Source: Vermamoeba vermiformis
Taxonomy: Eukaryota
Assembly (NCBI GenBank): GCA_045837725.1
Contig: JBEWZL010000012.1
Span: 1 to 64,000, forward strand
Length of the DNA stretch: 64,000 nt
Direction of reading: 5' to 3'
Translations under genes and position numbers: made by a program
In this document: positions 1 through 64,000 of the stretch, piece by piece
How positions within the stretch are numbered: the stretch's first letter is position 1
How the letters are laid out: each line of letters starts with the position of its first letter
The notes under the pieces: model-generated
Told to the model about the DNA's origin: nothing
Database searches by the model: none
Seen by the model: only the letters and a program-made list of their open reading frames with translations

Positions 1-112
1 GGTTGCCGTCTCAGTAGGTTTTTTAATTGAAAAATATGCTTTTAATTGTCTTTTTCAAAATTTAACAGATCGTTTTCTCGCGCGCAGAAGGAGACAACGA
101 TTTCTGGTTTCA

Positions 113-440
113 ATCGTCTTTGCGCGGAGACGAGATGCAAGACTTTGTGTTTTTTTGACATCGTCTCCACGTGGAGACGACCTGCAGGACTTTGTTTTTT
201 TCTTGGATCGTCTCCGCGTGGAGACGACCTGCAGGACTTTGGTTTTTTTGTGAGATCGTCTCCGCGTGGAGACGACCTGCAGGACTTTGTTTTTTTGTGA
301 GATCGTCTCCGCGTGGAGACGACCTGCAGGACTTTGTTTTTTTGTGAGATCGTCTCCGCATGGAGACGACCTGCAGGACTTTGTTTTTTTCTTGGATCGT
401 CTCCGCGTGGAGACGACCTGCAGGACTTTGGTTTTTTTGA
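113..440. repeat. Tandem array of ~7 copies of a 47-bp unit containing a hairpin (TCGTCTCC-gcgt-GGAGACGA), the palindrome CCTGCAGG and a T-tract
   Basis: Unit gatcgtctccgcgtggagacgacctgcaggactttgtttttttgtga starts at ~160, 207, 254, 301, 348, 396, with a degenerate copy at ~113. The short ORFs here are repeat artefacts. Confidence 0.95.
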
Positions 441-780
441 GAATGTTACTCAGGGTGAGACTTCTTTTTTTTCCCGCAGATAATTTGCCAAAGTAAACTT
501 TTACTTAAGTAAAAAATCCTCGGGGGTAGAAAATTCTTTATTTTTTTGAGGGGGGTGTCAGGGCTAGCCCTATATGGGCAAGCCCACTTACATATATGAA
601 TATAAAATGGAAACTTTGTAGCTACTTTTTACAATATTTTATTTTTAACCCTCTCACCCCCAAACCCTAAAGCTATATTAATTCGTACCATTTGTAAATT
701 TCCGTCGATCAAATCTGAATCGAGAAAATGACAGCCAAATTAATTCACGTAGGCCAGTGGAGAGTACGTAATAATTTCAA

Positions 781-1028
781 TATTATATTATAGATATAAT
801 ATTAATGTGATTAAAGAAAATCTTTTGGATTTGCCCGGATTTTTAGATTCAGCGACTTCTTTGGGAAGCGCTGCAACCTTTGCGTTGCATGACAAAGTAG
901 AGCTTTATTATTATACTTTAGATATAATAGCTGCGATTAAAGCAAATCTTTTGGATTTGATCGGATTTTCAGATTACAGCGACATCTTTGGGAAGTGCTG
1001 AATCTTCAGTTTACACGAGTAGAGCTTT
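781..1028. repeat. Diverged direct tandem duplication of ~125 bp
   Basis: tagatataat..gattaaag(a/c)aaatcttttggatttg..cggatttt..cagcgac(t/a)tctttgggaag(c/t)gctg..agtagagcttt occurs at ~781-906 and ~907-1028. Confidence 0.85.
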
Positions 1029-1499
1029 GGGCAGTACTCGTGTAATTAATAATAAATACGACGTGTGGGGCGTAGCCTCCTATATAGTATAAAACACTAC
1101 TATAAAGTGATCCAAAAAAAATTGGACCTTAAGAATCTTGCCATAGCCGAAAGAGGTGATGTCATGAAAAAGAACTAATATGGTCAATTATCTTGGTGAA
1201 CTTATCTCTTTGCGTGACACCCCAAAGATTGGGCTTTCTGCGACCAACAAAGTCCACAAGCTTGTCAAAAGATTCTCATCCAATCTTCGAAACTATGAGC
1301 TTTTTCATGTAGCTCAGGTCAAAGCTTTCCTCCATTCGAATAAAATTATTATAAAAAATATATCTTGGATATGTACTGTGTTTGTTGGTATTAATATTGA
1401 ATTCAAAATTGCAAAATGGAGGAAAAATTTGAAGTTCAAAAAAACATGTATCTTTGGGAACAACTCATTGAAAATTCGCTGAGAGTTAACCCCCACTAC

Positions 1500-4400
1500 A
1501 ATGTTTGACAGAAGCTTACTTATTTTACAAACTGTGTTTGCAAACTTCATTCGGACTTCATACAGGTCATCATAAATGAAGAAATCACCACCAGAGAGAA
1601 AGCAAACATCACACATGTCACAGCAGTTCCTCAAAATACATTAGGCTGGAGGTAGGAATATGGGGCAGATACCATAATAGTGCCAGCACTGTCTATCATC
1701 TCTGCACCACCAAAAGAAAAGGTGACTGGCCTTATGCTTCTTCTTCATGTTTGTATGGTGACCAAGATCCTCATAGTCAGAAAACAGCAAGCACTCACTC
1801 TTCTCTTTCTCTACCAGCTCTACGCAACATGTCATTCGGAGGGTGAAACAAAAAACTTTCAATACTTGCACCATTACCTGTTGATTTGATTGTAGTACAA
1901 AAGCATGGAAGAAGGCATAGACCAGTGAATTACATATCTATAATCTGATCTGTCAATGTTACCTACAATAATGCAAACAGGCTGTTCTGCTTGTATTCTA
2001 TTGCTGATTGTTGTGACCCATTGATAATCAATCACCAACACCAAGCTATTTTAAAACATCTGAACACTGAAAATTAACTCATTAGTTACCTGTCAAAGTG
2101 CCTCATATAATTTAGCAGTTGCTGTTTTGTCACGGTAGATGACACCACTGCACATCAGGTACTTGTTGATCAGATTAGTAACAGCTTGCAAGTTGGCAGA
2201 CTTCAAACTATATCTGTTCCCTTCACTTTTTTGACAAACATTCAAAATGTTCAGTACTTAGAAACAGAAGATATAAACCATCAATGGCTTACAATAAGCA
2301 AACCAACTTTACAACTTCCAACTGCAAATCTTGTAAAGCTGCCATTGATTGCATTGACAGTTGGACTGCTTTAGTTTAGTCAGTTGGTTTATGCAACTTT
2401 TTTACTTACAGGTAGCAATTGTGACCAGTAGATTGTGGACTTTTGCCGCATGTTGTACACACTGGAAAGTTGAGTGTCATTCACCAGAATTTAGCCAAGG
2501 GGCTTGTTGAAAACAATTCTGATAACTTTAATTAGAGAACTAACTATCAAACTACAGATTAAACACCTGTTTATAGGCAACATGAACATCCAATAATTGC
2601 TCCATTTCAAAACAATTCTGCAGTTAATTGCAAAAACAATGCTCCAAAATCTGACAGGACAGGATAGCAACTGAAATTGCCAGCATTACAAAAGAAAGGT
2701 AGGCCATTAAACAGCAAAAGATGTTGCAAACAAATCAGAGGAAATACTAGGTGATGAAGCAAAAAGACATCCCTCAATCAATTTCATAATTTGCCTAATG
2801 ATGGCAGTGTCACACGGCTCAATGACTATTGCAGCACCTTTAACAAGGAGAGCAGGCATCTACACAGTGTTACATAATGAAAACAAGTCAAGAAAGACTT
2901 ACCAAAAACATAAACTTTTTGAATGCTGAAATAGCATTAAAGATAAGTTATTATGCCAACAGACTTACCATGAAGTTGCCATGCAACACAATATCATGGC
3001 TGCAACATGCACCTCCTACATTGTAATAGTATGATGTATGCTTACTTTGTGTAGTGGCACAGGATGCAGCCTTAGAGAATAACATGCACAGTGTTGGCAA
3101 GGAAATACCCTGTGTTGTTGCTGTTGCATGGATGTGTGTTGTTGTTTTCTTTGAGATTAATAATAACTGTGACCTTCCTGCCATATCTAATCCTCCTGGG
3201 CGATGACCTCCCTTGCAGAACAAGGTCACATCCTCCTGGGTGAAAACCTTCCTTGCCAAATGAGGTCACAGTAAGCCTAATATATAAAAATTGCAAAGAA
3301 CTAATTTTTGGGTGTACCTGATGGTGACTTTCAGAGCAGCTGGTCATGACTAGCACCAGCATCTTTCTAGAAGTATTTGAGCAAATATTGAAGTAAAATT
3401 GAACTTAATCACTGCAGCTTAAGCAAAAGCACACTATATTGAAGCTATGGGAAGATCCACTGCATTGCCAGTCATGTGAATTGATGAGAAGCAAGTTCCT
3501 TACTGTCATACAAACTTAACAGAAGTATAATTTTTAGTTGAGAGCTGCTATGAGTATTGAGGATTGGCACAAATGGATGAAGCATCACAAGAAGGACATC
3601 AACTTTGAAAGAAAGATTTATGATGATTAGTTGGTCCAAATTAAAGAACAAATTGAACTAAATGCAGGGCCTTTTCCATTGCTCCACCATAGGAAAGATG
3701 GCTGCTGACTTTGCTTTCATTGATCTTTTCCATTATGGAGGAATGTTAGATTACATGTAGCAAATCAGAGTAGAGTTTCCTTTTTGGAATAAGGTTAATG
3801 GAGATGAGTAACATTCAATTAACTTTTCAATGTGAGCAAGCACAAAGACTTGCTTATTCAGCTGCTGGATTGTTTAGCAGAAAAGCTGTGGCAAATAGTC
3901 AAAGATGCAAAAATGAATTTGAAGAAAAGAATAGCTTAATCAAGCAATGTGGAGAACAAAATTAATAAACCACAGACAATGCCATAGGCCAAGCAATTTT
4001 AGATTTTCTCACAGACCTGAACCTTCTACACATCTATCTCCAAACAATGCTAAATGTCAAACAAACTTGTGAACAAACCAATACCAGCACTTGTTTTGAA
4101 AAGAGACTGAGTTTAACTATCAACACACAGGTGAGTGGACATGAACCACCACCCCAAAAAAGAACTAAGGTGGCAACTATGCAAGGCTGGCAACACAATC
4201 ATGTTTGTCTTTTTCATTTTGGAAGGTTGAAAATCAACAACATTTTTGCCTAGGTATCATTGGTTAATTCCTTCAATAAATAAATAACACCTCATTACCT
4301 AACAGAGAAGAAGAGGGCCAGTTGGAACTATGCTCCTATACATGGACTTTCTCTTCTCCCCAGAACATGCCAAGTTGAAGGATCAGACATTAACCGCACC

Positions 4401-4970
4401 ACAAGAAGGAAAAAAGGAGAACTAATTGTCACATCTTGCTCTATCTTCCCAAGGGGACACAGAGAATGTTGAAAGCAACCAACTTATTTATGCACCAATG
4501 AAAAGAATATTCTTTCAAATGGCTATTATTTCCTACTTTTTTTTTTTGAATATCAGAAGATGTCCAGCTAATGACATCATCCAATTCCATGCCAGTAGTT
4601 GCCAGCTTGATGCATTGCTTGGCAAGGTAACTTACATGTTTCCAAAAGCACAGCTACCAAAGAGTAAGGATCACTTTCTATCAAGTGATATACGACTTTT
4701 CAACAATATTCATCAATTACTCAGGTTCTGAAGAGCTTTGAATTTACTTTCTTTTCTGCTAATGGAATCAAAGCAACAGGAAGTTGATGAGCTAAAAGCC
4801 CACCTGCTAGAAGAGTCTTTTGTAACCTGACATCCTACTATTGCAGCAGAGGAAGTTTATTAGTACTAAATAACAATTACGTTTAAGCTTGTAAGCAAAA
4901 CCTTTGCCTCCTGCAACACAAGTTCCTTCACTGGCCAGTGCTCAGAAAATCTTGTAAGAAAAATGAACAC
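1500..4970. pseudogene. CpG-depleted decayed sequence, possibly a degenerate transposon
   Basis: No long ORF, very few CG dinucleotides and abundant TG/CA. A + strand fragment near 2700-2930 (GH*TAKDVANKSEEILG...INFIIC) weakly recalls hAT/DDE transposases. Confidence 0.35.
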
Positions 4971-5060
4971 AGACATCAGTAAAAGTTGTCCAAAGGGTCC
5001 TCTTTTTGGATGAAAATGACCACAGATGGGAGTAATAAAAGATGTAATTTATTAAGACAT

Positions 5061-8000
5061 TTAGTTATCCTTCTTGGACTTGTTCTTCTTTGAAGGTGTA
5101 TTGCCTGAAGACTTGGCAGCAGCACCACTGACAGTCTTAGTGCCCTCTGGAGTGACAGGCTTAGTAGGAACAGACTTGATGGGCTTGAGGCACAAGTAAA
5201 TAGTGACCACAACAAAGATGATAACAGCAGCAATGATAACTTGGTTCTTCCACTTGGGAGGATTGAAGTCACTCAATGTGCACGCGATAGGGTTGTTTTT
5301 ATCATTAGGGAACAGTGGATTCTGTAGCGCAACCAATCAGTTCGAAATAACACCGTAAAGTAAAAAAGGGTGATTGTTTACCTTTTGGAGGCACTTCACG
5401 TTACTGTTGTCGTGAACCAAACGCCACAAAGCACTAGTACCGTGATCTTATGGAGCATTAGTTCATTAGTCGTCATACGAATGTGAGCACAACTTACCGA
5501 TCAAGTTCAATTCGGTGATCCAGTACTTGTCAAACCAACGCGCATTCTTGCCCATATGCGGTGCGGGCTTCCACAATAACTCCTCAAGAGCGTTGGAAGG
5601 AGTGCAGTTGAAGGGCGATTGCACTAACAAGCACTTCATCATGCTGTAGCCTATTGTCTCGTGTTAATGAGTGTGCGGTTTAAGTCAATTCCTTCGTAAC
5701 GTACCAGGTGAGAATCGATCAGCAATACCCAAAGCGAACAAGCTGAACAGCGAAGTGATCAATTGACTGCGAGGAACAGTGGTACCAGGGTAGTAAGTCT
5801 CGTCCAGGTATTGACCAACGGTAAGATCTGAATGGATGCAAGAGTTAGTAAGGGATCGGTTTATAGCGACTAGACGCAACGTACCAACTTCATCGGGGTT
5901 AGCATAGAGACGCTTAAGAGCAGCCAAGTACTTGGGGTTGGTAGTGAAATCTTCGAACTTCTTGCGGATGGGGACTTCGGGAACACCAGTGTAGTAAGTG
6001 AAGTACTAAGAGAAACAAATGAGCACGACGTATTTACATTTGACGAAATAACTTACTTGGTTGAATGTGGGCAAACCACGCTCGCGCTCGTGATAAATGG
6101 TCCAAGCTACGAGATCAAATCCGGTGTGCTCTTGAGGGTCACCAAAGTTGAAGCGCATGTTGCGGTAAATATCAGAGGTACCCGTGTGGAAGCGAGGGAT
6201 CTTAATTGAGGCCATGCCACGCAACACAGCATCGAGACCGACCTTGAGGAATCCTTCAGCGTCGAAGGAAGTGTTGACAATGTTGTACGTGGTGACAACC
6301 TTGCCGCTTTCGTCGATGAGGGGCACATCAGTCGGGAGAATTTCGTGGAATCGATAGCCAATAGCCATCTCTTGCGAGGTAGTCACTGGCTTGCCGTTGA
6401 CGAGTGCAGGTTGGAACGGGTAAGGATGATAAGGGTTTAACTGCAACACGTTCTTGCCGTGCCATTGACGGAACAACGGTAAACCATCTGTAGCAATGAA
6501 CGTTAGATAAGCTTGTAACGAATGATGATGCGATCTGTCGTCGTACCCCATCTGGGCTTGGGCATCTCCTTGGTGAAGTAAGCTTGTTGGTAGAGATTAG
6601 CAATCATCTGATACTTGGTGGACATGGCAATGCGAGCAAAGTTGAACAGCTTGTCGTCGTCCCAGTCCGGATGTTGAGCCACGAGCAGATCACAAACTCT
6701 GTTGTGTTCACGGAGCAACAAAGTCTCGATAGCCATCAACAACTGTACGATTGGGATAATTAATCTTAATAGTAGACGAAGTAAATTGCTGCGGAGACGT
6801 ACCCAATCTTGGTTACCGCGCGGATCACCGGTGGCGAACAATTTGCTTTGGTTCGCGTTACCAATCATGTGCAAGCCCAAAGTGTTGAAGGGAGGATATT
6901 CGCCACCGTCAGGACCGATTTGAGTCAACATCTTGCCTTGTTTACCCAAGCGCAACTTGCGACCCATTTCTTCATCCGTGCCGTACATTGCTGACAGATC
7001 GAGCCAGCTAGTAGCGCCGTTCATAGTTTGACGAGGGTTGGAGCTATTAGTACCTGTAAAAATGCATATTTAGAAGACATAATCAAAATCAACCGCGGTA
7101 AATTGACACGAAGATTTCAATCTCGTCATTCAGCTGTCAGATCCACAAACACAAAATAAATAGTCATGCGATTACTCACCAGTACCCTTAATAGGTTGAT
7201 TACGCCACACGGGCATTTTCTTGTTGCCTTCGCACTTGGGATCAAAGAAAGGATCGCACTTGGGAACGGGAATATATTGCAGATCCTTTTGTGACGGAAC
7301 ACTCCAAGCGATGTCATGAATAACGAACTCGATCAAACCAACCAAGATTGGTGTGTGCTCGTAACCGGTCTCGTTGGTAGTCTAAATCACAGTGAGTTGT
7401 TACGCCGGCGGTTGAAAATCAGATGCAGTTCCACGTTACCTTAGCGAAAAACTCGTTGCTGAGTTCACGAGGGCTAGGGCCTTTACGAGGAGTCGAGGCC
7501 ATATATATTCGTATTAGCTTAATCAGTTCGCGCGAAATAATTGCAACGGTTACTAATTTAAACCTCTTTTGAAGAAACCACAAAATCGAGATGATTATAA
7601 TCAGTAAAATATTATAAAGTACTTACGCCGTCGTCATAATAAGTAAAAGGAACGTCGCGAGAGAACGCGTTTCCGGCCTTTCCGTATTCTGCCTCGCCAT
7701 CCTTGGGCCAGTTGCAAGAACCGTCCATAGTACGATAATAGAACTTTTCTGCAATAAGATCGCCGTTAGCATTTTTTTGGTGAATATTCTAACGCATCCA
7801 AAAAGATATTTTTTAAATCCGGGTCTTTACCTTTTGATTGGCATTTAGGGTCTACTTTCCAGTCCTTTGGCAAGCCAAGAGCGGCAGCATTATCCCACTC
7901 ACCGCCAGCTTTGTGGACGCTGTGTCGAAGCAAACGGTCGAAATCCTCTTTGGCAAAAGGCATGTCGCTGGCGAACTTCATGAAGGGGTAATCGTCGTAC

Positions 8001-8158
8001 TCGACGCCCAAAGTATCCAAAGCCATGTCTTTGTAGTAATGGAGCCATTCTTCCCAGTTCTCTTCGTGTTCATCGTTGTTTACAAACGGATTGGAAGCCG
8101 ACGCGATCAAGGCCGCGCATACAACCATAAAACCAATAAACCAAAGCTTGTTAGCCAT
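5061..8158 (-). CDS. Heme peroxidase (peroxidase-cyclooxygenase superfamily), alpha-dioxygenase/COX-like, with signal peptide and C-terminal TM anchor; multi-exon
   Basis: Exons encode LIEFVIHDI (distal His region), NGATSWLDLSAMYG, GDPRGNQ, LLREHNRVCD..HPDWDDDKLF..AR, GYRFHEILP (proximal His) and ERERGLPTFN. There is an N-terminal hydrophobic signal and a C-terminal VIIAAVIIFVVVTIYLCL followed by a Lys-rich tail. Confidence 0.9.
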
Positions 8159-8811
8159 AGTTATTGATTAGTGGTCGTCAGTTGGTTTTAATGCTAATAA
8201 TGTTCAATGGTTTCTCCGCTCTTCAAAACGCGCCAAAAGTCAACTAAAAATAAAACAACCGGAATAACAAAACTTCCTTCACTGAACAATATACTAGCCG
8301 GACACATGCAGAAAAGTTTAATAAGGCAAAAGGCAAACAGGGTTTACCGGTGGGCAAAAATAATTCGCTACCTTAGTCTTCAAATTATGATTAGTGCGCC
8401 TGAACCACTCGGCTAGAAAGCAGGTTAGAGCTCCGACATGTTATTAATTCACTGTATTTTATCTATATATAACGTTAATTTAACCAGTAAATTTCAACAA
8501 CTGTTATTCCGCCGATCAGATACAATACAATCGCGACAATTAACCAAGGCTTCCTTTTCGAATAAATTAGGTAAAAATTTCAACAATACTTATCAAGAAG
8601 GAAAATGGAAAATCCTACCTGCTAATAATTAATGGTGATCACGATGGATCTACAACACACCCAACGTAAGTATTTGCTTAGTTGCAATAATAAAATATAA
8701 TATAAACCTAGAACGCTAGAACCATGACCTGGAATCAGGTCGGCGAATGAAATCCTCCCGCGCTCATTGGTCAGCCGCCAGAAATCTCCCTGCTCCACGC
8801 GACCAAAAAAA

Positions 8812-8920
8812 AAGCCCTGAGAGATTTTTGCCCTGATTTATTTATTTGTTGAACCCTGGTGAAAGCCCTGATTGAACGGTTCGTTTAACATTCGCATCTA
8901 ACCCTGGTAAGCCCTGATTT
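8812..8920 (+). promoter_or_regulatory. Cluster of (A/G)CCCTG(A/G) motifs upstream of the FAD oxidoreductase
   Basis: agccctgag, gccctgattt, aaccctggt, agccctgattg and aaccctggtaagccctgattt lie within ~110 bp. ATTGGTCAG is at 8766. Confidence 0.4.
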
Positions 8921-9020
8921 ACTGCAAATTAATGCGTGCTGTTGCCTGCTCGAATTCGTTTCTAAACTAATAATTAATTTAAAGCCAGAAATTAGCCAAC
9001 TCAAAACTACAACGAAAATT

Positions 9021-10840
9021 ATGGACGTAATAGATCTGCTTATTGTAGGTGCTGGTCCACACGCTTTGTGCTCGTTGCTTCGTTTGCTCGAAGGCAAGGG
9101 TGTCTACTCAGATCACGAGCTAGGCACGAAGCGCAAGTACTACAAAGAGAACGCGCCCGTGAAAGAGCTGAACCCGCTCGGTTTGAGCTACAAAGTCGTC
9201 GACCCATCTGGTCACTGGATGCACCATTGGGACAAGCAATTCGAAGTATTCAATATCCCACAGCTACGATCCCCGGCATTCGTTCATCCTGGTAAGCAGG
9301 CCTTAATACCGTTGAGTATTCGATAGAATGGTAATTTGACAAGTTTAGATCCTTTCGATGACAAAGCGTTATTCGCTTACGCCGTCAAAAACAACCGCGA
9401 AAATGAGCTGTATGACGTGTTCGACGATATTCTCGAGAAGCAAGTGCATTCTACTCAGGCACCATCGAGCAAGAAAAAGTAATTTAGCGAAATCTGCCGC
9501 GGCAATCTAGCTAACATTTCTTTAGAGCAAAGCTCAATTCTCGCGTCTTCAACCAACAAAACGATCGCTGGATGTACAAGTCGCCGTCAACCAAGCTCTT
9601 CAAAGACTTCTGCGATGACTTGATCCGGCGTTACGAGCTCGCTAATTGCATCATCCAAGGCACAGGCAAGTATCTCGTTTTGAACAGACAACTGAACTTT
9701 AATAATTCGTTCAACAGTACACCGCGTCGAGCCGGTCTTTGGCTCTAACTCGACAGTGCCTCTGTTCTTTGACGTGTCGATTTCTTGCGAAGACGATGGC
9801 TCCTGCAGTCACGTGATCAGAGCCAAGAAAGTGATCATGACCACTGGCCTTACACAGCCCAATGTCCCTGAGTGGTGCTCTCGAGCGCTAGAGGAATATG
9901 GAGCTGCAATAGGCGAGTGTTCAGATGTCAAGCAACTATCGACAGGTGCCAACACGCGACTCTTTCACTCATCGACACTCGTCAATTATCTGTCGAGAAA
10001 CAATGTTTCGGTGAAATCGTTCTGGGCCAACATGTCTAACACGCGTGCGCTCATTGTGGGTGGAGGACTAACGAGCAGTCATCTCGCCTTGAACTGTCTG
10101 CGCGCTGGCTGCAGCAAAGTTCATTTCGTAGCACGCAAGAAATTGCTCAGCAAACACTATGATGTGGACTTGAAGTGGGTCGGCAAGTACAGAAAAGTGC
10201 ATTTGAATCAGTTTTGGGACAAAGACTTTCGAGGTAAGTCACTTGACTAGGGACTGTTCAGTACAAAGACTATATATTTAACTTTGACCAAACAGAGCGA
10301 CACCAAATGATTCGTGAAGCTCGTGGTGGAGGATCAGTGTCGCCATATGTGTTGAAAGAGCTCAAAGAACATGCGGCGGACACGAATCGGCTCAACATGC
10401 GCGAATGTAGTAGCGTCGAGCACGCGCGGTGGGATCAAGAGCATCGCGTGTGGGAAGTGCTGTTGACTAACGGCGAGACCATTCAGGTCGATTATATCTT
10501 TGTAGCTACTGGCAGGTACGAGGTCTCACGTTTCAATATCACCGAAATGCTAATTGATTATAGGGTAATCAACATCGAGACTGAACCGATCTTCAAAGAC
10601 TTGATGCAGCAATGTCCCACAGAGACGATTAATGGCCTGCCCAAACTTTCGATTGACTTGCAATGGCACTCAGGCTGGGACCTGTACCTCAGTGGTGCTT
10701 ACGCAGCTCTGCAAGTTGGCCCTGACGCACTCAACATAGCCGGTGCACGCACTGCTTCGGAGAGAATATTTGCGGCACTGAATGGCGACGAGTACTTTGG
10801 CGATGAAAACTTCTTTGACATTCTCGCCAATGCTAATTAA
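9021..10840 (+). CDS. FAD/NAD(P)-dependent oxidoreductase (lysine/ornithine N-monooxygenase-like fold); multi-exon
   Basis: LIVGAGPHAL (FAD GxGxxA), WDKQFEVFNIPQLRSP..VHP, IVGGGLTSSHL (NAD(P)-binding), FVATG, and GAYAALQVGPDALNIAGAR. Confidence 0.85.
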
Positions 10841-10878
10841 GGTTTGCTTTATCTACCATTCTAACGACTGTACAAATA

Positions 10879-12561
10879 TCACTTCAGCTTTGTCAAACGA
10901 GCACGAATAGATCCTTGACAGAATGGCATGCCAATAGCGCTGTAATAAACTACCGTTAGCACACAACATGCATTATGAACACGCGCCAAGCCTTACCGTG
11001 AAAAATCAGGAGCAGTGATGGGCGACAAGATTTCGATCTTGTAATTGGAAAACAACTCTAGCCAGCTGGTCTTCAGCACAGTGTTGGCAAACTTCTCGCC
11101 CAAACAGCGGTGCGGAGTGAATCCCCAGGGCATGTAAGTCTTCTCTTCGTTGTACTTCAAGTAGTCATCGCCGGCAAAGCGGTCAGGGTTGTAGACTTCA
11201 GGATTAGGGAAGATCTCGGGGTCGTTGTGGATCAAGTGCGGTGCGATGGCAACAATCTCACCCGTAGGAATGGCGCGGCCTCCGTACTCAGCTGGCACGA
11301 GAGCACGACGCGACAAAAACAACAAAGCGTAGCGACGAATAGTCTCCTTCAACACACTGTCCAAGAAATTCAATTTGTTCAATGTGTGCAGATCTACTTT
11401 GTTGCCACCTGTAGCTTGTTCAGCGTCTTTACGAGCACGCTCTTGGAACTCAGGGTTTGAGCCAATGTGTGCGAGGGACCAGGCAAGAGTACCAGCAGTG
11501 TTCGTGTGCGCGGCGAACATCAACGCGACGAGTCCAGACGAGAACCATTTGGCGTACTTCTCTTGCGGGTATCCGTCTTCCTGGGCCATGTTGAGGTTAG
11601 TTTGCAAGTAGTCCATGTTGTTTTTGTATTCCTCTTTGTTAGCCATACGTCTCTCGGTCTGAATTAAGATGGTTAATTATTGAGCTGTTTGACGAGAATT
11701 TGGCACGTACCTCCTCGGCGATGATATCAACGAGGCGTTGGCGAGAGTTCTTGACTAGTCTGTTTGAAGCGGTAGGGATCCAAGGTGCTACGAGCGAGAG
11801 TGGCTTGAAAGCGTTGAGCTCGATGTTGTAGTATGCTCGAGCGAATTCTTCGCCATACTTCTTATAAGTAGGCTCGCCCAAGAAGCACAACAAATTGCAA
11901 AGCACGACAATGCGCGAGATCTGCACGATGGAAGATTAGAACGGCACATAATCAAAATGACACGTGTCAAACACAAACCTCGGGAAACAGATCGAACTCT
12001 TCCATCTCTGCCAAGCGAGCGAATTGTTTGCGAGTCTCGTTGTTTACACAGTTGAAATAAAATTGCAATTTATCCGGCCGCAACAAGCCTTCAGACATGT
12101 AACGTGTGTCACCGTCGGGCCCTTCGGATTCCCACGCATCTGGGCCCACAACAGCTTGCACAAATCTTTTTGTCGCTGAAAATAGCGTATTAATAGTCAT
12201 GAAATCGGAATGGCTCTTATCTTACCCTTAACTGTCATTTCGTTTTCTGGGGCCTTGAAGAATTTCAAAATATCGCTTTTGTCGAAGCAGATCGTCATTC
12301 GCAATAAGAACAGATCAACAGTGAAGATGTTTCCGTACTTTTTTCTGGCCTCCGTAAGTAGAGCGGCAGGGTTTTCTGTGTTTGAGAAAAAACGTCAGAT
12401 CAGATCATAGATCGCAAAAAAGTATACTCACCTCCAAATTGCTTGGCTACGCTTGTTCCAGCTAAAAGCGGTATTCCAGGAATAGGTTTTGATTGAAGTG
12501 TTTTGGACACGAAGACCACAGCCAGTACAAGGGAAAGAAGAACCAACAACGCGATGTACAT
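10879..12561 (-). CDS. Cytochrome P450 (CYP51/CYP7-clan-like); multi-exon
   Basis: N-terminal TM MYIALLVLLSLVLAVVF, I-helix ALMFAAHTNTAGT, ExxR (ETIRR), PDRF, and heme motif PWGFTPHRCLGE. Confidence 0.92.
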
Positions 12562-12640
12562 TTCAAATTTTCGGATCCTTTTGTGTTGTTTACTTGGTAT
12601 GAAAGACTAGAATAACTGGATGTTTGTGCAATTTATTTAT

Positions 12641-12797
12641 CAGCGGAAAATCTTCTCCGGTGTCATTCATCAAAGTTTATCTTCCGGAATTAGCCGAAGA
12701 ATAACACTGTTTTATCTGGACTTTGAATGCGACAACGTACTGTAGATGTTTAAATCACCGCTGCATAGAAAATTTTGCAATAGCAGCGGAAAATCTT
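12641..12797. promoter_or_regulatory. 14-bp direct repeat CAGCGGAAAATCTT upstream of the P450
   Basis: Identical 14-mer at 12641-12654 and 12784-12797 in the P450 upstream region. Confidence 0.35.
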
Positions 12798-12913
12798 TCT
12801 GAAATGAATCACAAATTTTTATTCTGAGATTCGCGGTTAGGCTGAATTGATACGACCCTATTTAAAATCATTAAACGTTTACTAAAAGTACATTGGCGTT
12901 CCACAGTGTCATA

Positions 12914-15900
12914 TTAATTATCCTCCATTTCAATCGCACTGCTATGAACTGTTTTTGTCTTGGCGGTCGAACGACGTGAACTAAAGCCTGCTCGTCGCGA
13001 GTACTTAGAGAACAATGAACCGCGCTTGAACATCAAAATAAAGATGATGGCCGGTGCTAACTCGACAATGTACAAGAAGACCAGCACTCCAATCAGATTG
13101 CGTCCTGCAGTGTCGAATGAACTGTGCAGCAAATTACCCGCTTGACCCAACAAACAAAACGCTGATACGGCGGACACGATCACGAGCTGAAGGTTGGATA
13201 CCGGTCAATTTGGATTCATTAATGACGAATACTAGAGATGTACTTACGCGCATGATGGCGTGTTTTCGTCGTGCTTGTTTTGCAGCGTCACGGCCGTTAG
13301 TTGCGTTGTTGGTGCGCATCAGATGCAGAATGCGCACGCCGTACACGACAAAGAGCACCGAGAGTGTGACACAGACCAAGGCAAAGAAGACTTTGTAGGC
13401 AATAGCGACTCCTTCAGTGGGCGTGTGTTGATTCAATAACTCATCGGCACTCGTGGTGCAATCGACGACCAAGCGAGGATTGGGCAGTGTCAAGAAGAGA
13501 ATCAGGAGCACCAAGAAGATGATCACGAGTGCCACATTGATGGCAATGACGACTGGTTTCAGCTTGGAAAAGCCACTCGTGCCGCTAGAACTCATCGTGA
13601 AGTGGTAGATTTCAGCCCTGAAGGTTGATGTCAACTTGCGGTCTATCGTAATAATGTAGGTCCAGGTACGTACCAGCGCACTACAATCACCGAATAAATG
13701 GAGCAGAACAACAGCGCGGGTAATTCTGAGAAAATGACGTCGGCTGGACGTGACGCTTCCAAGGCACCAAACGGCAACAAGAACAAGTAGAGCAAGCGAA
13801 CTAATGGCCAGGTTAGAAATGACTGAGTGCTTATTAAATTGGACTTACTCAACAACACGACGGTTAAGATCAACAGCGCAATACGACCCAAGCTAAAGAA
13901 GCCCTTAGTACGCGCACTTCTAAACCAATCGATGGTGTGCATGGTCAAGTGATAGATCGTCAGCGCTTCGACGAGCAAGTACAACAAAATGCCGAAGAAA
14001 ATGATGAATATTTCTCCCACAAACAAGCCCTGAATGAAACTCGCGTCTTGGTAGTTCTCGATGACTGCAGCGGGGAAGAATGCAATCGGGTCTGTGCTGT
14101 TGTATTCTCTTTCTACACATGCCTCGCTGCATTATTTGTTAGGGACATATGACAAGATGACTGATGAACCTTACGTAGCATCGAGAGGGAGTTCCAGACC
14201 AATGTTTTGGAAGGCAAGGTAACTGCTGTTGAGAGGATAGGCAAGGTCAAAGTACTTGACTTCTAAGCTCGACGTCCAGTTCTTGGGCAAATTGAAGCAG
14301 AATACGACACCTTTCACGATCGGATTGATAGTTGTCAACTCCACGCCATCGCCAATCAGTTCTCCAACAGCTACACCGTGCTCGTTCTTAACGAACTTGA
14401 CTTGATCTGACTTGCCTGATTGAGACAGCGAGACTGACACGGAACTCAACGTCACTTGTTTGCGTTGAATGAATTGCGCCAAAGGTACCTAGATAGTCTC
14501 ATGTCAGGAAGTTACAAACAGATTAAATTTCACGAGTGCTACGTACGATTGTTATCGGCAGTTCAGCGCAATCAGAATTCGACACAGCCACATCTGAAGT
14601 GACTACAATGTAGCCTGCTGGGTGATCAATCTTCGTGGGAACTGAGTTGCAAATTTGCGATGTCTGCACGACCTGCTTAGTGACACCGCCGAAGCACTGG
14701 CCATTCGAGTCTCGATCACTGCCACAATCACACGCCAAGTCGCCGATGACTTGAGCGCGCTGACCGTAGCGACAAAGAATGTTCGAGCTCACAATGTTCG
14801 AGTAGCGGCGCACAATCGAGCGGTTGTGGTACTCTTCGAACAACGTCGTGTTGACGAGTGTGACCCATGTGTTCGCTTGTTTGAATTGCCGTTGTACCCA
14901 GCGACGAGGAGTCCATTGCTCTTTGATCCATTTGGCTTGAGTCCACGTGAAGAACGGACGCAATTCTCCGCCGCACAAGCCGCACTCGGTCTCGTTCTTG
15001 AATGTCACACCACCCGGTCGTTGGTAGTACGGTGCAGCAGGCACTAACGAGCCAGTGATTTGTTGTTCGAAGCATGTCTGAGCCTTTGAAAGGCACTCAG
15101 ATTTCGTGGCTGACTTCACGTACCAATTGCTGAATGAAACAGCGTTAGGCCTGCAGCAACACAACTGCTCGATGGACTTACCCGCCCATGGCTTGACAAG
15201 TACTCGTCTCGTTGATTGATCCGTCGTGACATCCCAAGGGTGTCCACTCAGCGGTAGTGTCGCAGTTGCCATCGTCGTTGAAGGGCAGATGACAGCCGTT
15301 GAAATCAGAACACTGTCCTGCCAGAGCACACGTCGGCTCGTCAAAACAGTCAGCACAACCCTCGCAGAAATATCGGCTGAGACAGTCAGCTTCAGTGTTG
15401 TAGAGAGCAGAGGGCCAGCAAAAGCCAAGACTGGTGCAGGAGGCTTCGTCCGTGTAGACATTCTTGTACAAGGCCGTACCGGGCCTAAAAAATGAGTTGA
15501 TTATTAGACGTAAGGTCCAAATACTAAGAATTATAGGCACGTACCACCACTGCAGGGGACTGAGGCACGTAGCTTGGGTGGCACCTTGAGCTGTGCACAC
15601 GCCACCACCAGCCGTAGTATTCCATTGTAACGCAAAGCCGTTTGTAGTACCACTGCAGGTGCCTACACTATTCTTTGTTGGATCGAAGCAGTACGCGCCA
15701 CACATGCCCTGTTGAGGTCATTAGCGCTCGCATGCAAAGTGTCAAAGTCACGTACCGAACTGACGTCAGTGGGACATCGATCAGCTGGGAAACAGGTGCC
15801 GTTGTAGCGGTAACAGATCGGCACTCCATTGTTGGTCGAGAGTGGATTGATGTGCCCGCCAAAGTCATTGACACATTGTGCTGATGTGCCGAATGACATG

Positions 15901-18900
15901 TACTCGCAGTGAGCGAAGGAAGAGCTCTAATTCAAATTGTTAATGTTGATCCGATGCTAGTGAGGCTGTTAACGCACCTCGAAACATTCGTTTTGACCGA
16001 AGCAAGCCTCGCAATAATAATCGCTGCCGTTGATCAGCGGATCCAAACAATTTTGTTGAGTGCAGACAGCAGGGCTCTCTAAATCATTGCAGAATGCCCA
16101 GTTACACAGGCGCGTCTGTTCGCAGAGTTGTTGATTGGTCAGTTGTTCGGGGGTGATGAGGCCAACACCTTGACAACCATTCTCAACCAACGTGCTGAAG
16201 AAGCGTGCTTGGTACTCTTGGTCCGTGGAAGACGCTGCAAAAAACAATCAGAAATCGCTCGCAAGACAATAACAAGCATAATACTACTTACAATTCAATC
16301 CGAGCTCTTGTCGAATGAACAAATTGACGTAGTTATTCATGTTGGAATTCAAGCACTATTGACAGTTAATGAACTGAACTTATTCACAAGTACAACTTAC
16401 ATCAATCAATAAGGCATTAGACAGGGCTGAAATTGTATCATTGCGCTCATAAGGATCGTACAAGAAGCACGTCTTGTCGCCCTGCACGACATCACATCGA
16501 CCAGTCAAACAATCAGCGTCAGTGTTGCACGGCACGGTGCACCATCCAACGCCCAAACAAACTGTGTTTCGTGTGCCCAATGCCGCGAAACAATCGTCAC
16601 TGGTGTGGCTGTTAGTCAGCGGCAACTTTAAACAATGTAAACGCGTACTTGACACTGCAAATTGTTTGATAGATGTTCTGTTGACACGAGGCCAGTGGAT
16701 TTTGAATGAACAATGGATCGTTGAGTGCCTGAATGTGTTATGTTAGCTCGTAAATACTAACTGCAAACAGGACACGTACGCGAATGGTCTCTTGCACGCA
16801 GTTAGTTGTCACAGTGCCCGATGCATCAGCGAGGACCATGTAGTCGTGCAGTACTTGCTGTACACAGTGTTAGCGATGTGTTATATTAGAGCTCGTTAAA
16901 TACTCACCGATGAGCAGTTAGCAAATCTGCACGAATTAGCGACAGCGTCAGAATTGATGCTGAAGGCACGAGCATTGGTAGTGACAGTGCGCGAGGCACA
17001 GCACATGGTAGCTTGCAGCTGTGGATTGCAGCACGGGTCTTCCAAGTACTCGGCACTCGTCGGGTCAGTCGCGAAACAGTTCTGCGTGTCGTTGATCGTT
17101 TGAAGATGCAGTTCTGAGGTGAGCAACGAGTTCTCGATCATTTGCACGCAGCCGAGCCACCAATCAGCGACGGTGAATGCAGTAGCCTGTGAGGACATAT
17201 TAATATATATATATATTTGTCTTATAAAACACTCGGACGGACGTACTCGGTACAAATACTGATTGACGCTGTCAACGACTGACGTGGACAGTGTTGAGAG
17301 CTGCGACACCAAGTCAGTGATGCCTTGCGCTGATTTGCTGAACGACTGTTTGGAACAGCTCAGTGCGCGTCGACTGATCTTACTCGTGCCTGCGAACACT
17401 TCACCAGCGAGGTTGATCATGTTCGGGAATGAGTAAGTGCAAGTCGGATCATTCAAAATAGACGTGTTGAACAAAAATTGCGTGGACGAGGTCTAATATA
17501 TAGTGATTAGATAGATATACCAAGGAGTCATTATTATTTCTACTCACGCTGATGGAAGTGAAACGAACAGTCTGAGTGCGAAGAGCGATCGAGATCTGCT
17601 TCAAGTGATAGTTGTCCTGGATATCGAGACCACTTGGAAGAACAATCGATTAATACCCAAGAATATAGTACAATAGCGAAGTACTCACGTGAGTTGCGCT
17701 TGTCTCGAAAACAACGGATCATCAGTGGGTGGCAATGTCAAACAATAAGTGTTTTCGCACTCGGTCGGAGAGAGCACTGTTTGGCCATTGCAATTAATCT
17801 GCAGCATGGGCACGTAGTAGAAGTCAGTTGCATTCAAGCGCGTATCGGCTGCATCGATGAAAATTAATATGAATAACCTTTATTCCCATTTTATTAAAAA
17901 CGGTACCACAAAAATTTATCAGAAACTTTTTTGATAATTTTGGTAGCGGTGTAACTTTTTTCAAACACTCGCTAAATCGTTCGCTCTTGCAGCAGTTAGT
18001 AGGACTATGGAAATGCCCACTAACTCAGCAACAGCAATCGCGCAACTTGTCGTCTAAGAAAAGTTTGTGCGGTTTCAAATTATCAAAAAAATTTATGAAA
18101 AAAAAGAAGTGGTGCCGTTTTTAGTAAAACGGGAATAAACACAGTAACTCAACACTTACTAATGATATCGATTTGAAACGATGTCTTGGCAAAAGCAAAT
18201 ATAGTAAAGAATATTCTACCGTCCCATGGAGGGTTTTGATCGACAATGAACGAAGTGGCGCAACATGCTCTCAAAGAATCAGATCCAGGGCCTAAAAATA
18301 ATGTAAATACTCTGAAAATATTCTAATCGCTAATATAAGTACTTACGTTGCGATACTAAGTCGGCATTGTCAACAGTTGGGCGTGGATTTGTTGAAACAA
18401 ACGAAATGTACATATCAGGGTCACCAGACAATGCTCTGAGTTAAAGTACGTTATATAATGCATTATTTTGGCAATTTTAAATATAATTTTGATTCGACTT
18501 GTGGCGATGTGTACGCCCAACATAAAAATAATAACGCGGTACTTCTTTTGAATTTCTTTCAAATTAATTGCTTACCTTATAACAATTGAAAATGAATAGC
18601 AATCCGCTGGATTAGCAATTTTGAAATCAAAGTACATGTATTCTCCGTTATCAAGCTGCCAGATCTTCTCATCCTCATTTCCATCCACACACGTGTTATT
18701 GAACGCAGACGAATAGCACCCACTTGTTACTGTGTCGCTGCAGCACGTCTCGAGTGTGGTATTGTAGGAGGTGCTGTTGCCGCAGCCCGTCCAGTCCACG
18801 AATGGATCGTCATCCAAGTACGCTTTTAAAAGAAGGGATTAGTAACCCGAGTATGGAAATATAAATTTGATACTGAAAGCATAGATTAGAGAGTGATTCA

Positions 18901-19405
18901 GATTAAGATTTCGATGTACTGAAATGTGGAATGAAAGGGATCTGTCAAACTATGACAGGCGCTAAAAATATTGAAAAATTCGCCGTTGCAGAGAATCTAA
19001 TAGGCAAATTATCTATTATTTAATGAAGATACTATTTTGTTTTTATCATGAATGTCTTTGTGATAAATGAGTTATTCGGATAATTTTTCTAGAAGTTGAT
19101 AGAATTTCATGATTTTCAATTAGAGTATCTATCGTTGCAGTCGACAGAAGTACGACTAAACTAAGCTATGTTTTAAATATAAATAGTTTTGACTATCTGC
19201 GGGGACCATCTCAGTTATTGGATCTACCTGTCAAAACGGCAAACTCGTTTCGTTCTTCGAGCGTTTGAAAGGCCTTAATATTGTAGTCTATTTCTGATAT
19301 CTGAGCGGCATTGGTGTAAGATACAACGATAAATAAATTTAAGATTACGGAAAGGACATGGATCAGCCGCAGTTTACGAGTAAATAAACGGCTGCAGTAG
19401 CTCAT
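12914..19405 (-). CDS. Giant Cys-rich ectodomain plus ~7-TM membrane protein (GPCR-like/TOM1-like TM region), paralog A; many exons
   Basis: Signal peptide in the first exon (19405), many Cys-rich exons (DPCCNP, CEQTRLCNWAFC, CSDFNGC, LACDCG), RKQVTLSSVSVSLSQSGK..GELIGDG, and hydrophobic helices at 14030-13000 (SELPALLF, RWAEIYHF). Confidence 0.85.
17879..18139. mobile_element. MITE-like non-autonomous element with ~31-bp terminal inverted repeats inside an intron
   Basis: The left end tttattcccattttattaaaaacggtaccac matches the reverse complement of the right end (tttattcccgttttactaaaaacggcaccac) at 28/31. An inner inverted pair ttttttgataattt / aaattatcaaaaaa is also present. No clear TSD was seen. 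Confidence 0.75.
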
Positions 19406-19696
19406 TGAGTATTCGTACTAAATTGAGTATCTACTCGGTCCTTGTCTACTTCCGTATCTTGCAAAACAAATAACGTCCCCAACAAAATTCTGCACATAAT
19501 TCCAGCCCTCTAAAATTAACCGCAACAAACGAAAATCAAACTTAGGAACCGATGAGTTACCGTCTCTTTCATAGGAATGTTCAATATAGTAAGTTGCAAT
19601 TTCCCAATGCAGCTATTTTCGTTTTCTTTGATTGACACTTTGAGGTAAATCCGTTTTAGCAGTAAGATTTATCTTTTAGTTAGTTATATTAGTTAT

Positions 19697-20416
19697 TTAC
19701 AAGACTAGTGATAAAAATACCACAAAAATACTGGAAATATACAGCTTTGCCGCTCCGCTTGAAGGAGCAGGGATTTGAACAATGCACGCGTACGCGGTGC
19801 CACCGTTGCATTGATTGAGCGGCAAGGTGCTAGTCGCGCAATTACCTTTGCAATTTCTCTGGTCGCAATTGCGCGCTACGACTCCGTTCTCATCGCACGT
19901 GTAGTACGAGCTGACTGTTGTTCCGTTATTGGTCTCTTTGTTGTTGATGCAGGTGGGGATCGGGGAAACATATCGAAGCAAGATCTGCGATGAAGCGTCA
20001 CAATTCGCAGTAGAGTATTGTACAATCGCGATGGTGTGGTTGATGAACGAATCTGGCAGCGACGGACATTTGTACAGCGTGGATTGGTTGTTAGGATTTG
20101 TTAAGCATTGTAACGTGGTTGTAGTGGGTGAGCTGCAGTTGTTGCATTGGCTGTCCGTGCACAAGGTGGTACTGTAAGAAGATGCGCCGTCTTCGCAATT
20201 AAGTTTTTGGTATACTCCTGCATTTTCTGGCACTGGAATGCAAGTATTTAATGGATATATAGTCGATGATTGTAATCTATCGTCGCAATTGGCTCCAAAA
20301 AATGTTGTAACTGAAAATGCTTTGCTGGGTGTCACGATCTCAACTTGTTGCGCATAGCCTGAAAGAATATTACTAAAAACCATACATATAAATATATAGA
20401 ACCGTAGACTCTTCAT
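19697..20416 (-). CDS. Secreted/GPI-anchored Cys-rich surface protein; single exon
   Basis: Signal peptide MKSLRFYIFICMVFSNILSGYA (likely start 20416), two Cys-rich repeats, and C-terminal PSSGAAKLYISSIFVVFLSLVL typical of GPI signals. Confidence 0.8.
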   Translation of the reverse strand: MKSLRFYIFICMVFSNILSGYAQQVEIVTPSKAFSVTTFFGANCDDRLQSSTIYPLNTCIPVPENAGVYQKLNCEDGASSYSTTLCTDSQCNNCSSPTTTTLQCLTNPNNQSTLYKCPSLPDSFINHTIAIVQYSTANCDASSQILLRYVSPIPTCINNKETNNGTTVSSYYTCDENGVVARNCDQRNCKGNCATSTLPLNQCNGGTAYACIVQIPAPSSGAAKLYISSIFVVFLSLVL

Positions 20417-20606
20417 TTCAGCAATGTATTGTCTCTTGTTGTGTACGTAGAAGATTTTGTGATAAAACAAGATTGTGAGGCCATGGGCAGCGCAACAACT
20501 GGCCCGAAAAAATAATCTGTTTGAACTGCACGTAAATACTAGAATAGCACAATAAGCTACTGTCAACATAATACGTTAAGTAAACAGCGAGCAAAGAGAG
20601 GTCAAA

Positions 20607-22221
20607 ATGTCAGGCAAACTAACGCAGTTTATGAACCAAAAGGTAATTTTATATTATATATTTTAGCACTGTACGTGCGTTTATTAAAGCATAAGAGTCT
20701 ATTGTGGATCGTCGCTGATCCACCATAATAAACTTTTTCTTTTACTATTCACAAATAATTCCATTTGTAAATTACAATTAAATAACAACCATTATTAAAA
20801 CGTTTTAATTACAGGGTTTTCACCCAGGCTCAAATGCCAACAGAAAGAAAGTATTTATCGCACAACAAAAAGAAATTGAAGCAAAAAAGCGAGCAGCAGA
20901 AAGACAAGCTGAATTGGACAAAGAACGCTCGATGATGAAGTCTAGGTAAGTATTCTAATTTTTAAAATTAATAATATCGAGATCCGGGCGATCTGACCCC
21001 TAATTCCAGAAAAATGCTAGGACAAGATAGCGAGCTTGATTTTATGTACAAGGCACCTCCTGGATATGAGGCAAACAAACAGAAGCCAGCTGAAACTCAA
21101 AACAATGCTATTCCAGCCATGTCCATTCCGCACTACACCACTGAAACAGTCGAAGACAAGAAGCCAATTCACAAAGCCACAACTGCCAAAGAACTCGAAG
21201 AGAGATTTCCGCACTTGAAAGGCGCACCGAAAGAAGCAGGCTATGCGAACAATATTGCAGTTAACGTTAAACCACTCGGGCTCGAAGTCAGAAACGTAAG
21301 TCCATTCGGTAAAATGTCAATTATGCCTCTAATACGCATTTGATAGGTGCGATGTGCTCGATGTGGTAATTGGGGCCACACATCAGGTGATCGCGAGTGC
21401 CCGATGAAAGATTTCAATCCGCGAGGTACGTCAGTACTGGTCCGTACAAATTGAGCTAACAGTCTTTAGATGACTTCCACAAGAACTACGAAGACCCTAT
21501 GGCGGGCATGCAGAACTCGTTCAAGTCAGGCAGCTTGGTGTTGAAGAGCACATTACAATCAGATCAGTTTGGAAAGAATGTAAGCTTGTTGAATACAGTT
21601 CGATTCTATTGATGCTAATAGCCACGAACAGGTAAATAAATCGTCGACGATGATATTAGAAGCAGAGGAAGAGGAAGAAGAAGAGGACCTTGAAGCTGCA
21701 TTCCTCAACTCACTGACGAAGAAACAAAAGAAAATGCTCTTGAAGTACGCGAAACATATTTATAAAATCAATATTGATCTAACGTCTACATTAGGCGACT
21801 GGAGAAAGAAGAACGAAAGCAGATGAAAAGAGACAAAAAAGAAAAGAAACGCAAGAGGTCAGAGAGCAGTTCAAGTAGCTCGAGTGAGAGCGACGACGAA
21901 GACGACAGACGTGACAGGAAGCGCCAAAAGACTGACGATGACACGCGCAAGGATCGGGCCTCTAATACAGATCACAAGGACCAATCAGCTGCTGGCAATG
22001 ATCGCCGAGAATCACGCGATGAAAGACGAGGCAGAGATGACGAGCACAGAGAGCGGAGAGAACGCGATTATGATAGAGATAGAGACAGACGTGATACTGA
22101 TCGCGATAGAGACAATAGACGCTATAGTGATCGAGACTACAAAAGTGACAGGCGGCACAGTGAACGGAGTGACAGGTCGCGCAGATCTCGCTCTCGTTCT
22201 CGATCACGTGACAGACGGTAG
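20607..22221 (+). CDS. CIR1: CIR1-like splicing/corepressor protein (Cir_N, zinc knuckle, RS/RD tail); multi-exon
   Basis: FMNQK|GFHPGSNANRKKVFIA, LDFMYKAPPG, KPLGLEVRN|VRCARCGNWGHTSGDRECP, and an RD/RS-rich C-terminus. Confidence 0.85.
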
Positions 22222-22329
22222 CTTCAGTGCTACCCTCAGTGTGTTCAGATTGACATGTAAATAAAGAAATTGAACTGGAGTGTGTACGTAAGCAATTGAA
22301 CTATTTACACTCTGTACAACTCGGTCTAT

Positions 22330-23074
22330 TTACATGTTGTTATTGTTCTTCACAGCCAGTTTGACAGGAGGGACAAATGAGGCGTGAAGGCGCGTGTAGA
22401 GTCGAGCGAGGGCCCAATAGCCCTTCGCATCACCTGCGCGCAAGAGATTGCCGCAGTCACAATTGAGCGGGCTGTCTGCCTCTGGATGTGCTAACAACGA
22501 GATAATTGAACGACTTACTGCCTGTAATGTGTATCTGCATAGTGATAGAGTTAACACTGAGAGTCAATAAAAAGTGCCTGACTTACACCGCGGACCACTG
22601 GTTCTTGAGAAGGTCCAAACATATTTCGCCAGTTTTAAAGTGTACATTAGGATGAAATATTTTTGTAACAAATTTCACTGTCGGAGGTGCGAGAGGATAT
22701 TGCGAAGGAACGTCAATCTCGAGTTGAAAATAACCTAAAATAATTTTAGAAAGGTCAAATATTTATGTAATAATTATTTTCGTGTATTAGCGCGTTGTTG
22801 GTGCTAATCCGTCGTATTACAAGCATAAATTAATTACAGAATCATTTTTAATGAAATTTGAAAATTGTGGAAATTAGCTATTTTTTTCAATTTAAAGATA
22901 CTGACCTCCTTCGTAGGGCGTGTCTACGGGTCCGCATATCCATCCTTTCCAATGATAAAGTCCATCCGGGTCGTTTGGATCTTCAATCTGCAAGATGACA
23001 TCCGCTTGTGGGCCTTCATCCTGAATAGTTTTCAATTCTTTCATAAGTCGTCGTAAAGCACTGTTACGCGCCAT
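22330..23074 (-). CDS. PEX4: Ubiquitin-conjugating enzyme E2, peroxin-4 type; multi-exon
   Basis: [37 protein letters not shown], and [21 protein letters not shown] characteristic of PEX4. Confidence 0.88.
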
Positions 23075-23197
23075 TGTGGGTCACACGAGATACAGGAAAA
23101 TAATAATGTCAATGATTCAAAAATAAACCTAAAATAAGTAATTGTTGGCCTTGATCGTTATTTTTTAGTTGGATACAATCCGTAACTGAAACCACAA

Positions 23198-24226
23198 ATG
23201 AGCTCGGAAAACGGAAGTGCCGAGGATACTGTCGTGCAACAAATGGACCATGGCCCAGACGATAACAGCGACAACAGAGCCGAAGCTGATCTGAAGTAAA
23301 TCCTGCAAATAGCTCTCCACCACCTTTGAAAAAAAAATTCAGTAATTTCTTTCGAATAGTGACTAATAATATAACCTACCTTAAAAGCGCAAACCTAATA
23401 TTTTTAGCTCATGGTGGTCTTTAGGAATTTTATTTTTATAATTCTAAATTTTTGCTACTCTAGCGATGATGCAAGCCAGCACAGCGACTATCGCGAGGAA
23501 TATGACCAAGATCAAGAGCAGGACCGCTCTTCGCAGGATGGCGACAGAGAACGGTACGCATCAGATTCGCAACGACAGTATGTAAGACGTCCGTACACTA
23601 AATACAACAATAACGGACGGGGTCGTTATAACAACCATGGTGGCTACTACAACCGTCGCTATAACAATGGACACTATAACAACAATGGCTACTACAACAA
23701 TGGGCAACAGCAGAGACGTTTGAGCGAGGACGATCTTCTGAATCAAGCAAGAAAGCGACGAAGACCCGAAGAAATGACTGCTAGCGAATACTACGAGCTA
23801 AAAAAGCGACATATTCACTATGGTGATGGCTACGATAATTCAGGTTATAGACAACAAAGGCAACAGTACGATAACAGAGAGCGCATCCCACCAACAATTG
23901 TACCTCCAAGCTCTCAGTCTACTAAAGAGAGCAATTATTCTGGCTCGTCTAGGTCAGCTGATGGTAAAGAAGAGAGCGGCGATATGAAGAAGTTGGTCAA
24001 AGAGGCCGTCGAATCTGCTTTGGATGAAGTGGCGCGAGTCAAAGAGGAGAACAAACGACTCATGGACGAGAATCGTGGCTATCAAGAGGAGAATTATAAG
24101 CTTCAAAGACAATTGGAAGACCTGTCTCGACGATGTCGTCGCACTGAAGACTACAACAATCAGATCAAAGTGAAATTGACCGAGGCCATTGACGCCTTGA
24201 AAGAGGTCTATCAGAACATGAATTAA
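23198..24226 (+). CDS. Hypothetical protein with an N/Y/G-rich low-complexity region and a C-terminal coiled coil; 2 exons
   Basis: Exon 1 MSSENGS..ADL then a GTAAAT intron joined in frame to the long ORF at ~23464; YNNNGRGRYNNHGGYYNRRYNNG; heptad-rich C-terminus. Confidence 0.7.
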
Positions 24227-49243: not shown

Positions 49244-50386
49244 TCACATGGGTGCGAGAGGATTGTGCGAGGGTCCAGCAGCATTCATTTCTGCTTTGGG
49301 CTTGTTCTTGAACGTCAAAAACAACTGCAATCGTTGACACGTTAGTCATTGCCTAATATGGTAATCATCGTGTACGTACCTGAAACGACTTCTTCTCTTT
49401 GTCCCACGAGGTCCAGAACTTGCTCTTGGCGCGGTCAGGGTCAATGTACCGTTCAATTTCGTAATTGGGAATTTTGAATGCAATTGTCTCGTAGGGCTCA
49501 GCAGCGAACAGGATGTATTGATAGCGACGATCAGGGGCCTCTTTCTTCTGTTCAAATGTCGACATGAAGCGATGACGTGGCTGAAATCCCTCTTCAATCT
49601 CGGGGTAATCAATCTGAAACAGCAGACTCAGCGCATTGCTCTCGGCATCGCGCTGCTTCGTGACGCTGAAACCTGGACGACCAATCTTCACTGTGCGCTT
49701 GGGCTGCACGACACCGACCTTCTTGGTGACACTGAGCGAGGGCCCGGCCACTGCTGGACCTGCGCCCCCGTCTGTCATGCGCTGATCACGTGCTGCTCGG
49801 CGCGCCAAGTTCATTTGATGGCGCTTGCCCTGTCACACATATGACGTGAGTACTGCGTGGTTATATAGAAGGGGGGTGCGTACCTGTGTGTGTGCGAGGT
49901 ATGAGCCTTCATTCGTGTGCAGCGTGAGACACAGCTTGCACTCGTACGTGCCCAAGTGGTTCTTCATAAAGTACGGATCCTGCATGCAAAGAGTAAGATC
50001 GTAGCTCTTGTAGTGGCACATTAGTGAGGGTAATGATGTACGTACCTTGGATAAGTCAATGGTCTCCAAAGCTAATTGACGCAATCGTTCGCGACGATCG
50101 ACATTGCTATCACTGCCTGATGCAACTCCTGCTGAGCCGGGCTTGCTACCAAAGTCCCTATAATACCAAGGGTCAATATTTACTCTTTTAATATGAATTT
50201 TCATCGCAACCACAACGATCCAAGGAAACTGCTAGCAGATTTTATTTATTAATTTGTTTTGAACCAAGGAAAATACTAATTATTTACAAAAATTACTAAG
50301 ACATATTAAATAATATTGGCACGATAGATAACAATTTATTATTTAATGAGAATTATCGCTTAATTTGATAATACTTACTTGGACAT
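49244..50386 (-). CDS. SF3A2: Splicing factor 3A subunit 2 (SAP62/Prp11); multi-exon with an 8-nt first coding exon
   Basis: DRRERLRQLALETIDL.KDPYFMKNHLG.YECKLCLTLHTNEGSYLAHTQ, KIGRPG, and QYILFAAEPYETIAFKIP. Confidence 0.95.
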
Positions 50387-50544
50387 TGTTCTATGTTATA
50401 TGAATGCAGAAAATAATACAAATAATATACACAATTATGGCTAGAGTCCGAATATAACGTGTGCTCTTCAGCCGATCAATGGGAACAAAATACGAGCGAA
50501 GAAAAAGTTTATCTTTGTCTAACAGATCAGCAAACAAAACAACC

Positions 50545-51281
50545 ATGGCAGACAACGAGCGAATGGAAGATGACGTGAATGTCGATACTGACGAGTCAGG
50601 ACGACGAGTGCGCGGTCGTGGTGGCATTGAACCTATGGATGCAGCAGATTCAGAACGATATAGCGGTCAAGGCGCTGTATTTGAACGATTAGACAGTGAT
50701 AATTTAGAACCTGGTCAACCTATTAAATGTGCGTATTATTATTACCACTTTACCACAAGTAGAGTTAATTTAAGAATTATGACGAAATTCAATAATTATT
50801 TTTTATTTTATTTGAGGCTTTACTGATCAATATGACCTGAGTAAAGTAATATTTATTTACAATAATTTATTTTAAATAATCACATCGCTTATCCATTGCA
50901 ACAGCGGTCGAAGGTTGGATCGTGTTTGTGAGTGGCGTGCACGAAGAGGCCACGGAAGAAGAGCTGATGGACAAGTTTGCAGACTTTGGTGAGATCAGAA
51001 ACATTCAAATGCCGCTCGATCGTCGCACTGGCTTCGTCAAGGGCTACGCACTCATTGAATTCGGTACGCGCGAAGAGGCCCAACAAGCGATCGAGACCAT
51101 GCACGGCAAAGCATTCATGAACAAACCGCTCAGCGTTGATTGGTCATTCGCCGTGCCTGCCAAGAACGCTGCACGCAAACGGTGAGTAGTGCTGTCAATA
51201 GTGCAGTGCGTGGTGCCTGACAAGTAGCTGGATGTGCTGAACTGACTTTGTGTTTGCAGGGGCGGACGTGATCGCAAATAG
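50545..51281 (+). CDS. RBM8A: RNA-binding protein 8A / Y14 (exon junction complex); 3 exons
   Basis: RGRG, P.K.VEGWIVFVSGVHEEATEE..DKFADFGEIRNIQMPLDRRTGFVKGYALIEF. Confidence 0.95.
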
Positions 51282-51477
51282 TGCCAGTAGTATAGTGTAG
51301 TGTATCTGATGTTAATTAGCGAGCAATAAATTGTGCAACATTATCGAAGCGAGAGCTTTTCTTCATGGGTCAATGTCAACTTTGGCTACTACTTGCATCA
51401 CAGTCAATGCAAAAGTGTGTTATATTACATGTAAGTACCATATTACAATATATTTACAATATATATGATGACTGCAG

Positions 51478-52409
51478 TTAGCTAAAGTAACTGTTTTCTA
51501 ACAACTTAGCCACAGGCTTCCTGAGTAGCGGCATACTAAACATGTTCTGCACTAGACGTCGTGCTCGTCGATCGACGGCGTGCCACTTGACGTCACTCGT
51601 CACTGTCGCTGCGGGGAATATTCTTTCAAAGCATTGCGCGATAATTGTGTCCGGTAAGTCGTTTAACAACTGGTAAGATAATATTAGGGAAATCTAATCA
51701 AACTGCATTAATTGTGCTCACCAATTCTGCAAATATGACACCAGCGGAGTAGATATCGGCATTCGGAGACACCATTTCATCTTCATAAAAGAACTCAGGC
51801 GCGAAATAGGGGCCCGTGAACGGCGCTTTTGGAGCTCCTTCAGGCAGCAGTGAGCCAGATCTTTTGGTCTCTATTAGAAACAGATTGCACAGAGCAATGT
51901 CTGGTTTGCCCTTCGTGTTCCAACGCCATTTGATCGACTCTGGGCAGATAAAGCGGTGTGCTAAACTTCGTGCGTGTAGCTCGCGTAAGATCTGAAAGTA
52001 ACAGTAAATTGAGGGTCAAAAATAACCGTTAGCTTACAATAAGCAGCTGGCGCATTACACGTTTAGTATATTTGCGCAACACTTCCACATTGTAGGGGTG
52101 CCATTGTTCGTTTTGAGGGTCAATATTCACCGTGGCTATTTGATAGTGATTGTTGAATTTAGCAACGCAAAGACTTAATGCCATTTCATAAGTGTTGTGT
52201 TTGTCTTCACTGTGTCTCTCTAAGAATGGAAAAATGAGTTCGAAGGTGGTTTTTGTACTAAAACACGGATAACGGCTAGTTCCCAAGAATTGTTTACTTT
52301 TGGCGGGATCTGAGAGAACATAATGGACGGCTTCCCCGGGGAGCAGCAACAAGGAGGCGGTACGAGCCATCATTCTGCAATCGACAGGGAGGACGGAATG
52401 GCTAGGCAT
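51478..52409 (-). CDS. Protein-kinase-like protein, probably a pseudokinase; 3 exons
   Basis: MRQLLI|ILRELHARSLAHRFICPESI..IALCNLF..TGPYFAPEFF..ADIYSAGVIFAEL shows the subdomain VI-IX pattern with HRD->HRF and DFG->NLF. Confidence 0.65.
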
Positions 52410-52824
52410 CCGATACTGTACAATACAGTTATATGATGAAGCGCAACGTTGTGTTCTGGGGAGGCTGCGTCGAGAGCGGACTGGGCGTACTATCTATCTG
52501 ACATTGCACGCAATTGATGGAGCTGGAATTGAGAAATACGCGTAATTATCAATGACCCCCATGATTACATGAATCTTGATCCTATTTTCAATTTCGTAAT
52601 GCCCTTTGAATACTTCTGTTTATCAGCTGTTCCGTAACGTTTACGATCAAAAGATCGCACGCATCGCGCCAGGTCCACGTGAGCACCGTTCAGTGAATGA
52701 CTTTCCAACCGGTCCCGTTCATGAAAATTCAAAATCGCGGAGGATTTTTTGACAACTTGCGCACCGCTTCATTCAATTAATTTCTAGCACTCAACACCAA
52801 CACCACACAACACTATAGACTACA

Positions 52825-54789
52825 ATGGGTCAAGGCAGCTCCACTCGTAATAGCGACGACATCGTCAGATGGGCGCACAAGAAGCAACAACTCGACAAGC
52901 AAGAGGCTTTACGTCGTTCTAATCGCGACAACTTAATCATGATAGACCCTGATGCAGTCACTTTTGAAGACGACTCTGAAGACACGCGCATGCCTGTCGA
53001 TCCTGAAGGTTTCAAGCAGATGTTGAGGAAAATGGGCATTAAATTTGTTGAAGAGGACAAGTACGTTGCATAGCATTCATAGCATTCATACCATTTCAAA
53101 TCATATCTTACTAAACGCTCTATTTAGTGCACCACCTTTCAATGCAGATGCTGTGGTCAAAATCAATTCCACGTTGCAACAGCCCGACTACACGTTGCCC
53201 TGGCAGACATTGGACGTCGCTGAAGCACGAGGTATGTAGTGGAGTGATTGGCATGATCATGTATCTAAGTCATTGTCAAAAGGTTCTGGTGCTGTCATTG
53301 AAGGCGGATTTGTTTTGACTGCTGCTCACGTGATCGCTGACTGGACCTTCGTAAGAGTGCAATGATACTGAATATATATTAGCAGTATTAACACCATTCA
53401 CAGCTCGAAATTCAACGCGGCAATGACAAGTGTCCCGCCAAGTAAGTTACACCACAATTCCTCGTGAAATACTTGCAAAGACTAATCACGTGCGCAGAGT
53501 GGTCGGAGTGTGCAATGACAGTGACCTCGCACTGCTCAAGCCCACAGACGAGAACTTCTTCAAAGACATCCAGCCGCTCAAGATTGGTCCCATGCCGCCT
53601 CTCCGTCACCGCATCTACGTGGCTGGTTTTCCGATTGGTGGCGAGGAAATTTCCGTGACTGAGGGTGTCGTGTCGCGCATTGAAATTCAGCCGTACAGCC
53701 ATTCACTGAAGCAATTGTTAGCGATTACTGTCGATGCTGCCATCAACAGCGGAAATTCTGGCGGTCCAGTGATGAACCAGCACGGTGAACTCATCGGTAA
53801 TTGCCTAATTTGGAAAACAATACCTTGTCACGTGCTGACTGTCGCATTCAGGCATTGCATTCCAAGCCCTGGAAGGAGCCGAGAACATTGGTCACATCGT
53901 GCCCCCGCCAGTGATCAATCACTTCTTGGCGGGCATTCAGAAGTTCGGCAAAGACTACCGCGGATTTCCTGATTTGGGCTTGGCCGTGCAGACCCTCGAA
54001 AACGCCAATCAACGCGCGTTGTTGGGACTGCCGCACGAACTGACCGGCGTGCTGGTGGTGCGCGTGCACTACAACAACAGCTGCACCAACGTCCTGCGCA
54101 CGGGCGATGTGTTGCTGAAGATTGGCGAGCACGTGATTGCCAACAACGGCATGATCACCTTCGACACCAAGCTGCACGGAGATTTCACGCTCGCTGTGCA
54201 CCAGTACCAAGAAGGTGACACCGTCAAGTGCGAAATATTCCGCGAGGGCAAGGTGCAAAGTGTCGATGTGACGCTCAAGTACCCGCACGACCTCGTGGCC
54301 AGTCACCGTTACAACGAGCAGCCCGAGTACTACATCTATTGCGGCCTCTTGTTCCAGCCCCTCTCCGTGGATCTGCTCGAGGCCCACTTCTCGGGGGGTC
54401 TCTTGTCGGCCCCGCAAGAACTGCTCTATCTCAGCACGCAGGACGAGACTGCTGAGCGCGCGGAGATTGTCGTGTTGACACGTGTCTTCAAGGACGACGT
54501 CAACTTTGGATACGAGGCCCTGCAGTTCAGCGTGATTCGCTCGCTCAACGGCACACCCATTCGCAGCGTGGCTGATTTGACACGTGTCATTGAGAGCACC
54601 GAGAGCGAGTTCTTGGTGTTGAAAGCATCGAACGACGCCACGATTGTGTTGCCGGGTGCTAAGAACAAACTCGCGACCAAGGCCAACAAACGCATTGGCA
54701 AGCGCTATGGCATCAAATACGACCGCTCAGCGCTGCTCGTGCAAGAACAGAACAGCGATCCTGCGCCCTCGGAGGCTGAGAACAAATAA
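52825..54789 (+). CDS. Deg/HtrA trypsin-like serine protease with PDZ domains (plant DEG2/9-like); multi-exon
   Basis: AVVKI..PDYTLPWQ, LTAAHV, DSDLALL, GFPIGGEEISVTEGVVSRIE, DAAINSGNSGGP, and YYIYCGLLFQPLS. Confidence 0.93.
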
Positions 54790-55364
54790 TGATGATATCA
54801 ATTGACTTCTAGCTGAATAAATCACTGTACATATTTTAATAGACTGGCCATTCATTCAACTTCCTTCCCTTGTTTGAGTCTTGCTCGACGACACTGTCCT
54901 TGAGGTTCGTTGGTGATTGCTTGACTCCATCTGCCAATCCAGACTGGCGCCTCGAGAAGTTCGGTCAGTATAGCCTTAATTATGCCATCAAAATCCCACA
55001 AGACTGACTGTAATAGAGCAATTAATTACTTCATAACACCGAACAAAGCAATTTGAGCTATTTGATCCTGTAGTGCTACAAGGCAATTCTGACACGAATT
55101 CATCTATATGATTCGTGGTGTGAATATTAGAATAATTAATTTTAAAGCAAATTGTGTGGGTGTATCAGCCGTTGACTGGTTTCAATCAAAGCTGATCCCA
55201 GACACGCTTGCCTACAATTGTTAAATGAAGTACATATAATACACGTATAATCGTTACTTCACTTCACGCGAACGGTCCGTTGTGTTCTCACGTTGGAGTT
55301 AATAATGCTCAGTCCATTTTTATTTTTTTGACGAGGAGAAGAGATCTGCTCAATATACACAGGA

Positions 55365-56167
55365 ATGAGTTCTAGACAAGGCATTCCACTCGTTCAAGAC
55401 AGTCCACCCCCTGGCGGCTATCCTCCCGTTAAGCCTATCCGTCGGCTGTGGCGCACATCTGGATTGGGCGGAGTCACGGCTTTTGTCGTTACTGGTGCTG
55501 TGTTAGTGCTTGGATTTTTAAAAGTAACTAAATTCAATCTCAAACGAAGGTACGATATTATAATACGAATTATGGAGGCATTGAAAGCGAATATAAAATT
55601 GATCTTGAATCTAATAATAATTATTATAATTCAATAATTAATTGGTAATACTGTATTAATATTTATTTATTTATTAGGGATGATTTTGATGAAATGAGAC
55701 AAGCCAGGTTACATATTCTGCCATATTTACAAGCAGAATCTGACAGACGGTATGAATCCACTCCAATTACGCGCAACAATTATTATCACAAAGAATTTCT
55801 ATTTTATTGTTAGTGTGGCATATTGTGGCTTCAATAGACAATTTTCCAACCCTGTTTTCCTTACAAATTGACGCAGATATTTTTCACAGCACCAATTTCA
55901 CAATTGCACTTAAATAATTATATTACGACACGAGACTAGTTCAATAATAATATACGCACATTACTGCAGCGAATTTACGCTGAAATTACTGCACAATTAT
56001 TTGGCTCTTCGTGGCCCTCACACCAGTCCCTGACTAACACCCCTCGCAGCTATTTGCGCATGAAAAAACAAGCGCTCGAAGAAGAAGCAAAGATTATGAA
56101 GGACGTGCCCGGCTGGGTCGTGGGCGAAAGTGTATATAAGACGCAGTGGATCCCGCCCTCCAAGTGA
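55365..56167 (+). CDS. NDUFA13: NADH dehydrogenase 1 alpha subcomplex subunit 13 (GRIM-19); 3 exons
   Basis: [27 protein letters not shown], and [19 protein letters not shown]. Confidence 0.93.
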
Positions 56168-56429
56168 AACATGTCGCATACAACAATACAATCTCTACAA
56201 ATATCTTATTGACATTCAACGTGGCCGTGAAACAATTGTGCCACGGAAGTTATTGCAGTAATTTCGTGCAAATAAAACCAAAAACACTAAAAATATCAAC
56301 TGCGGAGGAACAGAGGAGAACATTAGGGAAGATGTGAATATGCATCTAATAGAACAGATAGATTTATTATAATACAAATAATTTAACGTTTTAAATACAA
56401 GTTTTGAGGATTGAGATCCAGATTCAGAT

Positions 56430-59400
56430 CTACTGCTTGGTGAGCAAGTGAATCAGCTTGTTGATCGCATCGATCCACTCATCGCACTCCTCTTTGGTGT
56501 CAGCAGCAACGGTGTAGATGCGCTCAGGTGTTTTGAGTTCAAATGCGTAGTACTGATGGGTCTTGAGGGTGCGCGGAGTGCTGGGCTGCACAAAGGGACA
56601 CAGCGAGAGGTGAATCACCGCATCGGGCTTGGACTTCTTGGGCTTGAAGTACTTGAGACTGCCGTTCTCGAGCACAAACTTGTACTTCTTGTACTCTTTC
56701 TTGCGATAGCGGTACAGCGTGCCTTGTTTGTTCATCGCAGCCACGAGACTGGTGTTCACCTCTCTGTCGCGGTGTTCAATCTCCGACTTGGACTTGACTG
56801 ACGAGCTGCTGCCCGTGCTGTTCACGCGCTTGATGTCTTTCTTCGAGCGCTGTTTGCGCGGTGACTTGTCGCGGTGTTCAGTGCTCGGGGTGGTCGGGGT
56901 GCTGGGCGGCTCTTCAGCAGCGCGGATCTCTTCTTCGTACTTGAAGCTGATCCACTTCCAGCGCGCTTCAACTCCGTCCTTGGCATTGGGCGGTGTCAGA
57001 CCAGCCACGCGCTGCTTGTACTTGTCTTTGTGACGCGCGTTGTTGACCTGTTTGCAGGCAGTGACGTCATCAGCGGACCACGTGTTGGGCTTGTCGAGGG
57101 CGCGCAGTCTGTTGAGTGCTTTGAAGGTCTGATGACTCTGTGCACAGTCGCTGCAGATCCAGGCCTGCACCGCGAGGGACATGTGCGTGGTCTCTTTGCC
57201 GCACTCGACGCACACTTGATTGTCACCGCGTCGACTCTCTTGCACGGCTGCAAATGTGCTGTCCTTGTCCTTGGCCTCGCGCTGCTTGAAGTCGTACAGG
57301 AACAGATAGACTGACTTGCGAATAGCGTTGATCCACTGCAACTTCTCGTCGAGATTGTTCGCGGACAAGAAGTAGATCCGCTCGCGCGTCAAGAGCTGGA
57401 AGCTGAAGGGTCGATCGACAATGCCCAGCGCACGCGCAGTGCAACTGAGCACGTGAACGGAGCCCGAGGGTTCAATGACATTCGGCACCTCGACTGTGAT
57501 GCCCTCGTCCTTGATCACCGTCACATCGACCTTCTGCTCGCTCTCTGCGCGCAAGAGATAGTCGTGCACGGTCTGCGGCGAGGTGTTGACGACAGTCGTG
57601 GCCGAGTGCGTGACAGCACTGACAGCATTGATCAGCGAGTCCACCACCACTGCTGCAGACTTGTCTTGAGCAGGGTAGTAGTTGAGAATGCAGCCGTTCA
57701 GCACAAAGTGTTTGCACTTCCACTCATCGTGCTTGCCTTTTTTGTACAAATCGCCCTCCATGAAGACCTTGCCGTTCATGAACGCGAGCGATTTCTTCTC
57801 CTCTTCTTCGCGTCGCTGCGTGGTGTCAAACAGACGTGAGCGCATGGCCTCGAGCTGCAGTGAGATGGAGTCGTCGAGATCGCTCAGCCAGTCGTACTTG
57901 TCTTGACTCGTTGTCGCGGCTAAGATCACCGTGCGACGTTCTGCCACGGAGGCAGGGAGCGGACTGTCACTGCCGCGACCAGGGCCAGGACTCGAGGGCG
58001 CAGTGATGGCATTGGCCATGGACATATCACCGAGCGAATTGGACTTGGCGCGACTGCCGTTCATGGCCACGAGACTCTGCGCGGCAATCACTGCGGGCCC
58101 GACTTGCGTGACAATGTTGGGCATGTCAGAGCCCTGGATCTGGAACAGATTGGCGTATTTGATGGACTGCTGGTCGTTGATGTTGTGCAGCTCAGCTTGT
58201 TTGAGGGGCACAATGTACAAGAACTTGAAGTCCACATCGCTCTGCTTGAGCTCGTCCATGGTGTACGCGCTGGGATGTGCGCCACTCTTGGAGGCCTTGC
58301 GCGCACTGCTGGCACTCTTCTCTTTGGTGACGACGATAATGTCCGTGAACAAGAAGCAGTAGCGCATCTTGGCACGCACCTTGCTGGCATCGAAGGTGGC
58401 AGGGGAGCTCATGCCGTCAATCTCCAATAAGCGCCCTTGACGCACGTAACGGCGATGCGGCACTGCAAAGTTGTAGTTGGGATCGAGACCCGACAGCTTG
58501 CCCCAGATGAGCAGCGTGTTGTTCAAGTTCTCGGCCTCGCGCTTCTTTTCATTCACGTATTCAGCGACGGACTGCATCTTCTCGAGTGCTTTCTTCAAGT
58601 TCTGATAGTCTGCGTGACTCTCGGGTGTGTTTTTGAACAGATCTTGCAGCAACAGCACGTAGCGAGGGATGCGCTGCACGGGCAAGATGAGGAACGAGCT
58701 GATTTCGAGGTTCTCGCACTCGGGACGTGCGCGACACTGCATCAACAGCTCGAGCACTTGCGGCTTCTTCATGACATTGAACAGCGTCGAGCACGCCGTG
58801 TTGTAATTGTTCACGTAGGCAGTGTACACCTTGAGGTACTCGGTCATGGCCAAGAAGATGTCGCCCAACTTCTGTCCCGACGAGTACCACTTCTCCATGC
58901 GTGCTTTGAGCTGCTTCAAGATCTCGGAATTGTACAAGCGAATCACCTCGCTCTCGGAGAAGATGCTGCGCAACATGGCCGGCGAGACGAGTTCTGCGGG
59001 CAGCTTGGAGAGTGCATCGAGATAGACGGACTTGAGCACCTCCAATCGACGCACGTACACCTCCTCTGTGCTGATAATTTCGCGTGCGATTTCATTGCGT
59101 TTGAAGCGTGATTTCATCTTTCTGCGCTGCAATCTGCCGCGCACGAGTGCTTGAATGCGCACCAGGCCCTTGTATGCGCTGCTCTCGGTGTGCGTGAAGG
59201 ACTGCAGCACCGCGTCCAAGCGCGTCATCATGCGTCGATACTTGACTTGCGCGAGATATCTGCGAATGAGACTCTGCGCCATGACAATTGCACTCTCCGA
59301 CAGTGCAGGGGTGCTGCGGTGCACGGCGAGAGGACTCGTGCCCGTGGTTGGACTGCTCGCGGGCAGAGGTTCGCGCTTCACGAGCGGTCGTTCGTCGCGC

Positions 59401-60181
59401 AGTGTGGGCTTGGCGATTGCGCTGTCAGTGGCTGAAGTCGCGAGACTCTGTGCCTTGCCTGCACTCGGCATGGAGGTCACCGAGGCAGTGCGTTGAAATG
59501 GATCTGGTGGTCTCTTCCACACGCGGTTGTGTGGCATGCCGTCTGATTCCGCACTCGCTGCTGGTTCTGCTGCTGGTTCAGGATTCTTTGTCTTGTTAAT
59601 CAACAAAAATATCAAGCCCATGACTTGTTTCTTGTTTCCCTCCATAATATCTGCAAGCAAAATAATTGTGTGAGTCGTGAAATTTAAATTGAATTGACCA
59701 ACAATTAAATCGGCATTATTTTGATAATAATTTCATTTGCTAGACTGTCACTTTTTAAGTTAAGTATGAATTAACTGGACTAATATTGTATATAAAAAAA
59801 TCTTTCTTACCATTCGCGTTAACCGAAAACAAATTCACGCTCCAATGACGCTCAATAAAGCGAATTCCCGTCATAATGTTATCTACCTTTTGACTAGGGA
59901 ACTTAGGGTTGGGATTGTAGCGGCCAACCTTCTGGCCGGTCAAAATTTCTAATAGCTGAATCAGAACTACTCCATCTCGAAAGTCGGTTGCAAAATCAGA
60001 CACAGTTCGATTTTTGACAGCTAAGTGTCGATTGGCCCATGTCAAAAATGACTGATACAACGAGAATTAATAAGATTTGTAATGAAAATCTTTTTTCTAC
60101 CTGATTCTGGATGTCTCCCCAATCGGTACTGAGCGAGTGGACGGCTAAGTCCCCACTAGACTGACTGGGCTGTTGCGTCAT
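56430..60181 (-). CDS. GxcDD-like RacGEF: CH + 2 IQ + DH + PH + PH + ArfGAP-like + PH; 3 exons
   Basis: CH (FLTWANRHL..DFRDGVVLIQLLEIL), IQALVRG, REIISTEEVYV..LILPVQRIPRYVLLL, PH motifs, CVECG..CSDC, and a C-terminal PH. This matches the known Dictyostelium GxcDD architecture. Confidence 0.88.
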
Positions 60182-60444
60182 GGTATCTCGACTTTGTTGA
60201 AAAAGAAAATCTCGCAAGCCGAAAAGAAATCTCCGTGATCAACAGAGAACTCACACGATTGGTCGATTTATTTTATCAAATTTAACGAACATATTTTATT
60301 GCTTCGTTTCGTGGCCTTTGTTTTTTCCTCTTATCTCGGAATTGAGCTACAGTACGTACCTTCCGCGATGACCAATATTAATATTCTAACGATGTTTTAT
60401 TATTAGTCTTTACCGTTACTTAGAGTAAAACAAAACTCTTTAAG

Positions 60445-61428
60445 ATGTCACAAATTCCCGACGCTCTCGCCCTCACTCAAGAGGATGCTCGTATGATGCT
60501 TGCTTGCAACGTCCACATTGGTTCTACCAACTTGGACTCTGCTATGGAGCGATACATCTGGAAGAAATCCTCCTACGTTAGAGAGAAGGAACGCGAAGGT
60601 AAAAATGGGAATAATTAAATAAATAATAATATAGCAAAAGTAATTTAAATTACGCCAATAACACTATTGTTATAATTTTTTAAGTTGTGGATCTTCGATC
60701 GTGGAGTTGATATTAATTGTATAAAATATTAATTTTTTATTGCAGGTGCTTACATTATTGACATTCGCAAGACCTGGGAAAAGATCGTCTTGGCTGCCCG
60801 CGCCATCGTCGCCATTGAGAACCCCCTCGACATTGCCGTCGTTACCGTCCAAGGTACTGGCGAGCCCCTCGCTCAACGCGCTGTGTTGAAGTTCTCTCAA
60901 TACACCGGTGCTGCTCACTACGCTGGTCGCTTCACTCCCGGTACCTTCACTAACCAGATCCAAAAGCAATTCGCCGAGCCTCGCTTGTTGATCGTTGCTG
61001 ACCCCTTGAAGGACCACCAACCCATCATTGAAGCCTCTTACGTCAACATCCCCGTCATTGGTTTCTGCAACACCGACTCCTCGCTCCGTCACGTCGACAT
61101 TGCCATTCCTTGCAACAACAAGTCCCGCTTCTCCGTTGCTTTGACCTTCTGGCTCTTGGCCCGTGAAGTCTTGCGCCTCCGTGGCACCATCTCCCGCTCT
61201 GAACCTTGGGACGTGATGGTCGACTTGTTCTTGATGCGCTCTGCTGCTGAACAAGAGAAGGCTCAATCTCAAGCCCAAGCCCAACAACAAGTTCAATCTA
61301 CTCAACAAGCCAGCTACGACGAGTTCATCGCCAAGGGTACCACCACTGGTCAAGGTATCGTCGGTGCCAGCACTAACTGGGCTGATACCCACGAGGATGC
61401 TGATGAGCCCCCCGCTGACTACGAATAA
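60445..61428 (+). CDS. RPSA: 40S ribosomal protein SA (uS2); 2 coding exons
   Basis: [45 protein letters not shown], and [17 protein letters not shown]; strong ribosomal-type codon bias. Confidence 0.97.
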
Positions 61429-61560
61429 GAGCCCTCTTCTAGCGAATTAAAATAATAAAAAAACCTTAAAAAGTACCCTTTTCACTTGATATGAGGTCCA
61501 AAGAAATTGTAATTAATAATGCAAATGTATTTACAGCAAACAAATGTACACAACAAGTCT

Positions 61561-64000
61561 TTACAAGCCCACGATGTTTTGCACCGCTCTGGCCAGTTGC
61601 GCAATGTTCAAATCGGCGGAAGAACTCAGCGCGTGCAGCACTGACGCGTCCAAGAATGTTGGCAAAGCTTGGCGCGTGAGATCGTAGCGCAACAGATCGT
61701 GAATGCACGCGAGAGATTGCACCACGACTGCCGCATTGTGATGTGCCAGCAGTGCGCTGAGTGGTGGCAAGCCCTGATCGATTACAGACTGCAAATGAGT
61801 GCTGTCCAAGGTCGATTGCACCAATCGCAGCACGTGAAGGATGCGGAGCTGGAGCTGAATGTCATCTGCGAGGGCGAGGGTCTTGAAGCAGTGCGTGGTG
61901 AGATCACGTGACATGAGTTCCGCGCGTGCCCTGGTGGAGAACAACATGTTGCCGAGCAGCATCACCGCGTTGTGCACGATCTGCAAATCACTGTTCTCTT
62001 CGCTGTCCATGTACTCCATAGACACGTGTGCCAGCATGCTGTCCAACACTGTCACGTGATTGGTCACAATGAACTCGCGGTTCTGTTCAGCGAGCGTGAG
62101 GTGCATCAGTGCCAACAGGACACTCTCGCGCAATAGACTGCTCAGCCGTGCGGTCTGACTGCTGTCGTGCTGCACACTCGCTGCGAGCTGGTCGAGGTCA
62201 CTGAGCAGCGTCACCAGGGCGCGCAAGACACCTGTCACGCGCATGTCATCCTTAGCTGTCTTGCACAGTGACAACCAACCAATCAGCTGCACGCTGTAGA
62301 TGACATCTGCCAGGGACAGGGCACTGCGGTCCACGTGCTCGGTGTGATATCCGTCGTCGGGGAGTGTTCCTAATATGGTCAACACCGTGCGCAGTGCGGG
62401 CATGACATCTTGCAGCAGAATCAAGTCGCGCACGTGATTGGCGGTCTGAGCGAGGGTGAGCAGCATGAGCAGCGTGGTCTGACGTATACCAGGGCCGTGC
62501 TCTGGATCACAAGCACGTGACAGCGACTTATTTAGCAAGAGCACGAGACTCTTGGTGAGAGTGGCGAGGTGATCGGCATCGATCTGTTGTGTCACGTGAT
62601 GCGGATTGTTCATGAGCACGCGGTACATGATCTGCAACACGGCTGTCAAATCGCTGTCCAACAGTGGTTGATTGGTCACGTGATCGCTCAAAAACAGATT
62701 TTGAAATCCCGCCAAATCGAGCAGGGTCGTGATGGCATTGCTCTGCTGTGAGAACGCATCGAGTCCGATCTGCGTGCGTGCCACGGCTAATAATAGCTGC
62801 ATGCCACTCGTCTTGATGCTGTCTACCAGGGCTTGTTGTGCCTCCGTGTCACTCGGGCCTGAACTTTGCACTTGTTGCGTCATGTCGAACATCACGGGAT
62901 TGGTGCTATTTTTGGGAGTGAACAGCGCGGCATCTTTCGTCACGTGACGACGCGAGGCGAGCACGGTGAGCAAGAGATCGACCAATCCGTGCTGCGCGAG
63001 CACTACGAGCACGTGATCGGTGTCAGCGAGCGATTGACACGCGCGAATGACATTGTACTGCAGCTGCAACAGACGCGTGTCATTCGGGGCACTCTGCGCG
63101 GCACGGTGCGACAGTCCCAGCACGGCAATCAAGTACTGCAAAGATTGCGCTGCCACCAGTCGGGGCCACAGTCCGCGATGCTGGCACAGCTGCACGATCA
63201 CGCGGCAACCGTTGTAAACACCCGCGAGATCTCCCTCGCTGCCCTGGTGTGTGAATCCAGTCAGGCCACTCACCAGGGCATCGAACTGCACGCGGGACAG
63301 CTGTCGTTCGTCGCGCACGTGCTCCACGATGTTTCCCAGCAAAAATGTGGCAAAGTCACGTGTCTGCTTGTCCGATGAGCCGAGCAGATTGATGACACGT
63401 GTCAAACTCGGATCACTGGCGAGCAGGCTGTCGACACGTGATCGATCGCCCGAATTGGTGCTGGTGATCAGTTCGCGCAGTGCCAGCAAGCGCCCTTCGC
63501 GGTGTTCAGATGCCAGCACGGCTATTAATAGCTCCACGCCACCCTGTGCCACCACACTCGACCACGTGCGCGGATCTTGCAAGCTGGCTGCTGTCACTGC
63601 TGCCACTAACTTGCCTAATAAGGCAGGGGACAACTCGTGCTCGACGATGAGTGTTACCAAAATAGGCAGTAGATCGCGTGATTGATCAGGGCTGGACTGC
63701 AAAGATAGCAGCAAGTCTACCGTGGCTTCAATTGGGGGAAGTTTTTCCGCAGGTGGTTGTGCCGAGGCTAAAAATAGCGACAGATTGCGTTTCAAGCTCG
63801 CGATGAGGTCCGGTGACTCGACCAGGGCAGCACGTGACTGCGGGTGTTGCTTCACCATGGTGGACAGCACGTGCACCAGGGCCAGTGCTTTTTTCATTTC
63901 CATTTTAGGATCAGTCACGTGCTCGTCGCCCTGGTTGAGCATGTTGCAGAGTGCCAGCACGCCACCCATGTTGAACCACGTGACAGCAACGCTCGCATCG
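61561..64000 (-). CDS. Armadillo/HEAT-repeat protein, 5' end beyond the window
   Basis: Open frame >800 aa running off the window end; Leu-rich helical repeats (GGVELLIAVL, GLVDLLLTVL, GVLRALVTLL, GLPPLSALL). Confidence 0.8.
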   Translation of the reverse strand, partial: DASVAVTWFNMGGVLALCNMLNQGDEHVTDPKMEMKKALALVHVLSTMVKQHPQSRAALVESPDLIASLKRNLSLFLASAQPPAEKLPPIEATVDLLLSLQSSPDQSRDLLPILVTLIVEHELSPALLGKLVAAVTAASLQDPRTWSSVVAQGGVELLIAVLASEHREGRLLALRELITSTNSGDRSRVDSLLASDPSLTRVINLLGSSDKQTRDFATFLLGNIVEHVRDERQLSRVQFDALVSGLTGFTHQGSEGDLAGVYNGCRVIVQLCQHRGLWPRLVAAQSLQYLIAVLGLSHRAAQSAPNDTRLLQLQYNVIRACQSLADTDHVLVVLAQHGLVDLLLTVLASRRHVTKDAALFTPKNSTNPVMFDMTQQVQSSGPSDTEAQQALVDSIKTSGMQLLLAVARTQIGLDAFSQQSNAITTLLDLAGFQNLFLSDHVTNQPLLDSDLTAVLQIMYRVLMNNPHHVTQQIDADHLATLTKSLVLLLNKSLSRACDPEHGPGIRQTTLLMLLTLAQTANHVRDLILLQDVMPALRTVLTILGTLPDDGYHTEHVDRSALSLADVIYSVQLIGWLSLCKTAKDDMRVTGVLRALVTLLSDLDQLAASVQHDSSQTARLSSLLRESVLLALMHLTLAEQNREFIVTNHVTVLDSMLAHVSMEYMDSEENSDLQIVHNAVMLLGNMLFSTRARAELMSRDLTTHCFKTLALADDIQLQLRILHVLRLVQSTLDSTHLQSVIDQGLPPLSALLAHHNAAVVVQSLACIHDLLRYDLTRQALPTFLDASVLHALSSSADLNIAQLARAVQNIVGL

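Follow-up and report, generated by a model that had tools for sequence, protein, structure and literature searches.

The exon at the right-hand end of the 64-kb window (the whole stretch of DNA that was analyzed) carries 20 copies of the palindrome CACGTG within ~2.2 kb of coding sequence (61831-63977, about 9 per kb), and our results support a DNA-level signal that changes the encoded protein. The enrichment is gene-selective, being found in three genes of the window, and is not a general exon code. With a probability of roughly 45%, we regard these arrays as E-box/G-box sites at which a dimeric DNA-binding protein, their putative reader, would dock. The features are summarized in Table 1.

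Table 1. CACGTG sites of the array exon and genes discussed in the text. Sites are palindromes and have no strand ("."); the relative (contigs L001 and L002) is 81-86% identical in DNA.
Feature	Position	Strand	Remarks
RhoGEF-PH-LRR gene	42788..48444	-	Multi-exon, 15 CACGTG; Pfam on ORF pieces, exon chain inferred from ORFs
HtrA-type protease gene (trypsin_2 + PDZ)	52886..54789	+	6 CACGTG; Pfam, RNA splice joints
RhoGEF-PH-ArfGAP exon	56433..59732	-	3.3 kb, internal negative control; 2 CACGTG vs 0.97 expected; similar GC3 (0.73)
CACGTG-array exon	61561..63999	-	Single unspliced exon, C-terminal 812 aa of WW-FYVE-Arm/HEAT repeat protein, ORF open at window end; 20 CACGTG
CACGTG	61831..61836	.	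Frame 0, His-Val-Leu; relative CATGTG: His-Val kept, motif lost
CACGTG	61905..61910	.	Frame 1, Ser-Arg-Asp; relative CACGCG, synonymous change
CACGTG	62023..62028	.	Frame 0, His-Val-Ser; relative CACGTC: His-Val kept, motif lost
CACGTG	62053..62058	.	Frame 0, His-Val-Thr; relative CACGCG
CACGTG	62332..62337	.	Frame 0, His-Val-Asp; kept in relative; G>A at 62337 in one strain's contig
CACGTG	62431..62436	.	Frame 0, His-Val-Arg; kept in relative
CACGTG	62514..62519	.	Frame 1, Ser-Arg-Ala; kept in relative
CACGTG	62593..62598	.	Frame 0, His-Val-Thr; kept in relative L002
CACGTG	62677..62682	.	Frame 0, His-Val-Thr; outside relative's contigs; P0001 Asn-Ala
CACGTG in 14-bp palindrome TCGTCACGTGACGA	62941..62946	.	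Frame 0, His-Val-Thr; hexamer kept in relative
CACGTG	63010..63015	.	Frame 0, His-Val-Leu; kept in relative
CACGTG	63316..63321	.	Frame 0, His-Val-Arg; relative CAAGTG; P0001 Gln-Val
CACGTG	63357..63362	.	Frame 1, Thr-Arg-Asp; kept in relative
CACGTG 63396-63401 in 12-bp palindrome TGACACGTGTCA	63393..63404	.	Frame 1, Thr-Arg-Val; whole 12-mer kept (L001 site at 8032)
CACGTG	63435..63440	.	Frame 1, Ser-Arg-Val; kept in relative
CACGTG	63563..63568	.	Frame 2, Arg-Thr-Trp; relative CATGTG
CACGTG	63831..63836	.	Frame 1, Ser-Arg-Ala; kept in relative
CACGTG	63868..63873	.	Frame 0, His-Val-Leu; kept in relative
CACGTG	63916..63921	.	Frame 0, His-Val-Thr; relative CAGGTG (Gln-Val); P0001 His-Val
CACGTG	63977..63982	.	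Frame 2, Val-Thr-Trp; kept in relative L001

A preliminary description of this DNA had listed the 20 sites, and all were found to be exact matches. They are located within a transcribed, unspliced coding exon (one RNA contig spans 61558-64000 without a joint), and not in a promoter or enhancer. Pfam matches of the ORF to Arm and HEAT were weak; a protein of 1762 aa (P0001), which is 93% identical to the array-exon protein, contains the families Arm, HEAT, FYVE, and WW. The uniform expectation of one copy per 4 kb adopted in the preliminary description was too generous to the excess, as local dinucleotide shuffles give ~2.3 copies in the 2440-base array region, but the excess survives every null model. 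Codon shuffling had been named in advance as a comparison able to overturn the idea, and it did not reproduce the density: permuting the codons of the ORF gave a mean of 2.06 copies (maximum 8) and synonymous shuffling a mean of 8.51 (maximum 15), with 0/2000 shuffles reaching 20 in either case. The whole window contains 60 copies, whereas 100 dinucleotide shuffles averaged 19.2 and none exceeded 33. The excess is specific to this hexamer. CACGTG is the top hexamer of the ORF (z=12.8), includes 20 of its 21 ACGT tetramers, and is accompanied by no enrichment in any of the 24 other palindromic hexamers tested in the ORF, while among CANNTG words of the window it has an observed/expected ratio of 3.05, the remaining words ranging from 0.31 to 1.28. 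Neither clustering nor spacing periodicity of the sites within the exon was significant (best period 485 bp, R=0.47, P=0.39 vs random placement), and nucleosome-scale spacing was not found among the exon's sites (R <=0.15 at 147-200 bp); the nucleosome-positioning role suggested earlier is not supported.

The sites occupy all three reading frames, with 12 encoding His-Val (frame 0), six Ser/Thr-Arg (frame 1), and two Thr-Trp (frame 2), a split that agrees with the one first reported. Each frame is significant alone, as the observed counts were reached in 6/5000, 0/5000, and 46/5000 synonymous shuffles, respectively. Taken together, the eight out-of-frame sites compare with 0.81 expected, a number reached in 0/5000 shuffles. 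The arginine of the frame-1 sites is encoded by CGT in six of six cases, although CGC is the main arginine codon of the ORF (24 vs 11). His-Val occurs 12 times in the ORF protein compared with 2.76 expected (4.3-fold), and none of 20000 residue shuffles reached this number. Conservation of these residues in orthologues was the other observation that might have spoken against a DNA-level signal; in nine distant homologues, His-Val was present at 0/28 aligned positions, and the idea is not refuted.

The motif-rich stretches noticed elsewhere in the window were recovered, with 16 copies at 42983-49792 and six at 53327-54586, and correspond to two further enriched genes. The region 42700-48500, covering the RhoGEF-PH-LRR gene, has 15 copies compared with 3.7 expected (0/300 shuffles reach 15), and the HtrA-type protease gene has six compared with 1.1 expected (0/300 shuffles reach 6). 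Two of the latter, at 53487 and 53829, are located inside the RNA-confirmed introns 53442-53497 and 53796-53850, giving two intronic copies in 282 nt where 0.03 are expected. A regex-based intron prediction missed introns inferred by eye and was dropped as a classifier. No enrichment was observed in the first 42 kb (1-42000; 15 copies vs 10.8 expected) or in the segments 48501-52800, 54801-56400, 56401-60100, and 60101-61560, and the RhoGEF-PH-ArfGAP exon, designated GxcDD in the preliminary description and credited there with about two copies, does contain two. The proposed gene-body code overlaid on exons is supported as a DNA-level signal; its generality and its restriction to exons are not, as enrichment is limited to some genes and includes introns. 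The enriched genes have no evident common function or expression level. The only bZIP seen in the window is encoded by a neighbor (36960-38036). For the ribosomal protein used for placement, the closest named relatives were animals at 60-70% identity, and a Pfam match to CfaA was too weak (E=3e-4, below cut-off) for an assignment to the amoebozoans.

Comparison with the relative, for which 12.8 kb of DNA was examined alongside the 64-kb window, showed partial conservation of the array: 12 of 19 sites are kept compared with 6.81 expected from codon-type-matched controls (P=0.008, for one relative and 19 sites). The excess conservation is mostly out-of-frame. The relative retains five of the six frame-1 sites, against an expectation of about 0.7, and the in-frame His-Val sites show no excess (6/11 vs about 5.6 expected). 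Third-codon positions are conserved at 33/38 inside the sites and at 63% outside. Where the two differ, at seven sites, it is always the window that has the motif and the relative that lacks it, and never the reverse; this asymmetry could reflect a one-way drive, and picking the window by density biases the count in the same way. Among the variants listed in the ORF from four RNA runs of strains, 1/22 falls on a site compared with about 1.1 expected, a comparison of low power. The relative's copy of the array gene and its upstream neighbor, an IF-2-type GTPase gene, are likewise enriched in CACGTG. The signal is assigned to the DNA level because the excess occurs in every frame, the His-Val excess has no support in distant homologues, out-of-frame sites are conserved, and sites are also intronic; the earlier suggestion of a DNA-level signal that bends the protein sequence is supported on the same grounds.

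The sites are dyad-symmetric, and the symmetry includes their flanks. For all 60 sites of the window, left (complemented) and right flanks do not differ (P=0.19-0.79), and the pooled flanks differ from background, with A>C>T and few G at +1 (P=1.5e-3) and pyrimidine at +2 (P=1.5e-5). T or G is favored immediately 5' of the core. TCACGTGA is present in five and CCACGTGG in none of the 20 exon sites, and the form GTCACGTGA(C/T), described earlier as that of many sites, does exist but accounts for only 4/20. CLEAR elements are defined by GTCACGTGAC; this exact 10-bp palindrome was found at only one of the 20 exon sites and twice in the window. Class B bHLH factors are described, in the part of PMC8431614 that concerns them, as generally symmetric dimers on symmetric sites, and a 5' T or GT is given there as separating Cbf1/USF/Max-type from Pho4/Myc-type binding. 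By the rule as worded in that part, the array flanks fit the Cbf1/USF/Max-type and not the Myc-type. The class B E-box/G-box sites (Cbf1, USF, Max, TFE/MITF, and G-box bZIPs) have the identical core hexamer and dyad-symmetric flank preferences.

The palindrome and its symmetric flanks are consistent with a bound dimer of the bHLH-ZIP or bZIP type, and we infer that the sites are read by a protein dimer. The array would then be a homotypic array of class-B E-box/G-box CACGTG, recognized in duplex DNA by such a dimer with dyad symmetry. Selection acting on the word in the DNA would write sites into any codon phase that the protein tolerates, and may have given a rapidly evolving helical-repeat region its lineage-specific pairs of His-Val, Ser/Thr-Arg(CGT), and Thr-Trp; introns, where present, would take up sites as well. 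Such arrays would mark particular genes, namely those of the WW-FYVE-Arm protein, the RhoGEF-LRR protein, and the HtrA protease and, in the relative, the neighboring IF-2-type GTPase gene. At a guess, binding may serve to regulate the gene from within or to establish a particular state of the local chromatin in a compact genome. A reader preferring RTCACGTGAY or GCACGTGC would accord with this reading. Known E-box/G-box sites usually occur singly or in small numbers, mostly in promoters or enhancers, whereas the array packs 20 sites, distributed over all frames, into 2.2 kb of coding sequence, with intronic copies elsewhere and at a cost to the protein; 20 sites spread over a gene body of >2 kb are unlike ordinary promoter-proximal E-boxes, and this speaks against the dimer-array reading. 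In dual-use codons and homotypic transcription factor site clusters, site words overlap coding sequence and constrain the choice of codons and amino acids. The array resembles these in clustering many copies of one site over codons, and its density and lineage-specific amino-acid pairs exceed the usual effects of dual-use codons. Searches of the literature on coding regions, gene bodies, protists, and amoebae revealed no account of CACGTG arrays (supplementary files aside).

Three other explanations were weighed against the dimer array. A side effect of protein or composition, in which His-Val has a structural role in the repeats and the word results from a preference for the codons CAC and GTG, would account for all 12 pairs being CAC GTG (CAC encodes 28/32 His and GTG 51/70 Val of the ORF) and for in-frame sites being conserved no more than their controls. 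Sites that are out of frame or in introns largely refute it, and it is further opposed by the His-Val excess that distant homologues do not share, by the mere 2.1 copies obtained on codon permutation, and by self-BLAST of the array-exon protein, which detected no internal repeats; we consider it highly improbable. An RNA-level element is quite unlikely. Clusters of a hexamer mark meiotic mRNAs in fission yeast, and CACGUG clusters in pre-mRNA might similarly be bound by an RNA-binding protein, or the copies of this self-complementary word might pair. Gene-specific enrichment and the presence of sites in exonic and intronic parts of transcribed genes alike would suit such an element, as would the folding of one exon half, which is somewhat better than that of shuffles (z=-2.17, equalled by 1/20), but the other half folds no better (z=+0.78) and no RNA structure consistent over the two halves was found. 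Instead of a strand-specific, non-palindromic word, we observed a perfect palindrome whose flank preferences mirror each other relative to the transcribed strand. A dimer bound to duplex DNA should produce such symmetry, which in an RNA motif would be fortuitous.

The remaining alternative is a mutational or repair drive, in which site-specific modification and biased mismatch repair turn near-cognate words into CACGTG with no benefit to the host. Sites in all frames and in introns agree with a drive, as do the one-directional differences from the relative, whose weight is reduced by the choice of the densest window. The C-to-T products CACATG/CATGTG are also scarce in the window (18 vs 51 expected). 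This resembled a very-short-patch-like signature, but the shortage is not specific, as CATG is low in general (CATG 0.61; AGCATG, CTCATG, and TGCATG equally low). The CpG observed/expected ratio (1.05 in the window, about 1.0 in the ORF), the only indirect indication on the modification target suggested earlier, gives no sign of methylation-type decay. A drive should act everywhere, yet the first 42 kb and the GC3-matched 3.3-kb exon are not enriched. We hold a drive to be unlikely. Precedent comes from HIP1 (GCGATCGC, cyanobacteria), for which the relevant part of PMC4390886 states that its frequency is believed to arise, or to be preserved, through processes at the level of DNA and includes a proposed model of methylation-dependent repair. 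HIP1 and the array are alike as short GC-rich palindromes over-represented in coding sequence irrespective of frame. HIP1 is, however, a bacterial 8-mer that occurs across the whole genome and is associated with orphan methyltransferases, whereas the array is built from a eukaryotic 6-mer confined to some genes, and a high frequency throughout the genome was not seen in the 64 kb and the 12.8 kb of the relative. If the array nevertheless resulted from repair drive, it would to our knowledge be the first HIP-like process in a eukaryote.

A bolder proposal, which we regard as rather doubtful, is that a dense DNA-level palindrome running through exons and introns marks selected genes, overriding amino-acid choice, and that a dimeric factor sets the state of the gene body (chromatin, replication, or elongation). 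Such marking would differ from ordinary regulation at promoters and would be a eukaryotic, gene-selective counterpart of the iterated palindromes of bacteria. If the sites of a DNA-binding factor are kept at this density in coding sequence, a non-coding signal has a share in determining the protein sequences of this lineage. The pairs His-Val, Ser/Thr-Arg, and Thr-Trp, which have no protein-level conservation, would then provide an exceptionally clear natural example of overlapping codes, and the array would help to measure how much a cis-element can cost a protein. The restriction of the arrays to particular genes also provides an entry point for studying how gene bodies are regulated in this eukaryotic lineage.

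The 12-mer TGACACGTGTCA belongs to a sub-class of sites in which inverted TGACA/TGTCA are separated by exactly 2 bp in 9/9 window copies, spacings of 0, 1, or 3-6 bp being absent from the window. A literature search on the 12-mer likewise gave no account of such CACGTG arrays (supplementary files aside). The palindromic TALE-homeodomain site ATTGACAGCTGTCAAT, as given for TGIF1 in the portion of PMC6158717 that describes it, has the same inverted elements 2 bp apart, and two window copies read TGACAGGTGTCA. In contrast to the site given there, seven of the nine copies have CG instead of GC at the center, and the likeness is relevant only to the 12-mer sub-class, which accounts for 1/20 exon sites. 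In a discriminative word search, GCCCTGGT/ACCAGGGC alone stood out besides the words containing CACGTG; it matches Ala-Leu-Val codons and was set aside as probably a protein-level effect.

Pattern searching located CACGTG at all 20 positions listed in the preliminary description, within the minus-strand reading frame at 61561-63999 (812 aa, open at the window end; hereafter the array ORF). The division among codon phases was also as described, with 12 copies in phase 0 (CAC GTG, His-Val), six in phase 1 (xCA CGT Gxx, Ser/Thr-Arg), and two in phase 2 (xxC ACG TGx, Thr-Trp), while the statement that many copies take the form GTCACGTGA(C/T) was too strong, this form being present at four sites. 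The window contains 60 copies (dinucleotide-preserving shuffles, n=100: mean 19.2, max 33), and CACGTG is the top over-represented hexamer both there and in the array ORF. The codon-shuffle nulls proposed earlier did not reproduce the density: codon permutation gave 2.06 copies (max 8) and synonymous shuffling with the protein unchanged gave 8.51 (max 15), 20 being reached in 0/2000 trials of either kind. The excess is significant in each phase separately, the observed counts being attained in 6/5000 (phase 0), 0/5000 (phase 1), and 46/5000 (phase 2) synonymous shuffles. Out-of-frame copies number eight against 0.81 expected (0/5000 synonymous shuffles), the minority Arg codon CGT is used at 6/6 phase 1 sites, and His-Val occurs 12 times against 2.76 expected (0/20000 residue shuffles). 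CACGTG accounts for 20 of the ORF's 21 ACGT tetramers. Enrichment was absent from each of 24 further palindromic hexamers, and only CACGCG (5 vs. 1.6 expected) and CGCGTG (6 vs. 1.9) are mildly raised.

Arm and HEAT matches of the array ORF are sub-threshold only. WW, FYVE, Arm, and HEAT families are present in a 1762-aa protein of 93% identity from public metagenomic data, which places the C-terminal half of a WW-FYVE-helical-repeat protein in the window. Among contigs from four public RNA runs covering the array exon, one runs through 61558-64000 (~99% identity) with no joint, which marks this stretch as a genuine exon that is transcribed and not spliced; elsewhere in the window, RNA contigs show GT..AG introns that are short (51-300 nt). 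The ribosomal protein SA gene (60407-61460, +) is convergent with the array gene, their ends lying ~100 bp apart, an arrangement also kept in a closer relative represented by two contigs, L001 and L002 (in L002). No named relative of this ribosomal protein exceeds ~70% identity, and the organism is a poorly sampled eukaryote. Runs of 11 studies, filed under several different organism labels with root and biofilm metatranscriptomes among them, have contigs with near-identical copies of 61561-64000; the source organism seems to be widespread, either as an associate of other sampled material or as a contaminant.

In the ortholog comparison suggested earlier, a full-library search gave only nine homologues, all weak and distant (best E=3.5e-17), with His-Val at 0/28 positions aligned to the array pairs; by these alignments the dipeptides are lineage-specific. 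The relative's contigs (81-86% DNA identity; 59-68% at third codon positions) span all sites but one, and CACGTG is retained at 12 of these 19, where frame-matched hexamers predict 6.7 (P=0.012) and central-CG hexamers 5.0 (P=0.0008); third-codon positions are conserved at 33/38 inside sites vs. 63% outside (P=0.001). Because CAC and GTG are preferred codons, the test was redone with codon-type-matched controls (6.81 expected, P=0.008). The excess stems from out-of-frame sites, phase 1 being kept at 5/6 vs. ~0.7 expected, and in-frame sites (6/11) are conserved no better than matched codons. Each of the 12 sites that the relative has within the alignment also occurs in the window, and all seven differences are present in the window and absent in the relative, a count biased by the choice of the window for density. 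One of 22 listed strain variants in the RNA contigs falls in a site (~1.1 expected), which is uninformative. The all-phase excess, the His-Val excess, and the homologues without His-Val support the earlier proposal of a DNA-level signal that bends the protein sequence.

CACGTG was counted by segment against 300 dinucleotide shuffles each (see table). Two copies in the HtrA-type protease gene, at 53487 and 53829, fall within introns confirmed by RNA (2 in 282 intron nt vs. 0.03 expected from base composition), and a RhoGEF-PH-ArfGAP exon with a comparable GC3 of 0.73 contains 2 vs. 0.97 expected. With CACGTG also in introns and some genes not enriched, a general exon code is not supported. The enriched genes have no evident common function, and their RNA contig depths differ widely, contig depth being a poor expression measure.

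Segment counts of CACGTG (observed vs. expected; shuffles reaching the observed count) and coordinates of related elements
Feature	Location	Obs. vs. exp.	Reached
Array exon	window 61561-64000	20 vs. 2.3	0/300
RhoGEF-PH-LRR gene	window 42700-48500	15 vs. 3.7	0/300
	window 52801-54800	6 vs. 1.1	0/300
Array gene, N-terminal part	L001 4530-7433	8 vs. 1.9	0/300
Array gene, C-terminal part	L001 7434-8716	8 vs. 0.84	0/300
Array gene, 3' end	L002 1-1049	4 vs. 0.68	0/300
Upstream, IF-2-type GTPase gene	L001 1-4529	7 vs. 1.5	0/300
	window 1-42000	15 vs. 10.8	37/300
	window 48501-52800	2 vs. 1.0	77/300
	window 54801-56400	0 vs. 0.24	300/300
	window 56401-60100	2 vs. 1.7	144/300
	window 60101-61560	0 vs. 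0.28	300/300
	L002 1050-4072	1 vs. 0.5	123/300
12-bp inverted repeat TGACA-SG-TGTCA	window 11958-11969, 29028-29039, 44362-44373, 46274-46285, 47113-47124, 47559-47570, 48055-48066, 54578-54589, 63393-63404		
12-bp inverted repeat TGACA-SG-TGTCA	L001 5366-5377, 8029-8040		
Introns ending CTGACACGTGTCAAACAG	window 28988-29044 (+), window 47554-47611 (-), L001 ~5330-5383 (+)		

The flanks of CACGTG are mirror-symmetric (complemented left vs. right, P=0.19-0.79); against background, the base adjoining the core is most often A, then C, then T, and seldom G (P=1.5e-3), and a pyrimidine follows at the second base outside (P=1.5e-5). CCACGTGG occurs at 0/20 array sites. Mirror-symmetric flanks around a palindrome, whatever the transcription direction, are expected of selection by a dimer on duplex DNA. 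According to a review, class B bHLH factors as a rule occupy symmetric sequences in the form of symmetric dimers, and a 5' T or GT adjoining the E-box distinguishes Cbf1/USF/Max-type from Pho4/Myc-type binding (PMC8431614). The best explanation, held tentatively at a probability of about 0.45, is that these are gene-selective arrays of E-box/G-box-type sites that would be bound by a putative dimeric DNA-binding protein.

In concept, the array comes closest to the highly iterated palindrome of cyanobacteria, for which methylation-dependent repair has been put forward as a model (PMC4390886). A comparable repair drive here is possible but has a low probability. CACATG/CATGTG, which C-to-T change would produce, numbers 18 vs. 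51 expected, but CATG is scarce overall (0.61) and other NNCATG words are equally low, so a signature of such a drive is not shown. Since CpG observed/expected is 1.05, there is no methylation-type decay. An element acting in RNA is possible but slightly less probable again; sense RNA folding by exon half is inconsistent (z=-2.17 and +0.78). Site spacing in the array has no periodicity (best period 485 bp, P=0.39; R <=0.15 at 147-200 bp), and the array protein has no internal repeat; like the exon code, the nucleosome code and modification target put forward in the preliminary description are not supported. No description of the phenomenon emerged from literature searches covering CACGTG in protists or in coding regions and the 12-mer below.

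A perfect 12-mer, TGACACGTGTCA, accounts for 7/60 window CACGTG sites, one of them in the array exon. The nine TGACA-N2-TGTCA loci in the window comprise these seven, with centre CG, and two of TGACAGGTGTCA, with centre GG (~0.1 strand matches expected); no TGACA/TGTCA pairs occur at spacings of 0 to 6 bp other than exactly 2, and five copies extend to TGACACGTGTCAAAC. Three unrelated introns of ~54-58 nt, predicted from splice signals and ORF starts, share the same terminal 18 nt (around window 29031 and 47562 and L001 5369) and are dissimilar outside it; there TGAC also serves as branch-point-like CTGAC. The introns at 46277 and 48058 were placed by splice signals and domain boundaries, not RNA. 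The shared ends could be a common functional 3' module or the trace of intron-spreading elements. The 12-mer layout is like that of TGIF1/TALE-homeodomain palindromes (canonical TGIF1 homeodomain site ATTGACAGCTGTCAAT; PMC6158717), but the centre differs, and the 12-mer looks like a second element with the CACGTG core in common.

Elsewhere in the window, a bZIP protein is encoded at 36960-38036 (+), with a hydrophobic segment, AGLCLMILLFSFGLFF, after its zipper, a layout that suggests a membrane-tethered ATF6/CREB3-like factor. Among other words, GCCCTGGT/ACCAGGGC occurs 15 times in motif-rich vs. three in control segments (P=4.5e-5, uncorrected for 939 tests) and is probably a protein-level repeat feature, since its translation in the array ORF is Ala-Leu-Val (GCC CTG GTx). 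By comparison with a first-order Markov model, CTAG (0.44), CATG, and CCGG (0.64) are under-represented in the window and GTAC (1.48) and ATAT (1.37) over-represented, and AACGTN words stand at 0.5-0.6.

Follow-up and report, generated by a model that had tools for sequence, protein, structure and literature searches.

Why do 10-base words of the kind expected for MADS-type transcription factors recur inside a long intron-free coding stretch of Vermamoeba vermiformis, and do they follow from the encoded protein, from splicing or from codon use, or were they selected in the DNA itself? This question is raised by an ARM-repeat coding sequence at the end of a window of 64,000 nucleotides (GenBank assembly GCA_045837725.1, contig JBEWZL010000012.1, positions 1 to 64,000 of the forward strand), which was analysed as a whole. 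Judged from their sequence and distribution, the 10-mers may be selected double-stranded-DNA elements, grouped in intragenic arrays with putative MADS and E-box readers, a reading to which we give roughly an even chance.

The ARM exon and its motif sites

The open reading frame (ORF) of the ARM exon comprises 812 codons, with its stop codon at 61561-61563 and an open 5' end that passes the end of the window. The in-window part by itself gives only weak Arm/HEAT matches; the longer ORF of the orthologue matches Pfam ARM_ARMC5 with 98 bits (cut-off 79.9) and has FYVE and WW domains upstream. With the ARM ORF as query, a word-indexed search returned no matches among proteins of 446-1421 residues, an exhaustive search returned nine weak relatives, and Protein Atlas gave for this ORF only generic ARM look-alikes with recognition under the usual level. 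Rfam had no matches within the 64-kb window. RNA contigs cover the exon gaplessly at 61558-64000 (run X3), 61601-63284 (X2) and 62317-63363 (X1), so that the absence of introns asserted in the preliminary description holds for 61561-63999; it does not hold for the gene as a whole, which has introns further upstream, visible in the orthologue.

All seven 10-mers that had been listed in this ORF, and the CCTAATTTGG listed in an intron at 53804, lie where they were placed, and an eighth in-ORF site, CCATTTTAGG, can be added (Table 1). Four of the eight are strict CC-W6-GG words (62369, 63614, 63657 and 63900) and three are strict CTA-W4-TAG words (62787, 63522 and 63768). The site at 63522 together with its flanks forms a perfect 12-base palindrome, GCTATTAATAGC. 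The interleaving of the 10-mers with CACGTG, also reported earlier, is borne out by 20 such sites in the ORF, often flanked as TCACGTGA or CACGTGA[CT]. By sequence, then, the sites carry the CArG-box core CC(A/T)6GG, the MEF2 core CTA(A/T)4TAG and a strand-independent CACGTG core with palindromic flanks.

The sites at 62787 and 63522 have about 22 of 24 flanking bases in common and also the peptide G-x-x-L-L-[IL]-A-V.

Table 1. Coordinates of the ARM exon, its motif sites and the motif-bearing genes and introns of the window
Feature	Position	Strand	Content	Orthologue or support
WW-WW-FYVE-ARM gene, last exon (in-window part)	61561-63999	minus		ORF, RNA contigs, orthologue domains
CCTAATATGG, SRF-type CC-W6-GG	62369..62378		sense ACC ATA TTA GGA = T-I-L-G	lost: sense CCATTTTGGG
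CTAATAATAG, MEF2-type CTA-W4-TAG	62787..62796		sense CTA TTA TTA = L-L-L	identical
CTATTTTTGG, hybrid CTA...GG form	62906..62915		encodes P-K-N-S	identical
CTATTAATAG, MEF2-type	63522..63531		sense CTA TTA ATA = L-L-I	identical
CCTAATAAGG, SRF-type	63614..63623		sense GCC TTA TTA GGC = A-L-L-G	identical
CCAAAATAGG, SRF-type	63657..63666		encodes P-I-L-V	CCAATTTTAG, still C[CT]W6[AG]G
CTAAAAATAG, MEF2-type	63768..63777		sense CTA TTT TTA = L-F-L	identical
CCATTTTAGG, SRF-type, absent from the preliminary list	63900..63909		encodes P-K-M-E	identical
CACGTG array, 20 sites	61831..63982		interleaved with the 10-mers in the ARM ORF	
CACGTG, first ten starts	61831, 61905, 62023, 62053, 62332, 62431, 62514, 62593, 62677, 62941			
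CACGTG, last ten starts	63010, 63316, 63357, 63396, 63435, 63563, 63831, 63868, 63916, 63977			
TGACACGTGTCA, 12-base palindrome in ORF	63393..63404		encodes L-T-R-V-I	CACGTG core and flanks kept
ACCAGGG(C), 9 copies, both orientations	61929..63935		further enriched word, absent from the preliminary description	
ACCAGGG(C), starts	61929, 62213, 62488, 62825, 63242, 63272, 63821, 63875, 63929			
RhoGEF(DH)-LRR gene	42785..48484	minus	inferred model is one intact 1629-codon ORF	Pfam RhoGEF and LRR
SF3A2 intron with CCTAATATGG at 49352	49325..49379	minus	55-base CT..AC joint	4 of 4 runs; Pfam SF3A2
Deg/HtrA-like protease intron with CCTAATTTGG (53804) and CACGTG (53829)	53796..53850	plus	55-base GT..AG joint	runs X2 and X3

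Excess over synonymous coding and retention in an orthologue

Synonymous-codon shuffling of the ARM ORF over 5000 rounds yields a mean of 0.395 words of the general form C[CT]W6[AG]G against the eight present, and no shuffle reaches eight. The counts of CTAW4TAG (3 against 0.03), CCW6GG (4 against 0.30) and CACGTG (20 against 8.47) are likewise reached by none of the 5000 shuffles, and ACCAGGGC, found nine times against 1.15 expected, attains nine in none of 1000. Beside ACCAGGGC, the words GACAGC, ACCAATC and ATGACAT are also enriched. Expectations for the whole window were taken from 100 dinucleotide shuffles, none of which reaches the observed counts: CTAW4TAG occurs 16 times against 0.71, with 15 of the 16 inside two motif-rich loci, CCW6GG 15 times against 2.64, and TGACACGTGTCA in seven copies against 0.00. 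If the pattern were put down to chance, to base composition or to the usual bias in codons and dipeptides, the one fact in favour would be that some 8.5 CACGTG sites are expected in the ORF anyway, owing to the many His-Val pairs of the protein and to the preference of the gene for CAC and GTG; but chance is excluded by the failure of any codon shuffle to reach the observed counts, and the enrichment is repeated in the orthologue, so that we regard the probability of this explanation as practically negligible.

The motifs also account for most of the rare codons. The exon is GC3-rich (0.68), as had been described, and 12 of the 18 CTA, TTA and ATA codons of its ORF fall inside motifs, i.e., within 80 nt, while 8 of its 11 A/T runs of at least six bases are motif instances; rare codons are not randomly distributed here, and motifs exceed the shuffled expectation about 20-fold. 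Such clusters might be conserved in order to slow translation for the co-translational folding of the ARM repeats. The concentration just described would fit this, as would the retention of 10 of the 12 codons in the orthologue (2 of 6 outside motifs; p=0.11, not significant alone). However, other genes have their introns filled with these 10-mers, C..G flanks included, the exonic copies use two frames, the PKME, PKNS and PILV sites contain no CTA, TTA or ATA, the co-enriched CACGTG and ACCAGGGC consist of common codons, and a control exon of similar GC3 lacks clusters of this kind. We therefore consider an origin in translation speed highly improbable.

The placement of the motifs is independent of frame and strand. 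The 10-mers use frames 0 and 1 and give eight distinct peptides, by which internal protein repeats are ruled out as a source of the motifs; CACGTG occurs in all three frames, and so does ACCAGGGC, in both orientations. The A/T cores have no significant strand preference (15 T-rich, 8 A-rich and 7 equal; p=0.21). As many as 12 of the CACGTG sites are encoded as His-Val, a dipeptide that is found 12 times against 2.76 expected, and distant homologues with 27-31% identity are without it at the corresponding places; the protein sequence thus appears to bend to the DNA motifs. Counted against a reading as DNA elements is the spacing of the sites, which in both arrays has no convincing period between 8 and 60 bp and no helical or nucleosomal phasing; the best vector length was 0.23, with a single-test threshold of about 0.19 and approximately 100 periods tried.

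Conservation was assessed with one orthologue, 81-86% identical in nucleotides and aligned without gaps over 2328 nt; in its intronic and intergenic DNA the identity to the window falls to 44-66%, i.e., to saturation. Six of the eight 10-mers are identical in it, one is altered within the family and one is lost; of 19 comparable CACGTG sites, 12 are kept and 7 differ. The 10-mers carry 4 substitutions in 80 positions and the CACGTG sites 7 in 114 (5-6%), against 373 in 2134 (17.5%) elsewhere (p=0.002 and p=0.0008, respectively). Synonymous codon changes are likewise fewer, viz., 4 of 23 in the 10-mers (p=0.03) and 3 of 34 in CACGTG (p=0.0002), against 244 of 610 elsewhere. The motifs were defined in the species of the window, which biases the test against conservation. 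The words are in excess in the orthologue as well, with 10 instances of C[CT]W6[AG]G against 0.41 and 13 of CACGTG against 3.35 (reached by none of 2000 codon shuffles), and its ORF beyond the extent of the window adds three independent C[CT]W6[AG]G sites against 0.06. The ARM exon sites, compared in this one orthologue, therefore have the lower substitution that marks a selected cis-element, and the alignment shows purifying selection on the exonic motifs, though the constraint is not absolute. In runs X18 and X3, near-identical RNA contigs have CCTAATAAGG broken by T>C at 63619, and this too is counted against the DNA-element reading.

The same alignment bears on a mobile origin, in which the motifs would be what is left of a small palindromic mobile element, or of introner-like mobile introns, that entered exons in frame and seeded introns. 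Introners are the subject of an Amoebophrya paper (PMC7789003). Unrelated introns do have strings of 17-18 nt in common, for example CTGACACGTGTCAAACAG (28988 and 47607, and 5360 in the orthologue L001). Yet not a single indel is found at the motifs in the ungapped alignment, and the C-terminal alignment with distant homologues has no added block at the places of the E-boxes. The units measure 10-12 nt, have no target-site duplication, occupy positions that are shared and ancient, and lie in hydrophobic peptide stretches of helix-like character (LLIA, LLLA and LFLA). Neither indels or presence-absence differences nor a longer element were found, the strings common to introns being at most 18 nt, and a mobile origin seems to us very unlikely. 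Exonised introns, a further candidate source, are ruled out by the lack of indels and of splice-site remnants.

The same words in the introns of certain genes

The RhoGEF-LRR gene has 15 introns in its coding region, each of 47-59 nt, placed by ORF continuity and not by RNA reads. C[CT]W6[AG]G is present in 12 of the 15, and 14 of the 15 have either this word or TGACANNTGTCA. Of 23 joints found in the RNA contigs, 15 are listed; among the RNA-supported joints listed elsewhere in the window, 2 of 15 introns carry a motif. The exon that follows the motif-bearing intron of the Deg/HtrA-like protease gene matches Pfam PDZ_3 and PDZ_2. Intronic copies of the SRF type are extended to ATTGCC-W6-GGCAAT, which we take to resemble the longer Mcm1 P-box palindrome, and CCATATTAGG presumably matches the c-fos SRE core.

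In all, the window contains 48 C[CT]W6[AG]G sites, 30 of them in 44.4-49.4 kb and 61.5-64 kb. No enrichment was found in the control exons 56433-59732, 42788-44479, 41018-42472, 60745-61425, 36960-38036 and 14526-15500; the first of these, 3.3 kb long and similar in GC3, contains no motif and no rare-codon cluster. The Deg exon is enriched in CACGTG only (3 against 0.83). The association of rare codons with motifs, for which a genome-wide test had been proposed, is found within the window in the ARM exon, the control exons being without comparable combined enrichment, and the motif effect is a property of certain genes and not of GC-rich coding sequence generally.

Within introns, the copies are placed after the 5' splice site and ahead of the branch point; in several cases (CTATTTTTAG|, CCTAATTTAG|) the 3' splice site is itself part of the motif, and TGACACGTGTCA shares bases with the CTGAC branch point. 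Sites are moreover almost confined to transcribed DNA, with none seen in AT-rich promoter or intergenic DNA, and this placement speaks against DNA elements, as enhancer sites would be expected in promoter and intergenic DNA too. These features, together with a slight and non-significant excess of T in the sense orientation (104 T, 76 A), would suit motifs that act in RNA, either as targets of RNA-binding or splicing proteins in the pre-mRNA or as self-complementary palindromes that pair; the exonic ARM copies would then act on the transcript, e.g., by controlling its retention, its export or cryptic splicing. On the other hand, palindromy and the lack of an orientation preference are unexpected for single-stranded RNA sites, and short W-rich palindromes would be likely to form weak hairpins only. 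The exonic copies are retained in mature RNA, being unspliced in every RNA contig that crosses them, and 13 of the 15 RNA-supported introns listed elsewhere work without motifs. Action in RNA is, on balance, unlikely. The motif system at the level of DNA that the preliminary description had proposed is in turn supported by the use of two frames, the absence of strand bias, the conservation at synonymous sites and the unspliced state of the exonic copies.

Intragenic arrays and their putative readers

Selected elements in double-stranded DNA could account for these observations as follows. The 10-mers would be a by-product neither of the protein sequence nor of splicing nor of codon bias and, with CACGTG/TGACACGTGTCA and probably ACCAGGGC, would form intragenic arrays of roughly 10 sites/kb over 2.5-4 kb, present in a few genes of the organism. 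A gene with introns would have the sites placed in its introns, at about one per 50-nt intron in RhoGEF-LRR; along a long intron-free stretch such as the ARM exon they would be written into codons, by means of rare CTA, TTA and ATA and of tolerated residues, e.g., His-Val. The putative readers are dimeric transcription factors, viz., SRF-type MADS proteins for CC-W6-GG and MEF2-type MADS proteins for CTA-W4-TAG, with a bHLH-Zip or bZIP protein as candidate for the ACGT-core palindromes. The arrays would act as gene-internal regulatory or chromatin modules. Binding by proteins, the identity of the binders and the function of the arrays are what we infer from sequence. The words ACCAGGGC, GACAGC, ACCAATC and ATGACAT stand outside the MADS and E-box classes, and the vocabulary may therefore belong to something other than MADS and E-box factors.

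Arrays of this kind could also be intragenic mini-promoters, in which TATA-like CTATAAATAG sites with E-box and CCAAT-like words drive internal, antisense or small-RNA transcripts, or other chromatin or replication elements that mark nucleosome-free sites or replication origins. TATAAA or TATTTA lies within several of the MEF2-type sites, CACGTGA[CT] and ACCAATC are co-enriched, and each array is a separate block of about 2.5-4 kb. But many sites lack a TATA core (for example, CCAAATATGG and CCTAATTAGG), and the motif classes have no fixed spacing or orientation relative to each other; the RNA contigs, which carry no strand or start-site information, gave no sight of an internal transcript. 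We consider this quite unlikely.

Known systems resemble selected intragenic DNA elements in part. PMC3640940 gives the consensus of SRF as CC(A/T)6GG and that of MEF2 as CTA(A/T)4TAG, so that CArG/SRF/Mcm1 and MEF2 sites represent the same sequence classes, and both ancient MADS specificities would here stand side by side. Known MADS sites occur singly or in small numbers in a promoter, enhancer or first intron, whereas the putative sites described here are spread along gene bodies at about 3-20/kb, close to one per 50-nt intron, and are found also in codons. Plant introns contain signals for intron-mediated enhancement, and introns of germline genes in C. elegans contain periodic A/T clusters (PATCs). 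In either case short DNA words are concentrated in introns, in some genes only, and are thought to act from there on transcription or chromatin; in contrast, the words found here are specific palindromes of 10-12 nt without 10-bp phasing and are also exonic. In-frame palindromic elements of the Rickettsia type are insertions of 46-150 nt with empty sites. They too are palindromic words inside coding sequence, repeated across genes, but in the ARM exon there are no indels relative to the orthologue and the words of 10-12 nt are made by codon choice.

Reported effects of duons, by comparison, are statistical, genome-wide and disputed. Whether regulatory sites shape coding DNA is contested, since animals show only a weak, statistical signal. 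The likeness of our case to duons and exonic enhancers, as far as the available parts of these sources go, is that coding sequence has sites of transcription-factor type that affect codon choice (10.1101/2021.09.06.459186, 10.1101/085795). It differs in that the sequence of a single gene is enough to show motifs at 20 times their number in synonymous shuffles, the use of rare codons and a His-Val count four times the expected one, and in that the vocabulary is common to the introns of neighbouring genes. A literature search for TGACACGTGTCA gave, in the portions of text available, only unrelated Ebola-virus studies, and one on short introns, palindromic motif and CACGTG gave nothing on this phenomenon.

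The finding matters in that one gene is enough to read off the overlap of regulatory-type sites with codons, and in that this overlap is conserved in another species, in which neutral DNA has reached saturation. Since the overlap is legible in one gene and the same words occur in almost every intron of a neighbour, dual-use codons could be tested cleanly at this natural locus. The pattern suggests that an intragenic DNA signal can be carried by introns or exons, the one in place of the other, and a function of very short introns beyond splicing may be revealed. More tentatively, and with distinctly less confidence, we raise the possibility of a gene-body code in this lineage, by which palindromic words (CC-W6-GG, CTA-W4-TAG, TGACACGTGTCA/CACGTGAY and perhaps ACCAGGGC) would be required at approximately 10/kb along certain genes, occupying nearly every 50-nt intron and being re-created in codons along intron-free stretches, perhaps once introns had been lost, for which rare codons and changed residues would be the price. 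If true, this would be a regulatory or chromatin system inside transcription units that has not so far been described in any eukaryote.

Motif enrichment in the ARM exon

The ARM ORF, the last exon of its gene, comprises 812 codons with a 3' stop, an open 5' end and a GC3 of 0.68. An exhaustive protein search with this ORF found nine relatives, all distant, and Arm/HEAT matches are weak when its window portion is searched alone. The longer ORF of an orthologue from a related species scores above the Pfam ARM_ARMC5 cut-off (98 bits vs 79.9), and exons upstream of that ORF encode a FYVE finger and two WW domains; the gene therefore encodes a WW-WW-FYVE-ARM protein. The stretch 61400-64000 is found in 20 public runs, which belong to 10 studies and bear about ten different organism labels; this suggests a source organism that is widespread as an associate of other samples or a contaminant in them. 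The organism is a eukaryote whose ribosomal protein SA reaches 96-98% identity with metatranscriptome proteins alone; the hits that come next, some of them from animals, stand at 63-70%.

The preliminary description had reported seven sites of the form C[CT]W6[AG]G (10-mers, mainly of the SRF type CC-W6-GG or the MEF2 type CTA-W4-TAG) in this ORF and an intronic CCTAATTTGG; all are present, and CCATTTTAGG, absent from that description, is the eighth in the ORF. The eight encode PKME, LFLA, PILV, ALLG, LLIA, PKNS, LLLA and TILG in two frames, and CACGTG is spread over all three frames (12, 6 and 2 sites). Rare codons are indeed concentrated in the motifs, since 12 of the 18 CTA/TTA/ATA codons lie within the eight 10-mers, that is, within 80 of the 2439 bases of the ORF. 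When synonymous codons were swapped between occurrences of the same amino acid, leaving protein and codon usage unchanged, none of 5000 shuffles reached the observed count of 10-mers (8, shuffle mean 0.395), CTAW4TAG (3, 0.03), CCW6GG (4, 0.30) or CACGTG (20, 8.47), in keeping with the earlier expectation of an excess. Eight of the 11 A/T runs of at least 6 bases in the ORF are motif instances; a 3.3-kb control exon (GC3 0.73) has 15 A/T runs of at least 5 bases and zero motifs. Motif enrichment is absent from six control exons in the window, two stretches having been left out as controls because their stop-to-stop frames include intron sequence, and the exon of the Deg-like protease gene is enriched in CACGTG (3 vs 0.83) and not in the other motifs. 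The window as a whole has more CTAW4TAG (16 vs 0.71), CCW6GG (15 vs 2.64) and TGACACGTGTCA (7 vs 0.00) than its dinucleotide shuffles.

An unbiased word scan of the ORF against codon shuffles also returned ACCAGGGC (9 vs 1.15), GACAGC (15 vs 3.0), ACCAATC (6 vs 1.0) and ATGACAT (5 vs 0.74). ACCAGGG(C)/GCCCTGGT is strongly enriched; its copies point either way and are read in all three frames, and 14 of the 18 ACCAGGG copies in the window fall within two motif-rich genes. The word is non-palindromic, and no known site was found to match it.

Conservation in the orthologue

A metagenome scan yielded two contigs of the related species, with an amino-acid identity of 91%. The ARM nucleotide alignment to these contigs is free of gaps (85.6% and 81.0% identity), and intron and intergenic DNA, with just 44-66% identity between the two species, is therefore saturated. 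Six of the eight 10-mers are identical in the orthologue, one is switched to another family member and one is lost; 12 of the 19 comparable CACGTG sites are kept and seven are one base off, and the ARM alignment contains no motif sites private to the orthologue. Substitutions affect 4 of 80 bases inside the 10-mers (p=0.002) and 7 of 114 inside CACGTG (p=0.0008), compared with 373 of 2134 elsewhere in the ORF, and synonymous codons are changed at 4 of 23 (p=0.03), 3 of 34 (p=0.0002) and 244 of 610 positions, respectively. Since the motif sites were picked in the window species, the bias of this comparison runs against conservation. These figures come from a single orthologue, which tempers any claim of strict constraint, and a T>C at 63619 that destroys CCTAATAAGG in near-identical contigs of RNA runs X18 and X3 counts against it. 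So does the retention of rare codons at 10 of 12 positions inside motifs vs 2 of 6 outside, a contrast that alone is not significant (p=0.11). Rare-codon pausing is a highly improbable source of the motifs, as it leaves unexplained both the intronic copies and the words built of common codons.

The orthologue is itself enriched relative to codon shuffles (10-mers 10 vs 0.41, CACGTG 13 vs 3.35; 0 of 2000 shuffles). The part of its exon beyond the window end holds three 10-mers vs 0.06 expected, and the array therefore runs about 0.8 kb past 64000, for a total of about 2.5-3 kb. A chance origin of the pattern, excluded by the codon shuffles, the window dinucleotide shuffles and the orthologue enrichment, retains a practically negligible probability.

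Intronic and exonic carriers

Thirty of the 48 10-mers in the window lie within 44.4-49.4 kb and 61.5-64 kb, and its 60 CACGTG sites include 20 in the ARM ORF and 15 in a gene with RhoGEF and LRR domains at 42.8-48.5 kb. The model of the latter has 15 coding introns of 47-59 nt, whose removal leaves a single intact frame of 1629 codons; the introns were placed by continuity of the frame, and RNA coverage of the gene was too thin to confirm them. One or two 10-mers occur in 12 of these 15 introns, and a 10-mer or TGACANNTGTCA in 14; the 749 nt of intron hold 15 complete 10-mers and one more that lies on a boundary, vs four in the 4887 nt of exon. Among RNA-supported introns elsewhere in the window just 2 of 15 have a 10-mer, and in a survey with a looser regex 69 of 80 candidate introns lack one. 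Intronic copies are extended to ATTGCC-W6-GGCAAT (SRF type) and GCTA-W4-TAGC (MEF2 type), and two upstream ARM-gene introns of the orthologue contain TGACACGTGT, CTATTTTTAG and TGACACGTGTCAAACAG. Total site density is about 10 per kb in both genes, the main carriers being intronic 10-mers in the RhoGEF-LRR gene and exonic CACGTG in the ARM gene, which suggests that intron and exon are interchangeable as carriers.

As the preliminary description had held, splicing does not explain the motifs of the ORF, since contigs of four runs, identified as RNA because GT..AG and CT..AC joints are seen in neighbouring genes, cross it without gaps, and none of the 15 joints listed, out of 23, falls inside it. 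CC-W6-GG is present in each of two other introns that are spliced out. That the sites are restricted to transcribed DNA and overlap branch points and 3' splice sites would suit pre-mRNA elements, but such elements are unlikely given the palindromy, the orientation independence and the unspliced exonic copies. Mobile palindromes or introner traces are suggested by the 17-18-nt strings common to unrelated introns, but are very unlikely in that indels are absent.

The A/T cores in minus-strand genes are T-rich in 15 cases, A-rich in eight and equal in seven, without a significant strand preference (p=0.21). The ARM protein has 12 His-Val dipeptides vs 2.76 expected, every one spelled CACGTG, and these are missing from the corresponding places in relatives of 27-31% identity; it appears that the protein accommodated the DNA word, not the DNA word the protein. 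The DNA-level system put forward in the preliminary description is supported by the independence of frame and strand, by this His-Val excess and by the two orientations of ACCAGGG. The motifs are probably selected DNA-level elements of some kind.

Positions of the features discussed and of further observations in the window
Feature	Position	Strand	Remark
ARM ORF	61561-63999	minus	
CCTAATTTGG	53804		intronic
CCATTTTAGG	63900		
ACCAGGG(C)/GCCCTGGT	61929-63935; 43161, 45271, 45346, 45831, 48574		
12-mer TGACACGTGTCA	54578-54589; 63393-63404		Deg-like protease exon; ARM exon
14-base TTGACACGTGTCAT			Deg-like protease and ARM exons; one shared frame, L-T-R-V-I
X3 RNA contig (3228-nt record)	61558-64000		ungapped
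X2 RNA contig	61601-63284		ungapped
X1 RNA contigs	62317-63363; 63365-63801		ungapped
X18 RNA contig	62386-62805		ungapped
Spliced introns with CC-W6-GG	49325-49379; 53796-53850		
Control exon	56433-59732		
Left out as controls	45096-45878; 46293-46730		
GC-AG introns (GCACGT..., GCAAGT...)	46959-46911; 44660-44612	minus	putative introns of the RhoGEF-LRR model; frame kept solely by these, nearby GT donors break it
Introns with the same 17-18 nt end CTGACACGTGTCAAACAG	28988-29044; 47607-47554; orthologue contig L001 5325-5382		three unrelated genes; palindrome overlaps CTGAC branch point, just upstream of 3' splice site
Short direct repeat, GGGCTCTCTGGGTGTAGTCTCGCGCGG twice	43390-43460		last RhoGEF-LRR exon; encodes PRETTPREPTPRETTPREPSPR tail
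Possible third small cluster	33419-33760		CTAAATATGG 33419, CTATTAATAG 33557, CACGTG 33755; surrounds ORF 33492-33809 (minus)
Tandem or dispersed repeat	1-500		about 6 copies of strings like GGAGACGACCTGCAGGAC, ATCGTCTCCGCGTGGAGACGA (k-mer count); overlaps ORFs at 42-504
Weak match to Dictyostelid counting-factor-associated family CfaA_B_C; bZIP/Maf-type transcription-factor gene	19700-20575; 36960-38036		CfaA_B_C match below threshold, a hint of amoebozoan affinity
Deg-like protease gene	52672-54672		contig depth in X2 about 400-940 vs 5-130 for neighbours; only a hint of strong induction, contig depth being unreliable

Candidate readers and relation to known systems

Palindromy, strand and frame independence, presence in introns and exons alike and purifying selection together point to double-stranded DNA sites read by dimeric proteins. 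The arrays may thus be intragenic clusters of transcription-factor sites that would serve as regulatory or chromatin modules inside the gene, a proposal whose chances we regard as evenly balanced and for which we infer binding, readers and output. The ACGT-core palindromes fit bHLH-Zip or bZIP sites. The two A/T-rich classes match the SRF and MEF2 consensus sequences, CC(A/T)6GG and CTA(A/T)4TAG, as given in PMC3640940, which also credits Dictyostelium, an amoebozoan, with two genes each of SRF and MEF2 type. Difficulties for a transcription-factor reading are that promoters and intergenic DNA have almost none of the sites, that a search for a spacing rule in the arrays found none, that ACCAGGGC and GACAGC stand outside the MADS and E-box classes, and that known enhancers have a site density far below that of the arrays. 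That the arrays are instead internal mini-promoters, or nucleosome or origin elements, is distinctly unlikely.

The nearest concepts are dual-use codons and exonic enhancers (10.1101/2021.09.06.459186; 10.1101/085795). Intron-mediated enhancement and PATCs, which are sequence codes of introns, come close as well. Searches of open-access literature for TGACACGTGTCA and for palindromic intron motifs with CACGTG found no description of arrays of this kind, which does not prove absence. Taken singly, the words are MADS and E-box sites of the ordinary sort; it is their arrangement that is unusual, in gene-body arrays that place about one site in each tiny intron and, where there are no introns, spell the sites in codons.
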